Virus record (IMG/VR): IMGVR_UViG_3300028840_007457
Length of the DNA: 64,000 bases
Direction: 5' to 3' (one strand)
DNA from: an uncultured virus (IMG/VR IMGVR_UViG_3300028840_007457)
Lineage: Duplodnaviria > Heunggongvirae > Uroviricota > Caudoviricetes
Shown: piece after piece, positions 1 through 64,000 of the stretch
Numbering within the stretch: the first letter of the stretch is position 1
Layout of the letters: the number at the start of each line of letters is the position of its first letter
The notes under the pieces: model-generated
Told to the model about the DNA's origin: nothing
Seen by the model: the letters and a program-made list of their open reading frames with translations, nothing else
The model's database searches: none
Made by a program: the position numbers and the translations under genes

Positions 1-1248
1 AAGTCTCCATTCTACATAACAATCCATTCCATTGTACTGACACAATTCATAAAGAGGAGCTTCTGATAATCGCCCCAAATTACGTAGGTCTACAATGGGG
101 GCAATATCTGGATCTTCATAATGATAAAAACTTAACCATTCTTTATCAAGAGTTTTCAGAGAAAAAGGCTCTTTGCCAAGCACAGTTCTATTTTCATTAA
201 TACTATGACTTCTAAGCAGTGTACACTCAGTCGGAACATTGAGTAAACTAACTCCAAATACTTCCTTAGTAATTGCTGCCTCGAATTTCAAATTGTGAGC
301 AACCAAGGCTCCAAAACTAACCGGACCTTTGAATAATTTCTGAAGTAATTTTCTAACTTGTCTAATTTCTTTTCCGGTAAATGGCGTATCCTTGTGTTCA
401 TAAGGGATTACATAAGATTTATTGGGACTGTAAGCAAATCCAATAGTAAGAAGAGTAGGATCTATCCGTTCTAAGCCTGCAGTTTCATAGTCTAGTGCTA
501 CAATATGTTTTTTTGTCAGTTTGTGCTGAAGCTTGTGTAAAAGTTTCTTGACTTTCGGAACCGTATCTAGGATAATTGTCTCTTTACCACGCTTACTGTA
601 ATCCTTGGCTTTCGGATCTGTTCTAATAAAAGCTTTTTGAATATCTTCTTTAAATACTCCTCCTCTTTGAGGATTGCGGCTAACATTTGAAAAATGAAAA
701 GTAACTGTTGCCGGATAAGTTTTTCCGGAAGGAGTATGAACTACATAATCTAGACCACGCAATTGTGATATTGATAAATCACTCCCCACAACATCTTTAG
801 ATTCAGGTTTGCAGGCTAAAATATGAGCTGCTATAGAACCCACTAGAACTATATACTGAGGATTAATACGTTCAATATCTTTTAATAAATATTTTTTGCA
901 GCAGCGTATTTCTTCATCAATAGGCGGTCTGTCTTTAAGAAAACTTTTTCCTGTTTTTTTATTTTTTTCTCGTTTGGTAGGACGACAACGAACAATATTT
1001 GCGTAAGCAATTCCTTTTTCTGTTCCCCCATTTAATTGTTTAATTACTCGTCGTTCTATTTGACCTGTTACACCTGTTACTGGCCTACCCGTTTGGTCTT
1101 CAGTTCTACCAGGAGCTTCCGCAATTAAAAGAATGCGGGTTTTACCCCCATGTGTTTCAGTAGCAACCTGTGTGAGGTTTTTGGGTTGAAGAGGGCACCC
1201 TTTGCAGCGCTTACCGAGAGGAGTTAGTTGGTAATTTTTCTTGGTCAC
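1..1248 (-). CDS. Family A DNA polymerase with N-terminal uracil-DNA glycosylase (family 4-like) domain and 3'-5' exonuclease; runs off the left edge of the window
   Basis: Not in the ORF track; hand-translated from a GTG at 1248 after a GGAG RBS. It contains CKGCPL, LIAEAPG..ED..GRP and NIVRCRP (UDG motifs), then ALDYETAGL (ExoI), AHNLKFE (ExoII) and YNGMD (ExoIII). The polymerase domain is inferred, as it lies outside the window. Confidence 0.85.
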   Translation of the reverse strand, partial: MTKKNYQLTPLGKRCKGCPLQPKNLTQVATETHGGKTRILLIAEAPGRTEDQTGRPVTGVTGQIERRVIKQLNGGTEKGIAYANIVRCRPTKREKNKKTGKSFLKDRPPIDEEIRCCKKYLLKDIERINPQYIVLVGSIAAHILACKPESKDVVGSDLSISQLRGLDYVVHTPSGKTYPATVTFHFSNVSRNPQRGGVFKEDIQKAFIRTDPKAKDYSKRGKETIILDTVPKVKKLLHKLQHKLTKKHIVALDYETAGLERIDPTLLTIGFAYSPNKSYVIPYEHKDTPFTGKEIRQVRKLLQKLFKGPVSFGALVAHNLKFEAAITKEVFGVSLLNVPTECTLLRSHSINENRTVLGKEPFSLKTLDKEWLSFYHYEDPDIAPIVDLRNLGRLSEAPLYELCQYNGMDCYVEWRL

Positions 1249-1594
1249 GTGTAGCTCTCCTAGAGATTTGCACTAATTTATTGACGGATATTCCTGATGA
1301 CGTGTACCCATAAAACAATTCTTCTTTTTTCTGCACAGCATTTTGAATAAAAGAAATTTCTCTTTTCAACCAAGTTGCTGTAGGACCATTGCAATTTACA
1401 CTGGTCAAAAATGAAAAAAGATCCACCTGTTTGATTTGTTTTCCAACGGGTAATTTCACAGCCAAGTGTAAGCCTGAACCAGTACGTATAGGCCACACCA
1501 AAAAGGAACTTCCACTCTCTTCTAGAGCTTTACAAACTGGGGGGCCACCTGCCACACGGGAAGGTCTCCCTCGTCCACAACAACAGCGGCTCAT
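1211..1594 (-). CDS. hypothetical protein
   Basis: Fills the gap between speD and the polymerase on the same strand. Confidence 0.5.
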   Translation of the reverse strand: MSRCCCGRGRPSRVAGGPPVCKALEESGSSFLVWPIRTGSGLHLAVKLPVGKQIKQVDLFSFLTSVNCNGPTATWLKREISFIQNAVQKKEELFYGYTSSGISVNKLVQISRRATRDQEKLPTNSSR

Positions 1595-1601
1595 ACTACT
1601 T

Positions 1602-2021
1602 TTACCTTTGGCTGATTAATTTTTCTTCCATGCGAGGATCAGTTCTGAACAGAACATTTTTAGTATACTCGGTTACTCCTAAAGAGTCAATTACCAAATT
1701 TTTTGCTAACTCAACCTCGAAAGGAACACAAGAAAAAATATCCATCATAAATGCTTTTCGAAGGGGCCAAATATGGAGAGAAATGTGAGATGTAGTAATC
1801 ATGCAAAAATAGGATGTACCACCCTCATCATTTTCACTATTTAATTTGTCCCAATCAACTGGAACCTCTTTACAAAGTGGCTCAGTCAATATTTTCATTT
1901 CTAAATTATCTACTAGTCTATAAATTAAATCAAAAATAAAAGGCTGTGAAAAAACGTCTTCACAGCCAACATAACCGTCAATAATGAGGTGAACTCCTTT
2001 AATATGACGCATGATTGTCAC
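1602..2021 (-). CDS. speD: S-adenosylmethionine decarboxylase-family pyruvoyl proenzyme
   Basis: GxHLIIDGY, GG..(T)SHISLHIWP and MDIFSC motifs. Confidence 0.85.
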   Translation of the reverse strand: MTIMRHIKGVHLIIDGYVGCEDVFSQPFIFDLIYRLVDNLEMKILTEPLCKEVPVDWDKLNSENDEGGTSYFCMITTSHISLHIWPLRKAFMMDIFSCVPFEVELAKNLVIDSLGVTEYTKNVLFRTDPRMEEKLISQR

Positions 2022-2587
2022 GGTTCTCCAAAATCAATATTTTCTTCCTCGTCTACGTCTTCAATATCTAAAATTGGCTCATCTTTTTTAGCAACAATAG
2101 GAAGGTAAGGTTCATCAAAAACTACTACCATGCTATTAATATTATACTTGGTAGAATCAGCTTCTCTTTCTTTATGCAGGCTTGCGAGGTGAGTTTTAGT
2201 GCTTACATCTAAAATCCAGTGTGGTCCAGTTAATTCTTTATTTAAAACTTGTCTAGGATAGACATAAATAGTATTTCCTCTCCGTTCAGTATCATATGTT
2301 CCAGGAATTAATCTTACAATATCTGGCACTTTTCGTCCAAACCTGTCAACAGTAGAGACACGTTTAATAGGACGAAGAATAAAACAGCCTGTAGCTAGCC
2401 CTTTTCCAACTTCATCTAAAATTTCTACATACCAAAATTCATCATTCTTGGGTTTTTCTTCCATAGCATGATAAATAGTACTATGGATTACTCCCACTTT
2501 TCCCAAAGTGCGAGTAACAAATTTATTTTTGTCTTCTTTTTGCTTGTTGCGAATAAATTTAACGAGAGTGATCATGAGGAACAACAA
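2018..2587 (-). CDS. hypothetical protein with acidic C-terminus
   Basis: 189-aa ORF overlapping the speD start. Confidence 0.7.
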   Translation of the reverse strand: MLFLMITLVKFIRNKQKEDKNKFVTRTLGKVGVIHSTIYHAMEEKPKNDEFWYVEILDEVGKGLATGCFILRPIKRVSTVDRFGRKVPDIVRLIPGTYDTERRGNTIYVYPRQVLNKELTGPHWILDVSTKTHLASLHKEREADSTKYNINSMVVVFDEPYLPIVAKKDEPILDIEDVDEEENIDFGEP

Positions 2588-2601
2588 ACCTTTCTAATTA
2601 G

Positions 2602-3525
2602 CTACAAAATTGGATAAGGCCAGAAATTTGCTTTGATCCTACCCAATTTTATTTCCTGTCCAATGCCGAGATTAAAGATAAGGCGCATAGTATAGGGTTC
2701 ATCTTGATCAAAAACACCATTGTAACGATGCACCACCACTGTTTTCTTTTCCCAGCTTCCAGTACCAGTAATAGGACTACCACTAATAATGGGCACAAGT
2801 ACTTGATCAGATCCATAAATCTGAACTGTCAGATTTGTCAAAGGAGCAGCTGGAATATTAACCCAAAAATCAAAACTGATCGGACGCGGAGCAGTGTCTC
2901 TATAAAACTGGAAATGTTGAACAATTTGTTGTGCGCCTGGAGCTGCTGCACTGTTAGCGCATTTTTGATACATAAGGAAAGTACCAACAGTTGTCCACTC
3001 TAATGGAGTAAACGTAGTATTAACACCACTAGCACCAATATCATAGTAACTACGAGGAAATTCAGGAATGAGAACAATGGGTGCTAAATCTTGTTTTTCG
3101 ATAATTCTTTCATTTGGAAGAGCTTTAGGAGCCTTAAGAATATAATCTATGGTTACAGGAACACCACCTCCAGGATAGTAAACCCAACCAAGAATAACTG
3201 CATCGTTGTAAGTCGTAAAAATGCCTGCTAAGGCTTCATACGTAACAGGAGCCCCTCCAGGTCTTTCTTCATTTTCATGAATAGCGACAATAGTATAATC
3301 TTGAGCGACAGTAGGAGAAAAATCAATCTCTACATCAGTGGTTTCTTCCCAAATTACACCATCAGGTTGGAGACCAAAACCCACGGTAGCAATCAACTGA
3401 TTCGAGCTGTTGACGTCTAAATCTAAACCTTCATACACACCTGCATTATTAAGTACACGATTGACAATATTGTCCCATGCAGAAGGGACAGGAGATAAAT
3501 AATCCCAATAACGAATTTGTGGCAT
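2602..3525 (-). CDS. putative virion structural protein (C-terminal beta-sandwich/CBM-like)
   Basis: Composition and position in the structural block. Confidence 0.55.
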   Translation of the reverse strand: MPQIRYWDYLSPVPSAWDNIVNRVLNNAGVYEGLDLDVNSSNQLIATVGFGLQPDGVIWEETTDVEIDFSPTVAQDYTIVAIHENEERPGGAPVTYEALAGIFTTYNDAVILGWVYYPGGGVPVTIDYILKAPKALPNERIIEKQDLAPIVLIPEFPRSYYDIGASGVNTTFTPLEWTTVGTFLMYQKCANSAAAPGAQQIVQHFQFYRDTAPRPISFDFWVNIPAAPLTNLTVQIYGSDQVLVPIISGSPITGTGSWEKKTVVVHRYNGVFDQDEPYTMRLIFNLGIGQEIKLGRIKANFWPYPIL

Positions 3526-3542
3526 CTTAAAAGTTTCTCCGT

Positions 3543-5813
3543 TTATCCAAATACAACCATGGCGACATAAGGAAAAGGATTTAATTCTAGTTGAATTTCC
3601 ACAGGTATTACAGGAGATCCACTCTCAATTGTTTCCCAACTAAAAGTATTTGGTATGCCAGCTACAGGATTCATATAGTGCCATGTACTTCCCCACGTAC
3701 CATTGGCTAACCTGTATCGGAAACGAGGAGGAGTGGCAGCAAAAGGATTTGTACCTGTTGTTTTCTGCTGAGGTAAAAATGAAGCTGTCCAAATTGAAGA
3801 TGACCCATCAAAAACAGGTAAAGCTCTAGTTCTATATATTCCTTCTAAATGTACCTGCAATTTGTTGAAATTATTATAAGGCATATATTTATTTTTGTTT
3901 ACATTAAATCCTGATGTTAAATACTCTTTAGTCTGTTGCAAACAGTGATAAAGTGGGCGTTTGAAATCCTCTACGTAAAGAGTAGTTTTATTTCCTGCTA
4001 GAAGATTGATCCAATAGTAAAAACCGTCTTTTCCAATATCGCCACTTTGAAAATCTCGAACTGTTGTCTCAATTATTCTTTTGTCATAAACGGTTGCCAT
4101 TCTCAAACCGTCCCACATGACGTCAGAAATTAAACAACCATCACTAACTTTATCATAAGAATCATAGGGAGTATTAATTACCCACAGCATAATAGCTGCG
4201 TTTGGACCCTCATCAGTAGCTTCATCAACTACAATATTCGTTACAGAAGCAAAAATAGCATCAGTTACTTGAACCGAGCTGAGAGGAACGGTTGTTGAGG
4301 GAATAGTAAAATCAGACCAATTTGTACCAATGAATTCTACTACCTCATCAATAGAAGCTCCGTTTTCATCAGTACCATAAATATGAATTTTAATTACCAT
4401 CGTAGCAACGGTAGCTGCTTTTGTAAGCCCTACCATAATATGACCAGGAGCATACTGGTCAATAGTAGGAGCATCTTGTGTACCGATAGAAGCCAAAGTT
4501 TTGTAGCAATAAATTACTTGAGGTGTTCTACGAATAGCCGCTTCCCCGTCTACATAAAGAAGATACCTCATAGGGAACTTTTGAGAGTCTGAAAAACTTT
4601 CTTGTGTATTTGCTAACTGATTTTTACCTTGACCCCCAGCAATAATCATTTCACCATCAGTTGGATTAGAAGTAGAGAAAACAATTTCGTCAGAACCAGA
4701 GGGAGGTTCACAGGCTTCTACCCGAGTAAAATATATGTTTAGTGTCTCTCCACTAGGAGGATCTTCTCCTACAAAAACAATTTTGTTTGTTCCTGTTACA
4801 ATAAGTGCAGCTCGTTCTTCACCCGAACTTTGTATCCAACATTTTCCAAGTCTAACAGGAAAATAAGGAAGTTCTGCATATTTTTTAGAGGGAAATCCTG
4901 TAACCGTTCCTTGTGTATCATCAGTTAAAAGTTGATCAGTTAAAACAGCAGCTTCACAACGATATCCGGGAACTTTTGCAACGCTTTTGTCATCAGCTTT
5001 AATCATGCCATGATTAAGTAAAAGTTTGTAGAGAGTATAACCGTTGTCATCAATATCTCCAATTCCAAGTGCGTGTGTATTATTATCTGTTTGTGTTCCA
5101 GAACCTAGTTTACTTCTATGCTCAACATCTTGTGCTGAAAACCACGGTCTATTCCAAGTATAATTGTCTCTAGTGTGATCGATTACTAAAGATGTAACAG
5201 TTAAGCCGGTTGTCTGGTCCACAGTTTCTTGTACAGTAACAATAGCAAGTGGAACATACTCTACGCTTGCTTCTTCAGCATAGCCTAAATAAGTATCTAC
5301 ATCGTCTACATAAATCTGAGATTCTTCTAAACCCCCCAGTACAACATTGTCTAATTCTGAAGCTGCTAAATCCCCTAAACGAGCATAAAGAGGGGTTATT
5401 TGTTTTTCGTAGTCATTTCTTGTTACATCTGCCGGTTGCAGTGTATAGACCATATAAACGACATTTGGAATTCCAGGACTTGTATTGGCTAGACTTATTT
5501 GCCGAGCATGCACAGAAAGAACAGCCCAATTTCCACTTTTAGTAATAATGGCCCCAGGATTTACATCAATAGTAGTAGTGTCTTGATTACTAGCGTTGGT
5601 GGAAACTACTAAAGGCTCAGGTCCCCCAGATATATTGCTAGCTGGATCTTCTTGGGCTACAATTCCATAATAAGAGTTAGTAAAATAAGAAGGATGCCCA
5701 AAACAGAATTTCATCCTTTCAAGAAATTCTTGATCATAAATACCATGCTGCCATGCCAATCTATCTAAAGCTTGGCGAATAGCAAAAGTGAGATGAGGAA
5801 TTCCAGTTGCCAT
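3543..5813 (-). CDS. putative baseplate/tail structural protein
   Basis: 756 aa, T/S/D-rich, with an IDVNPGAIIT..G motif typical of tail-fibre/baseplate N-termini. Confidence 0.55.
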   Translation of the reverse strand: MATGIPHLTFAIRQALDRLAWQHGIYDQEFLERMKFCFGHPSYFTNSYYGIVAQEDPASNISGGPEPLVVSTNASNQDTTTIDVNPGAIITKSGNWAVLSVHARQISLANTSPGIPNVVYMVYTLQPADVTRNDYEKQITPLYARLGDLAASELDNVVLGGLEESQIYVDDVDTYLGYAEEASVEYVPLAIVTVQETVDQTTGLTVTSLVIDHTRDNYTWNRPWFSAQDVEHRSKLGSGTQTDNNTHALGIGDIDDNGYTLYKLLLNHGMIKADDKSVAKVPGYRCEAAVLTDQLLTDDTQGTVTGFPSKKYAELPYFPVRLGKCWIQSSGEERAALIVTGTNKIVFVGEDPPSGETLNIYFTRVEACEPPSGSDEIVFSTSNPTDGEMIIAGGQGKNQLANTQESFSDSQKFPMRYLLYVDGEAAIRRTPQVIYCYKTLASIGTQDAPTIDQYAPGHIMVGLTKAATVATMVIKIHIYGTDENGASIDEVVEFIGTNWSDFTIPSTTVPLSSVQVTDAIFASVTNIVVDEATDEGPNAAIMLWVINTPYDSYDKVSDGCLISDVMWDGLRMATVYDKRIIETTVRDFQSGDIGKDGFYYWINLLAGNKTTLYVEDFKRPLYHCLQQTKEYLTSGFNVNKNKYMPYNNFNKLQVHLEGIYRTRALPVFDGSSSIWTASFLPQQKTTGTNPFAATPPRFRYRLANGTWGSTWHYMNPVAGIPNTFSWETIESGSPVIPVEIQLELNPFPYVAMVVFG

Positions 5814-5823
5814 CTAAATCACC

Positions 5824-7938
5824 TTAAGGATTACCTGCTTTAACGAAACCGCTATCAAGAGCAAATCCTGCATCATGTATAGAGGCAACGTCATCAATGC
5901 TTTGAAACATTTGTTTCAATAAAAGAGTTGTACTAACAAAATCGTAGGCACCAAAATGACGAGCTACATACTCATATTTAAGTGCGCCTACTCTAGGCCC
6001 AGTTAAAGCCCATTCTTTCATTAGAACTTCACTGTGTGGATCTGTAGAAATTAACATATCAATCATTTCAACAGGGTCATCATTCGCATCAATAAATACA
6101 GAAATATTATTATCAACTCCACCTGTTAGATTATAACTTGTCCAATCGTTCGGATAAAACCGGATTCTGAAAAGGGCATCTGTAATAGGCTTAATAGAGA
6201 CATTCCATTGCATTCCACCATAACCACCACTCATTCCTGACACAGAAAAACCAGGTGCAGCTACATTTTTAACAATAGGTTTATTTGCAGCTATACCTTC
6301 AATAGACGTTGTTAGAAGCATACTAGGAACTAACACAGGCCAATCTGCTTTAATATACATTTGTTGAGAATTAATTGCTGCACTAGTAAGTTGAGCAACT
6401 TCCATATCTGTAGTAGCAGCTGTTATGTCTATTGTTTTAACATCATCTGTACCACCACTCATTCCGGTAGCAAGCCAACCAACTAAAGTCCCGTCAAGAA
6501 CAACAAGTTTATTTCCTCGTGTACTTACATGTTCATGATTTAAATTAATAAGAATTCCAGCCGCTATAGCTGTTATCTGAAAACCACTCAAATTGTTAAT
6601 AAATTCTTGAATTAAAATTGCTACATCTGTAGGCACAACAGCACTAGAAACGTCAAGCGTATAAAATCCTATAGTATGAGAAAAAGATGAGTTGACTTTA
6701 AACTCAAATTGCAGTATGGTCCCAAATCCATCGTCCAATTGTATCCATTGATTATTTGTAGGCATACCTCCAACACTAATAGAACCAGAAGCCGCTGAAC
6801 TAGGTGTAGGAACATATGCACCATTTACTTCATATTCAAAAATAACTGTATCTTCGCTATCATCTAAAATAAAACCTTCATTGTTATTTAACAATCCTGG
6901 ATCTACTGTTGCAATAACACCAGTAGCAGTTTTTGAAGGAGGATCTAACAATGGTACACACTTATGTTTAATTCTCCATTCACCATTTTTATTTGGTAAC
7001 ATAACAAATCTTTTTAGACCATTATCATAGTTAATCCCTCCATCAACTTTATCCCAAAAAAGAAATTGATCTGCTCTAATAGGTTCTCTCAAAATAACGC
7101 TATTTTTTTCAACAACGCGAGGATCTTCAAGCTGAGATCTTGCAGTAGTGTAAAGATAAAGTGTTTGAGTCTCGTCCAGCTCTAATTTATTACGAAGAGG
7201 AGCACTAACCCAATCTACAACAAAAGGACCACTAACTCTTCGTTGAAAGCCGCTTGTAGAAGGAACATTCAGTATTTTAGATTGGTATGCTAAATTGGCT
7301 TTTAATTGCACAATTGTTTCATCAGCTAAAGCATGTACCAATCTTCTGTCTAAAGTTAATTGGTATTGATAAATTCCGTTAACTACACTTACCCCTAAAA
7401 GATCAATTACTTTATAATCAACAAAGGTGGTAATTGTAACGTCCACTCCTACAGTAGCTTTAGGAATGGAAATAACATCACCTCTGACCATAAAATAAGA
7501 ACTATCTACAACAATAACATCTTGACCAACATCATAGCTTCCCTCTATTTTAATTGGATTGCTATAATGATAAACTCTCTGTCCTGTAACATGATCTGCC
7601 AGTAATTTTCCTTCAATATAGATTGTGTCGTCTACAACGTCATCAACTTTGTGTAATTCCCTTTCTGCTACGTAAACATAACCCCCAACATCTATCCACA
7701 TAGGATTACGTTCCACTACTAAACTATCAGTCAAATAAATTGCATCTTCTACTAGTTCATAACTGTTGTCTGGTGTTAAAAGTGGGAGTAAATTTCCCAC
7801 TTTTTTACCAAATCTAACTTTTCCTAAACCCCCAATATCAAGTGGATACACAAGTCCACGAGGCACAATGTGCATTTGCGCACCAGTGTACATCTGGCGC
7901 GTTATGACATCTTCAACTGTACGGAGAAAACTAGGCAA
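5824..7938 (-). CDS. putative virion structural protein with internal repeat (LDD..FEF/Y .. GMSGG)
   Basis: 704 aa; duplicated FILDD..IFEYE / IQLDD..QFEFK and GMSGG segments. Confidence 0.55.
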   Translation of the reverse strand: MPSFLRTVEDVITRQMYTGAQMHIVPRGLVYPLDIGGLGKVRFGKKVGNLLPLLTPDNSYELVEDAIYLTDSLVVERNPMWIDVGGYVYVAERELHKVDDVVDDTIYIEGKLLADHVTGQRVYHYSNPIKIEGSYDVGQDVIVVDSSYFMVRGDVISIPKATVGVDVTITTFVDYKVIDLLGVSVVNGIYQYQLTLDRRLVHALADETIVQLKANLAYQSKILNVPSTSGFQRRVSGPFVVDWVSAPLRNKLELDETQTLYLYTTARSQLEDPRVVEKNSVILREPIRADQFLFWDKVDGGINYDNGLKRFVMLPNKNGEWRIKHKCVPLLDPPSKTATGVIATVDPGLLNNNEGFILDDSEDTVIFEYEVNGAYVPTPSSAASGSISVGGMPTNNQWIQLDDGFGTILQFEFKVNSSFSHTIGFYTLDVSSAVVPTDVAILIQEFINNLSGFQITAIAAGILINLNHEHVSTRGNKLVVLDGTLVGWLATGMSGGTDDVKTIDITAATTDMEVAQLTSAAINSQQMYIKADWPVLVPSMLLTTSIEGIAANKPIVKNVAAPGFSVSGMSGGYGGMQWNVSIKPITDALFRIRFYPNDWTSYNLTGGVDNNISVFIDANDDPVEMIDMLISTDPHSEVLMKEWALTGPRVGALKYEYVARHFGAYDFVSTTLLLKQMFQSIDDVASIHDAGFALDSGFVKAGNP

Positions 7939-7941
7939 TTT

Positions 7942-8397
7942 TTAATCTTCCAAACTGGTACTGTAACGTTCTAAACATTTAAAAATGAGGTCTATTCCAT
8001 AACAAATAAAAGCCCCACTAATTGCGGCAATTAAAATACCTTCAAACCATTTTAATGGAGTGGATTCGTGCCAGAGCCAATACACTTCCCCATAAAAATC
8101 ACGAAATAGTACATGAGTTAAAACTCCACACCAAACTCCAGTACAAAAATAACAACGAAAAAGCTCTCTAAAAAACTTAAAGTGAAATAAGTAACATCTT
8201 ACCGGAATAATTCCAATATGTCGTGCTATACGAGAGCCTTTTTCTTCATAGTCGTAAACATTACAACCGAGAATATGGGCATCAGCCAATAAAACTGCAA
8301 AACCGAAGCAGAAAAAAGAAAACCAAAGAAAGGTTAGCAATTGGGTTAACGGATTAATCATCTTATTTAGAGAAATAGTGAGGAATGATAGATGCAA
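7942..8397 (-). CDS. integral membrane protein (DUF1360-like, CxxCxGxW); true start probably near 8361
   Basis: Three hydrophobic segments and the CYFCTGVW motif. Confidence 0.55.
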   Translation of the reverse strand: MHLSFLTISLNKMINPLTQLLTFLWFSFFCFGFAVLLADAHILGCNVYDYEEKGSRIARHIGIIPVRCYLFHFKFFRELFRCYFCTGVWCGVLTHVLFRDFYGEVYWLWHESTPLKWFEGILIAAISGAFICYGIDLIFKCLERYSTSLED

Positions 8398-8563
8398 CTT
8401 GGATATTTATTGAGTCTAATTGGTCTAAAGTTAGTCTTACAGAGTCCCCAGCATCGTCTTTAATAAAAACAGTAATAATTTCTTTAATACTGGTCACACT
8501 TACTTCGGGACAATTACCGCTACCCCTACAACACATTTTCCAATTAAGATCTACAGAGTCCAT
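8363..8563 (-). CDS. hypothetical protein (CC..CPEV..IKDD motif, DUF397-like)
   Basis: GGAG RBS and the short motif. Confidence 0.5.
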   Translation of the reverse strand: MDSVDLNWKMCCRGSGNCPEVSVTSIKEIITVFIKDDAGDSVRLTLDQLDSINIQVASIIPHYFSK

Positions 8564-8646
8564 TTTACCGCTCCAAAAAGTAAACAGCTATCCCTAAAAG
8601 TATAGTTGCTATAAACCACACACAAAGTTCTATAATTAAACTCTTT

Positions 8647-9246
8647 CTACTTGATAGATTGTAGAACCATTGTGTTGGTAGATGCATTCACTCCCTTACC
8701 ATTTGTTAAAGCATAAACTATACCTACCACGAGTCCACCAATTAAAGTTCCTCCTAAAACGAAACCAATCCAACCTTTGTTATCGTGCCACCATTTCATA
8801 TAATTCGCACGTGCTTTAATGTTTTCGAGGGTGCTATCGTAAATTAATTTGTCAATAGCAGCTTTTTTCAAAGTTGTTTCCAACTCAGATCTACGCCGAT
8901 CTCTTTCTGCTTTAATAGCAGCCAAATAAGTAGCTCTATCTTTATCAATCAAAATACCATTATAAGGGGCTGTAGAATCTTTAGGGATTACTTTAGACTG
9001 CCCTGGTTTATAACTTTCTCTGATTTCAATGGGGGGTGTAACTTGGGAACCTTTAGCTTCTACTTCTTTTTTAGCTTGTTCATATGTTTTAATCGACGGA
9101 ATTTTAAGGCACCCACTAAAAAGTAAACTTATCCCTGTTATAAACAGCCCAATTATAATTAAAACAAACGGAGTTAGATTAGTATTGAGCTTTTTTAACT
9201 CACGGCCCCAACAACTTGTTGAGTTCTTCAAGAGCTTTGACTTCAT
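8647..9246 (-). CDS. lipoprotein with C-terminal transmembrane helix, spanin-like
   Basis: Hydrophobic signal ending in the LFSG-C lipobox, coiled coil, C-terminal TM segment GWIGFVLGGTLIGGLVVGIVYAL. Confidence 0.6.
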   Translation of the reverse strand: MKSKLLKNSTSCWGRELKKLNTNLTPFVLIIIGLFITGISLLFSGCLKIPSIKTYEQAKKEVEAKGSQVTPPIEIRESYKPGQSKVIPKDSTAPYNGILIDKDRATYLAAIKAERDRRRSELETTLKKAAIDKLIYDSTLENIKARANYMKWWHDNKGWIGFVLGGTLIGGLVVGIVYALTNGKGVNASTNTMVLQSIK

Positions 9247-9613
9247 CTTTTTCTTCCTTGATTTTTTTAAGCTTCACTATGACTTCTGTCTCAGCTTTTT
9301 TTGCTTCTGCTAATTTTATTTTAGCTTCAATATCACTTTTTGCAATTTCTCTTTTACTAATTTTAATTACATCTTCAGCAGCACTAAGTGGTCCTTTTTC
9401 CTTAAGCAAACAAACAATACCAATAATAGAACCAACTACTCCTAAAATACCTAAGACCCACCACAGTGCTTTTTTCCAAAGAGATCCTGTTTCTTTCTTC
9501 AGATCCTCTTTTAACTCTTTAGGTATTTCTACCGTCTTTTTATCTTCCCCAGAAGATACGGTATTTTTTACTTCTTTTTGTTTTTCAGGAAGAGGTGGGA
9601 TTACATCTGGCAT
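9200..9613 (-). CDS. single-TM coiled-coil protein (inner-spanin-like)
   Basis: One TM followed by a helical K/E-rich tail; overlaps the lipoprotein gene. Confidence 0.5.
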   Translation of the reverse strand: MPDVIPPLPEKQKEVKNTVSSGEDKKTVEIPKELKEDLKKETGSLWKKALWWVLGILGVVGSIIGIVCLLKEKGPLSAAEDVIKISKREIAKSDIEAKIKLAEAKKAETEVIVKLKKIKEEKDEVKALEELNKLLGP

Positions 9614-9646
9614 GACTGACTCCTAATTAATAATTAGCAAAAATGT

Positions 9647-10426
9647 TTAGCTGTTGTCGTTATCTTTTGCTTTTTCTTCAGACTTTTCTTTTGCGGGTTT
9701 TTCAGCATCTTCAGATTCTACAGTTTTTGTACCATTTTTTTCTCCAAGCTTGGCTTCAATAGCATCTTCTATCCAACCAGCTGTTTTTTCTGGAAGGTTA
9801 AAGGCTTTAATCATTTCCGTAGCTTTATCTGTAGCCCATTTAATACGCTGGCTTTTTGCATCAGGATTATTATTTAGTTGATTAGCTTTTTGGGTAGCAA
9901 AATTAACCCCCATTTCAATTGCTGAAGTATAAAGCCCTTGCATAGCAGCAACTTTTTCATGATCTGATATTTTAACTTTAGTAGCTAACCATTGAATAAA
10001 GAATTTACCTAGTACTGTCAAAATACCAAGAACAAAAAGAAGTGCAATATTAATCAATCCACCAAGTAAAGTTTGCCACCAGTTGTCTTGTTTTTCAACA
10101 GGCGCAGCTTTTACGGTAGGCTTGGCATCGGGTTTTGTATCCGATAGCCTGGCTGCTGGTTGAGTGGCCGGAACAGCAACCATTGACGGGACTGGCATCG
10201 CAGCGACAGCCACCGGAGCAACCGGTTTTGGAACAGGCTTCATAACCTTCGGCTTTGGTTTTGAAATTGCTCTCATCACAACAGGACGAGGAGCTGATTT
10301 CATTACTGGAACCGCTTTCATACCCGTAGTTTTAGGTGGTGTCATAACTGATTGAGCATTAACTGCAACGACACCAAACATTAAAATAAAGATGGATACT
10401 AGAAGACATATACTAAGTTTTTTCAT
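9647..10426 (-). CDS. membrane protein with signal peptide, Pro/Lys linker and LL-H-like holin domain
   Basis: TM followed by AIEMGVNFATQ..K..WA..IEDAIEA, resembling LL-H holins. Confidence 0.5.
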   Translation of the reverse strand: MKKLSICLLVSIFILMFGVVAVNAQSVMTPPKTTGMKAVPVMKSAPRPVVMRAISKPKPKVMKPVPKPVAPVAVAAMPVPSMVAVPATQPAARLSDTKPDAKPTVKAAPVEKQDNWWQTLLGGLINIALLFVLGILTVLGKFFIQWLATKVKISDHEKVAAMQGLYTSAIEMGVNFATQKANQLNNNPDAKSQRIKWATDKATEMIKAFNLPEKTAGWIEDAIEAKLGEKNGTKTVESEDAEKPAKEKSEEKAKDNDNS

Positions 10427-10473
10427 GGTTTTTCTCCTGTTTTGTTTGTCTTCAACTATAAGGTATTTACAAA

Positions 10474-10968
10474 CTAAGGAAATAAAACTGTGATAGCCGA
10501 ACCACAGTTATCACAGTTTAACGAACCAGTAACTTTTGTCATAGTAAAAAATGTATCAGATGCATTTGGTTTATCCATCACCCACACATTTCGTTGTGAG
10601 TCCACGTGCACCAAAAAATTAGTATCACAGTTTGAACACTGACATATGGTACTTTCTATTTTTGATATAACACTTAAAAATTCTGCTGTATCAGTTTCAT
10701 CTAAAGACCTTTTAGGAGGACCATTTTCATTTACAATTATAGAAAAATGTATAGATGTATCTATTTGACCTTCTAAATCATTTTTATCAGCATCATTAGC
10801 TACCACAAAATAGAACTCGCTTCCGGTATCAGTACTTAAATCTCCAAATACAATTTCCATATTACTAGTGTCAAAAGTCTTTACGTCTTTACATACTTTA
10901 CCTTTTAAATCTAGAACTACGAGACTTTGTTTTATAAGTGTATTTGCTGTTGTTCTGTCTATTAGCAT
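10474..10968 (-). CDS. hypothetical protein with C-terminal zinc ribbon
   Basis: CxxC..CxxC motif. Confidence 0.6.
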   Translation of the reverse strand: MLIDRTTANTLIKQSLVVLDLKGKVCKDVKTFDTSNMEIVFGDLSTDTGSEFYFVVANDADKNDLEGQIDTSIHFSIIVNENGPPKRSLDETDTAEFLSVISKIESTICQCSNCDTNFLVHVDSQRNVWVMDKPNASDTFFTMTKVTGSLNCDNCGSAITVLFP

Positions 10969-10978
10969 TGAATTACTC

Positions 10979-13900
10979 CTACAGTCCAGGTGCTGCCCCT
11001 AAATCTGTGATGTCATAATCATATTGACACCCATTTCCAAATATGGCTCCATGCGTATTGTCTCCACTCGTAAATCTGGCAAAATATGTGTAAGAAGTGT
11101 TATCCACTGTTTCATTGAGACTGCTAATAGTAATAGTCAAGCTTTCAGTACCAGTACTATACGCTACATAGGTGGTAGATCCTAATTGAGTAGCACTAGG
11201 GCTATTTACTGCTTGCTTAAATATTTGCAGGAAAGGACGTTCACTCTCAGTAGCTGAGTTCCCATTATATTCATCGAACAAAAATATTACATTTTGTAGT
11301 GTACTAGCATGTGGAAGTAAAAGCGGAATATGGAGTACTTTATTAAAAGGATCTCCAGCATTGGTTCTCCATCTATGTGCTGTTCCTCCAGTGCTGCTAC
11401 TATTCATATAGTAGTCAGAATAACTAGTTCCGTCAGCTATTAGTGACTGCCATAAATCTATATCAACAGATCTCCTATTACGACTTGTATTAGAAAGAAT
11501 AACAGCTCGTTTAGTATCTTGAGTATTACCTCCGTCATAACTATGATCAATTTCGAGACATTTGCCAGCTGCACTAGTAGACGCATTACCAACATAAAGA
11601 CTAGCAGCAGTGTTACTTGAATTAGAACTACCGATAGCTACAACAGGTAATATGGAACTAGTCCAATCAGACGCTCCTCTTGCAAAAATATTAGTTTCGG
11701 CTCCAGTAGTTATACCATAGTTCAGATTATCCCCAACTTCTATTCCAGTAAGTGTTAGTGTGCTCCCAATTGCTACAGCAGTATTAGCTTGAGCATAGAA
11801 ACAACTAAGATTTCCTCCTGTATCAGAAACATGTCTGGTGTGGTAATAACTATACCCATAGTAATCCCCACTAGCTATCAGCGAACTAGACGTGGATTCA
11901 ACGTGGACCGTCCCCTCATTAGGAGCTTGTTGTTTACTAAGATCATTTCCTACATAAAGACCATAATGCCAATTATCATTAGCATGAAAAGCAAAAGACC
12001 CAACAGCATCGTTAGCATTGGCATTTACCATATTGGCTCTAACACCATACCAACTACTACCATCAGATTGCCCTGAATCAGGAGTAATATCTAAATTAAT
12101 ACAACGACCATCAATTGAAGAATTTAAAAGACCGCTGAGATTTACGTCTAAATGATCTGTATTTGATGTGACGGTTCCAAAATCTTCTGCCCAATAATGC
12201 AAACCAGAGTTAATCCAAGTAGCATGATGATCACTCGGCCAATTAGTATCAAAATAAATTCCTCTTTTTGAAGCTGCTCCAGCATCTCCACTACATTTAA
12301 CATAAAGGCCATAATAGAATGCTCCAGCATCACCAGAGTCATCGTTTATATCAGCAGTGAAGGCTGAAACTTCATCATTACTAGCTAAGGTAGTAGCTGG
12401 AGCTATTCTACTATATGTTGACCAATGTCCAGTGGATCCAACTCCACTTGCTGCTTCTGTACTAACAATTACTGGACTGGTTGCATAAATACCAGCATTC
12501 CAATTAGAATCGACAAATACTCCTGCTTTATACGCACTTCCTGTTGTACTACCTTCTGCGTAAAGTCCATAGTAAATTGAGGAAGCATTATCACCAGCAT
12601 TTGCTGCAATTGATGTATTAATTACTTTAACAATATCTCCTAATCCAAGTGCAGCAGAATTTGCATTATATGTACTATTGCTGGTAATATATGTCCCCCC
12701 TGGAGCAGAACTAGGAGTTGTTGTTACGTTTGTTGGAGATTCAAAATATAGACCATAATCCCAATTTGCATCAGCATAAAACCCGTATTTAGTAGCATTA
12801 CCAGTACCGGACCCAGCAGCATGGAATCCATAATATTTAGCTGCACCATTATCACCGGCATTTGGTGTAATAGTTGATTTACTTACACTGACAATATCGC
12901 TAGCGCCTAATGCAGCAGAAGCAGCACTGTAACTACTGGAAGAAACAATGTACGCTCCTCCAGCAGCTGCAGTAGGGGTTACAGAAATTAAAGAAGGAGA
13001 CAATCCGTAAAAACTGTACGCCCAATTAGCATCGCTATAAAAAGCATACTTAGAAGCACTTCCAACTGTATCGGCTTCAGCAGAGAAACCGTAAATAACT
13101 GCTGTACCAGCATCTCCTGCATCACCAGAATAAATAGATTTAACACCTTTGACTAGAGTGCTAGACATTCCACCAGAAGAAAGACTTACTGTGAAAGCAT
13201 CAACAGAAGCAGTAAGCTGACTTAAACTAAATCGTCCAGGGGACGCAGAGGTTACGCCTAAGTCAAATCCACTGTTAACCCTCAATCCCCATTTTGCAGC
13301 ACTACCAAGGTCAGTTGTGTCTAAATAAACAGCAGTATACTCTGCTGAAGCACTATCACTTGCATTGTCTGTAATGTCTGCTTTAAATAAACTAATATTT
13401 TCGGCGTCTGATCTTCCGGATCCAGTACTAGTAATAGAAGATAGAATAAAGTTTTGCTCTGGTTGGTTGCCAGTTAAAGATTTATGTACCCGAACATCAG
13501 AAGTGCTATAAATTCCATAATCCCAGTCTGAACCTAACAAAACACCTATTTTGGAACCGGAACCGTTGTTAGTTGTAGTAAGATATATACCAGCATATTC
13601 TTCTGTACCACTGTCTCCTGCATTATCTGTAACGTCACCACGAAATAGTGAAATTCGTTCCGCGTCACTTCTTCCACTACTAACAACAGAAGAACCTATA
13701 AAATCTTGTTCAGATTGTGCCCCTGATACAGTTTTAGTGACTAAAATATCCGATACTGAATATAGACCATAATCCCAATCTGAGTCAGCGTAAAATCCAT
13801 ATGCTGTCCAACTACCAGTTGTAGAACCGTCAGCAAAATAACCATAAAAAGTACCGCCACTATCCCCTGCATTGAGAGTTAATTTAGTATTAAATAGTTT

Positions 13901-15595
13901 TACAGAACCTCCAGTTACACCAGAAGCAGATTCAAAAGCAGCTTCAATAGTTTTGACTGTATCCCCAGCCATTCCCAAGTCATCTCTATAATAAGATTGG
14001 AAACCAGGCTGGTCATCGGTACTTACATTAGGAATATTATATATCTGCATAATAGGTGAATCTGTGCTAGCGCTTCCTAAAGCGCGATCCACCTTAAATC
14101 CTATCCCAGATGTACTTGTTTGAGAAAAAACTAATGTTGAACTATCTATATTTAAAGAATTAGAATTAGCATAAATATCATCCCATGTAATTGCTCCACC
14201 ACTGTTTACTTCATTAATAGCACCGATAATATTTTGCGCAGATGTAGCTAAAGTAGTTTGCCCAGGAACAGATGAATTAAACGGGATATCTCCACTACCA
14301 TGAGCTGCAAAGAGGATATTTGCACTGTCGTGTACTGTACTACACTCTAATGAAATAGTTCCAGTACTGCCATCGGCGGTAATATCAACGTTGGCACCTT
14401 CCGCAGTTAATAAACCAGTATCAGTACTAACCGTCATAGCTCCACTTGTAGTAGAAAATGAAGATGCACTACCAGCACTAAAACTTATACCACTTCCAGC
14501 TGTTCCTTGAATACCAATTTGAGCGTCAAATATAACGTCTCCGCTAAGGGCTCCTTCAGCTGCTAAAGTAACATTACCATAATTACCTTTAGCTCTTATA
14601 TCAATGTTCCCCCAGCCATTAGTATTTGACGTAGTTTCCATATAGATAGTGTCTGCACTACTATCGGCCCAGAACCAACGAGAAGCGCTTGACCTAATAT
14701 AAAAATCATAAGGACTGGTGCACTGCCAAGTCAGTGTACCTGCATCAACATCTACTTGTCCAGCACCACCAAAAGCGTCATACGCTTGATCAAGATCGTT
14801 ACCAGCTCCGGTATTAATATCTACAAAGGAACCACCACCAGTTTGCTTTACCTGCCATTTTTGTGTAGATTGATCATATTTAATGGCTGGACTATCACTA
14901 TCACCCGTTCCGTTTTGAAGGGCATTTATTTGTCGATTTCCATCACTAGTATTAGGACCAATATTAAAATAATTATCTTTAAGCGTCGTAGCAACCCCAG
15001 CCACAACAGAAATCTCAGCAAAAACATTTCCAGGACGAGTAGCGCCACTAGCTCCAATGTCCCCACCACCGTCATTGGTCCAGAGAATATCTGCTCCACC
15101 ATTATCGTTAAGGGTAAAGGCCCCTTCAGGAGTAAAATTAAATTGTTCTACCCAGCTACCAGCAGTATTACTATAACCAAGAGCCAACACCTTCCCAAGA
15201 GGAGTATCATTATTTACATCATGTGTGACCCGGAGACCTTCGGAGTCAGCGTGGTTGGTGCTATTAGTAATTAAATCCGCAGCAAAAGAACTTCCGTTTA
15301 CAGTTTTGGTAAGGCTAAGTAAGTCATCACCAGCAGTATTGTCGTAAAGATTTAAAATATTGGCTTCAGTAGGACGACCTGCAACTTTAAGAGCTGGTTC
15401 TGTAGAGGAGGCTTGAATATCAATTACCACCTCACCTTTATTATTAATAGAAAAAACGTCGTTAGTACTTTTTTGGAGCTGAGTTATGTAGCCGGTATTT
15501 TCCGTATAATTCAGCCAAAGAACGTCATCCCCTTGAAAATTGGTAAAACTACCTGTACTAGGGTTAAAACGAAGGGGCTTTTGCTGTCCACTCAT
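10979..15595 (-). CDS. long tail fibre / receptor-binding protein
   Basis: 1538 aa, G/S/T/A-rich, with repeated AGD..YG(F/L)YA..W.YG modules and a QNIIGAINE trimer motif. Confidence 0.7.
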   Translation of the reverse strand: MSGQQKPLRFNPSTGSFTNFQGDDVLWLNYTENTGYITQLQKSTNDVFSINNKGEVVIDIQASSTEPALKVAGRPTEANILNLYDNTAGDDLLSLTKTVNGSSFAADLITNSTNHADSEGLRVTHDVNNDTPLGKVLALGYSNTAGSWVEQFNFTPEGAFTLNDNGGADILWTNDGGGDIGASGATRPGNVFAEISVVAGVATTLKDNYFNIGPNTSDGNRQINALQNGTGDSDSPAIKYDQSTQKWQVKQTGGGSFVDINTGAGNDLDQAYDAFGGAGQVDVDAGTLTWQCTSPYDFYIRSSASRWFWADSSADTIYMETTSNTNGWGNIDIRAKGNYGNVTLAAEGALSGDVIFDAQIGIQGTAGSGISFSAGSASSFSTTSGAMTVSTDTGLLTAEGANVDITADGSTGTISLECSTVHDSANILFAAHGSGDIPFNSSVPGQTTLATSAQNIIGAINEVNSGGAITWDDIYANSNSLNIDSSTLVFSQTSTSGIGFKVDRALGSASTDSPIMQIYNIPNVSTDDQPGFQSYYRDDLGMAGDTVKTIEAAFESASGVTGGSVKLFNTKLTLNAGDSGGTFYGYFADGSTTGSWTAYGFYADSDWDYGLYSVSDILVTKTVSGAQSEQDFIGSSVVSSGRSDAERISLFRGDVTDNAGDSGTEEYAGIYLTTTNNGSGSKIGVLLGSDWDYGIYSTSDVRVHKSLTGNQPEQNFILSSITSTGSGRSDAENISLFKADITDNASDSASAEYTAVYLDTTDLGSAAKWGLRVNSGFDLGVTSASPGRFSLSQLTASVDAFTVSLSSGGMSSTLVKGVKSIYSGDAGDAGTAVIYGFSAEADTVGSASKYAFYSDANWAYSFYGLSPSLISVTPTAAAGGAYIVSSSSYSAASAALGASDIVSVSKSTITPNAGDNGAAKYYGFHAAGSGTGNATKYGFYADANWDYGLYFESPTNVTTTPSSAPGGTYITSNSTYNANSAALGLGDIVKVINTSIAANAGDNASSIYYGLYAEGSTTGSAYKAGVFVDSNWNAGIYATSPVIVSTEAASGVGSTGHWSTYSRIAPATTLASNDEVSAFTADINDDSGDAGAFYYGLYVKCSGDAGAASKRGIYFDTNWPSDHHATWINSGLHYWAEDFGTVTSNTDHLDVNLSGLLNSSIDGRCINLDITPDSGQSDGSSWYGVRANMVNANANDAVGSFAFHANDNWHYGLYVGNDLSKQQAPNEGTVHVESTSSSLIASGDYYGYSYYHTRHVSDTGGNLSCFYAQANTAVAIGSTLTLTGIEVGDNLNYGITTGAETNIFARGASDWTSSILPVVAIGSSNSSNTAASLYVGNASTSAAGKCLEIDHSYDGGNTQDTKRAVILSNTSRNRRSVDIDLWQSLIADGTSYSDYYMNSSSTGGTAHRWRTNAGDPFNKVLHIPLLLPHASTLQNVIFLFDEYNGNSATESERPFLQIFKQAVNSPSATQLGSTTYVAYSTGTESLTITISSLNETVDNTSYTYFARFTSGDNTHGAIFGNGCQYDYDITDLGAAPGL

Positions 15596-15621
15596 GCGAC
15601 TTTAACCTTCCCTTTTTGCAA

Positions 15622-15660
15622 ACTTAAACGAGGAGGCAAACCCAAAAGCTTGCCCCCTCG
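15622..15660 (-). terminator. probable intrinsic terminator
   Basis: CGAGGGGGCAAG/TTTGCCTCCTCG stem followed by TTTAAGTTT. Confidence 0.55.
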
Positions 15661-15679
15661 CGATTAAGGTTACAAAAAA

Positions 15680-18175
15680 CTACAGAAGGAACGGTACGCC
15701 AACCTGAATAACGAATTTGTCGTTAGCCTGGTCAGAAACGATACCAACCTTAAGAACGGTATCACCTTCAGCACTAGGAGGAGTGGTGGTAAGCCCACCA
15801 GCAGTAGTGGTGTCTAAATAAAGAACATCACCATTTGCCATAGCAGCAAAATCCGTGCTAGACGTAACTTCACCATTAACAATAACAGTGTGAGTTTCAT
15901 CTATACCAGTAGAAGCATCTTGGGCAATACCAACAAACACGGAAGACGCAGCAGCGTCGGCGTCCGTTTTATACGCCTTGCCATCAGCAGTACTCAGATA
16001 AATAGCATCACCCACACTATACGCTTCACCAGTAGTAACCGAAATGGCTACATCAGAACTGGCAGCGTACAGCTCATTAATAGCGCCAACAATGTTCTGA
16101 GCTGTAGTGTCTAAATCTGGATCTGTAGCCGAGTTAATCGGAATTGGAGCCGCTGCACCGTGAGCATCAAAAGTAATATCACTAGCAGCATTGTCTGCAA
16201 CTGTAAGCGCAATGTCGTACGTTGCAGCAGCATCAACAGTAACATTACCAGCAACAGCGTCCAAGTCAAGAGCAGCAGCAGCACTAATGTCAATATCACC
16301 AGCACTGGTGGAGAAATTAGAAGTTGCGCCAGCGTCAAGAGAAATACCAGCTGCGGCGTCTACCAAAACATCATTGGCACTATTAAAGTCTAAGTCACCA
16401 GCAGTTGTAGTTGTAAGAGCAATATCAGTACTTGTGGAATCAATCGTAACACCACCTGTACCGTTAATGTCTACGACACCAGTTGTAGTGAGATCAATTT
16501 CACTCGCGTTACCAGCAATATTTACTCCAGTTGCTCCGTCGAGAGTAAGAGCGCCACCACTGGTAGTGAAATTAGACGCTGCACCAGCGTCGAGAGAAAT
16601 ACCAGCTGTAGCATCAGCTAAAATATCATTAGCACTGTTGAAGTCCAGATCGCCAGCAGTTGTGGTCGTAAGAGCGATATCGGTAGAAACAGAATCAATC
16701 GTAACACCACCTGTACCGTTAATATCTACAACACCGGTAGTGGTGAGATCAATTTCCCCAGCGTTACCCTGAACAGCAACCCCACCCGCACCGTCAAGAG
16801 TGAGAATACCAGCAGTTGTAGACCAAGTAGCTGCAACAGGAGAAGTAAGAGTAAGTGCTGTAGAAGCACCTGCTGTTACCGTGAGACCATTGGTACCATC
16901 ACCGGTAATTGTTTTCGCCCCACCACTGGTTTCGAAAGTAACGTCGGTATCAATTTTACCAATCATGCCAACAGTAATATTAGCATGACCTAATTCGAGC
17001 TGAGCATTGGTAGCATCAGTGGCAAGATACTGTGCAGTTTGAGCTTCATTTTGCACGATGAAATTCGCTACCGTAACGGTGTCATCGGTATCGATAGTCA
17101 TGTCACCTTTAGCATCGCTCAGCTGAATAGATGTACCAACATCGTAAGCTTGCTGGAGACTATTACCGGTAGCACTACCAACAGCAACCCAGTCAGCAGA
17201 AGTAGTATTATTTGCAAAATATACCGTACCACCTGATGTATTTAAACAAATATCACCAATACCCTGAGGAGTAACGTTATTGGTCGGATCACCGTTGTAA
17301 ACATGAATACCAGCGGTTTCACCATTAAATCCAGATAGTAAAATAGTTTCAGTATCATTGGTTCCATCAATACCATCAACAGACATTACCCAGTCACCAG
17401 TACCGGTATTGTTGTTAATGGCAACCTGAGACCCATCTGTCCAAATGGCATTAGAACCGATATTTACGTCAGTACTACCATCAATAGTAACACCATTACC
17501 ATTAATATCGATTGCGCCGGTTGTAGTGAGATCAATTTCAGCTGCATTACCAGCAATGTTGACACCGCCAGCACCATCGAGAGTAAGAGCGCCAACAGTT
17601 GTAGTGAAGTTGGAAGCTGCACCAGCATCTAAACTAATGGCCCCACTAGCAAGTACATCAGCTGTGGTTACATCAGCGTCAATGCTAGTATTGATATCCA
17701 GTGCACCACTAGCAACCTGGACGACACCATTAGTACTGGTTAAAACAACGTTACCAGCAGTAGCAGAGTTACCAACGGTAACATCTCCACTAGTACCAGA
17801 TTTAAGAAGTCCTAAAGTACCAGTACTGTCATTGGTAACCGCTTGGTCTGTTCCGTCGAAATTAAGATCACTAATAATATCTGCTTGAACATCTAGTGTA
17901 TCCGAAGCGGCATCACCAATCTGAGTATCACCCGAAAGAACTGTATCACCTACAACAGTTTCATCACCATCTACCTGAAGATCACCCTGAATTTGAGCTA
18001 AAGAACTAGCACCCCCAATTTGAATAGTATCACCACTGCCCAAATCTGTGAAAAGGGCCACAGTGTTAGTTCCAGGTCCATCGATGCTTTTAATGGTTTC
18101 GATTTGGATAGCATCTGCTGAACCATACCGTGTTACAGTTCCGCCGTTAAGATAAAGTGGTCGTGCGTCTGCCAT
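15680..18175 (-). CDS. fibre/decoration protein with ~85-aa tandem repeats and a C-terminal DUF2190-like domain
   Basis: Repeats LTLDGA.GV..GNA.EIDLTTTG; C-terminus GEA.S.GD.IY..VGIA..GD.LYL. Confidence 0.65.
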   Translation of the reverse strand: MADARPLYLNGGTVTRYGSADAIQIETIKSIDGPGTNTVALFTDLGSGDTIQIGGASSLAQIQGDLQVDGDETVVGDTVLSGDTQIGDAASDTLDVQADIISDLNFDGTDQAVTNDSTGTLGLLKSGTSGDVTVGNSATAGNVVLTSTNGVVQVASGALDINTSIDADVTTADVLASGAISLDAGAASNFTTTVGALTLDGAGGVNIAGNAAEIDLTTTGAIDINGNGVTIDGSTDVNIGSNAIWTDGSQVAINNNTGTGDWVMSVDGIDGTNDTETILLSGFNGETAGIHVYNGDPTNNVTPQGIGDICLNTSGGTVYFANNTTSADWVAVGSATGNSLQQAYDVGTSIQLSDAKGDMTIDTDDTVTVANFIVQNEAQTAQYLATDATNAQLELGHANITVGMIGKIDTDVTFETSGGAKTITGDGTNGLTVTAGASTALTLTSPVAATWSTTAGILTLDGAGGVAVQGNAGEIDLTTTGVVDINGTGGVTIDSVSTDIALTTTTAGDLDFNSANDILADATAGISLDAGAASNFTTSGGALTLDGATGVNIAGNASEIDLTTTGVVDINGTGGVTIDSTSTDIALTTTTAGDLDFNSANDVLVDAAAGISLDAGATSNFSTSAGDIDISAAAALDLDAVAGNVTVDAAATYDIALTVADNAASDITFDAHGAAAPIPINSATDPDLDTTAQNIVGAINELYAASSDVAISVTTGEAYSVGDAIYLSTADGKAYKTDADAAASSVFVGIAQDASTGIDETHTVIVNGEVTSSTDFAAMANGDVLYLDTTTAGGLTTTPPSAEGDTVLKVGIVSDQANDKFVIQVGVPFLL

Positions 18176-18209
18176 GGTTTCTTGTCCCTTTCTTTATGTT
18201 GTTTGAAAC

Positions 18210-18734
18210 CTATTGATTCGCAAAAAATGTTTTCGCAGCTGCGACGTGAGTAGCCATCGTAGCTACGTCAATTTGGTCAGGAATTATTTCTCCACTTGCC
18301 TTTTTATACTTTTTAATTAGTCTTCTGTCTTTTCTAGGAAGAACTTCTGTTCCTTCTTCGTGTACTACATGAGTAGCCGTAACATCATCTTCAGAAAGTT
18401 CAATAAACCACGGAACTGTTCCGTCGTCTACCAACCAATCTCCTCCACTTTTAATTTTAGGAGATTTCCGAAGACGTAAAACAGAAGCGGCATAGTCATT
18501 ATTCACATGGATCACTTTAGCAGGATCAAACATAAGCTCATACATAGTCAAACCGGTAATACGATTTTGTTTGTAAGGGATTCTGTACTTCATAAGACCG
18601 GTAACATCATCAATAAAGCCTGCGTTGGTTAGTGGAGTAATTAACTCCGGTCGTAGTTTAAACTTCGCCATGATTTCCAGGTACCTCCTGTTTTCCTTTT
18701 TCTCTATTTTTTTAGAGATGTACTCGTGACTCAA
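18210..18734 (-). CDS. hypothetical virion-associated protein (likely start 18671)
   Basis: AGGAGG RBS before the internal ATG (MAKFKL). Confidence 0.6.
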   Translation of the reverse strand: MSHEYISKKIEKKENRRYLEIMAKFKLRPELITPLTNAGFIDDVTGLMKYRIPYKQNRITGLTMYELMFDPAKVIHVNNDYAASVLRLRKSPKIKSGGDWLVDDGTVPWFIELSEDDVTATHVVHEEGTEVLPRKDRRLIKKYKKASGEIIPDQIDVATMATHVAAAKTFFANQ

Positions 18735-19830
18735 ATCTCAAAGTAAGAGTGTTCGCATCTTTTGCCACTCCCACCAATTGGACAGTATCTCCAGATACGT
18801 AACCAGCTAAACTATTGGTAAGTGTACCAGGAACTTTTCCTAAGAAATAAAGCTCCCCAGGTACAAGAGAACCAGCAAAAACTCCAGCCTCTCCGTAAAG
18901 TTGGACAACGGCTGTAGTTGGATCTATTTTAGAAACAACAACACCAATTACTGGGCGTAGACCTAAAATGGTAGCATCTGCTTTATCAACAGTTGTTCCG
19001 CCAATTATAGAAACCACATTTCCAACTGCAACAGAGGAGGGGCACGTATAAATTCCTGTTAAGCCAAGAGGTGTGCTACCCCCTCCTAAAATAAATTCAA
19101 CGCTCCCATCCCAACCTCTAAGAGTATTATCAACGCTGTTCCAGTAAATATGCCTGCTAGCTGGGTCTGAATCTGGATTGGCAGCTTGTGAAGTAAATTC
19201 GTAGTGTGTAGCCTGGAGAAAATCCTGAAATGTTCCATTTCCTCCCACAGTCAAATTTCCACCCATGTCCACATTTCTGCAAACATAAATATCTCGTGGT
19301 CTACGAAGAGTAGCTCCATCATCTACGGAACCAATATCGAATTCACAATCTCTTAAAAATCGAACATGATTTCCAAATTGAAGATAACCATCTTTATCTA
19401 CTTTAAAATAATCATCTCCATTTTCTTCTCTAACTCTTAAGTAATCAGTTGTACCGGTAGCGTCTCTTCTAATATCTACAGGGCCTAAATTATCTACAAC
19501 TTCAATCCAAGGGCCGTCTAAGTAGGCATTATTGAGAGGGTGGAAAATAGTTGAACTATCGTGACTGTGACCTGTAGCTACAACGTGAGTGCGGTCAAAA
19601 GTCATGCTTAGCTTGTAATAGTATTCTCTCCCTATATAACCTTGGTCTATAAGCTCTGCCCCAATGAAAAGTAATTCAGGTAAACCCGCAATTGCTAGAA
19701 CATCCATCCAAACAGTTGGTTGGGAGACATAGCTAACAGGGTCTACAATAGGGTCAAAACTAGTAAGATTTACGGTTATGACGTAAACTTTAGTTGAAGA
19801 TTCAACTTGGCTTAAAATAGATATTGCCAT
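18712..19830 (-). CDS. structural protein with C-terminal DUF2190-like domain
   Basis: VAVGNVV..KADA..IGVV..G..YFL..PG.LT motif shared with the 831-aa protein. Confidence 0.6.
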   Translation of the reverse strand: MAISILSQVESSTKVYVITVNLTSFDPIVDPVSYVSQPTVWMDVLAIAGLPELLFIGAELIDQGYIGREYYYKLSMTFDRTHVVATGHSHDSSTIFHPLNNAYLDGPWIEVVDNLGPVDIRRDATGTTDYLRVREENGDDYFKVDKDGYLQFGNHVRFLRDCEFDIGSVDDGATLRRPRDIYVCRNVDMGGNLTVGGNGTFQDFLQATHYEFTSQAANPDSDPASRHIYWNSVDNTLRGWDGSVEFILGGGSTPLGLTGIYTCPSSVAVGNVVSIIGGTTVDKADATILGLRPVIGVVVSKIDPTTAVVQLYGEAGVFAGSLVPGELYFLGKVPGTLTNSLAGYVSGDTVQLVGVAKDANTLTLRFESRVHL

Positions 19831-19839
19831 TGGAACGTT

Positions 19840-20130
19840 CTAGTTTTCTGTGTGACTTAGGCGTACTTCATAAATGTAGTAGTCACCTTCTGTGTAGTCA
19901 TCCACTTCGGTTAGTAGGTTGAAATAATCATCGGTATCGTCGGTAACACCAGCTAAAGCTAAAATATTTGGTTTCAGATTATTAACAGTAATAAAAGCGA
20001 TTGGGTCACTTAGTGATGTGAGAGTTTGCAACCACACCTTAATTTGAGTTATGACACCATCTGTTTTAGCGGTTACAATAGCAACCTCAACAGAAGGAGT
20101 GGGTAGTACTTGGTAATTTAATTGTGTCAC
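19840..20130 (-). CDS. hypothetical protein
   Basis: In operon; resembles the N-terminus of the next gene (YIYEVRL / YYYKLSM). Confidence 0.55.
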   Translation of the reverse strand: MTQLNYQVLPTPSVEVAIVTAKTDGVITQIKVWLQTLTSLSDPIAFITVNNLKPNILALAGVTDDTDDYFNLLTEVDDYTEGDYYIYEVRLSHTEN

Positions 20131-20136
20131 GTTTAC

Positions 20137-20673
20137 TTACTCCCCAATTTCATAATAATCAAAAGTGGCTTCACTTTCGGATAAATAACCATGAGCCTCG
20201 TTTAGTAACTCTTTTGTGCGATTTAAAAACTCGTCCCACTCCGCTCCGTAAAATGTTTCGTAAGACGGATCACCCCATTTTCGTAATTGTCTTTCGGCAT
20301 TAACACGATCTAATAATTCAGTAGATAATCCGGAAATGACTTTCAAATTAACTGCCAACTTTTTAAGTTGGAGCTGAACACTTTTAGGAGATGCAGTAGA
20401 AGTTCTTCTTCTAAAACTAGCAGCCTTCAATTTCCAACCATCTAAACCATTATTTTCTAAAATGGAGTTAATAGTTTCATCGTTAATACTGTCTGGAACG
20501 GTAGCTATGAGATCATCCAGTTTTTTGGCTTGTTGCTGACAAGCTTCTTCACTACCTTTTATTTTTTGACATTGAGCCAAAAGACGAGCGTATCCGTTAA
20601 GAAGAGTCAGTTGTTGCTTCTCTTTATCAGCTACTATGGTCCTAATTCTTCTGCGTCGTCTTCTAAGTGTCAT
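20137..20673 (-). CDS. hypothetical helical protein with Arg-rich N-terminus
   Basis: MTLRRRRRR start. Confidence 0.6.
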   Translation of the reverse strand: MTLRRRRRRIRTIVADKEKQQLTLLNGYARLLAQCQKIKGSEEACQQQAKKLDDLIATVPDSINDETINSILENNGLDGWKLKAASFRRRTSTASPKSVQLQLKKLAVNLKVISGLSTELLDRVNAERQLRKWGDPSYETFYGAEWDEFLNRTKELLNEAHGYLSESEATFDYYEIGE

Positions 20674-20677
20674 TGTT

Positions 20678-22210
20678 TTAAACCTGCGTAGCGTGAATGC
20701 GAAGTTTATCTAGTTTCCACGGGCGCACAAAACGACGGGTGTCTAGGTGTACAGCTACTCTGAATTGGAAGGTGCTACTAGGTGGAGTATTGGTTTCTTG
20801 AGGCAGTTCTCTAAACTCTTCCGTTTCATCAAAACGGTAGTAAACTGTCATCATGTCTGGAGGAATGGTTCCAGAAAAACTCCACCCGTAAAGACTGACT
20901 GGAACATCCAATTCCAAAAGCTCAAAATTGACCCAATTGTTTTCGGTGTAAGCATTAGTATTAAATCGGTGAAGGCGTCGATTAATAGAATCACCAACAA
21001 CGAAAACATCGGCTTCTTTCCCATCCAAAGTAACTGTATCTGCAACTACAGCTTGAGGAAATCCAATTGCGCCATAAATATCTTCACTTAGGCGGTCATA
21101 GCCACTCAGTTCATCTTCACTGGCTCGGTAACCGTAACTTCCTAAATGTTGTAAGCTAACCTGGTCAAATACCTCAATTGTACCTGTAGCTCCATTGGCA
21201 ATAAAAATCCGTTTATAGCCCCCCAGTTGCGTTTGAATATAAATCTGTTTGGGGGTTCTTAGAGTATATCCAGCGCCACTTGATTCAATGTATGAAGAGA
21301 GCAAAATACCGCTACTTGTGGTAAAAGCAGCGGCTTCATTTTTAGCAGGTCCATTTGTCAACCAAAGTAAATTAGAATTGTTGTCAAAGAAAATATCAGC
21401 AGCGCTATCTACTTCGCTATCTAAAAGACTACCAGTATTTCCATAATACATGGGAATTCCGGTGTTGACCGGAGCAGCAGGATTGCTGACGTCAAAAACA
21501 GTTACAAAACCTCTGTCAAGGGTAGCCCCAGCTGGAGTTCCGTTTTCGTTCAAAATGTAGAGTAGACTATTTGTTTCGTCTACTGCTACTCCAACAGGAT
21601 TGTAGAGAAGAGCCGGTGTAGCTCCAGGAGTATCCAAAGAACCAATTGTAGCTTGATAGGTGTAGGGAGGGTCATAGAGATAGATTTGGCAAATATGGTG
21701 ACTATAACTCGTAACAGCCAGGTAATCTGTACCACCTACGTTAAAGACACAGACAGCAGAGGGATCATTATACTCTTCAACTACAATTGGACCAAATGTA
21801 GGAAAGCGGCTTAAAACTTCCAGCTCAGGATTGAGCAGTATGAGACCAGTTCCACGGTCAGCTAAAATATAACGAACACCATAAGCATCTGTAGAGGGGC
21901 GACGGAAAAACTTAGAAGGGTTACTAACTGTACCTTCTCGAAAAGCACTTAGTTTGGTGATGAAACCAATGGAATCAAAAACAATAGTTCTGTGGCTAGG
22001 GTCCTTACTCATCATTCCGTAAGTGGGTGTGAGAGCGTTAGTAACGTCTTGCACAATACTAGTTTCTGGATTTTGAGCGTCAATGCGGTCTAGAATATCT
22101 TGACGGTAGCTGTCATCAGAAAGAGCGCTGTGTTTTCGCATAACATCTGGATCATTGACCAGTTGTTTTAAAAAAGCTTTAAATTGGTCGTATAGAATTG
22201 CACTACTCAT
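20678..22210 (-). CDS. NHL/YVTN-like beta-propeller virion protein
   Basis: YNDPSAV, LYNPVGVAVD, LRTPKQI and FPQAV repeats. Confidence 0.65.
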   Translation of the reverse strand: MSSAILYDQFKAFLKQLVNDPDVMRKHSALSDDSYRQDILDRIDAQNPETSIVQDVTNALTPTYGMMSKDPSHRTIVFDSIGFITKLSAFREGTVSNPSKFFRRPSTDAYGVRYILADRGTGLILLNPELEVLSRFPTFGPIVVEEYNDPSAVCVFNVGGTDYLAVTSYSHHICQIYLYDPPYTYQATIGSLDTPGATPALLYNPVGVAVDETNSLLYILNENGTPAGATLDRGFVTVFDVSNPAAPVNTGIPMYYGNTGSLLDSEVDSAADIFFDNNSNLLWLTNGPAKNEAAAFTTSSGILLSSYIESSGAGYTLRTPKQIYIQTQLGGYKRIFIANGATGTIEVFDQVSLQHLGSYGYRASEDELSGYDRLSEDIYGAIGFPQAVVADTVTLDGKEADVFVVGDSINRRLHRFNTNAYTENNWVNFELLELDVPVSLYGWSFSGTIPPDMMTVYYRFDETEEFRELPQETNTPPSSTFQFRVAVHLDTRRFVRPWKLDKLRIHATQV

Positions 22211-22383
22211 GAGTTGTTTGCCCCTGCAACTACAAATGTGTTGTGAACGATAGAAAAGTAGTTAGTGTAGGAGAATACACTCTTACACATCTATTACGGC
22301 TTTTCTACCGGTCTAGTAGAAACTAACTTTGTTTGGAAGGAAAAGGGAGGGAAAGAAGGAAGGCAAAAAAGAGTCTTACATAC

Positions 22384-22593
22384 TTACAGGGCCTCAAGTT
22401 CTAGTTTTAAATTAGATCCGGTTATTTTCATTAACTCAGCTGTATCCTTTAGAAGACCAGTTAACTGTTCTCTAAATTCACTTGTGAATAACGCAGCGTT
22501 TTCAAGACCGGTCATAATTTGCATCTCAACAAGATGTTGAAGGCATCTATTGAGAGCACTGTAGGTTTCTTCATATTTAGAAATTTTGCTCGT
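22384..22593 (-). CDS. 69-aa ORF with ACG start (non-canonical start or start-loss pseudogene)
   Basis: AAGGAG, 7 nt, ACG, then an open frame SKISKYEETYSALNR..LELEAL*. Confidence 0.45.
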   Translation of the reverse strand, partial: TSKISKYEETYSALNRCLQHLVEMQIMTGLENAALFTSEFREQLTGLLKDTAELMKITGSNLKLELEAL

Positions 22594-22704
22594 GGTGAAT
22601 CTCCTTTTCTATGTTGTTGATCGACCTCACCACACCTACTTGTTTACAAACCCCACAGCACAAAATTTTAAAAAGGAAGGGACGGAGGGAGAGGAGGAAG
22701 GGTT

Positions 22705-22980
22705 CTAGCGGCCGGATCTCATACCAAGCTTTTTACTTTTAATTTGCTGCGTCATTTCAATGAGAGTTTCAATGGTGTTGAGCTGGAAACTGCGTACCTT
22801 GTTCTTCAGTTTATCATCATTTTTAGCATCCCACTCCAGCAGCTCTCTCATTTCAGGAGAGCCGGAAAGAGTGAAAACATCTAGTAGGTTAGAAATTTGA
22901 CCAATTTCGTCATTGGCATCAAAAGCAAAACGTACAGTTTCATTACCAAATTCAGCTTTACTAGTCATCTTTTTCGTCAT
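22705..22980 (-). CDS. hypothetical protein
   Basis: AAAGG RBS. Confidence 0.6.
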   Translation of the reverse strand: MTKKMTSKAEFGNETVRFAFDANDEIGQISNLLDVFTLSGSPEMRELLEWDAKNDDKLKNKVRSFQLNTIETLIEMTQQIKSKKLGMRSGR

Positions 22981-22995
22981 CCTTTCATCGTCTAG

Positions 22996-23370
22996 TTAGT
23001 TGGCTCTTTTATGTTGAGCCTGTGTCTGCTTGAACAAGTCTCGAAAGTACCACAAGGCTTTCTTTTTGTCAAGCCTTTCTGCTACGTACAAAAATTCGTC
23101 AATGGTTAACTGCTCTCCTTCTAGATCTATGGTGGTCTGGTCCATGTGGTAAGGACAGTTGTTTTCACAGCCTCTAACTACCAATTCAATTGGTACCTCT
23201 TTTCCACTTGTTAAAGTAACTGTGGCTACTGGTATTTTTCCGGCCCACGTCTTAGCTCCGCAAGTTGGGCAACGTCTTTCTTTTCTCCACTTTTTAAAAA
23301 CCTGGTAGACCAGATTGAAAAAGTAGTAGGTGTCAACTATTTTATTTTTGATTGCTTTCAGACTTAACAC
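22996..23370 (-). CDS. hypothetical zinc-finger protein
   Basis: CPTCG..CENNC. Confidence 0.6.
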   Translation of the reverse strand: MLSLKAIKNKIVDTYYFFNLVYQVFKKWRKERRCPTCGAKTWAGKIPVATVTLTSGKEVPIELVVRGCENNCPYHMDQTTIDLEGEQLTIDEFLYVAERLDKKKALWYFRDLFKQTQAQHKRAN

Positions 23371-23508
23371 GATCTAGTATTTCCTTCCTGCCCTCTACAC
23401 GTCCGTGAGCTTTTCCGCGATCCCAAGCCGCAAAAATAATTACCGGGCTAATACAACTCCAACTTACGAGAGCACAAATAAAAATAATGACCCAAGTTTG
23501 TTGCATAG

Positions 23509-23937
23509 TCACTTAAGCTTCCGAATAGAAATACCAATTCTAATCTTTTCTACAGCAGCCATGTACTCTGTAATTTGTTGGCCTAAATTGGTAATCATCA
23601 CTTCTTTGTTTTTCCACTGTCTAGAAAAATCTGAATTTTTGTACAGATTTGGGTATTTGAACTTAGCTAATTTTTTAGAAACAAGAGCTTCGATTGTCTT
23701 CTCTTGGTAATCATAAGTTTGGCAAAAGCTTTTTACGCTTCTCCAATTTCGAGTGCCCCAAGTTTGTGCACTAAGGGTTCTTAATACTTTAAATTGAGCA
23801 GCTGAAATAGGTGCCACTTCTTCAGTTAGAGAATTGTAGTATCTTTTTTGAATTGCCTTCCTAACTTCTGAATTCACAGGTTGCTTAATCTTCTTTTCCT
23901 TTTTAGTCATTTTCTTTTTTCTCCTGCTTTTCTTCAA
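23509..23937 (-). CDS. putative winged-helix protein
   Basis: AQFKVL..TIEALVSKKL..ITNLGQ. Confidence 0.5.
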   Translation of the reverse strand: MKKSRRKKKMTKKEKKIKQPVNSEVRKAIQKRYYNSLTEEVAPISAAQFKVLRTLSAQTWGTRNWRSVKSFCQTYDYQEKTIEALVSKKLAKFKYPNLYKNSDFSRQWKNKEVMITNLGQQITEYMAAVEKIRIGISIRKLK

Positions 23938-23991
23938 GATAATCCAGTAGAGGCGTCAACACATCCTTTAAACATGCTAACCCACAAATCT

Positions 23992-24804
23992 TTATCTTTC
24001 GACAACTACTGCACAATCTAGAAAAACTTGTCCTAGGGGCGTGAGTTTAAATTTATTGTCTGGTTCAGTGTGAAAAGAACCATCTTTGTGATTCACCGTT
24101 TTCCAACTTTCTTTAACCTCTACAAGTCCTAACTTTTCAAGAGATTTAAGACTGTTGGTTGGATAACGTTTACAAGTCTTGATCCAAGTTCCAAAACTAT
24201 TTCCCATTTGACAAGATTGAAGCAAGTTTTTTAGTATTTTAATTTGTGGTCCTGTACACCTGTCCTGAATATTGTTTAAAATAGAGGCGCCATGGTGAAT
24301 TAAATAGTAAAGGTTATCAAAAACAAAAGGTCTAGTAGAGGAATAGTTTGTTTGCTTAGTCCCAGAATTGACGATTATCCAATCGCTATTTCTACATGGA
24401 AAAATAGTACCAGGCTCGATTTCATATCTAGCTTTTGCTACGTAAAGGAGATCATTGTAAAAAAGTTCACTAATAGTTGTAGCTCTACTGATAACATGTT
24501 GGGGAAGTAGATGATCTAAATCTCTTATGACTATTTTTTCCGCTTTGTTTCTAAAAGAGGGAACATTAGTAATTACATATCCTAGATTTGGTGGACGGTC
24601 TCTGATAATTGTTCGCAGCTTGTGTTCTTTCTCTAACTTTTTGAAAGTATCGTAGGAGTAAACAAACCAACGATCTACTCCAAAAAAAGATGGGAGAGAT
24701 ACACCTTTGGAAATTAGAACGAGGTGAAAACCAGGATCATCCCAAACTGAAGTCATCTTTTTAAGCGTTTGTTGGGCTAGATTATTTTCAACCGTCATAA
24801 GCAT
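23992..24804 (-). CDS. hypothetical protein with C-terminal winged helix
   Basis: QIKIL..SLKSLEKLGLVE..LTPLGQ. Confidence 0.55.
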   Translation of the reverse strand: MLMTVENNLAQQTLKKMTSVWDDPGFHLVLISKGVSLPSFFGVDRWFVYSYDTFKKLEKEHKLRTIIRDRPPNLGYVITNVPSFRNKAEKIVIRDLDHLLPQHVISRATTISELFYNDLLYVAKARYEIEPGTIFPCRNSDWIIVNSGTKQTNYSSTRPFVFDNLYYLIHHGASILNNIQDRCTGPQIKILKNLLQSCQMGNSFGTWIKTCKRYPTNSLKSLEKLGLVEVKESWKTVNHKDGSFHTEPDNKFKLTPLGQVFLDCAVVVER

Positions 24805-25054
24805 ATTTATCCTCCCTCATAGCACCATCTTGATCCACCCAATCAGATAAAACTACATGATCTACCCACACAGCTTTCCAATCTTCTCTTTCTTTATTAT
24901 ACTTGGCATCTGCCAGAGATGTTTCTTCATCGCCATACACTTCAGTTCTTACCGAATAATCGGTAGCAACACTGGTTACCACCCAAATTTCGTCAATCTT
25001 CATGGCCTTTACTCTCCTCTTTTTGTTTGTCAATAAAATAATCGTAAAGAGCAC
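24788..25054 (-). CDS. hypothetical protein (likely start 25003)
   Basis: GAGGAG RBS before MKIDEIW. Confidence 0.55.
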   Translation of the reverse strand: MLFTIILLTNKKRRVKAMKIDEIWVVTSVATDYSVRTEVYGDEETSLADAKYNKEREDWKAVWVDHVVLSDWVDQDGAMREDKYAYDG

Positions 25055-25128
25055 CTACAGCATTTAACAAGTGCCAGCGGAATTGGGACTCATCCTGATT
25101 CCAAGAAGGAGAACCGTCTTCGTTTATC

Positions 25129-25800
25129 CTATCGTGTACACTCCCAAGCAGCTCCCACGTGAGTATCTTTAAGCTCTTGCAAAGAGTGATTTGATTTTTC
25201 TTTCTTCTTGTATTTGTAGGTTTTACCAGTTGGATTAACAGGTTTTTCGTCTGGTTTAGTTAGAATCTGAACATTGAAGGGACCTTTAAAAAATTCACAG
25301 TGATCAGTTTCTGGTTTTGTTTTAGAAACTATCAAACGTGTTACATTATTTACTCCACTAGAAAACCCCACCCAAACAGAATGATAATTAATGGATTCTT
25401 CTTCCCCAGGTTCTGCAAGCACATCGTATTCAAAATTTGATCCCTCTTGCAGTACTTCATATTTTGAAGAAGGTAATTCTTTAAACTTTTTGGATTTAGC
25501 ACCTTTACTTGGTGGTGTAAAATATTCTATAATTTGACGAACAACATCTACCACAGCTTGAGGAGCATACCTCCCTGGATCTTCTTCGTACTCGGACATA
25601 AAAGTACCAACTTTAATGAGCCCTTCTCTAGCCAAAATTGGAAAGGGAAAGTTAATCACACCCTTACAATTAATACACCAAAATTTGAGTTGTTCATTTT
25701 CTACCGTACAACGTAATTTGTCATATCTATCCTCAAATTTAAAATCAGTGTTACCAGTTTTGATGACAACAGCCCCACACTCACAAGTATAAAGAGTCAT
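25129..25800 (-). CDS. hypothetical zinc-binding protein
   Basis: N-terminal CxC..WCxxC domain, paralogous to 25805-26026. Confidence 0.6.
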   Translation of the reverse strand: MTLYTCECGAVVIKTGNTDFKFEDRYDKLRCTVENEQLKFWCINCKGVINFPFPILAREGLIKVGTFMSEYEEDPGRYAPQAVVDVVRQIIEYFTPPSKGAKSKKFKELPSSKYEVLQEGSNFEYDVLAEPGEEESINYHSVWVGFSSGVNNVTRLIVSKTKPETDHCEFFKGPFNVQILTKPDEKPVNPTGKTYKYKKKEKSNHSLQELKDTHVGAAWECTR

Positions 25801-25804
25801 TCTC

Positions 25805-26026
25805 TTAGATTCCTTCCAAACAGTATACAGACAAAGAAGCCTTTTTAGTAGAGGAGCTTAGAAGGCAAATGGTGTCACCACACTGAGCACACCAAAGTCT
25901 AATAAGTCCATTTTCAGGCCCAAATCGAAGGTATTTAGAATCCCCTGAAAAGCGAAAGATTTTATTGTCTTCTGCGAAAATGGTACAGAGTCCATAGTCA
26001 CAATTGTAGTTTGTTGTAGTTGACAT
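25805..26026 (-). CDS. hypothetical zinc-binding protein
   Basis: YNC..F.F..LR..EN..WCAQC. Confidence 0.5.
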   Translation of the reverse strand: MSTTTNYNCDYGLCTIFAEDNKIFRFSGDSKYLRFGPENGLIRLWCAQCGDTICLLSSSTKKASLSVYCLEGI

Positions 26027-26029
26027 TTA

Positions 26030-26335
26030 TCAGCCCTTTGCAGCAATATGTTTCATTTTAAAAGCTGTTACCTCGGCAAATTTTTTAATCAACCTTTTCA
26101 CTACAGCATTACGACGACTAAGACATCGTTGAAAGAGTTCCTCGTCTACACTTTGACAAGAGGGACAATCCAAAAATTGTTCAAAGTACTTGTTAACTTC
26201 CCCTTCTACAAAATGGGCAAAGATAGGACTCTTTTTAAGAGAATCTCCAATAACTTCTGACATGTTATAACGAAGAGCTGTGGTCTTATTTACAATATGA
26301 GCAATTTCTTCAGCACTGAGCAAGTCATCAACCAT
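26030..26335 (-). CDS. hypothetical protein
   Basis: Coupled ORF. Confidence 0.55.
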   Translation of the reverse strand: MVDDLLSAEEIAHIVNKTTALRYNMSEVIGDSLKKSPIFAHFVEGEVNKYFEQFLDCPSCQSVDEELFQRCLSRRNAVVKRLIKKFAEVTAFKMKHIAAKG

Positions 26336-26942
26336 TTTTAAGTTCCTTCAAAATAGAGAGTACAGAAGCAAAATCAGAGACAATTTTGTCTGCCCAAAGG
26401 TGAGTTGGGGTTCTATCTCCAGCTCGGGGTTGTCCGCAAACGATTAGGTACTTGTCTTTTCCTAAAGCATAGAAAGCGTCCGCATGGGCATCTAACCCAC
26501 AGGGTAGTAGTAACACAACTGCATCGCAATTGTCAAGCGCTTCTCGATTACCTTCTACAGCTTCGCGCCAAGCTGGAACAGAGCTTATGTAATCCTTGTA
26601 TCGGTGTTTCGCGGGATCGAATTGTTCAGGAAATTTCTCGGGTGGAATCTCTGGGCTTTTTCTGCAAGCTGGGTTGGTGAAGTCGTAAACGTCGTAACCA
26701 GCCTCAGTTAATTGAGTGGCTAGCTCTCTGACATTCTCTCTATTTTTCCAGCTGGAGCTTATGTAGACGTTTCTTACGCCGTGAGTAAAAGGCCATTGTC
26801 TCAATTGAATTTGACAAGTGCCTACACACTCTTCACAAATGACTACCAGAGGACCCTGAATAAGGCGTCGTCCGTCAGCATCTGTGTTGCCACAAAAAGA
26901 ACAAACACCAATGTCTCCAGGACAATTTGGCGGGTGAGACAT
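26328..26942 (-). CDS. ClpX C4 zinc-finger fused to a nucleoside 2-deoxyribosyltransferase/TIR-like Rossmann domain
   Basis: CSFCG..RRLIQGP.V.ICEECV..C, then VYISSSWKN..GYDVYDF..CDAVVLLLPCG. Confidence 0.75.
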   Translation of the reverse strand: MSHPPNCPGDIGVCSFCGNTDADGRRLIQGPLVVICEECVGTCQIQLRQWPFTHGVRNVYISSSWKNRENVRELATQLTEAGYDVYDFTNPACRKSPEIPPEKFPEQFDPAKHRYKDYISSVPAWREAVEGNREALDNCDAVVLLLPCGLDAHADAFYALGKDKYLIVCGQPRAGDRTPTHLWADKIVSDFASVLSILKELKNG

Positions 26943-29203
26943 TAAACTGCCTCTTTTTCATAAGGGTCATAAACTAGCTTATAGTAGTCTAGAATGATAT
27001 CAGCTCTTGCTGGAAAATGTCTACCTTCTAATTTGGATGGGGCTAGACAAAGACTCACAACTCCTCCAAAAGAAAAATCTGAGGTGCTTAGAATTAAAAT
27101 ATCGGTAGGATAAATAGGAAGCATATCCTCATGATCTGCTTTGAGAGTCCAATGTTGTCCCAAGTTCAATTTTGCTTTAGCAGCTACAATAGCTTTTTTG
27201 GTTTCTTCTTTGCCAGCGCCAACATACTGTACACTATCCATTTTGTTTCTCCTCTTTTTTGTTGAAGGTTTGGTCGTAGTACTCTTCTTTTAAAGAGTTT
27301 TCATCGCCTGTAAATGTAACCAAATGGGTGTCTTCAATAGCACGGCAAAGAAGCCAGTAGTGACCACTGGCATCAAAAACATCGGCTGTATACCTAAAAA
27401 AGGTTTTACAGTGATTACACCAAAAACCAAAACGAACATTTGTTTTACCAGTCAGGTTACAGCCAACAATTGCTGTGTCTAAGCGATAATCACACTCTTC
27501 ATGAGGACAACTAGGTTTTCTAATAGACCCACAATCCACAGGAACTATTTTGATTTCTTCGGGTGGTATGTTTACTGCTCCCATTTCAATTTTTCTTTCT
27601 GTAGATCGCAAAAAAATTATTCAGTGTATCTTTGTTTCCATACAGGAACTTGGAATAGTTTTTCACCATATACTCCATCTGGAGGAGGAAATTGTCCACT
27701 AGTAATTAATTATTCTAATTCTTTCTCACTTACTTTAAAACGAAACCTAATGGCCGTCTTGCTAAGTGGTTTCAGAATCGGAGATAAATATGTCATTTTT
27801 TACTCCCATCGGAAACATAATGTTCCCAAGCTTTAAACATTGCATCATCCATACTTTTGTTTGAGGAAGTACTCACCCTATGACCGCAATTTTCTTCACA
27901 GCAAGCTATAGCACTTGTATATTCTATGGGGTCATCATCTTCGAACACGAGATGACAAGCTGTAGCAATACCAGTACCACAAATTGGACAAGTAATTGTC
28001 AAAAGCTGGTCTGAACGATTCATTTTTTCTCCAGCTCGGCTTGCACAGCAGCTACAATATCTTCGTAAAACCAACAGCCCTCTTCACTGCGCACAAAACG
28101 ACAACGCTCACCATTTTCGGGGGGTCCCACAGGAAAACTGATTTTCCAAACTGTCTCATTTTCTTTAGCGTAGGCTAGAGCTTCTTTGAGAGTAGACCAC
28201 CACCTCAATTCTCCACTAACATCTCTAGTTTGCACTTCAAAAACAGGTTTAGGTGTCATGTTTATCGTACTCCTTCTGAAGACAGTCTCCACAAAGTTTA
28301 GGACCTGTAAGGTGTGCTTCTTCAGGCGAACATATTACAATCGTTTCGCAAGAATAACAAGTAAAGCTTGTAGATTCTCCTGTCTTCCCTAACATTTCTT
28401 GCAGCATAGAATTAGCCTCAGGATTTCCCGAGGTTTGGCAAAAATGAGAAGAACCCTCTTTTAATTTTGTAACTGCTTTTGTAGCTGCTGTTATACAGCG
28501 TCCAATACTTCTGCCTCCCTCCATATAAACACTTACAAATGCAGCTGCCCAAACCATCTTTTCACCGTCTGTCAGCATGGTATCTATTCTCCCCATTTCT
28601 CTTCGGCGTAGGTAAAGAGCCAATCGAATCCACTTACTTTTCCTGCTGTAATTTTATTCCAAGCAAGATTGTACAATTTTGCCGCATAATTAGTTTCTTC
28701 AGAATTTCCTTCTTTATTTTCAACTGTTCGCTTCAGTTCCATAAATACATTGTAGCAAGAGTCACAAACACTGCGTGTTAGAATTGAACGAGTATAGTCA
28801 TCTTGATCTGCTTCTTCACCACAAAGAGCACACCGGACTGGAATATACATTTTTAGTCCTCTCTACTAAAATCTTTAGTTTCTACAATTTCACCTGTAGC
28901 TTCACCTACAACTATTATTTTTCCATTTGCTTTAATATCTTTAATCAATTCTTTAATTGGATCTGGTAGTGGTTTAACTTTTCTAAAAAGGAAAGACCCT
29001 ACGATAACACCAGCTACATAGGCTAAGCAAAAAGCAACAGGTCTCCACATAAATTTTGTAGCTGATGCAGGAAGTGGAAGGAGAAAACCTAAAACAGGCC
29101 AAAGAAAAACATAAAAACGAAGACGACATTTAATAGATAGATAACGAAAACCTAGACCAAAAAGGAAGCAAAATATCAGTATAAAATACATCCAAATTGG
29201 CAT
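26942..29203 (-). CDS. run of small hypothetical genes (26942-27241, 27234-27611, 27793-28074, 28020-28292, 28249-28623, 28584-28850, 28853-29203 membrane)
   Basis: Tightly overlapping minus-strand ORFs, several with CxxC; typical phage accessory genes. Confidence 0.55.
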
Positions 29204-29218
29204 GGTACTACTCCTTAA

Positions 29219-29722
29219 TTATTCTTTGTCTGCCAAAGTTCGGACTATTATCCAAATTAAAAGGTACACTTCCTCTTTTAAAAGAAGATGTGCTGAGAAT
29301 TGTTTATTATTTTCGCTAAAAGATCCAAAAATTTTATGGGGTGGAAAACCTTCAAAATAAACAGGATGCAAACATTCGTTTGGTTTTGGATTGAATAAAT
29401 CAAAGAAATCAACTTCCACAGGAAATGGGGAAGATACAGAAATTTTATAGTTTAAAAAATTATCTCGAATGGTAAAAATTATACCATTCTTACTACGAAA
29501 TTCAACTACCGGCAATTTTATAGATTTAGAGGTATGTTCTCCAATTACTACAGGACGTGCTGAATCTAATTCTTCTAGACTGGACTGATGTTCGTTTAAA
29601 CAAACCGCCAAAACTAAATGTCTAAAAAATTCAATTTGTTTATACGCAGCTTTTTCCCAGAACAATCCTACCTTTGGTTTATTAGCCTCAAACCAATCAT
29701 TTAAGCAAATTGGTGTCATCAT
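29219..29722 (-). CDS. conserved phage hypothetical protein
   Basis: VIGEHTSKSIKLPV..RDNF..YFEGFP motif. Confidence 0.6.
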   Translation of the reverse strand: MMTPICLNDWFEANKPKVGLFWEKAAYKQIEFFRHLVLAVCLNEHQSSLEELDSARPVVIGEHTSKSIKLPVVEFRSKNGIIFTIRDNFLNYKISVSSPFPVEVDFFDLFNPKPNECLHPVYFEGFPPHKIFGSFSENNKQFSAHLLLKEEVYLLIWIIVRTLADKE

Positions 29723-29726
29723 TTAT

Positions 29727-30197
29727 TTACGACTCTCCGTGAAGTTTCTTTTTACAAACCTCAATTACTCTCATACACAGATCTACATCCATTTCCCCAA
29801 TATGACACTCTTTTCCAGGTATATCTAATTGCTTAGCCAACCAAGCGTAAGCTTTTTTTCTATTCCCACCTTTGCGTTTCCAAAGTTTATCAAAAACCCT
29901 GTGAGCCCCTTTTTTAGCAGCTCGCAATTGAGCATCAGCTAATCTTCCCAAAGGTTTGGTGGTACCAGGATGACATCCAACGTAAGCCCACTCCTTCTTG
30001 CATTTACACAGGTAGACTGGTCCATAATCTTTACCGTAAATCTCTTTACTGGTGGTGAGTACAGCTCTTTTGCCACAGTATGGACACAATACTGCGTTAG
30101 GGTTAATTCTTGTACCAGGCAATGTAGGTTGAACGGGTAGTTTACTCATTATTTCATTTTTTTGACCGAAGCCAAATCTAACTTCACCAACCCCCAA
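29727..30197 (-). CDS. DUF3268-family zinc-finger protein
   Basis: CPYCG..AYVGCHPGT.KPLGRLA..FD.LW..AYAWLA..CHIG. Confidence 0.8.
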   Translation of the reverse strand: MGVGEVRFGFGQKNEIMSKLPVQPTLPGTRINPNAVLCPYCGKRAVLTTSKEIYGKDYGPVYLCKCKKEWAYVGCHPGTTKPLGRLADAQLRAAKKGAHRVFDKLWKRKGGNRKKAYAWLAKQLDIPGKECHIGEMDVDLCMRVIEVCKKKLHGES

Positions 30198-31728
30198 GCA
30201 CGCTTAGTATCATAGCCTGTTTTTAAATCAAACTTTCTACCTTTTTCGTCCACCCAACAGGCTCCAACTTTTCGTAAACGAACAGTATCAATTACCAAAT
30301 CATGGCTAGAAACTGTGTTGAGAAGATCTCCCTCGTGTGTAAATTTAGTAGTAGCCACGTTAACCCTCACAAAGCTCATAAAAATGGAGAAATTGATCTC
30401 GGTTTAGCTTTTGTTCAGCCCCACCACCAAAGTAGGGATAAAAACAAATCTCTTCTTTTCTTATTCTACTTACACGCACAGACGGAGTAGTCTCTCCTTT
30501 TTTAGACCACACGCTTTTCTTTTTAATCTTCTGCACCAGTTTCTTTCTCCTCTTGTGTTGGTAATCCATCAGCTACTTTGGGCAGTGAAGCTTTATAAGA
30601 ATTGCTCAGACGATAAGAAACTTTTCCAAACAAAGTTTCTACTCTCAATGAACCACATCCTTTGCACCAGGAGAATTTTTTAGCTCCTGCGGCATTCAAA
30701 AAAGTCCACTTATGTTGATGTTTTTGATAAGGCAAGATCAACTCCCGTAAGGTTTGATTTTAGAAGCGGCGTGTAGAGCTTGACTTGCAGCCACCTCAAA
30801 AGTTTTAGGGTGGTTCTCCAATTGAAACTCGTAAATACTAGCTGCCACTGGAGCCCGGATTAAGGGGTCACTCACATCCCAAATAAAGATACTTGGACCA
30901 CTAGGAAGAGTGATTGCTGTAATTCGTACATGCAAACCATTAGGTAACCAATGGTGAGCATCGTTAATTCCACCTTCCCAAACAACGTCGTCTTTGGATT
31001 TAGTCTGCATTTACATATCTTTAATGTGATTATCGTGATCTGATGGCAAACCAGCACACCCTACAAAAGGAGCTTTCAATTTTCCGCACTTTAATCCGTA
31101 TTCTGCATTATCGTCATGGTAGCAAATATTAGCGCGGAAAATTGGATCTCCAGCTCTATGAAGAAGTAAACCATTCCCACCATTAATCTTTAAATCTGGA
31201 TGAGTACAGTGTGTTCCATCTCTATGAGGACAATCTCCACAAAGCAAGATAAAATGACCTGGTTCACCAGTACTCCAAGAGAGTTCAAAATAAAGACGCT
31301 CGTGCTCTTTAATTATTTGAAAGCAATCATCACTTTTACAAGCAATCAAAATATTATAGGGCTCAGGTTTGTCATTTTCATCACATTCACACCACAACCT
31401 GAATTCGCAAATATCATCACTTGTGTAACCACAAAGCTGACAGCGTTTAAAAGTAGTTGGAAGAATTTGATATGGAACTGTTTCAGTAAGTCTATCCATT
31501 TCAACCTGGTCCTTTTCTGCCGGTCAAAGCTTTTACACCGTGAACTCTAACAATTTGGTCGTAGCGAGGTTTAAGATGTTTACAGAAAGTACAGAGGTGG
31601 TAGTAACCATGCTCACCTTGAACCCAACCTCTAGGAGTTCCTACAGAACTAGCTCGTCGGGTGTGACAACCTTCAGCATCACAAAGGTACATATCGGCCC
31701 GACCGTCACTTCTAGCTCGAATACTCAC
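30149..31728 (-). CDS. run of small hypothetical genes (30149-30379, 30360-30569, 30523-30741, 30738-31010, 31011-31499, 31501-31728)
   Basis: Coupled minus-strand ORFs downstream of the promoter at 31749-31777. Confidence 0.55.
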
Positions 31729-31748
31729 CTACCACCTCCAATTAGACT

Positions 31749-31777
31749 ACGCTAGCACAAGGTAACAAGAGTGTCAA
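31749..31777 (-). promoter_or_regulatory. sigma70-type promoter (TTGACA-17-TAGCGT, with TGTGC before the -10)
   Basis: Member of a recurring motif family in this window. Confidence 0.6.
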
Positions 31778-32166
31778 CTTTTTATTTTCTTCCAGCGTTT
31801 GTACCAATTTTTAGTTTTTGGATAAACAAAAACGGGAATACCTGCTTTTTTTGCACGTCGTACTGTATCAGCTGTCCCACGTGAAGAATCTAAGTCTTCT
31901 GTAAAAGCCAACACCACATCAGGATTTTTATCAATCATTTTTTGATTACGAAGAGGACCAGCAGCTTTACCATACTTTTCCCAATTAGCTGGGTATTTTT
32001 CTATATTAAATCCTAACTCCCACCCAATTTCCCCAGCCAGTGTATCAGCTCCTTTAGCAGTTCCATGTATAACGGTCACATTTTTCTTTTTCTTAACAGC
32101 TCCAAGAGCTTCCCAAATTGGTTTTCGTCTATCCCAATTCCTAGAACCACACACTAAAATTTTCAT
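31774..32166 (-). CDS. DUF2493 / SLOG (YspA-like) protein
   Basis: ILVCGSR..IHGTAKGAD..YPANW.KYGKAAGPLRNQKM..SRGT. Confidence 0.85.
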   Translation of the reverse strand: MKILVCGSRNWDRRKPIWEALGAVKKKKNVTVIHGTAKGADTLAGEIGWELGFNIEKYPANWEKYGKAAGPLRNQKMIDKNPDVVLAFTEDLDSSRGTADTVRRAKKAGIPVFVYPKTKNWYKRWKKIKS

Positions 32167-32191
32167 GGGGGTATTTTACAAAGAGAGGGCC

Positions 32192-32230
32192 AAAAAGGTG
32201 AAGGCCCCAGGAAAATTCCCAGGGCCTTCA
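32192..32230 (-). terminator. intrinsic terminator
   Basis: TGAAGGCCCTGGGAA/TTCCTGGGGCCTTCA stem followed by CCTTTTT. Confidence 0.7.
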
Positions 32231-32252
32231 GGGGGAAGGAAAGTGGCAGGAA

Positions 32253-32774
32253 TTACGCGACGGCCCAGAAGCCCACCTCGTCACCCTTCTTGACCTCACC
32301 CTTCTTCTTCAGGGCGGACAGGGTGACGGCGACCGTCTTGGCGTTGTCGGTCACACCCTCGGTCTCCAGCCGATGCTGCAGCTCGTTGACGTGCACGGGC
32401 TCGCCGTACTCGCGGAGCATGGAGACGATGACCGCCTTCAGCGGAGCGGCTGACTTCTTCTCGACCGTCTTCTCGGTCTTCGCCGTCTTCGCCTTGTTCT
32501 TCGAACCCTTCGGGCGACCGGGGCCGCGACGAGTGCTCGTCTTCGCCTTGTTCTTGCTGCCCTTGGGACGACCGGGACCACGCTTGACGGTGCGCTTGGC
32601 CTTCTTGGTTCCCTTCAGGGAGGCGATGACACGGTGCAGCTCCGACTCGTAATGGGAAAGCATTCCCTCCAGCTCGGAGATCTGCTTGTTCAGATCGTCT
32701 CGCTGTGCACGCAGGTCCGTCAGCGCGGTGGTGATGGTCTCGATGATGCTCGTCTTGTTGGTCTTGGTCTTCAT
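32253..32774 (-). CDS. nucleoid-associated-like protein: coiled coil, two AT-hooks and a C-terminal winged HTH
   Basis: RGPGRPKGSKNK twice; AGAAAGGA RBS before the ATG at 32774; strongly GC-rich codons. Confidence 0.75.
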   Translation of the reverse strand: MKTKTNKTSIIETITTALTDLRAQRDDLNKQISELEGMLSHYESELHRVIASLKGTKKAKRTVKRGPGRPKGSKNKAKTSTRRGPGRPKGSKNKAKTAKTEKTVEKKSAAPLKAVIVSMLREYGEPVHVNELQHRLETEGVTDNAKTVAVTLSALKKKGEVKKGDEVGFWAVA

Positions 32775-32851
32775 GGTTTCAGTCCTTTCTGGGTTTGTAG
32801 GAGTTTTAATTTCTCCAGTTGAGTTTTTTGTTTTTCTGTCTCTCACAATAT

Positions 32852-32882
32852 ATTTTGTGACTGAAGAAAGTATTTTCGTCAA
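32852..32882 (-). promoter_or_regulatory. promoter TTGACG..TTCAGTCA-CAAAAT
   Basis: Near-copy at 34524-34554. Confidence 0.5.
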
Positions 32883-32964
32883 GACTTTTTTGACTTTTAT
32901 TTTTATTTTTCTTCCCTCATTTATTTAATTGTTGAAAATTAAAAAGAAAGGAGAGAAATAATTT

Positions 32965-34482
32965 TTAAACGCACTGACCAGAAACACAATCTTGTGTGCT
33001 ACTACAGGTGATCGAGCAGTCACCACAATGTACAATATAATAACCGCCCGGAAAATCGTTGTACATTGCAATTCCATCAGAACAACAGGTTGGGTATTCG
33101 CCATTGGCTGGGGGCCAGCACTGTCCACCACAATAAGTATCGGTAGGATTACTACAAGGGCAATCTCCTGGACAACTACTATGAGACTCATTATTCCAAT
33201 CACAAATCCCATCACCACAAACAGACAAGGTGCATTCAGGATAGAAACATGGCGGACCACCAGAAATTCCAGGATCACAGTCTTCCCACTGAGATCGCAA
33301 AATCCCATCTCCACAATAACCCGCACAGTCAGGATTACACATTTCATGTCCAGATACTGACGGATCACAAATCTCGTAAGTACTGTTCCAAACTCCATCA
33401 CCACAGGAACCAGTACAATCACCATTGCAGATAGGGTCCAAACCAGGATCGCAGTTCTCAACCCCCGTCTGAACAAAACCATCTCCACAAGAAGCGGCAA
33501 GGCACGTTCCGCCAACACCATCAGGACAGGCATCTTCGTTGTTGCCGTTGCCGTCGTCGCAAGTCTCTGTATTTAAATTAGTGAAACCATCACCGCAAGT
33601 GGTAATTTGACAAGTACCCGCTGGTCCATCTGGACAAGCGTCGTTGACGTTGTTATTTCCGTCATCACAGGTTTCAACACCAACGTTGATGTACCCATCT
33701 CCACAAGTATTGAGAACGCAGATATTGAGACAGGCATCTTCGTTGGAACTGTTGGCATCGTCACAGGTTTCCGAGCACTCCACCACCCCGTTACCGCACT
33801 CTTCTACCTGACACGTCGAGCTGCAACCATCGCAAGGGGTGGTGTTACCGTCGTCACAACCTTCCCACGCTTCCACTGTTCCGTTTCCACAAGTTGCCGC
33901 TCCGACGCAACCAGAGGTGTTCCAAGTGCACGCAGAACAAGCCAATACCCCAGCTGGGAGACCAAAATCGGTGCAGCTCAGACTCCTAAGGTCCGTACCG
34001 TCACAAACCTCGTAACCCGGCCACGCTGGGTCAGAGCCTTCAGCTACTCCGTTACCGCAAGTTGTACAGTTTGTAAAATCCAACTCGCAACTCGAAGCGC
34101 AACTTAGCAGACCGGCTGTGAAGCCCTCACTGGCGCAAGTAGAACCACCCAGGTTCGAATCGTCACAGGCTTCGTCGTCATCAACAACACCATCACCGCA
34201 AGAAGGTAGAGTGCAAGTAGTTCGGCAGGCGTTAGGTTCCGTATCGCTGTTGGCAGCTCCATCATCACAAATTTCCCCCTCCTCAATATTCCCATTACCA
34301 CAAACAGGATTTGAATTGGAGTTGCTGTTGGTATTTTCGTTTCCGTTGTTGTTATTGTTGTTGGAAACAGCATCATTTCCAACCGCTGAGTCAGGGATAT
34401 CGTTACTGACCCCACTTCCAGCCCCACAAGCAGTCAAAAAGAAAACGAAAAAGGTGAGCAAAAAACTTCTGAAAATCAACAT
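32965..34482 (-). CDS. lipoprotein with Myxococcus cysteine-rich repeats (TIGR02232/DUF4215-like)
   Basis: LTA-C lipobox; about 11 CG(N/D)G..E.CD(D)G repeats. Confidence 0.85.
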
Positions 34483-34523
34483 GGTTCTTTCTCCTTCTAA
34501 AGGATAAATTACATTTCCCTCCT

Positions 34524-34554
34524 ATTTTTATGACTGAAAAACTAGTTTTGTCAA
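34524..34554 (-). promoter_or_regulatory. promoter TTGACA..TTCAGTCA-TAAAAA
   Basis: Shares spacer sequence with 32852-32882. Confidence 0.5.
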
Positions 34555-34568
34555 GGAAGAAAAGACAA

Positions 34569-35135
34569 TTAATCAGAGGAAGGAGTAAGTAAAGTTAGGA
34601 AATGTGAATCTACGGGGTGAGAGGAAGATGCCTCTCCGTCTCCAGAAATAATTGTAAAAGGGTATTTCTTTTTAGCTGGTTCTGATTCTTCATAAACTGT
34701 AGAGACACCCTCATTTTCTAATTCATTTCTAAGCTCTTCAAAGGGTTGGGCCAATCGTAGATGCCAATGATGAAGCAATGCCATAGGAGCATCTTCTGGC
34801 CAACCTCTCCCAATATCTCCTACTAATCCCATATAATAAATCGATTTCCAAGGTAAAGAACAAAAATACTCTTCTCGATTAATAGTCAGTGTAGCTTCGA
34901 CTCCTATATCAGAAAGGGTTAAATCTGGAATTGGATAGGGAGTATTCAGGCCAATACAGAGAACGACATTAAAAGCTTCATCCAAATCAGGTGGAAGTAC
35001 AACTTTTTCTTTAACTTTGGGGTTTATGTGCAAGATTACATTACCACCCTCTAACAAACTTTCAAGCACATGTTTTTTAATGGTACTCTTAACAGTGGGT
35101 TTTGCTGGCATTTTAATTCCGAGGTCCGAGTTCAT
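34569..35135 (-). CDS. sspB: ClpXP specificity-enhancing factor SspB-like
   Basis: V.LP..VL.IG..PIPDL..GVEATL..FC.LPW.SIY, plus an acidic tail. Confidence 0.7.
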   Translation of the reverse strand: MNSDLGIKMPAKPTVKSTIKKHVLESLLEGGNVILHINPKVKEKVVLPPDLDEAFNVVLCIGLNTPYPIPDLTLSDIGVEATLTINREEYFCSLPWKSIYYMGLVGDIGRGWPEDAPMALLHHWHLRLAQPFEELRNELENEGVSTVYEESEPAKKKYPFTIISGDGEASSSHPVDSHFLTLLTPSSD

Positions 35136-35676
35136 CAGCTTTAAGAGACTTATTCACAATCTCAAGAGCTGCCTTTTCTGCTTCTTTAATAGCATCTTCA
35201 ACAAAGTGAGAAAAACCTAGAGGATCTTCATGATCCTCTTCTCCTGTTGGGACTACATCCCAAAACCAATATGTATCCTTTTCATTTTTGAAAACTATGG
35301 CAGCACAAATAGGAGTAGGCTTAAATTTAACATCCTTAGCTTTAGCGGGATGATCATTAGCAGTAAAGATTCTACCATATTCATAACTATGGTCACTTTT
35401 CCAATTTTCAAAATAAGGTAGTCTTTCCAGGTGACAGGTCGGACAAGAGAAAAAACTCTCAACTTCACCTGGAGGAATTTTTGCTAGATGTGCCATCTTT
35501 TTAAGAGCAACTAGGATGTTGTCTCTGGTATTTAATTTAGGGTCTTCTCCGATTCCAGAAAGACCTGTAGATAAGTGAACTACTACAACCCCTTTAGGAG
35601 GTTCTTCCTCTTCATTTTGAGAGGGAAGATGAAAGTAAACAATTTTGAAATCGTCTTTACTCAAAGCTGTGCTCAT
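35113..35676 (-). CDS. protein with N-terminal class-I release-factor-like (RF-1) domain lacking GGQ
   Basis: DDFKI..GVVVVHLSTGLS..N..AL aligns to DLRID..AVRITHLPTGIV..N..A. Confidence 0.5.
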   Translation of the reverse strand: MSTALSKDDFKIVYFHLPSQNEEEEPPKGVVVVHLSTGLSGIGEDPKLNTRDNILVALKKMAHLAKIPPGEVESFFSCPTCHLERLPYFENWKSDHSYEYGRIFTANDHPAKAKDVKFKPTPICAAIVFKNEKDTYWFWDVVPTGEEDHEDPLGFSHFVEDAIKEAEKAALEIVNKSLKADELGPRN

Positions 35677-35842
35677 TGATATTTTCCTCTTCTTTAAAAA
35701 TACACTCTAAACAAATGTCCCTTGTTCGGCTCATCTCAATTCGATGCCTCTCTTTTTTACAAACCGAGCACACATATTTTTCTGGACGAGAAGCTCTGTG
35801 TCCAGTACAAAGGCGGTTTTCTGGCCTGTCCCGATATCTCAT
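35657..35842 (-). CDS. small zinc-finger protein
   Basis: CSVC..CLEC. Confidence 0.5.
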   Translation of the reverse strand: MRYRDRPENRLCTGHRASRPEKYVCSVCKKERHRIEMSRTRDICLECIFKEEENINEHSFE

Positions 35843-35857
35843 TTAAAACCCCTTATT

Positions 35858-36709
35858 TTATTTGTGAATCAAGGATACTTGATAATCTCTGCAGTAATCT
35901 GAAAAGGCACTCGCTCCAGTAGTTATACCTTTTTCCACACAGCCACCAGAGCCAAAAGCATTGCGACAAAGCTTGCCATTTCGTTTGCAAGGGTGGTAAC
36001 GAACAACACCTTGTGGTTCTCTACTACTGTTATAAAATCGTCGTCCAATCGAGCCTCGAAATGGGGTAGCCTTAGGAGTTTCCACGCATCTGTACACGAG
36101 TACCATGTCTACAGTAGCTTGTTGATTATCGAAAATTACCCACTCTTCGTTTAAGAGTCTACCACCCCAAGCTCCAGTCAGTGATCCTCTTCCACCTATG
36201 ACACTATGCTTGTCTTCCATTTCAGCTGTTTCGTAATAGTTTCCTGTTTGAGTAGCAAAATGAGGTTTTCCCAAAGCAACATAGCATTGAAGAACAAACT
36301 TCAAATGCTTATGCTGCCATGCGAACATAGCCGCTTTTTCAATGTTAGGAGCTAAATAAATTCCTGGTCCAAACATACCGTGTATGCTAGTCCAGCGATC
36401 TCGCTTTCGACGCTGAAAAGGCGTGAGTAATCCATCCACAGCAATGCTTTTAAGTGCAGCCTTATTGGTACCATGCCAAGCTTGTTTAATATTGCCAAGC
36501 TTCTGCATTGTGGGGGTGTGGTAAGAGTGTACTTTGTTTTCGAAAGCACATAAGAATTCGTAACCTTCTAATTGAGGTCCACGAAAAGAACTGCTAAGGC
36601 GATAACGACAACTGGAACCAAAAAGTTCCTGAACACTGGGCATCGAAACAGAAGGGTTACTTTTCGGTTTGGCCTTCCGTTTGGATTTCTTTTTGGATTT
36701 TTTCGACAT
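35858..36709 (-). CDS. PARP-like ADP-ribosyltransferase
   Basis: WHGT, GMFGPGIYLA, C.VALG and NEEWVIFD (H-Y-E triad). Confidence 0.85.
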   Translation of the reverse strand: MSKKSKKKSKRKAKPKSNPSVSMPSVQELFGSSCRYRLSSSFRGPQLEGYEFLCAFENKVHSYHTPTMQKLGNIKQAWHGTNKAALKSIAVDGLLTPFQRRKRDRWTSIHGMFGPGIYLAPNIEKAAMFAWQHKHLKFVLQCYVALGKPHFATQTGNYYETAEMEDKHSVIGGRGSLTGAWGGRLLNEEWVIFDNQQATVDMVLVYRCVETPKATPFRGSIGRRFYNSSREPQGVVRYHPCKRNGKLCRNAFGSGGCVEKGITTGASAFSDYCRDYQVSLIHK

Positions 36710-36980
36710 GATTTCTCACATAGTACGGAATTGGGAAATAGAGCAAGGGGCCTCCATCAACTGGATAACAGGCATAACCTGAAAAAGCACTGTTATGCCC
36801 ATTAAACAGTTCCCGTACATAGGAGCTGATCTGCCAGGGTGGGGGAAGGTGAGCAAAGCCTTTGCGGTTTTGTAATTTTTGATTCACTTCCCAACCGGTG
36901 AAGCGCTTACGCTTTCCCACCAGCTCGGAAATGACTTCTACTACAACTTTTTTTACAGCAATGTCCTGAAAATAACACAC
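36657..36980 (-). CDS. hypothetical protein
   Basis: GAAAGG RBS, promoter at 37008-37036. Confidence 0.55.
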   Translation of the reverse strand: MCYFQDIAVKKVVVEVISELVGKRKRFTGWEVNQKLQNRKGFAHLPPPWQISSYVRELFNGHNSAFSGYACYPVDGGPLLYFPIPYYVRNHVEKIQKEIQTEGQTEK

Positions 36981-37007
36981 GGGTCACACTTTCCTTTCGA
37001 TTTCTAA

Positions 37008-37036
37008 AATTTAGCAGATTTTCTTTGCGTTGTCAA
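37008..37036 (-). promoter_or_regulatory. sigma70-type promoter TTGACA-17-TAAATT
   Basis: Consensus -35 with extended -10 TG. Confidence 0.6.
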
Positions 37037-37045
37037 CTTTAAAAA

Positions 37046-37538
37046 TTATCTAAATCTGATAATTGGGACTACAATTATCAAGAAAAAAGCAGCAGCAGCT
37101 CCAAGTAGAGGAACAGCTATATCTAACGCTGTAGTTTTGGGAGGCTTTCTAACTTCTGTAAACTTATCTTTACAATGAATACAAACCCAAGAGTTGGTTT
37201 CGTCATCGTACTCGATATGACATATGCTGGTTTTATCTGCATCCATCTCTTCACCTTAAAAAAGTGTAAATCAATTTAGAAGTGTTGTTGCAGAGTACCT
37301 TCATCGGCACACCAAAATAAGTAATCTCGTATACACTTCTGTTTCTGCTTTTATTTTTGATGGGTTTAGGGTTCTCTTTTTTAAGCTGTGCAGTGATTGT
37401 TTCCAGGTCAGAGGGAGTTAGTCTGATACTAAATCTTTCCCAAGCTCGCAAAATAGCGTGTTCTTCTCGTCTACTTTCTTCAGTTTCAAAATTAAAACTG
37501 TAGGAAATTCCAAGTTTAGATAGCAATTTAGTCAGCAT
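37046..37538 (-). CDS. two small hypothetical genes (37046-37246 with TM; 37251-37538)
   Basis: Coupled ORFs. Confidence 0.5.
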
Positions 37539-37540
37539 GA

Positions 37541-37713
37541 GAGGGCATCTTAAAACACACGGATTGCAGGGTCTGAGACAACCGGGATCACTGCCGTAGA
37601 AAATTATTACAAGAAAACGGGGGTTTCGAGAGGATCAGTCTCATGAGCGATGTCATCTGGCAGCCCATTTTCTTAACTCAGATTGCGCTAAGGGCCAGCC
37701 GTGCACGACCCTC
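37541..37713 (-). ncRNA. putative rod-like structured RNA
   Basis: GC-richer intergenic gap with nested complementary segments GAGGG/CCCTC, CACGG/CCGTG and TCTGAG/CTCAGA. Confidence 0.4.
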
Positions 37714-37721
37714 CGACTGAG

Positions 37722-38159
37722 TTACTTGAACTCAATCAGAACTTTTTCCACCTTGTGAGGGTACTTCTTGTTGAACTCTTCCCACGATAAATCTATTCTC
37801 TCATTATTTTTGACGTTGGCGTACTCAACACCGTTTCTGTACTTGGTACCCCAAACATCATAAACGTAAACCACACTTCTGCCCCTGTGATCAGTGTAAA
37901 GACCAAAAGAGGGCTTAGCTTCACAGTCGAATTTTTTATTCACATCTTTGAACTGTACTTCTATTTTGTCAATTTTATGAGGAAAACGTATTTTAAATAG
38001 ATCAAGAGGAATTTCTTCTTGGTCTCCAGTTTTAACGTCCTCGTAATCCACAGTAAATTTAGGAGGGTTTAACCAGTTGTCTTGCCAAGAATCGAAAAGA
38101 TAAACAGTTTGCCTCCCACTGTTGTTGGTATAAAGCCCTTTGGCAATTGAATTTCTCAT
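37722..38159 (-). CDS. hypothetical protein, tandem duplicated domain
   Basis: GLYT..G..VY..W..(F/Y)PHK..(K)..EFK twice; paralogue of 39338-39631. Confidence 0.65.
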   Translation of the reverse strand: MRNSIAKGLYTNNSGRQTVYLFDSWQDNWLNPPKFTVDYEDVKTGDQEEIPLDLFKIRFPHKIDKIEVQFKDVNKKFDCEAKPSFGLYTDHRGRSVVYVYDVWGTKYRNGVEYANVKNNERIDLSWEEFNKKYPHKVEKVLIEFK

Positions 38160-38184
38160 AAGGTTTGTTCTCCTTGAAATTTGG

Positions 38185-38841
38185 TTAAAGCTCGTCAGCT
38201 CCTGGTACTTTGCATTCTATACAGTCACACTTTTGACCGTGTGTATCAGTCCAATCACATCTATCTTCCAACTCTTCAATTTCCTCACGAAGAGCTGCAT
38301 TTTCTTTTTCCAGCTCCAAAATATGATGGACAGCCCAATCGGTACTATCTCTAATAAGGCCCCTTATGATTTTTTCTCGTTTAGTCAAAAACTTCCCACA
38401 CTTCTCTGGGGTCTAGATCAATATCGTACCGGCGAGCCAGTTGAATTACAAACTCTTCAGTGAGATTAAATCCACCCGTAGTGCTCCGGTCGTGTTCTTC
38501 AACAAGGTTGTCGCCGTCAGGCATGTCGTACTTTGTATGGTCCCACACCTGAACAAAGGCCCCAATGGAGGGAAAGAGGTCAACACCAAAGGCCATACTG
38601 TACCGACCATTTCCTTTGACTTCTACCCTACTCACGTTAACCACTCCTCTTGCTCTTCTACTACAGCATGGCCCTCTTCTTCAGTGCGTCCACTATAAAC
38701 GAAGGTAAGAGGAGCTGCATTGGTCCTAAGACCTGCTTCAAATTTAAAACCAGGAAAGGCTTTTTTCAAAGCTTGGTGAGGAAAATTGGCTTCTACCAGC
38801 TTTCTCTCACCACGGTAGGAGACTTTGTACAAAAATGGCAT
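38185..38841 (-). CDS. three small hypothetical genes (38185-38388, 38381-38644, 38632-38841)
   Basis: Coupled ORFs after the promoter at 38852-38880. Confidence 0.55.
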
Positions 38842-38851
38842 GACAAAAAGT

Positions 38852-38880
38852 AGTATTACACAGTGCTAACAAGTTGTCAA
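38852..38880 (-). promoter_or_regulatory. sigma70-type promoter TTGACA..TGTG-TAATACT
   Basis: Motif family; about 10 nt from the ATG, so possibly a leaderless mRNA. Confidence 0.6.
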
Positions 38881-38888
38881 CAACTTTT

Positions 38889-39869
38889 TCAAAGCCAAAG
38901 GTGGCGAAAATAAGCACCAAAAAGTTGAAAACCTTCTTCTACTTGACTGTGCGTAGCCGTACTCTCGTCGTCAGCTCCAACATCATCGCCTCTTCTATCT
39001 ACAACAAATTGAAAAGAAAAGAGCATTTTGTCCAATTTTTCTTCCCACTCTTCGAAAGTCATATCAGCCGGATGACTGTAGACAACTTTTCTGAATCGTT
39101 GGAGACGTGGAAGAATTAAAGGAGCAAGATGATCACAAAGATCACTAATTTCATAAGGCACGTAGCCTTTAGTTAGAATAGTCTTGAATCCAGAAAAAAA
39201 GTCACTGTAGCTTTCTTTTTTAAGAAAACCCTGACAACAATAAGGCCACCGTTTGTAGTCTTCGTAGACCAAAGCTAGTAGGTAATCTTTAAGAAAATAC
39301 TTGATACTAGGCCAATTTAATTGATGAGCCAAAACAACTACTCCTCAAACTCTATTTTAATTTTTTCCACTCTATGAGGAAAATGTTTTAGAAATTCTTC
39401 CTGACCGCCGTAATAAGGAAACCCTTTCCAATCAGCTATGCGTTCAAAAGTACCACGAAGCATCTTACCATTTTTAACAATAGGGGTGTAGCAAACAGCA
39501 AAATCTTTAACAGGTTTGAGATCGTTACAAACTTCCCAAACGTAGACAACATCAGAACCAGTTTCATTGGTGTAGAGACCAAGAAAAATGGCCTGATGTT
39601 TTTCTTTTTTGGTGGTGCGGCGGGAAGACAAATCAGCATACCAATTTTCTAATTACTACATGAGGAGGTGTGCAATGCGAACAAGGGGAAAACCAATAAT
39701 CATGAGCAACGGGGGTCTCACAAATTAACCCGTTGCCTAGTTTTTTGGCTCCCTCGTGAAAAGGGTTAAAAACGGGTTTTCGTGTACCCAGCTTTAGGGG
39801 TTCTCCACACTTTTCACACGCGGGTGTTTCCACTTCACCCTTAACAGTGGCTTTGCGCACAATAGACAT
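38889..39869 (-). CDS. three hypothetical genes (38889-39332 conserved phage protein, 39338-39631, 39633-39869)
   Basis: LA..ILPRL..F..W...LD.M..F..G..LFG.YF..LW motif in the first. Confidence 0.6.
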
Positions 39870-39906
39870 AGGGCTTTCCTTTCTGAAAAGTTAATCGATG
39901 TTTACC

Positions 39907-40584
39907 TTAGCTATGAATTATTTTTTCTGCTTCCTTCTTACTGTATCGTTTTTTAACTTCATCTTTCCAGGCTTGAGTTTTGGTTTTGTAGAGAAGTAGT
40001 GTATTTCCTTTCCCTTTAGCTTTACCAACTACTCCTTCAAAACTAGCTTCAGGCTCTAAACCCTGATGAACTCGATTTATGAAATTAAAATTCCACTTCA
40101 AGTATCCCAGGTAATGCGGCCCTAATTCTCCAAACAGTTTTAGAAAATCAGTAGGTGGTAAAATGCCTTTTTTGTAAGGAGCTACGTCTATAACCGTTAG
40201 CGTCATCGTACCTCCAATTTCATGCAGGCCAGCAAAGCTTTGTGGTCCATAGTACTCGCAGAAAATCACAGCTCTCTGCCAACGATTATCTCTACAAATT
40301 TTCTCGCACTGGTCAGCCAAAGTTTCTTGAAAAATAAGGGGAGCTTTTCCAAAAATAGAATCACTTTCGTCTACAAGACGATGCCGGGTTCCAACTTTGT
40401 ACCAACCTTTTTTCTTGCTCCATTCAAATCTGAGATTGCTGCCGTCCAACTTAGCAAAGGTGTGAAGGTACTCCTTCAATCCTCCAAAGGGAGGATAAAC
40501 CATACTTGGGTATGTTTTCAAAACAGTTCTTCTTTCGTTTAAGTTTAAATACTTGATTCTGTTTACAACAATTTGAAGGCACAA
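39907..40584 (-). CDS. RNA ligase (Rnl2-like nucleotidyltransferase)
   Basis: Motif I KLDGSN, plus CEYYG, FEGVV and KTK; adjacent to the tRNA cluster. Confidence 0.75.
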   Translation of the reverse strand: MCLQIVVNRIKYLNLNERRTVLKTYPSMVYPPFGGLKEYLHTFAKLDGSNLRFEWSKKKGWYKVGTRHRLVDESDSIFGKAPLIFQETLADQCEKICRDNRWQRAVIFCEYYGPQSFAGLHEIGGTMTLTVIDVAPYKKGILPPTDFLKLFGELGPHYLGYLKWNFNFINRVHQGLEPEASFEGVVGKAKGKGNTLLLYKTKTQAWKDEVKKRYSKKEAEKIIHS

Positions 40585-40636
40585 TCTTCTTCATGATCTT
40601 TCTCCTTAAAACTTACTATTCTGATGGGTGAACTAA

Positions 40637-40709
40637 TGAGTCCTTTCGGGTTTGAACCGAAGACCTACGGATTAAAAGTCCGGTGCTCTACCAGCTGAGC
40701 TAAGGACCC
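40637..40709 (-). tRNA. tRNA-Lys(TTT)
   Basis: Cloverleaf; anticodon arm CCGGA CT TTT AA TCCGT; no encoded CCA. Confidence 0.92.
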
Positions 40710-40718
40710 AAAAATATT

Positions 40719-41211
40719 TTAAGCTTGATTCCACTTAGCGGTAGCTTTTTCAGGGCAATTAATATCTCTGCACAAATAAACTGCAAAAGCAGCTGAATCG
40801 TGCACCCAAAATCCCTCTCCATCCGGATCGTTTTGATATAAATTACAAGCGTGCTCCTTTTTGCCTGATTCTTGTAGAACAAAAGCTAAACGTGCACCTT
40901 CTTTTCCACAACAAGCACAGGTTACTTCTTCAGGAAAAGGGTTTTGCCAGGTTAAGAGGCAACCATCTACCCCATACTTAAGTTCGTGTTCTTTTACCAT
41001 AGTCATTCTCTTAGCCTTTCTTTTTCGGTAATTGAAACGAAAAGTGTCCAATCACTTTACCGTCTTGAACTTCCACAGAACACTCTCGCTTAACGTCGGT
41101 AATTTTGGCACCGTGATAGCGACGAATTTTGCCTGTAACATCTTCGGTTACAAAATCATCACCGTCCCAACCAAAATTGATAGCTTCGTAGGTTTCTTTT
41201 TCTTCTACCAT
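40719..41211 (-). CDS. two hypothetical genes (40719-~41000; 41011-41211)
   Basis: RBS before MVEEKETY; coupled ORFs. Confidence 0.55.
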
Positions 41212-41240
41212 GGTGCTTTGTTTCCTTTCTAAAATTAAAA

Positions 41241-41340
41241 CGGGAGACTGCTTCCAAAAGGAAACGCAGCTCCCGCCGTCAGGGGATTGGCCCACCCCGT
41301 TGACAACCCCGTGAGAGCAGTTGAGCCTGATCTCTCACGG
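41241..41340 (-). ncRNA. three-hairpin leader/small RNA
   Basis: CCGTGAGAG/CTCTCACGG, GTCA..GGGG/CCCC-TGAC and CGGGAG..CTCCCG stems starting right after the promoter at 41350-41378. Confidence 0.45.
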
Positions 41341-41349
41341 ATTAAGAAA

Positions 41350-41378
41350 AGGCTAACACAGAGTAGTGGTAAAGTCAA
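41350..41378 (-). promoter_or_regulatory. promoter TTGACT-17-TAGCCT
   Basis: Motif family (TGTGT before the -10). Confidence 0.55.
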
Positions 41379-41386
41379 CTTCTTTT

Positions 41387-41459
41387 TGGGCGATACAGGG
41401 TTTGAACCTGTGACTTCAACCGCGTAAAGATTGCACTCTGCCAACTGAGTTAATCGCCC
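41387..41459 (-). tRNA. tRNA-Val(TAC)
   Basis: Cloverleaf; CAATC TT TAC GC GGTTG. Confidence 0.9.
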
Positions 41460-41528
41460 AGAAAAATTGTACACCCTCTACAAAGTCGCCACGAGAGCCC
41501 AACTGCTTGTCTCTCGCTAAACATTATA

Positions 41529-41618
41529 TGGAGTGTTGCAGGATTTGAACCCACTTTTGCCTGGCAGGTATGACCCGTTAGCCACTAGCCGTGTTGCCAT
41601 TTAAACACTATACACTCC
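41529..41618 (-). ncRNA. atypical tRNA-like RNA
   Basis: Acceptor GGAGTGT/ACACTCC, D arm and TTCAAAT T-loop, but no canonical anticodon arm. Confidence 0.55.
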
Positions 41619-41773
41619 GCACTAGTTTTTGTATTTATAGATCAACTTACCACACTTGAGACACTTCCACAATTTTTCTCTAAGTGGTTTTGTTACTTTC
41701 AATGGTTCCATGGGAAAACTGCAACAACATGGATTCGGCAGTAAATCCTTCAAAGGTTTTTCTTTTTTCATTT

Positions 41774-41845
41774 TTGAGGCGGGAGGATTCGAACCTCCAA
41801 TGCCGAACACCAAAAATTCGTGGCTTACCGTTTGCCTACGCCTCA
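41774..41845 (-). tRNA. tRNA-Gln(TTG)
   Basis: U1-A72; CGAAT TT TTG GT GTTCG. Confidence 0.9.
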
Positions 41846-41866
41846 AAGAAACAATACTATTAATAA

Positions 41867-42064
41867 TTATTCCATTTTAGAAGCTTCTACTTCCTCAAAA
41901 TACAAATCTTGCTCTTCCTTACTCAACTCCTCCCAAGGTGGACAGTCACAAACAAGCATGTCTACTCTGTGATTAACATAAGGGTCGTTTGTAAATTTTG
42001 GAAAATCGGTGCCGTCTCCAATAACCTCTTTTACCAATTTTTCTTGTTTTTTAGTTAGCTTCAT
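41867..42064 (-). CDS. hypothetical protein
   Basis: AGGT RBS. Confidence 0.55.
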   Translation of the reverse strand: MKLTKKQEKLVKEVIGDGTDFPKFTNDPYVNHRVDMLVCDCPPWEELSKEEQDLYFEEVEASKME

Positions 42065-42091
42065 TTTTCACCTTTAATAATTTTTAAAATT

Positions 42092-42291
42092 GAGCCCTGT
42101 GTGAACGAACAACCAAGCCCCACACACCACTGAAGGAGGGATCGGTGCCTAGAAGCCAACCTAGGAAAAGCCTAGTTTGCCGTTCTGTGCACCTTCCTAC
42201 TACCCCAGAGTCATCTTCAACGCGGTGTGTGCACGACCCATTGAAGCTCACTGGCGCTGGTTAAGCCTTTCTTCCGGGCTCCCGAAGAAAG
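42092..42291 (-). ncRNA. 200-nt rod-like RNA (6S-like candidate)
   Basis: GAGCCC/GGGCTC ends; CACACACC/GGTGTGTG and TGAAG/CTTCA pairing. Confidence 0.45.
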
Positions 42292-42324
42292 CTGTTGTCG
42301 TTGGTAAAGTACCAACCCAACATT

Positions 42325-42417
42325 TGGACAAGGAGAGGAATCGAACCTCTCATTGGCATTAAAACTAGCTGTGGTGCACCACACTAGAGGCATTCCGATT
42401 ACACCGTGGACCTGCTC
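42325..42417 (-). ncRNA. degenerate tRNA-like element
   Basis: Perfect T arm GAGAGG TTCGATT CCTCTC; weak acceptor stem. Confidence 0.35.
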
Positions 42418-42551
42418 TTCTCGCACGGCAGGTTTCGCTTTTCGTTAGCTTACTCTCTGTGCTACCCTCTGCACAACACTTGTCCACAGTACTTTAACCT
42501 CTGTACCAGTGAGGTAGTTTATTTTTCGTGTACTTTGAAAAATAAACTTAA

Positions 42552-42626
42552 TCGGGGAAACAGGATTCGAACCTGCGAACTTCCTGCTCCCAAAGCAGGC
42601 ACTCTACCAGACTGAGTTATTCCCCG
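42552..42626 (-). tRNA. tRNA-Pro(TGG)
   Basis: C1-G72; CCTGC TT TGG GA GCAGG. Confidence 0.93.
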
Positions 42627-42651
42627 AAAAGAAAGAGAAGAAAATCAAAAA

Positions 42652-42822
42652 TCATTCCTTTTCTTGAGACGGTTTATCAGAAACCCACTTGACCATCTCA
42701 GCCACCCTAGGAATCCCGTCAGAACTGTACTCACTGTATCCCCGCACCTCGAAACCTTCCAACTCGTATTGCTCAATTAAGGTCTCAACGTTAGGAATAA
42801 AGCGATAAATAAGTCTTTCCAT
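42652..42822 (-). CDS. 56-aa hypothetical protein (MERLIYRFIPN...)
   Basis: AGGAGGT RBS; below the ORF-track length cutoff. Confidence 0.55.
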   Translation of the reverse strand: MERLIYRFIPNVETLIEQYELEGFEVRGYSEYSSDGIPRVAEMVKWVSDKPSQEKE

Positions 42823-42905
42823 GATTAATACCTCCTAGTAGTCTTGTGACAACATTTTTTAATTTGTCAATACACTTTTTGAAGGCAGTGTATGCGATAG
42901 CATCT

Positions 42906-43035
42906 TGACAGAGCCAGGATTTGAACCTGGAAGATAGTGAACCAGTTAACTGATTGACCAATCACGGAGTTACCGCGCGTTTACCAAAGAAAGAGGTTAA
43001 CTAGTATGGGCCTCTTTTCGTTTCGCCACTCTGCC
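42906..43035 (-). ncRNA. tRNA-like RNA with a hairpin inserted in the D loop
   Basis: Acceptor GGCAGAG/CTCTGTC; T arm CCAGG TTCAAAT CCTGG. Confidence 0.6.
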
Positions 43036-43139
43036 AATTGCCCCTAGAATAACCACCACAAATAAAGATCCTAGCATCTTTGTGTACACACATCTGTGGT
43101 AATTATTCTCGATAGGATGTGCAGCGGGGCCAACTGCGT

Positions 43140-43224
43140 CGGAAGGAGAGGGATTCGAACCCTCGGTAGGTTTCCCTACGCACGCTTAGCAGGCGTGTAC
43201 CTTCAGCCGCTCGGTCATCCTTCC
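43140..43224 (-). tRNA. tRNA-Ser(GCT)
   Basis: Long variable arm; CACGC CT GCT AA GCGTG; G73. Confidence 0.95.
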
Positions 43225-43409
43225 CATAGTGGCTAGCTCTTTCTTTCGTGGTAATTGGTATCAACCAGCCTGTAACTTGTCGGCAATCAGAAATACATCT
43301 GGGCTAGCCAAAAGGCCCAAGTCTTGAACTGGTTTGCCCTAACCACATGGAGTTGGACTTTAAAATGCCAGTGCCCCACTCCCAAACACGAAGTGCTTAG
43401 GAAGAAGTT

Positions 43410-43580
43410 GTTGGTAGTTCAGGTGGGCCTTGTTTCTAAAAACAAGATCCGACTACCCCCGTTACCCTCAAGGAGTAACTAGATAGAAGGGCTCTGTAGT
43501 TACCTACACAACCTACCACGTCTCGTTTTTACCGTGGGTTCCCATGGAGTGTTTCACCAAGGTCTCCCAGAACTACCAAC
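43410..43580 (-). ncRNA. 171-nt structured RNA
   Basis: 11-bp terminal stem GTTGGTAGTTC/GAACTACCAAC. Confidence 0.5.
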
Positions 43581-43583
43581 TAG

Positions 43584-43644
43584 TGCCCACAGTAGGACTC
43601 GAACCTACACGGTTTCCCGCTGGTACCTAAACTACCATGTGAAC
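43584..43644 (-). pseudogene. D-arm-less tRNA-Leu(TAG) derivative
   Basis: Same 3' end TGTGGGCACTA as 44202-44283; D arm missing. Confidence 0.6.
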
Positions 43645-43733
43645 TATTAATCTATCTTTCCTGCTTTCTTTTTTGCCCAATAACCTCTAGGGGGTTTCTC
43701 AATTCCATTGCCCCACTCCTAACCACGAAGTGA

Positions 43734-44066
43734 CTAGGTAATTTTTACATAACGACAGTTGTCGCAAGGATTTTGATATTTGAAAGAACGACAAGGATAA
43801 ATCACGTTGCACTGGGGACAGGTAAAGTATCCCAATTCTTTCTGCTTTTCTGTTTTTCCTCTCAGTTCCTCGGTGGCGTAATCGTAGTATAGACGTTCTA
43901 TACCCTGGTCAAAGTCTTCCGGATTTATCTCTTTTCCCAACTCTCTCAATTTTGAAATGATTCGGTACCAGTAACCAGGCCCTTGTCCCACCACTATTGA
44001 ATGAAAGCTGCCGTCCTCGAAAAGGAAATCCACACTGTGACGTTTTATCTCATAGGTGAAAATCAT
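43734..44066 (-). CDS. hypothetical protein with C-terminal zinc finger
   Basis: GAGGT RBS. Confidence 0.6.
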   Translation of the reverse strand: MIFTYEIKRHSVDFLFEDGSFHSIVVGQGPGYWYRIISKLRELGKEINPEDFDQGIERLYYDYATEELRGKTEKQKELGYFTCPQCNVIYPCRSFKYQNPCDNCRYVKIT

Positions 44067-44201
44067 TTTAAGTACCTCTTTTGTTTAGCTCAAACTCCCA
44101 ACAAATTTAAGGTCATTCTAACTTTTCTCGAACGTGAAGGATGGAAAGCTTGTCACGTTTGCCTAGCACCATTACCAGGACTTAAAATTAGAATGACCTA
44201 G

Positions 44202-44283
44202 TGCCCACAGAGAGACTCGAACTCCCACGGCGTTAGCCACGAACACCTAAAATTCGCGTGTCTACCTGTTCCACCATGTGGGC
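44202..44283 (-). tRNA. tRNA-Leu(TAG)
   Basis: CGAAT TT TAG GT GTTCG; variable arm. Confidence 0.9.
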
Positions 44284-44295
44284 AAAAAAGAAAAA

Positions 44296-44457
44296 GTGCA
44301 AGCAGGTTTGATCCTCAACGCAGTACGGCTTTCGCCAAAGACGCGGGAAACTACGCTAAGTTCCAGGTAGGGACAAAAGGTGGATCATTCTTTTGTGCTC
44401 CTCGGAACTACGTGGTTACAGGGTAGAAAATAGTTTCCCGGTAGTACCTGCTTGCAC
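44296..44457 (-). ncRNA. 162-nt rod-like RNA
   Basis: 12-bp terminal stem GTGCAAGCAGGT/ACCTGCTTGCAC; inner CGGGAAACTA/TAGTTTCCCG. Confidence 0.55.
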
Positions 44458-44540
44458 ACACCTCAGTGTTCTACCGTCACTTAATTGAGGTGTTCTGCTA
44501 CTAACCTTTGAGCTGCGGTCTCAGGTAGTCAGTAACATAG

Positions 44541-44613
44541 TGGGCTCGCGGGTGATCGAAACCCGAATGACCAAGTTATGAGCTTGGAGCCTTACCAATT
44601 AGACGACGAGCCC
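44541..44613 (-). tRNA. tRNA with CAT anticodon (Ile2 or elongator Met)
   Basis: CCAAG CT CAT AA CTTGG; G1-C72, so not an initiator. Confidence 0.85.
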
Positions 44614-44620
44614 TAAACTT

Positions 44621-44809
44621 TTAGTAACCAGGAGGGTTGTAATTTATGTTCACACCCTTCAAAATGTTCGCAACGTCACAACCTACCCTCAGAAGAGCAA
44701 TCTCTCTCTTCGTGTCTCCTTCCTTCTTTGCTTCTTCTATGGAACCACGAAGACGCCTTTGCAAAATAGAAAATTGTTCTTTGTAGAAACTGTTTTCCTT
44801 TTCCACCAT
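44621..44809 (-). CDS. hypothetical protein
   Basis: AAAGG RBS. Confidence 0.55.
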   Translation of the reverse strand: MVEKENSFYKEQFSILQRRLRGSIEEAKKEGDTKREIALLRVGCDVANILKGVNINYNPPGY

Positions 44810-44839
44810 TGTAGTATGACCTTTCTTTTAATAGTTTAT

Positions 44840-44911
44840 TGACCCCACGGGTAGTCGAAACCCGATCTCAGGAATGAAAATCCTGTGTCCTAACCATTGA
44901 ACGATGGGGCC
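44840..44911 (-). tRNA. tRNA-Glu(TTC)
   Basis: CAGGA TT TTC AT TCCTG. Confidence 0.88.
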
Positions 44912-45143
44912 AGATGTCCGGTTTAATACCCTGTGTCGGTACCAACGAACACAGAATACTTCCTCTGGTACGTCCACCAACCGGACCTGAGTGCTAACTC
45001 AGCTTTAAGTGGGAGGGTTAGAGGTTGATTAGGTTAACAGGAATGCGCTTCATAATCCTATCTCCTTTCTTGATAAAAGCGTGTGTGTGCTAGAATTTTC
45101 AGGACCAAAGCCCCTCAGGAAGAAGCGCTAGCTCGAACTCCCT

Positions 45144-45635
45144 TTATTGTTCAGACTTAAACCGGAATTCCGTGCGGTCCACCGCACCGTCAAGGAAAAG
45201 ACTGAAAACTACTTCGATATTAAGCGTTTCTGAGCCGTAGAGTGTTTCGTAATCCTGAATCAACTGTCTCAGCAGTTTGGCTGGAATTACGTTTTTATTA
45301 AAAGAAACGGTTCCCAAACCGGCTTCAATTTTCAGAATCTCGGTCTTCAAAATCCTTGTCACCCTGGTTTCTAGATTGTCTGGGAGAACATCTGCTCCGT
45401 TATTTGGGCGAATAGCCAGTACGATTTGATCTGACAGCTCTTCGTGTTGCAGTGTTGCCCACCGAGCAAACGCTCCCAAAGAGCATTCGTGTACTTCCTT
45501 GAAAAGGTCTCGGGTGGTTCTATAATACACGGGTGTGCCGTTCTCAAAACTCCCAGCTTCAGTATCAACAATAACTCTGATGGATTTACCATCGGTGTAG
45601 GGGACGCCTTCTCGGATTTTGTGTTGCTGCACCAT
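45144..45635 (-). CDS. hypothetical protein
   Basis: AAGGAG RBS; TTGACT promoter upstream. Confidence 0.7.
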   Translation of the reverse strand: MVQQHKIREGVPYTDGKSIRVIVDTEAGSFENGTPVYYRTTRDLFKEVHECSLGAFARWATLQHEELSDQIVLAIRPNNGADVLPDNLETRVTRILKTEILKIEAGLGTVSFNKNVIPAKLLRQLIQDYETLYGSETLNIEVVFSLFLDGAVDRTEFRFKSEQ

Positions 45636-45869
45636 TTGTGACTCCTTTTAGCTGTTTAACACCAATTATTATGCTGTGCTAAAAGAAGGAAGTCAAGAAA
45701 AATAAAAAGGTTGCCGGGTTTTACCACTTGAGGAGAGCCCGGCGTCACTCAAGTAGAGCAATTTATTGACGATAACTACCAAAACGCTTTTCCAGGTGTT
45801 AAGATTGTTAGTACCCTGGTATACCAACAACCGAGAGTTTTAGGAATCACTCACAACCAAGTGCTTTAG

Positions 45870-45979
45870 TTCCCCATCCTGGGATCGAACCAGGACAACA
45901 GAAAAACAAGTTGGGTCCAACAAGCTTTTTCTGCCAACCGACCGTTCTAGAATGATCAGTAGATCCTCTATCATAGGGA
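45870..45979 (-). ncRNA. tRNA-like RNA with extended arms
   Basis: Acceptor TCCCTAT/ATGGGGA; T arm CCTGG TTCGATC CCAGG; long internal hairpins. Confidence 0.55.
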
Positions 45980-46234
45980 TTAAAAATGTGAGGCCAAGCT
46001 TCGCTAGCGTCAATTCGCCTGCCCAGTCTTGAGCGAGAATACACACCCAAGCACTCACCTGTTTACATCCTTGGACAACCAGGAACCTCACAAATGAGAG
46101 TTTATAGAAGCACTCACAACTGCTTGTTCGGATTACACAAATCAATTCAACAAGCACTTTCGATTTGCGTTGTAGTCTTTTATGGCCAAATAACCCAGGA
46201 AATGTTTCCCCAGGAGGGAGACTACACCCTTTAA

Positions 46235-46301
46235 GGAACCTGCTAGGATTCGAGCCTAGAAATAGGCTAACGCTTCTTTTTCCATTTAAATTACAGGCTC
46301 C
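46235..46301 (-). ncRNA. anticodon-arm-less tRNA-like RNA
   Basis: GGAGCCTG/CAGGTTCC stem; T arm CTAGG CTCGAAT CCTAG. Confidence 0.5.
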
Positions 46302-46682
46302 GAAAAAGTGGTAGTTTTTTCTTAGTGTACAGCTACTGACTCAATTAAAAGGGTCAGAGGTTCTACTACCAAACCCATCCGGCTACGGGACTTCCCTGTT
46401 CTGCAGGCTACCGGCAAATACCTCAGAACCCAGGGGTTGCAACTGAAAATTACCCAACACAAATTGTTGTATTTATACAATTTAATGCCAATGGATGGTA
46501 TTTCACTGTTGGCTCCCTCCAACCTGGTGACCAGAGTTCAACGCCTCCCATCTATGACTGCACAAGACACTAAATCCAACTTATGTCGGGTGAGAGTTTT
46601 TGGAAAAGCACTCACAACCTCACATTTTTTACTCTCTGTAGAGGCCAGATTATAACGTGTAATTCCTCTGGCGGTTTTTCAA

Positions 46683-46769
46683 GGAAGATGCCAAGAACTT
46701 GGATTTCCAAACCGGAGTCGAACCGGTACGACACTGTGCACTAATGCCCGGCCTTCCCGTTCATCTTCC
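46683..46769 (-). ncRNA. tRNA-like RNA with an internal T arm (permuted, YrlA-like order)
   Basis: GGAAGATG/CATCTTCC closing stem; ACCGG TTCGACT CCGGT followed by a TTGG AAAT CCAA hairpin. Confidence 0.4.
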
Positions 46770-46857
46770 AAAAAAGTGGGGAGCTTCAGGTACCATCCAC
46801 TCCCCGATCACCTAAGCAGGATCGTTAGACCAGTGCTTAGGGGGCAACTCAAAAAAT

Positions 46858-46977
46858 GTGGGCTGGTAAGCAGTTTTAGTCACCCTGCAACTTATTTTAC
46901 AGGTGTCAAGCTCATTAGCTTCATCTCTTACCAATTACTGCCTCAGATTCTGCGAGCCACAGTCTGAGTACACCCAC
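46858..46977 (-). ncRNA. 120-nt structured RNA, copy 1
   Basis: Paralogue at 47951-48070 with covarying stems. Confidence 0.65.
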
Positions 46978-47050
46978 AAGGTTGAAAATGCGTACCAAGA
47001 GGAGTATTTAAACCCGAACTCCATAGGACACTTGGTACGGGGCTGAAAAA

Positions 47051-47317
47051 GGTAAATGGTGTGCTGCTACGCCAAAGAGGGATTCGGCCTTACCGTCTCC
47101 GGGGTGCCTCCTCACTTAACCGAAAGTACTCCTGTTTCAGCACGCTAGGGAGAGCCACTCCCAAATCTATTTACGTAAAAAGCGACTTTACGTTTTTGAC
47201 TCGCGTGGAACCTGTGAGATTAACCGTACCCAAGCCTCTCACAGCAAAAATCCGAGCAACAGGTCTTCGCCTCACTCTTTAAAGGATGGCTGCTTTTAGG
47301 CCAACCTTCCATTTACC
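47051..47317 (-). ncRNA. 23S rRNA GTPase-associated-centre (H43/H44) mimic with ~200-nt insertion
   Basis: GGAAGGTTGGCCTAAAAGCAGCCATCCTTTAAAGAGT..GCGTAGCAGCACACC closed by the 9-bp stem GGTAAATGG/CCATTTACC. Confidence 0.8.
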
Positions 47318-47856
47318 AAAAACGAAAAATTCGGGTAGAGGGTTGGGGCAAGCGTGTCCACCACTCTCCCTACCGCAACAGGCTTACACTGAAAGGGAAA
47401 GATACATCCCGGTAGCCCCACCTGTTACTTTGGGTTTTTAAGCTCTTCCTACAACTGTAGAACCCCCAACTCCGTGTAGGCGTAAACGGTTTTCAATCAA
47501 TTTTTCGGAGAAGGGCTATGGACTTGAGCCGAAACCGTTGAAGCACTCAAGCTAGTGTCCTCACTCCTAGTTGTCATCTTGTGAATACTCAACCGACTTG
47601 TGACAACGAAAGATGGTTGAGACCTGTTAGTCCCATTTATTGAAGTGGTGTCGCTGGATTACAAACAGGTAAAATCTACCAGACCGACTTACCCACCTCG
47701 CACCCCTGCATTGGTACTGCCAACCCTCTAGTCGCCAACGCGGGATCTCGACTAAAGGCAGCTCGTTCCTTAAACGAACCGTCTCCACTGTGTACTGCAC
47801 AGGCCACTGACCCAATACAATCACAGCTTCTTAGATGTTCTAGGAACTTGCTGGAA

Positions 47857-47941
47857 CGAGGGGGTGGGACTCGAACCCACAGTTATTAATTCTAGCGACT
47901 TGTGGTTTAAAGTCGCAATCTCTGACCGTCATCAGCCCCTC
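47857..47941 (-). ncRNA. atypical tRNA-like RNA with enlarged anticodon arm
   Basis: GAGGGG/CCCCTC acceptor; T arm GTGGG TTCGAGT CCCAC; GCGACTT/AAGTCGC stem with 8-nt loop. Confidence 0.55.
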
Positions 47942-47950
47942 AAAAATTAT

Positions 47951-48070
47951 GTGGGTTGGCGGGCAGTTAAAGTCGGTCTGGATGTTTCACCAGATGCCCC
48001 AAGCTCATTTTCTTCCTTCACCGCCAATTACTTCCCCAGATTCTGCGAGCCACAGTCTGTGTAAACCCAC
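47951..48070 (-). ncRNA. 120-nt structured RNA, copy 2
   Basis: 23-nt core identical to copy 1. Confidence 0.65.
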
Positions 48071-48071
48071 G

Positions 48072-48201
48072 AAAGGCAAACATCGATTACATTTCAGTTG
48101 TCTACCCGGTACCCGACCCCACCGGTAGAACTCTCCTACTCAACGTAGGCCTCAGCCATATCAAAGGCAAACATCAATTACATTTCAGTTGTCAAGGAAC
48201 G
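48072..48201 (-). promoter_or_regulatory. boxA-like leader motif, two copies (48163-48201, 48072-48102)
   Basis: CGTTCCTTGACAACTGAAATGTAAT.GATGTTTGCCTTT; third copy at 50869-50907. Confidence 0.55.
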
Positions 48202-48223
48202 TTTTCTAACTATCTCTTCTTAT

Positions 48224-48252
48224 TAAGTAGCACAGGGTGCTAGAGCTGTCAA
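48224..48252 (-). promoter_or_regulatory. promoter TTGACA-17-TACTTA
   Basis: Spacer nearly identical to that of 50939-50967. Confidence 0.65.
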
Positions 48253-48282
48253 GAAGTAATTTTAAAAAAGGTTTAGTAGTAG

Positions 48283-48591
48283 TGCGAGCAGAGGGAGTCG
48301 AACCCATCACGAGGATTAACCTCATCGGATTTTCTTACCACTACAACTTTCGTTGCCTACTGAGTAGTTTGTGGTCTGGACTTTCTCTTCACCGTGGCTT
48401 AAAAGCTTTAGGTGCGCCGTGTAATAGTCTCTACACTCGGTTTTACAACCTAGCTCGGGATTGCCACCACCACCTTTTTAGGCGTGCTGAGGTTTCCCCG
48501 AATTAGCGGCGTCCACTCACAAGGTTTCCCTAGTAAGGCTCAAATTTAATAGACAAAAGTCCGATGCGTCTACCAGTTCCGCCATGCTCGC
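48283..48591 (-). tRNA. tRNA-Leu(TAA), split by an intron (exons 48557-48591 and 48283-48333)
   Basis: Spliced anticodon arm TCGGA CT T^AA AA TCCGA. Confidence 0.92.
48334..48556 (-). mobile_element. group I intron (IC3-like, no ORF)
   Basis: P (AATTCGGGGAA), Q (AATCCCGAG), R (GTAGAGACT) and S (AAGAGAAAGTCC) elements; terminal G; trnL(UAA) insertion site. Confidence 0.9.
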
Positions 48592-48606
48592 AATCTAATT
48601 ATCGAG

Positions 48607-48684
48607 TGCTACTGAGTGGAATCGAACCACCAAACAATCACCTGTTTTTGAAACAAGCCGCTTTACCTATTTGCGTACAGTAGC
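48607..48684 (-). tRNA. tRNA-Leu(CAA) with short variable arm
   Basis: CTTGT TT CAA AA ACAGG. Confidence 0.8.
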
Positions 48685-48688
48685 AAGC

Positions 48689-49250
48689 GTGAAAGTGGCA
48701 GCTGCAGATGGTTCCACCGGGAAGGCAGTTCCCTACCACTTTCACAAGGTTTTCGATACATACAGAATTCAAGTCAGGTAACAGCCTTTCTTGATCACGT
48801 ACTGCATTGTACCTAGAGTTTTTGTACCCGGACCTACACGACGTGATCGCAGCCCAAGCATCTTACTTAAACGGTCAACTCCTAAGAACCGTACTAGTTA
48901 AAGTGTGAAGGCAAGAAATTAATCTGCCTTCACGTTTCGGTTCCACCACATAGCGTGATTTTGCCTAAAACCTTTGCGGCTTCACTTCCTTGGTTCCACC
49001 GTCTTATTTTAAAGGACTGGTCTTACGGCCCTGCTAGCTAAACTAAAGACCCTTCCACGAGTCCTACGTGGTTAATTCGCCTATTACAGAAATGATTAGT
49101 AATGTTAGCTCAAGGCTTAACAACCGACTTTTCAAGTCGTCACCCTAGTTGTTACCAGTTCCAGACCAAGTAACTACATTATTAGGTGTTAATGCCATTA
49201 ACAATCATTCTAAGGCAGCTGTCATACTGCACAGCTACAAGGGTCACTCA
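48689..49250 (-). ncRNA. large ORF-free, hairpin-rich region, candidate large ncRNA
   Basis: Many hairpins (e.g. GTGAAGGCAG/TTGCCTTCAC, GATCACGT/ACGTGATC) and GGTGGAACC three times. Confidence 0.45.
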
Positions 49251-49596
49251 CTTAAATTTCTCCCTCTTTTTGACCCAACGAAGTGAGGGAGGTACGTTGT
49301 AGGGGACTCAACAGCTGCTGTTGTTGTGACTGGTTGGAAAGAGTGCAGACTGGTGAGGTGGTCAAAGCAATGAAGAACGCTTGCAAGATGACACTGTTCC
49401 TTGACAGAATTGATTGGGCGGAAATTACTTTCCTAGCCGGTATCATCTCTTCTACATTGCCTAATCCCTGCGAAAAATTAAGTGAGCAAGTTTTAACTCA
49501 AATCCCGGAATCACTCAGTTTTTGGTTTTCTGCTCACTTAAACTGAAGTTAAAAAATTTCCGGTTTTTGAAGGAGAAACCGGAAAACTCCTTACTG

Positions 49597-49806
49597 CTAG
49601 TCCAGCTTCACCTCCTCCACCTCAGGGGTAGGGGGACGGAAGCAGGACACGGTTTCGAGCACCGTGAAGGGGCGACCAACCTTAGCAGCTAGCCGCTTGG
49701 CCTCCTGATCGGCGCTTTCCCGACTGGGGTGTCGGTAGTACGTCCGACCGTAATGGTGCCCTTCCTCTCCGAAACTTTGAACGATCCAGTACTTCTTCAG
49801 GTCCAT
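49597..49806 (-). CDS. hypothetical protein with high-GC codons
   Basis: TAAGGAGGAG RBS; YRHPS.ESA..EA.RLA motif. Confidence 0.75.
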   Translation of the reverse strand: MDLKKYWIVQSFGEEGHHYGRTYYRHPSRESADQEAKRLAAKVGRPFTVLETVSCFRPPTPEVEEVKLD

Positions 49807-50233
49807 GGTTCACTCCTCCTTATGAGTGGGTTGGTGGGGCAGTTGCACCCCGGTTGATTAAAATGGCGAATTTTTATAAGTCGCCGTTTATCAAACTTCC
49901 ACCCACGGAAAAGCACCTAAGGTTCTGAATTTTCCTTTCTCGTTCAAAAGTTTAGGATTTACAGATTGTCGGGATCAAACCGATAAAGAGTAGCTCCTAT
50001 TTAGCAACCAACCTGTACCCTCTCAGAAGAATTATTGGTGCGAGAGGACCACCGTAAATATTTAAATCGGTCACATGATTTACCTATTTTCGAGTGTGAC
50101 AACATTTACCGTTGGACTTGTCACAAATCCCAAATTTAAATACCGATCTGCAAAAAATACTGGGTTAGAGTTTTAAACAATCAAAAACTAAATTCTCCTT
50201 TCTTTTGTAATACCTACTATTCCTATCAGAATT

Positions 50234-50608
50234 TGGAGATGCTGGGATTCGAACCCAGGTGTTGAGTATAGTCCCTTATGACATCTACGATTATAGCTGC
50301 TACGATTAATTCCATCCCAACATTCTCTTGAGCAGCAAAGTCGGTTGGGTCTTGTACGGAGTGCTTATTTCGTGCTCTCCTTCCTACCGCAAGGGGAGAG
50401 GCCACTAGTCTGATTTAATGATGCGCAATTCTAAACACCTCAGACGGGGTTTTTAGGTGCACAATGGCCAAAATTAAGCCGCGTTAGCGACAGCCATGGG
50501 AACGTCGTTATCGTTCGCTTTTCTTGTTTCCTGAGTTTTTAACGAGGTCCCAGAAATCCCCGAATCGCAGTCCTAACTTTCTACCCCAATCGAAACCAAT
50601 TCATCCCC
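50234..50608 (-). ncRNA. ssrA: tmRNA, tag (A)ANDNDVPMAVANAA
   Basis: GGGGATG/CATCTCC acceptor with G3-U; TTCGA; T arm; tag ORF at 50474-50518. Confidence 0.95.
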
Positions 50609-50868
50609 GAAAAATGAAACAGTTTGTAAGACGTTCAAAGTGTGCAAACTGTTTCATCTTAAAGTGAAGTAAACACTACTTGTCGTCTTTTTCCACTTCA
50701 AGACGGTATCCAATAAACGTTATGGGTGCACACACTCTCTACCCAAACTTGTTTGAGGAGCACCTAGTTTTTCAGATACCTAACGGCTATTCTGTCAACT
50801 TGACGACAATACAGAGGTTACCAAACCTCACAAGCCGACTGAACAATTACGGGAAGCCGCTAGCCCCG

Positions 50869-50967
50869 AAAGGTAAACATCGATTACAGTTCAGTTGTCA
50901 AGGAACGATTTTGCCAACTTTCATCAGCGTCTAAGTAGTTTGTAGCACCGTGTGCTAGAGTTGTCAA
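50869..50967 (-). promoter_or_regulatory. promoter TTGACA-17-TACAAA (50939-50967) plus boxA-like motif (50869-50907)
   Basis: Head of the RNA island. Confidence 0.6.
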
Positions 50968-51017
50968 TCTTTTTGTTCAGAAAAGTTTGCAACTCCTACT
51001 AAGAAGGTAAGTATCAA

Positions 51018-52561
51018 TTAATCTTTGGAGTCCAATACCAAGAACAAGCGAGGAGAGTCTCCTTCAGTAGAAATATACACACTAGCCATATCAGAAGCGC
51101 TTAGTTCTAACGGCAAAACATGGTGTGAGCTGGGTTCATCAATTAGAATAGCTTCACCTGCTAATTGAAGATGCTTAAGAGCCAGTTTTACCAATTCTTT
51201 AGCTACGGTTATATTCCAATTTGCGTCTCCAATAATACTCCATTCTACAGCATCTTTGTCATACTCAGGATAATCTAAAAAATCAGTTTCTTTGAGTATT
51301 TCTAAACTGGATTTTAAAGTCAGAAGACAATTACTGGTTTTTGTTTTAGTTTCTTTGTATTGCTCTCTTAATTCGTTTATCACTTCAGACATCTTTCACC
51401 TTAATTTCTCCCATTCCTCTGTTAGATCCACACGGTGGGGTACGTAATAAAACTGACCTGAAATTGCACTAACCACCGTAATAAAATGTGGGTCAAGAGT
51501 GTCAAAATCTAAGAATAATTGCTGTTCTTTATTCCAACAAAATCCTTTTTGTTTGCACAAAAGAACAGCTTCTTTTTCTGAAAAGACAACAGTTCTAATA
51601 TGTGGGTCTTTGTGAAGTCGCCCTTGTTGAAGAATATAAACAATTTTGGGTTGTGACATTTTCACCTCGCTTAAATAGCTTTAACAGGAACATAATTAAA
51701 TTTCGTAGTAGTAACGCTTGGATCTCCTTCCAAATCCAGACCTTGACTAGAATGTTCAAACCAAGCATTGGTATAAACCATTATTTTATTGTCAAAGTCG
51801 TGAACATGAAAATCTTTACCCACCCACCAGCAATTTATAACTTCTACAAGATGACCATCAATGTTCATCTCAAAGAGTTTAACAATTTCGAGATCACAAA
51901 TTTGAGCCGTACAAGAATAAGTAGGTTCACTCCTCTCATCCCACTGAAAATAACAAGTAGGATTTTCTTCGGGTCCATTTACTTCTACAAGGGTACCTCG
52001 TTTAGAGGGGTCTCTGAAAAACTGCACTCTAATTCCAGGCTCTAAGATCTCAATTGGAATGTCTTTTATTTTCATGAGTTTATTTTTCCTCGTCTCGTTT
52101 GTAGGTTTCGTAAAATAAATCTAAAGCTTATCTACTTTTCCTTATGGGGAGGATTTATTCAGTATTGTGCAAAACTGCGCATCATGCACAGCTCCACACA
52201 ATGTGCACACCCACCTAAGCCCACTCACACCATCTTGTTGAATTGGTATAGACCAGTCGCGACAAAAACACGGCACTTCCACGGCAAATGGTTTTTGAAC
52301 AACAATTAAATTATGTGCCCATGTAAAATGCATCGTTGGTTCTCCATACATGTAGAATTATTTATTTTGACATTTTTCCTCATCTCGTTTGTAGGTTTCG
52401 TAAAATAAATCTAAAGCTGATTCTTCTGAGCCAGCATCAACAGGATAAGTAAGACGGTGATTACAACCTGTACACCAAACTGTTATTTTATATTCTTTAT
52501 TTACAGCTCCTAAAGATTTCCCGCAAACAGGACATTTCCAACGTGGTCTTTTCTTAGCCAT
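51018..52561 (-). CDS. five hypothetical genes (51018-51392, 51396-51665, 51671-52075, 52142-52351, 52358-52561)
   Basis: Coupled minus-strand ORFs. Confidence 0.6.
52082..52418. repeat. 47-bp direct repeat (52082-52128, 52372-52418), one mismatch
   Basis: ATTTTTCCTC(G/A)TCTCGTTTGTAGGTTTCGTAAAATAAATCTAAAGCT. Confidence 0.9.
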
Positions 52562-52566
52562 TTATT

Positions 52567-53337
52567 TTATCCTTGCCAATAACAGTAAAGACAACCGTGC
52601 TTACAAGATTTTCGCCGGTCAAGCAATTCTGTTTTAACGGCCAAACAATTACAAGCTACTCTCTGTTTACCAACTGTTTTCTGATCCCACTCTAATTCTA
52701 GAGCAGATAAGTCGTCTTTACTTACACAACCAAGACAAGTGAATCCTGGTTCTCCGCAAATTTCGAGTAGAGCAGATGTGTACGGTTGAAGGTTTTTAAC
52801 CAGTCTTTTCCGGTACCAAAGAGGAGCGTGTATTTTTCCCAACTCGTAAACAGAAATAAGATCTTCTAAGTAATAGTTTATATCTTCTTTTCCTAACTGA
52901 TAAAATCTGCCTTTAATGTGATTATAGAGATCTAAGAAAGAAATACGTACTCTGCTGTAAACAGCTTCACTCAGCACTTTCTTAGCTTTTACAAAACCCT
53001 TTTCTGTTGGAAAAATAGGGTCCACTCGTAAAACAGTTTTTGCTGGTCCCAACCAAGAAACAAACTTCTTATGACCTTTGAGAGCATTTTTATAATCAGG
53101 AACGTGAGGCTCTAGGGGAGTACTGCCCCATCCAGTAATGGTACAGTGGACAATTAATTTGTCGGCTGGTACTTTATACTTCTTCAGCTTTTTGTAGAGT
53201 AGAAGTGGATCTTTAGTAATTGCGATAACACCATCAACAGAGTCCAGCTTAGCTATCCACTTTTTAAAATGGCGAGCTGCGTCTCCTCTTTCTGTAATTC
53301 CTATTTTCATATATGACGTTCTCCTCCTACCGTACAA
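52567..53337 (-). CDS. DUF1848-like (radical-SAM/SPL-related) protein
   Basis: HCTITG..LEP.VP, LRVDPI and C.HGCLYCY motifs. Confidence 0.75.
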   Translation of the reverse strand: MYGRRRTSYMKIGITERGDAARHFKKWIAKLDSVDGVIAITKDPLLLYKKLKKYKVPADKLIVHCTITGWGSTPLEPHVPDYKNALKGHKKFVSWLGPAKTVLRVDPIFPTEKGFVKAKKVLSEAVYSRVRISFLDLYNHIKGRFYQLGKEDINYYLEDLISVYELGKIHAPLWYRKRLVKNLQPYTSALLEICGEPGFTCLGCVSKDDLSALELEWDQKTVGKQRVACNCLAVKTELLDRRKSCKHGCLYCYWQG

Positions 53338-56048
53338 ACTCTCTTAAATAGCTTCTCTCTGTACTCTTCGAGATTGAAATTGTCCGGTCGGTTTTGCTGT
53401 AACCACGCTCCATAGAGTTGCTTCATACGTTCTAAATCCGGAGTTTCTGGTTCAATAGCTACATAGAGGGGTAGTAGCTCTTCTGCCTTCTCAAAAATGT
53501 GGATGGTCTGTTCTAGAGGAATCTTCTGAAGCTCATCCCAGCGATTCCAAGGCCACCAACCAGGAATATCTTCGCAACCAAAGCTATCCGCTGTATCGCT
53601 AGGTAGATTTATAATAAACCTCTTGAACTGTGGTGGGGCTATTCGATTCCATTCAAGCTCTCTAGTCTTGTAGTCTTTGATGAACATGTAACTAATCTCT
53701 GACCACCACTTACTAAATAAAGCGTTGGCTAAGTTAGTTACAAACTCTTGAGGGGTACCTTCGAAAGGAGGTTTAGCATTAAAGTGTTGATAGATTAAAG
53801 CTACCATACCTAGACTACCAGTTTCTACGTACCCAGTATTAAGTACAATGAGTCGAAACTTATCCATTTTAAAATTGCTTCTCCTTATTACTAAAACCTT
53901 TTTAGTTTCACCCTTCCACTCCGTAATAACCCCTCTTGAATTTCACCACAGAAGAGGAAGTATCTTTTTCATTATCTTGAAGCCATTTGGTTAACATGCT
54001 AGAGCTACAACGGTCGTAAAATTCCTTGGTTTCCAAGTAGGCTTTTAGATCTCTCGGGGTATACTGTGTTCCGGCATTAGATTGAAAAAGATTCAAAAGA
54101 ATTTCTTTCCAACTCTCTGTTGGATCTTCTACTTCTGCTGGAATGGTGTCAAAATTATAAACCTCTGGACTGAGTGTTTGCAGAGCTAGCTTAAGGCTTT
54201 TGGCAACTCTTTGTAATTTACCAATAGCATCTTCATGCTGAGCAATTTCTAGCTCTGCTTTTTCTAACTTTTTCTCCAAATCAGCGGCTATAGGGTCTAC
54301 AATTTTAAAGGTTTTCTTCCTGGATTTTTTGGCAATTTTTGTCTCGGTGGTTTCTTGGGTTTTGGTTTCGTCAGACATGGTAATTATTGGCTCCTTGTTG
54401 GAGGTTGTTGTTTCTACTTTACAAACTCGTAGACAGGTGGGTGAATGAGAGAAACTGGATCTGGTTTTGGATCATCAGCAAAGCGAAGTAGCTCAGCTTT
54501 GTGATTAGGAACTAGACCAGTCTGAAAATAATGTTCTAATTCCTGACCATTTATAAAAATCCAAGTCCCAGTTCCAAATGAAAAAGAACAGGGGCAATTT
54601 TTCCACAAGGTTCGACAGTCAACACACACTAGGTGCATTTTCCGATTGGAGCTGTACTTCTTTTTCTTTTTCTTCTTGCCCATGAGAACTAAATCCATCT
54701 CTTTCTAGAAGCTTTTTCACCACTCTCCAAGTATGCCAAAAGAAGGTTGACAAGCTTCTCGTCTTTCCGTGACGATCTACAAATTTGTAACAAGCTAAAT
54801 CTTCTTCGTCTGCTGGAACTAGCACTGATTTTTTATCAATAGCTTTTATTGACTCTACTTCAAGACGTTTAAGACGGTCGAGTTTTTCAACCGGCAATTT
54901 AAGGAGAGCAATTTCTATGCCAGCATCCATGATACTCCAAGCAATATCTCTATTAATAAGATCGCCTCTGTAGAGAGAAGTGCCATAGTTAAACAACTGG
55001 ACTTCAGACAAGAAAGCGCTTAGAGAAGAAACGGAAAGCGCGTTAATCCACAAGCCACAATTGTGACAAACAAAACGCGGTTTAAAATTATCTTCTACAT
55101 CGATCATTAGATCGTGTAGAAAATCAGTTGAGCAATCGTAAACAATTTTAGAGTCAGGCATCTTTCTTATCCCAGTTTTGAAGCTCCCTTTCCAAGCTAC
55201 CTAGCATGGCAGCAGAGCCACACTTAATCCAATGATCAGCCAAAGGATTCTTCCGGTAGTGATGAAAAGCATGTGAAGCGTAGACAGCAAGCTGTTCAGT
55301 AAGGAGGTTGAAAGCAGAGCTTTCGTTTCTCGCCACACAGTAAATCCCAAAATGTTTGAGACCAGCGAAGATCTTCAGCCCCAAACTAGGGGCCATTTTT
55401 CCAAGAGGCCAGTCACCAATTAAAATGTCTTGGTCCCGGAGAAATTCCTTTCGAGCCCAATTAGTGTTGAGGGTGTCTACATTAATTTGAACTACCTCTA
55501 GATTTTCTTTAGGAACAAAAATAGAAACAGGAAGGCGCAATCCTTCCATAATTCCAAAACAGTAGAAATTAGTTGGATCAACAGCGAAAAAGTGACACAA
55601 CTCACTGGTAACATCAATGGGTTCGTCAAGACGAGAATCTTTAAAAGAAAGTTGTTCGAAACCACTTTCCTGTGTTACGTCGGGAAGGTAGATTTTCCCA
55701 CCCATGAGGTTAAATTCGCTATGGCTTAGCAGCTCATTAATTGTTCCAATCATTTCCATGTTTTCACTCCTTCAGTGTTTTAAGCAGATTTTCAACTTCT
55801 GTTTTCATGGTATCCACTTTATCTTGTAAAGTAGTTTCAGCAAAACTGGGTAAATTGTCACCAAAAATAGACGTGTGAATACGCTCTAAAATTTCTGCTT
55901 CCAATTGCTTCACACGCTCTTGAACTTCCTCCAGTTTCCTACTCCACTCATCTCTTTTGTAGACATTTATGTAAACTCCTTCGTCTTGATCAACAAAGAG
56001 AGCATCTAACTCTTCAACAACAGATGCAATTGTTTCACTTGGTTTCAT
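53307..56048 (-). CDS. six hypothetical genes (53307-53867, 53908-54378 coiled coil + wHTH, 54414-54698, 54619-55161, 55154-55759, 55764-56048)
   Basis: Coupled ORFs with RBSs. Confidence 0.6.
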
Positions 56049-56049
56049 T

Positions 56050-56934
56050 TCACTCCTCTAAAGTTTCAAGGTAGCGTCGAATTTGTTCTTTATCACGTTC
56101 TTCAGCTTCTTTAATAGAAGCAACAGTATCCAAGTCCAGTAGCTCGTCAAGTTCCTCAGAAACAAGCTGCTGAAGAGTTTGCGGTGGAATGGCATCCACC
56201 TCCCAACTTTCGTAACCATACTTAGCAATAAATTCACCAGCTCTGGTATCTGTAAGCTTTGCTGGATTGGGAGGCAGATTGTACTCTTCAACCTGGTCTA
56301 TATTGAGAGCTACTTTTTTGACAACCACTGGGGTTCTAAAAACTTCCATCCTTTCCTGAATATCTCGAACCATATCCTCTCCACTAGGATCCAAATCTCC
56401 CAAATAAAGAATGGTGGTGTACTGAGAACCGTACCGTACCATGTTTTTCTGAATTCTGCAAGCAGTTTCGTACATGGCACTTTGGCTGCTGTAGCCTCTA
56501 TTTACCATAAGAACCACATGGTACTTGGACGCAATTGGTTCAAGTACACTACTAAGAGCATCTTTTTCACAGTGAAGCTCTACGTAATGGTATTGCCCGT
56601 CTAATCGAGGAAGACGATAAGCAGCCAAAGCGCTTTCAATAATACTAGAAATTGAGGACCACTCTGATTTTATTACAGCTTGACGAGTACGATCTTCGAT
56701 GGCATCCCAATCTACTAAACCAGCAAGACGAGCTTTAGAAATAACGGTACCAAGCTTTTTGTAGCTAGGAATAGTATTGGGAATAATATCTAAGCCAACT
56801 AGACGGTAATAAAGTTGTCTTAAACTTAAACGAATTCCCATAGCCAAGTACTCTTCAATAATCTTGTTACTATAAGCTATGAGGAACTTAGAGTCCTGAT
56901 GAAAACGAGCACTTTTGAATTTCTGTTTAGACAT
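56050..56934 (-). CDS. Topo VI-A/Spo11-like Toprim protein
   Basis: LRQLYYRL, CEKDAL, RGYSS, GDLDPSG and WEVDA motifs. Confidence 0.8.
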   Translation of the reverse strand: MSKQKFKSARFHQDSKFLIAYSNKIIEEYLAMGIRLSLRQLYYRLVGLDIIPNTIPSYKKLGTVISKARLAGLVDWDAIEDRTRQAVIKSEWSSISSIIESALAAYRLPRLDGQYHYVELHCEKDALSSVLEPIASKYHVVLMVNRGYSSQSAMYETACRIQKNMVRYGSQYTTILYLGDLDPSGEDMVRDIQERMEVFRTPVVVKKVALNIDQVEEYNLPPNPAKLTDTRAGEFIAKYGYESWEVDAIPPQTLQQLVSEELDELLDLDTVASIKEAEERDKEQIRRYLETLEE

Positions 56935-59727
56935 GGTGATGATTTAAACCGGCAAAGATTTTCTTACGAAAATAAAACTCTTGAACGGGTGAAAGAGAAG
57001 CGTTTTTAGTAACCTCTTTGACCACAGCTTCTGCTTGTTCTTCAGTTTCGACTTTCTTTAAACCAAAAGTGAAATGACCTTTAGACACATGTCCAGGATT
57101 GTGGTCAAACTCTACATCTACCAGACTTTTACACTGTCCGAACAAACCCTCTTTTCCGTACCAGCAACAGACAGTGGCCATGCACAAGGTTTCACTGATG
57201 GGTGTTTCTCTATCGTCTTTGTAAAGACGAGAATCAAAAACAACCACTCTAGTTCCCGGAAAATAAGTTTGCATAGTAACTACTCCTCTTTTTTTAATTT
57301 TAAAAATAATTCTTTTTCAGACCACTCAATATGGTAGGCAATACCACAATTTGGATTGGTACAGAGCCAACTCCACCCAAACATGGTCGTAGGATGAGGT
57401 TTCATTTCACATCCACAACGATTGCAAGGCGGTCCTTTAAGATTTTTCTCTTTCATTTTCTTTTAATTTCTAGTGGTGTAATTCCCGCCCAGTGCGGGTG
57501 CCACTCAATAGCCTTGGCAGCCTCTTCTGAATTAAAAACACAGCCCAACACAGGCAAATTATCTTTATCCACGATCTGGTAGACGAATTCTTTTTCAAAT
57601 TCAGGTTTATTTAAAGCTGCGAGAGTATGATAACAACACATAGAACATTTTGTATTATTACCCAATTTGCAATGTCCACCCGCAGCATTAGGAATAAAAT
57701 GCCCACAGGAGAGGCAATTCCCGGTGTCTACCTTAGGTTTCTTAGAAGCTTTTAGCTCGTCAATTTGTTCTTGCAGCTTCACAACTTCTTTTGTAGAGAT
57801 GGTATCCCCTGTAGATCGCACCCGTGATTCTACAACGGTGTATCTGTCCAATTTTTCCAGTTCCCCGTGAGCCCAAGAAACCCAATCCAGAAGCCACGAC
57901 AAACTGGCCAAGGACGCCATAGTTGCCTTTTCAACTTCGGTTTCACCTTTTAAATAAGTACCATCGGCTTCAATAGCACCCTTGGCTCGTTTGATAGCTT
58001 CAAGAGGAGGAGTTTTAGCAAAATTGACTTTGCCTTGCGTTTTGTCCCACCCACACCGAAGACAGGTTTCAGTTACTCCTTCTCGTCTACAGTTGGGGCA
58101 ACAATCCTGTTTAGGCGGATTTCTGTCAATCCACTCTTGAGCAGAAAAAAGACGCATTCCGTAGCATTTTGAATGTGTAAAACTACTTTCTCCACAACGA
58201 TCTGGAAGTTGCTCACACTCCATGCAGATAGTATTTTCTGCTATTCTGTAAGTGTCCTTTGAGGAGGCAATCTCTTGAGCCAGATTTGATTTATCATGTA
58301 GCTCACTTGTAAGAGCCGTAACCACTTCTCCCATCGTCTCAAGAGCTGCATCTTTTTCTGCTATTATAGTTCGAAGATGCTCCAACTCAAAACCGAGATT
58401 CTGAACAGAGTCAGTTACGATTTTGAGACGAGAGTGCCAATCTCGCAGACAATTCTGAAGACTTTGGATGATTTTCCCAAGCTTCAAACTCAGCAATAAT
58501 TTCGTCGTCCAAGGTGTTAAGTTTTTCAATGAGGGTAGACATGCTACTTTTACTCCTTGTCATCCAAAATCTTCGAAAATCGATCAAGGCCACTCAAACC
58601 CTGATGCAACTTGGCCAACTTCCAAAATCGCTCTCTGTTTTCCAGAGGCGAGAGGAAGTCGTACAGCTCTTGCCAAAACGGAAGAACAAGCCCCATTACC
58701 ATGACTTCTTTACCACTGTCCAAATGAACTACAGGTATGGCGCTTCCACTCAGCATATGTTGCATGACCTGAAACCCAATGAGGGTACCAAGATTGATGG
58801 GGTCTCCCTCATTGTTTGAGAGGGTCATTACCCTGTAATCAACTTCTTCGAAAACATCCAAGTTGGCGCGTAGACGATCTCGCTCTGAAATATTTTCAAG
58901 AGGTAGAAATCCTGATTCGTAAGTAGACATGAGAGGTTTAACCTTTCTTTTTAAATTTTCTTTCGGCACATGAGGGGCAAATGATTACAGGATAAAAACT
59001 AAAACGGTTTGACCGTACTTTACATTCTTTGCAAAGGGGCTTACTACAGGTTTCAATATCACAAGTGTCAACTTCTCCGTCCAACTGACCGGTAGATTTT
59101 CCGCACTGGCCACAGAGAACATTGTGCAGATCTAAAATATCCCTAATCTTTTTGATCAGAAGCTTTTCCTCAGCACAACCGAATTTATCGGTTTTATCTA
59201 GAAGAGAGCGAAGCTGATCAAACTGTTTTTGGGTCATTCTGAACATTTCAGCTCTTTCACTTCTTCCTGAAGTCTCTCAATCTCCCACAAACACTCTTGT
59301 GCGAGAATGGACAAATCAAAAGCATTGAGTTTGTAAATAGAAAAAGCATTTACCTTTTCAAGCCTCTTCAGTTTTTTCTTCACATTTTCTACGTTGGAGG
59401 GGGTATTTAAAAGTTTTGGCATTTTGAAAGTTCCTCGTTACTTGAAAGTTCCTCGTTACAAATAGGACAACAGGTTTGTTCTATGGAAACTCTACGCCAG
59501 TCATCGCAATTACTACAGAAATGGTCAGTCATGCAGTTTGGACAATTTTCGTAAGCGTAGTGGTCATACCACATTTCACAGTTGTCACAATAAGAGTAAG
59601 TATCTTTGGCTCTCAAAAAACCATAAGTTGCAGCACACCGTTGAGTACAAAAAGTAGGTTGTTCTTCAGGCCAGGTAGCTTTCCTGTCTTCACAACAAAT
59701 GCAAATTGGTTTCTTTTCTTGTAGCAT
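56927..59727 (-). CDS. six hypothetical genes (56927-57274, 57453-58529, 58550-58969, 58938-59246, 59234-59422, 59407-59727), several Cys-rich
   Basis: Coupled ORFs after the promoter at 59751-59780. Confidence 0.55.
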
Positions 59728-59776
59728 TTAATACTAACTCTCCACACATAGTATTATGACGTAATAATGATGGTTG

Positions 59777-60502
59777 TCAAGATTTTTTTGGGCCTGACCA
59801 AAAAAGGAACACTTCTTTCCTGTGCTGTTCCAGTCTTTCTTTTGTAACTTCAATAGCTTCCGAGCACAAATCACAACCTTTAAAATGTCGAAAGTTTTTC
59901 AAAGCTGCTAGACCTACACTACCACTGCCCATAAATGGATCTATTACCAGTTCTCCTTGTTCTGAACTCTGAAGAATTAAAATTTCGTTCACAGGTACAG
60001 GTTTTTCTGTAGGATAACCGTTCTTTATCATCTTTTCACGGATTATATTGGGTAAGCTTAAATCTGTCAACTTTCTCTTACCTTTGGAGAAAAACAAAAT
60101 ATTTTCAGTTTGGTAGCGCCAACTGTAGCCCATGCCTAGAAGAACTTTATCCCATACAACCTTATTTCTAAAATCAAATCCAGCTTTTACAGCTCTAGGT
60201 TTAACATAAAACATTGTCTCATTGTCGCAAAAAAGATACAGGTGTCTGTGGTTTTTAAGCACCCGAAAACACTCTCTAAAAAGACTTTTAAATCTCTTGT
60301 TTGGAAAGATTTTAAACCAGTCATTACTACTGGCTTTACTGTTCTTGAGTCTTGTAGTGGTCCCCACTTTCCTGTGTTTTTCAAGGCTTTCATAGGGTGG
60401 ATCTGTAATTATGAGGTCAACACTCTCAGAGGTAAGAGATCGAAGCCACTCAACAGCATCCCCCTGAAACAACTGGTAATTCTTTTTTCTTTTTTTGCCC
60501 AT
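59777..60502 (-). CDS. DNA N4/N6 methyltransferase (beta class)
   Basis: DPPY, PTEKP and DPFMGSGS motifs. Confidence 0.9.
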   Translation of the reverse strand: MGKKRKKNYQLFQGDAVEWLRSLTSESVDLIITDPPYESLEKHRKVGTTTRLKNSKASSNDWFKIFPNKRFKSLFRECFRVLKNHRHLYLFCDNETMFYVKPRAVKAGFDFRNKVVWDKVLLGMGYSWRYQTENILFFSKGKRKLTDLSLPNIIREKMIKNGYPTEKPVPVNEILILQSSEQGELVIDPFMGSGSVGLAALKNFRHFKGCDLCSEAIEVTKERLEQHRKEVFLFWSGPKKS

Positions 60503-60514
60503 AGTAAGCTTGTT

Positions 60515-61030
60515 TTACAAAGAGGAGGCAGGAGCTGGAACGGTAACCACATTTTCCTTTTTAATTGAAAAAGAAAAATTAGATTGCTTTTTCAGTAACT
60601 TACCAAGTTCCTTAAGTTGCCATTTTTCTTCTTCATGCACCATTTGAATTACACGGTGCGTCTCTTTTTCGTTTTTTAGAGCAATGGACCAGGCAGCTTG
60701 TTGTGCTACCAAAAAAATATTACCTAACAAGTCGGACGAACGGAACCACTTCAACACCCAACTAACAGCTTTTTCAGTGTCGTTATACTTAACACTGTTG
60801 AGGACAATTTTAACTACCATTTTGGTTAAAAAAGCATCTAGATTTTCTTGTCCTAAGACTTCGACACGTAGAAGAGCTTGTAGGCGATCTTTTGGGGTAA
60901 TCCCATAAGCTCTAGAAAAACTAAGTGGGGTCCAGCCCTGTGAACTTCGCGGATTTTTCCTAATATTTTTAAGGCTGTAGCTAGAAAGTCCCTATTTTTC
61001 CAGATTTTCCAAAGTAATTAGATTTGACAC
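60515..61030 (-). pseudogene. probably disrupted gene; the 60515-60820 ORF is its 3' part
   Basis: AGGAG RBS and GTG at ~61030, early TAG and a frameshift; the 60515 frame stays open to ~60960. Confidence 0.4.
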
Positions 61031-61147
61031 AGACTTCTCCTAAGTGAGGTTAGTTAAAGATCACACTAGCACAGAGTGACAATCTGTGTCAACCCCTAAA
61101 ATTTGATGCGGAAAAGTTAGCTATCTAACCGTTTTTAATAAGAATAC

Positions 61148-61303
61148 TTAGACCAATTCCCAAAAATGCTTATCTACTATTTCAGCGTATTCCGCTGGAA
61201 GATCTTGCATACGACTTAACAGTTTCTCAGCAAAATTTCGTACTACAAGTTCTAGCTCAGCAGCAGCTTCCTCTTCAATTTTAGATTCTTCAGAATCAGT
61301 CAT
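61148..61303 (-). CDS. 51-aa acidic hypothetical protein
   Basis: MTDSEESK..IVDKHFWELV; coupled to the upstream stop. Confidence 0.5.
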   Translation of the reverse strand: MTDSEESKIEEEAAAELELVVRNFAEKLLSRMQDLPAEYAEIVDKHFWELV

Positions 61304-63318
61304 CATGGATATTGGATTTTGACAGGGAAGAGAAGAACGTCATTGACGTGAAGACACTGACCAGGTGTGTGAAGAATGGCGAAAAGGAAAGAGGTTCCTA
61401 TTTCGGCAGGGAAAGGAGACCACGTAATTGTAGCGTAAAGTCCTATTTCACCAACAGTTCTTTTGGCAACAACATCTCTTGGAACTCGGCACCAATAAAT
61501 AACATCTGAGGGTGTATCATAAGTGAAAGTAATATCTGTTACTGGAAAACGAGCTATTTCATTAATCAGAGCTACGTCTGCTTTGTTAACAGGAATTACT
61601 GTTGTTGGAGTAGCCGGATTATATCCTCCAGTTCCAATGGCAAATTCTTCCACACTCCATTCAGTATCATCAGTAGTAGATCTGTTTATTATTAAGTCAG
61701 CCTGATTTGTAAGTTGTAAATCACAAACATCTGTAATAGCAACATTAACAGCTGGAGCAGTCTGGACTTGCAATCTAATTCGACTAATCCATGCTTCACC
61801 CTCTAAAATTACAACACCATATTGAAGATGATTTAAATCATCAGCTCCTCCTCCAGCATCTACCCATTTAGTTCCAGTGTAGGGACTAGTGTACCAATCT
61901 TCTTTAACGTCAAACCACGTAGCGCCTGTATTGTTTAGTGTAAAAGGTTTTCCAATATAAATCTCATCGTTAGTTGGGTTTACTGCAATATGAGCGATAA
62001 CAGCAGAATTGGTAGTCCCCAACCTAATACGGCTACGCAACTCACAAGCATAGACTTGTTCCCCAGGTGGAATAGCAGTTCCAGGCCCAAAGTCAAAGGC
62101 ACCATAAAGAGGTGTACCAGCTGTATCAGCGTCCGCTCCAATGTAGGAACCTGCATCATCTGGAGGATTCTCATTAATTGAATTTGCATAAGGTGCACCT
62201 CCAGGAACAATAGACGGAATAGCAACGTAAGTGATACTATCACTAGTTGGGTACTGATCGAAAATAGAAACAGGAACATGTTTTAAAAATAAATCAACCC
62301 CAATCGAACTACAACGTAGAGGTTCTGTGTCTCTATTTTCTAGTCCCACTTCTAAAGCGTTCACTTCTGCAAGCAACCAAGGTGTAGCCACTGGATCTCC
62401 ACTAGGCCAACCATGTTGAGGATCGTTTAAATATTCTGCTTCTAAAAAGAACCAGCTATATTCCAACGGGTAGACGTGAGGAGGAAGTTCGGTAGGAAGC
62501 TCACTTGTACCAGTTCCAACGTAGTCAACCCCAGCAGACCTAACTACTACTCTTCCTTGCGCTGGATTTGTTGTACCAGGACAACGACATCCACAACGAA
62601 CTTGAATTCTATCTATAGTAGCTGGATTAACCCATGGAATTTGTTTAAGGGCAAAAGTGTGTTTTGCTCCAACTACAATACTATCCAGTCTACTTAAGTC
62701 CCCGTCCCAAACCCCATTAACATCTCTGTAATCAGGAACAGTGCTAGGATACGGAGAAAAATCAGACCAAAAACCACTGTTAACAGGTTCAGTACGATGG
62801 TCGGGAATGAGTTCTGTAATTACGTGAGCTTCCATCTTGGTACAACGAAGTTGACCACCACTGATGTAATTAATTCCCATTTCTAAATCGTGGAAAATAC
62901 CAGCGTCCCACGCTACACCAGACGGTACACAAGGAAACAATTTCCAGACTTCAAAATAGCCTGTACTAATAGTTACAAATGATTCAGAATCAAAATCATT
63001 TCCAAAACATCGGAGACGCAATTTAAACTCTGTTGGAAGAGGTGTAGTCACTCTAACTGTAGCAACCACTAAAACTCCTCTTATTCTAGTTGGACGAGGA
63101 TAAACCTGCCCATTGTAAAGAGTGCCAACAGAGGGATCTGTACTTACTCTTACAGTGAAAACAGTATTCTCATTTTCAGTCCACAGATAGGTAGTATCTC
63201 CATCTGCTACAATATCATCAATAGCTTGCCAATAGGGTGAAGAAGGTTGAACTTGCCACGAATTATTATACGTGCCAAGAAAAGGCCCACTAGGTCTAAG
63301 AACTAAATTAGCAGTCAT
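61303..63318 (-). CDS. baseplate/tail-fibre-associated protein with three beta modules and a C-terminal tail-collar-like domain
   Basis: Repeated W..(D/N).LE.G modules; C-terminal FAIGTGG..L.NEIAR..GEIGLY. Confidence 0.6.
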   Translation of the reverse strand: MTANLVLRPSGPFLGTYNNSWQVQPSSPYWQAIDDIVADGDTTYLWTENENTVFTVRVSTDPSVGTLYNGQVYPRPTRIRGVLVVATVRVTTPLPTEFKLRLRCFGNDFDSESFVTISTGYFEVWKLFPCVPSGVAWDAGIFHDLEMGINYISGGQLRCTKMEAHVITELIPDHRTEPVNSGFWSDFSPYPSTVPDYRDVNGVWDGDLSRLDSIVVGAKHTFALKQIPWVNPATIDRIQVRCGCRCPGTTNPAQGRVVVRSAGVDYVGTGTSELPTELPPHVYPLEYSWFFLEAEYLNDPQHGWPSGDPVATPWLLAEVNALEVGLENRDTEPLRCSSIGVDLFLKHVPVSIFDQYPTSDSITYVAIPSIVPGGAPYANSINENPPDDAGSYIGADADTAGTPLYGAFDFGPGTAIPPGEQVYACELRSRIRLGTTNSAVIAHIAVNPTNDEIYIGKPFTLNNTGATWFDVKEDWYTSPYTGTKWVDAGGGADDLNHLQYGVVILEGEAWISRIRLQVQTAPAVNVAITDVCDLQLTNQADLIINRSTTDDTEWSVEEFAIGTGGYNPATPTTVIPVNKADVALINEIARFPVTDITFTYDTPSDVIYWCRVPRDVVAKRTVGEIGLYATITWSPFPAEIGTSFLFAILHTPGQCLHVNDVLLFPVKIQYP

Positions 63319-63866
63319 GATAATTTAAGCACAAGCACGGTTACTACTGCTACCAGTACTACAATTACAGAAAGAGCTACCAAAAGTTGTGGAGTAGAAG
63401 ATTTAGATTTTTCCTCAGACATTAAATTTGCAACATCATTAGGCGCAAATTTAATTGGAATGTTAGACCACTTTTCAAAAAAGTCATCATCTTTACGAGT
63501 CAAATTTGATCTCCTCGATGCAGCACTGCAACTTCGTGCGGGGGCAGGCACCTGCTAGGCACCAATCCGCACAGTGAAAGATCACTCAGTTGGAAGTTTC
63601 CAACAATTTCCTCTAGCTGCATTTAGACTTACGTGAACTACTGAAGTTGTACGTTCAATTTGACGACCATACTGATCTTCTCTTGACGTATCTTCTGCCA
63701 CATAAACTAAATTCAGAGATGGTGGGTGTTGTTCATCAGTAATGTGATGAACGCCATTTTCATCTGAAGGAAATACATCCCAAACAGCCGTCACTAAAGC
63801 AGGGTGCTTCTTTCTGTGGCTATCTAAGAAAATTACGTGATCTCCCACTTTCAGCTTCGCTTCCAT
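63315..63866 (-). CDS. two small genes (TM peptide 63315-~63423; 63582-63866 SH3-like)
   Basis: GGAGG RBS for 63866. Confidence 0.55.
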
Positions 63867-64000
63867 GACTACTAACCTCCTGCAGCTGTCAATGCTGCAC
63901 GGAGGAGATCAAAATACTCACATTTGTTGAACTACTCTCAAAGCCATGCGCATATCGCTATTTTTGGCTTTAAGAGGAAAATGTCCTATGGCGTAAAGAA

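Follow-up and report, generated by a model that had tools for sequence, protein, structure and literature searches.

The 64,000-nucleotide stretch of uncultured phage DNA analyzed here (the window) carries two 120-nt elements, termed copies A and B, which are paralogous in sequence, keep a common structure, share the context of a phage tRNA array and are absent from Rfam. A third element, copy C, is a partial relative. The reading favored here, tentatively and with somewhat less than even confidence, is that A and B would be small RNAs of the tRNA array excised by tRNA-processing enzymes; from the sequence we infer their transcription, processing, stability and binding function. The elements and the internal block invariant between A and B are as follows.

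46858-46977, minus strand: copy A, 120-nt structured RNA (sequence, folding, alignment)
46907-46916, minus strand: invariant block AAUGAGCUUG in copy A, element positions 62-71 (A/B alignment)
47951-48070, minus strand: copy B, 120-nt structured RNA with the architecture of A (sequence, folding, alignment)
48000-48009, minus strand: invariant block AAUGAGCUUG in copy B (A/B alignment)
49826-49906, minus strand (from the neighboring genes): copy C, 81-nt partial relative (terminal helix and 3' motif)

Sequence Relationship of Copies A and B

The two 120-nt copies described in the earlier note are present on the minus strand and align without a gap, with 85 of 120 bases identical and 35 differences. 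The identical 23-nt core that it reported, CAGACTGTGGCTCGCAGAATCTG, occurs exactly twice on the minus strand (46944-46966 in A and 48037-48059 in B), compared with a chance expectation of 0 and no match in 100 shuffles even with up to three mismatches. Identity is distributed in patches, with successive segments agreeing at 43/47, 5/14, 10/10, 9/25, 10/12, 3/7 and 5/5 positions, so that the 5' end is 91% identical compared with 36% for the peripheral hairpin (9/25). A recent copy would not give such a mosaic, and the patchy divergence suggests that A and B are old paralogous genes under selection. The homology begins exactly at G1 and stops after CCCAC-AU(AA)UUUUU-GAG. Neither copy appears to be coding, as there is no reading frame common to A and B, the plus-strand ORFs end in different frames and the minus strand at both copies has no ORF of at least 50 amino acids. 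Copy B recurs with 100% identity in the nearest virus record (G001, 221,679 bp), which contains A and B only, compared with three copies (A, B and C) in the window.

The confinement of A and B to one lineage, with no homologue in the collections searched, would also fit decaying tandem duplicates that lack a function and have inherited their structure from a hairpin-rich ancestral spacer. This is judged improbable, since neutral drift does not leave 47 nt at 91% identity beside 25 nt at 36%, and three compensated base pairs with none broken (described below) are not expected under neutral decay.

Fold and Covariation

The predicted fold of A and B is a three-way junction composed of helices P1, P2 and P3, with an additional hairpin in the variable region.

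Element 1-5/116-120, minus strand: P1 (copy A positions)
Element 12-34 (window 46944-46966 in A, 48037-48059 in B), minus strand: P2 hairpin (alignment and fold)
Element 44-50(51)/(108)109-115, minus strand: P3 (copy A positions)
Element 75-94 in A and 77-94 in B, minus strand: variable hairpin (fold)

All 19 nested pairs are kept in both copies, and with six pseudoknot pairs added the 25 proposed pairs are standard in each (25/25). P1 has the closing stem GUGGG/CCCAC that the earlier note had recognized and that is found in A, B and C; P2 has an AA bulge and a 7-nt loop, and P3 opens into an interior of 58 nt in both A and B. P1 and P3 follow one another without a gap on the 3' strand, covering element 109-120 in B (12 nt) and 108-120 in A (13 nt). 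The consensus fold lies 0.3-0.8 kcal/mol from the minimum free energy (MFE) fold, and the pair probabilities are 0.9-1.0 in P1 (its five core pairs), 0.7-1.0 in P2 and 0.6-0.9 in P3, where only the first pair is lower (about 0.2). Copy A on the minus strand has an MFE of -39.9 kcal/mol (z -3.05), and the fold of B is no better than shuffles (z -0.67, 50/200). The segment UGAGCU (64-69) and the P2 loop GGCUCG (20-25) are complementary, with a duplex energy of -7.4 kcal/mol, and a pseudoknot may form between them, one that is without covariation because both sides are invariant.

The stem covariation between A and B claimed in the earlier note is real and is located in P3, where UUGGUAA/UUACCAG in A is replaced by UUGGCGG/CCGCCAA in B with three pairs changed on both sides and one pair changed on one side, in a sample of two full copies and one partial copy, one phage lineage and one helix. 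In a shuffle control the observed value is equalled or exceeded 54 times in 500, which is not significant, the control being weak because it has two sequences only. In simulation the 19 nested pairs all survive 35 random substitutions in 0.003% of 200,000 trials, and all seven pairs of P3 survive seven substitutions in that helix in 0.17% of trials.

The sense strand of A and B is taken to be the minus strand because folding of this strand is better than that of the plus strand by 4.5-10 kcal/mol in both copies, because G-U pairs arise only when they are read in this direction and because the neighboring RNA genes called by ARAGORN are all on the minus strand. The same strand specificity bears on whether A, B and C are instead repeats at the DNA level, forming a mobile or recombination element or a cassette insertion site with hairpins that are a property of the DNA. 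All three have inverted ends (GTGGG...CCCAC) and lie in direct orientation within 3 kb, and C adjoins an ORF of foreign composition, all of which such a repeat would explain. It is nevertheless considered very unlikely, as the inverted ends are 5-7 bp, the flanks have no target-site duplication, there are three copies in the window and two (A and B) in G001, the G-U pairs make the fold specific to the minus strand, and the conserved internal blocks have no role in a hairpin.

Searches for Related RNA Families

The family of A and B, which the first reading of this DNA had not recognized, has no match in Rfam for either the island or the single copies. No family reaches the gathering score, and none was recovered for A or B at E<=5 in the island or at E<=10 with each copy alone, apart from five chance-level matches of A alone to eukaryotic miRNA, snoRNA and lncRNA models (E 7-9.8); B alone gave 0. 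The collections searched contain no homologue of A or B outside their own phage lineage, and both are missing beside the GAC-like RNA wherever this was scanned (18 of 18 other viral loci, 3 of 3 cultured phages). On the basis of these searches the A/B RNA belongs to a family that is not yet catalogued.

Several candidate assignments were rejected. A, B and C are not called as tRNAs by ARAGORN and have no tRNA-clan match at E<=5 (nor do A and B, each alone, at E<=10), and the tRNA T-loop (UUCRANY) on the T stem is absent, P3 opening into a large interior. A miniature inverted-repeat element is not consistent with inverted ends of 5-7 bp, unrelated flanks and few copies. No Rfam covariance-model match was obtained to the known ribozyme classes (hammerhead, twister, twister-sister, pistol, hatchet and HDV-like).

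A self-cleaving ribozyme of a new class, freeing the neighboring RNAs from a polycistronic RNA, would account for the conserved core with its candidate pseudoknot, the variable peripheral hairpin, the covarying P3 and the sharp boundaries of homology, and A and B would sit in a multi-RNA precursor that needs defined ends. This is very doubtful, as no Rfam ribozyme class matches, no cleavage site is indicated by the sequence, C keeps the position but is without the conserved core, and tRNA-type processing accounts for the layout without catalysis.

RNA Island and Neighboring Genes

The island is placed on the minus strand and is composed of tRNAs, a tmRNA and rRNA-fragment mimics, with all 10 ARAGORN-called neighbors (nine tRNAs and the tmRNA) in this orientation. 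The host of A and B is a giant uncultured phage, and both copies lie among its tRNA genes. The features adjacent to A and B are listed below.

46453-46587, minus strand: L1-stalk-like rRNA-fragment mimic (island Rfam search)
46683-46769, minus strand: T-arm-bearing RNA downstream of A (T arm read directly from the sequence)
46851-46857, minus strand: spacer AUUUUUU then GAG, after A (A/B homology ends here)
47056-47312, minus strand: GAC-like rRNA-fragment mimic (island Rfam search)
47858-47941, minus strand: tRNA-like RNA directly after B, 9-nt gap (T arm, fold)
47942-47950, minus strand: spacer AUAAUUUUU from B to the next RNA gene (flank comparison)
48072-48114, minus strand: repeated motif ...GACAACTGAAATGTAATCGATGTTTGCCTTT, family D1, ending 1 nt before B

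The mimics reproduce the sites of 23S rRNA to which uL1 and uL11 bind. Downstream of the GAC-like region, A follows after about 80 nt, in agreement with the earlier placing of one copy beside a GAC mimic. The spacing and flanks of A and B resemble those of the tRNA genes of the island: 7-9 nt separate each copy from the RNA that follows, the 5' flanks are rich in pyrimidines, as are those of the tRNAs and tmRNA, and CCA is absent from A and B as it is from all nine island tRNAs (0/9 encode it). The 3' flank is A followed by U6 in A and AUAA followed by U5 in B.

In the RNA directly after B an acceptor stem of 6 bp is combined with a D-like hairpin, a canonical T arm (GUGGG UUCGAGU CCCAC) and, in the place of the anticodon arm, a 7-bp stem with an 8-nt loop. 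Its MFE is -32.2 kcal/mol (z -3.2, with 0 of 200 shuffles as good); it scores 23 bits with the tRNA-Sec model (E 0.92) and is not called by ARAGORN. The layout after A differs from that after B, with two hairpins (46778-46841) located between A and the T-arm-bearing RNA at 46683-46769. The latter is closed by an 8-bp stem (GGAAGAUG/CAUCUUCC) and carries the arm ACCGG UUCGACU CCGGU, and its fold is no better than shuffles (z -0.69). Further copies of the family D1 motif are found at 48163-48205 and 50869-50911, the last upstream of the tmRNA, and this motif may be a phage promoter or processing signal.

Copy C and the 69-Amino Acid ORF

The terminal helix of C (GUGGGUGG/CCACCAACCCAC) is as in A and B, and its ends resemble theirs (5' GTGGGT, 3' AACTGCCCCACCAACCCAC); the AACUGC motif is present as well. 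A search with the 3' 18-mer of B allowing up to two edits recovers C, compared with any match in 1 of 100 Markov resamples of the window. The overlap is limited to the terminal helix and a 19-nt 3' motif. The interior is different and is formed by a long AU-rich hairpin and a GGGG/CCCC hairpin with the loop UGCAACUG, without P2. The covariance model R1, built from A and B, scores 143 bits for A and 145 bits for B and misses C even with filters off at E<=10. The description of C in the earlier note as a shortened third relative thus holds for the relationship at its ends and not for the rest; on its sequence C is a partial relative and not a shortened copy of the whole RNA. As the plus strand of C folds equally well, its strand is taken from the adjoining genes.

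49597-49806, minus strand: 69-amino acid ORF directly after C (AGGAGG at 49815-49820)

C lies just 5' of a strong ribosome-binding site of a high-GC gene, as first noted, with its end 5 nt from the AGGAGG and 19 nt from the ATG of the ORF, which has a GC content of 0.56-0.64 compared with about 0.40 for the window. The ORF has three homologues at 71-75% identity, no Pfam match, no structural match and one weak match to a PHROG of unknown function (AF2 pLDDT 65.7). C most likely provides the mRNA of this ORF with a 5'-terminal structure for processing or stability.

An alternative for all three copies is that they are cis-acting leaders marking the start of a downstream unit and not free RNAs. 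Their roles would be punctuation of the precursor, 5'-end protection, antitermination in a structured operon or, after C, control of translation. Each copy immediately precedes another gene (a tRNA-like RNA in the case of A and B, an mRNA in that of C), C stops 5 nt short of the strong Shine-Dalgarno, B is preceded by the repeated motif also found upstream of the tmRNA, and the three have in common nothing but the terminal helix, as would suit a signal better than a whole RNA machine. Plant-mitochondrial t-elements, tRNA-like processing signals next to mRNAs (PMC1920247), offer a precedent. Punctuation alone, however, leaves unexplained the near-invariant 47-nt 5' end and three internal blocks in otherwise saturated paralogues. 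In addition, none of the three copies has a terminator-like site in the promoter/terminator scan, no common promoter is visible upstream of them, and no pairing between C and the Shine-Dalgarno is seen when C is folded (MFE) with its downstream sequence. The same scan and fold, with the U runs after A and B, are the observations that bear on the expression platform (an intrinsic terminator or a sequestered Shine-Dalgarno coupled to the fold) of a riboswitch or transcription-attenuating leader. Leaders of this kind are regarded as unlikely.

Proposed Role of A and B

In the favored reading, as small RNAs excised from the tRNA array, A and B would be transcribed on the minus strand within a polycistronic array of tRNAs, tRNA look-alikes, tmRNA and rRNA-fragment mimics. 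P1 is predicted to stack on P3 giving an unbroken 12-13 bp on the 3' strand, the length of the tRNA acceptor/T-arm stack. This stack together with the pyrimidine-rich leaders and short AU-rich 3' spacers makes excision by tRNA-maturing enzymes the most likely route, with RNase P presumably cutting at the 5' end and RNase Z/E and exonucleases acting at the 3' end. The processed RNAs would accumulate as stable small RNAs and would then be analogues of T4 rnaD, which also directly precedes a T-arm-bearing RNA. Their working part would be the nearly invariant core composed of P2, the junction strand GGNAGUAAUUGG and the blocks AAUGAGCUUG and GACUNNAACUGC, with pairing of the P2 loop to UGAGCU as a candidate for closing a pseudoknot. 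The core is probably a specific binding surface for a host translation or RNA-processing protein, which is in line with the adjoining rRNA-fragment mimics.

A bolder version, held to be improbable, is that A and B represent a class of small RNA, new and either catalytic or able to bind the tRNA machinery, with which giant phages run their own RNA-gene operon. As a ribozyme, the pseudoknotted core would self-cleave and punctuate the precursor; as a decoy, the RNA would capture a host tRNA-processing or translation factor via its stack resembling the top half of tRNA and act together with the neighboring uL1-site and uL11-site mimics.

Because A and B adjoin copies of the uL1 and uL11 sites, they can be considered members of an RNA toolkit brought by the giant phage, presumably acting on translation or RNA processing. 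Comparison of the two separates constrained parts (the 47-nt 5' module and three short blocks) from free parts. At present this is an orphan family, and what it adds is descriptive; a binding partner or activity, if found, would give a handle on a group of uncharacterized phage RNAs.

Comparison with Known Systems

It has long been known that stable RNAs other than tRNAs lie hidden in the tRNA clusters of phages. In T4 the order is tRNA-Arg, rnaD (119 nt), a 6-nt spacer and rnaC (139 nt, with a T arm). Like A and B, rnaD (species 2) and rnaC (species 1) are non-tRNA RNAs of about 120 nt in a phage tRNA array, on the same strand as their neighbors and with few nucleotides between, and in T4 as in the island the RNA that is not tRNA-like comes first and a tRNA-like RNA with a T arm comes next. 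The likeness is positional only, as R1 finds no homology at rnaD or rnaC. A whole-genome search of T4 gave no match at either gene, and with filters off in the T4 tRNA region (L095) nothing was found at 3054-3172 or 2909-3047 except a 17-nt T-arm-like stretch of 4 bits. Unlike that of A and B, the MFE fold of rnaD has no three-way junction closed by its own ends, and in the window the RNA is in duplicate with a partial third relative. The window is thus a second, unrelated case with a T4-like layout, here duplicated. The T4 RNAs, RNAC and RNAD, are still termed RNAs of unknown function in a passage of PMC9697503.

In the top half of tRNA (the acceptor/T-arm minihelix), as in A and B, the terminal helix runs on into a second helix along the 3' strand. 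The acceptor and T stem stack of about 12 bp is matched by 12 bp in B and 13 bp in A (in C 12 bp interrupted by two bulges), the likeness being confined to geometry, and a single unpaired base and an AU-rich trailer come next. RNase P accepts acceptor/T-arm minihelices. A and B differ from tRNA in being without a T-loop, D arm or anticodon arm and in having a P1 of just 5-6 bp.

The phi29 pRNA has a functional domain of about 120 nt, in which the 5' and 3' ends close a three-way junction and two complementary internal segments could pair within or between molecules. A and B are similar in size, in the junction closed by the ends and in the complementary internal segments, and differ in having no Rfam match to pRNA and in being located in a tRNA array and not near packaging genes; the likeness is an analogy taken as a lead only.

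The rRNA-fragment mimics are non-coding and structured and share the island and strand of A and B, whereas A and B match no rRNA model. The GAC-like RNA is also found in unannotated gaps of the tRNA clusters of all three cultured Pseudomonas phages examined.

Copies A and B are a structured, duplicated RNA

Two 120-nt elements and a shorter relative lie on the minus strand, and positions within each copy are counted 5' to 3' on that strand.

46858-46977 (-): copy A, 120 nt
47951-48070 (-): copy B, 120 nt
49826-49906 (-): copy C, 81 nt

A and B are a real, structured and duplicated RNA of an uncatalogued family, and every item of the observation in the earlier note is correct. The two copies align without gaps over their 120 nt with 85 of 120 positions identical, and the identical 23-nt core described there has exactly two exact occurrences, both on the minus strand, with no match in 100 shuffles even when three mismatches are allowed. 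The homology begins at the first G and extends 11-13 nt beyond the last C (A-U-(AA)-U5-GAG), and the flanks upstream and farther downstream are unrelated.

Identity between A and B by element position
1-47: 43/47
48-61: 5/14
62-71 (the invariant block): 10/10
72-96: 9/25
97-108: 10/12
109-115: 3/7
116-120: 5/5

These segment identities leave the peripheral hairpin near random and the 5' module together with three short blocks almost frozen. From this pattern we read the pair as probably an old duplication under selection rather than a recent copy, with gene conversion confined to the conserved blocks as an alternative explanation. Both copies are present unchanged in the nearest virus record (G001), and in contigs of four DNA runs over 46400-50000 A, B and C are covered by the phage's own contigs only, with 0 differences and no population variation in the pairs. 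The comparative evidence is consequently two and a half sequences.

Fold of A and B

On the minus strand A and B can form a common three-way junction composed of three helices.

P1: element positions 1-5 / 116-120
P2: element positions 12-18 / 26-34, with an AA bulge and the 7-nt loop UGGCUCG
P3: element positions 44-50 / 109-115

The 3' strands of P3 and P1 are contiguous with no unpaired base between them, and all 19 nested pairs are standard in both copies. The covariation reported earlier is located in P3, where three pairs are changed on both sides (U-A, A-U and A-U versus C-G, G-C and G-C) and one on one side. The observed value is reached in 54 of 500 shuffles, a control that cannot decide with two sequences, and for this reason a substitution simulation was run. 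With 35 random substitutions all 19 pairs are retained in 3e-5 of 200,000 trials, and with 7 substitutions inside P3 its 7 pairs are retained in 1.7e-3 of trials. The consensus fold lies only 0.3-0.8 kcal/mol above the minimum free energy with pair probabilities of 0.6-1.0, except for the first P3 pair (~0.2), and the fold of B is no better than that of shuffled sequence (z -0.67). The evidence for selection on the structure is good for two sequences. It is very unlikely that the elements are decaying duplicates. The folding energy of A is -39.9 kcal/mol on the minus strand versus -29.6 kcal/mol on the plus strand and that of B -34.6 versus -30.1 kcal/mol, and in C the plus strand folds as well as the minus strand. 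A repeat acting at the DNA level is highly improbable.

A peripheral hairpin is found in both copies (75-94 in A and 77-94 in B), with unrelated sequences and a register offset of one position. In the P2 loop, GGCUCG (20-25) could pair with UGAGCU (64-69) at a duplex energy of -7.4 kcal/mol; both sides are invariant, so that covariation neither supports nor contradicts this pairing. A second helix, 37-41/104-108, was dropped because it is mismatched in B and would cross P3 without a linker.

Copy C and the adjacent 69-aa ORF

The earlier note presented C as a shortened third relative, which holds for the ends, where GUGGGU on the 5' side and 19 nt on the 3' side are common with A and B, and fails for the interior, which is unrelated. 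A search with the last 18 nt of B reaches C at the cost of one substitution plus one insertion; when the window was resampled 100 times under a first-order Markov model, only one resample gave any such hit. The window contains three instances of the pattern AACTGC-N3-4-CCA-N-CCCAC (A, B and C), all on the minus strand and within 3 kb, against none in 100 shuffles, a circular count as the pattern was derived from the three copies. The P2 helix and the conserved blocks are absent from C, and R1, the covariance model derived from A and B, fails to pick it up at E<=10 even with filters off. Thus C is a partial relative retaining the terminal helix only. Its fold has two hairpins inside an 8-pair terminal helix with one bulge: a long AU-rich one, and a GGGG/CCCC one that abuts the 3' strand. 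A, B and C agree in the proximal UGG/CCA pairs and in GUGGG/CCCAC and differ in the distal P3 pairs.

As had been noted, C adjoins the strong ribosome-binding site of a high-GC gene, with AGGAGG placed 5 nt after the end of C and a 69-aa ORF of GC 0.56-0.64. This ORF has three homologues with 71-75% identity, encoded on contigs of up to 60,262 bp and showing that related phages exist, and no family was found for the protein. An RNA-binding autoregulator was considered for it and dropped (no family, AF2 pLDDT 65.7, no structural match at E<=0.001). In C the same terminal helix may serve as a processing or stability structure for the mRNA. No intrinsic terminator is called at the elements. A reading in which all the elements are only cis-acting leaders or punctuation is unlikely.

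The surrounding RNA-gene island

The window is phage-like DNA, sharing 82% of its sampled words with G001, a viral contig of 221,679 bp rated 63% complete. The minus strand carries all window ORFs of at least 150 aa that are not nested in a longer ORF; 12 of 14 large or flanking ORFs are without a PHROG and 63 of 76 ORFs without a Pfam match. An island of RNA genes on this strand encloses A, B and C.

~40.6-50.7 kb (-): the island, with 9 tRNAs and a tmRNA
46453-46587 (-): 23S rRNA-like stretch, 49.5 bits, E 1.8e-12, gathering score 50
47214-47309 (-): resemblance to the GTPase-associated centre (GAC) of 23S rRNA, 21 bits with the archaeal LSU model
47858-47941 (-): tRNA-like RNA, 84 nt, starting 9 nt after B
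48072-48205 and 50869-50988 (-), and 1-210 of locus L002: two-part repeated module
~48283-48591 (-): tRNA-Leu(UAA) with a group I intron in the anticodon loop, exons read by eye
Loci L091 2501-2669, L092 2501-2681 and L093 2501-2680: GAC-like RNA in Pseudomonas phages

In the bacterial 23S rRNA model the 23S-like stretch corresponds to positions 2109-2265, the L1-stalk region, and it stands alone in the phage island, where an rRNA operon is absent. The GAC-like RNA (47056-47312, minus strand) shows 88-92% identity to DNA of Pseudomonas phages Astolliot, pf16 and UNO-G1W1, where it occupies gaps among tRNA genes without RNA annotation. It consists of two conserved halves flanking a variable insert, and its invariant 23-mer recurs in 18 viral contigs (L099-L116); reads at 80% likeness accumulate at 47247-47367, presumably from genuine rRNA. 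Copies of two ribosomal-protein sites neighbour A and B, an arrangement suggesting that the island as a whole targets host translation or RNA-processing machinery.

The intron in tRNA-Leu(UAA) is matched by the Intron_gpI model at 48341-48566 (-) with 29 bits and E 4e-4; ARAGORN misses this split tRNA, and a portion of the intron shows 74.5% identity to two uncultured phage records of 735 kb. The tmRNA (50233-50608, minus strand) has the tag ANDNDVPMAVANAA. A 25-nt repeat occurs three times within the island (45833-45857, 46096-46120 and 46594-46618; families D6 and D13) and on the minus strand forms a GUUGUGAGUG..N..CUCUC hairpin that may serve processing or termination. The tRNA island is bordered by an RNA-ligase-like ORF (39907-40584, minus strand; PHROG 548, E 2.7e-7), and an ORF with a PARP catalytic domain is present at 35858-36709 (-) (Pfam PF00644, E 6e-13).

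A and B are laid out like genes within a tRNA-type precursor. Pyrimidine-rich 5' flanks (..UUUUCAACCUU for A, ..GUUUGCCUUUC for B and ..GUGCUUUUCC for C) are shared with most island tRNAs and the tmRNA, and AU-rich sequence follows the base after P1 as it does downstream of the island tRNAs, none of the nine of which encodes CCA. The tRNA-like RNA after B, which ARAGORN does not call, has a 6-bp acceptor stem and a canonical T arm, no U8/N9 linker, and a 7-bp stem with the 8-nt loop UAAACCAC at the place of the anticodon arm; an unusual decoder and a mimic are both possible. Downstream of A are two hairpins and a U6 run; beyond them lies an 87-nt RNA, which has an 8-bp closing stem and contains ACCGG-UUCGACU-CCGGU. 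A repeated motif ends within 1 nt upstream of B, with copies 91 nt farther up and upstream of the tmRNA; the two parts of the repeated module are TTGACA..CTCTAGCAC..GTGCTAC and then CGTTCCTTGACAACTGAA.TGTAAT.GATGTTT.CCTTT. Its 91-nt unit is tandemly repeated with a copy number higher in G001 than in the window, and assemblies break at this repeat.

Searches for known families and homologues

The earlier note did not recognise the family, and neither does Rfam, with no match at the gathering score nor at E<=5 across the island; at E<=10 with each copy alone, A gives five chance-level matches (E 7-9.8) and B none. Membership of a catalogued tRNA, tmRNA, Y RNA, 5S, pRNA, riboswitch or ribozyme family is thereby ruled out within covariance-model sensitivity. 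An HDV-like topology was dropped, as it does not fit an element whose two ends pair with each other. A new self-cleaving ribozyme is highly improbable.

Several other identities were discarded. A and B are not coding: on the plus strand the ORFs covering them terminate in different frames, and on the minus strand ORFs of at least 50 aa are absent there. A tiny ORF from a conserved AUG (by eye) would give peptides of 7 and 13 aa unrelated beyond three residues. No TROVE/Ro domain is found in the 76 window ORFs scanned and no Y-RNA match, which removes a Ro/Y-RNA link, and mimicry of 5S or other rRNA by A and B amounts to short resemblances by eye with no model match. The invariant block (AUGAGCUUGG in B) has a perfect 10-nt complement at 44578-44587 (-) in tRNA-Met (44540-44613), comprising the 5' strand of the anticodon stem and the CAU anticodon; with ~0.2 such matches expected per segment and six segments tried, this pairing is not significant.

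The searches found no homologues of A and B beyond this phage lineage. In viral_contigs the exact 23-nt core gives 0 loci, and a loop/block pattern gives 65 loci that are all chance by local alignment to A and B (best score 18). The end-motif patterns give 0 loci and one locus (L094), which looks like chance, with tRNA-free surroundings and a position seemingly within coding sequence. The pattern TGGCTCG..AA..AGTAATTGG gives 22 loci in metagenome_contigs, two being the phage's own contig and the other 20 reaching at best an R1 score of 14.6 bits (E 0.05) with broken helices. A blastn search of A and B against 50,697 phage records returns matches of E>=1 only, all but one within annotated CDSs. 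Nothing credible is found by R1 in any of the four whole records of Astolliot, pf16, UNO-G1W1 and T4 (best E 0.18-0.27), and with filters off the 18 viral loci with GAC-like RNA give at best 13.3 bits (E 0.12). Relatives of the flanking proteins are absent from viral_contigs for the 163-aa ORF, the 69-aa ORF and the 69-aa alignment, and genome_contigs yields an 11-residue match only. A full-text literature search, made by text and not by sequence and so silent on publication status, finds no paper on such an RNA.

Proposed processing and comparison with phage T4

The enzymes that process tRNAs measure the stack of the acceptor and T arms, a length of 12-13 paired bases. P1 and P3 together give the 3' strand of the element an unbroken run of 12-13 paired bases. 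The precursor-type layout, this stack length and the precedent of phage T4 lead us to propose excision of A and B in the manner of tRNAs. The excised RNAs would accumulate as small stable RNAs, and the frozen core, made up of P2, the junction strand and possibly a pseudoknot, could offer a surface for specific binding, with a protein as the likeliest partner. Beyond structure and layout we infer each of these steps, and we put forward tRNA-like excised small stable RNAs with a binding core as a tentative reading.

In T4, rnaD and rnaC are both described as having yet unknown function (PMC9697503). The T4 tRNA cluster carries tRNA-Arg followed by rnaD (119 nt, not tRNA-like), a 6-nt spacing and rnaC (139 nt, with a T arm). 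This rnaD-rnaC pair is the closest precedent for A and B, an orphan family that adds a further case to the poorly understood small RNAs of phage tRNA arrays.
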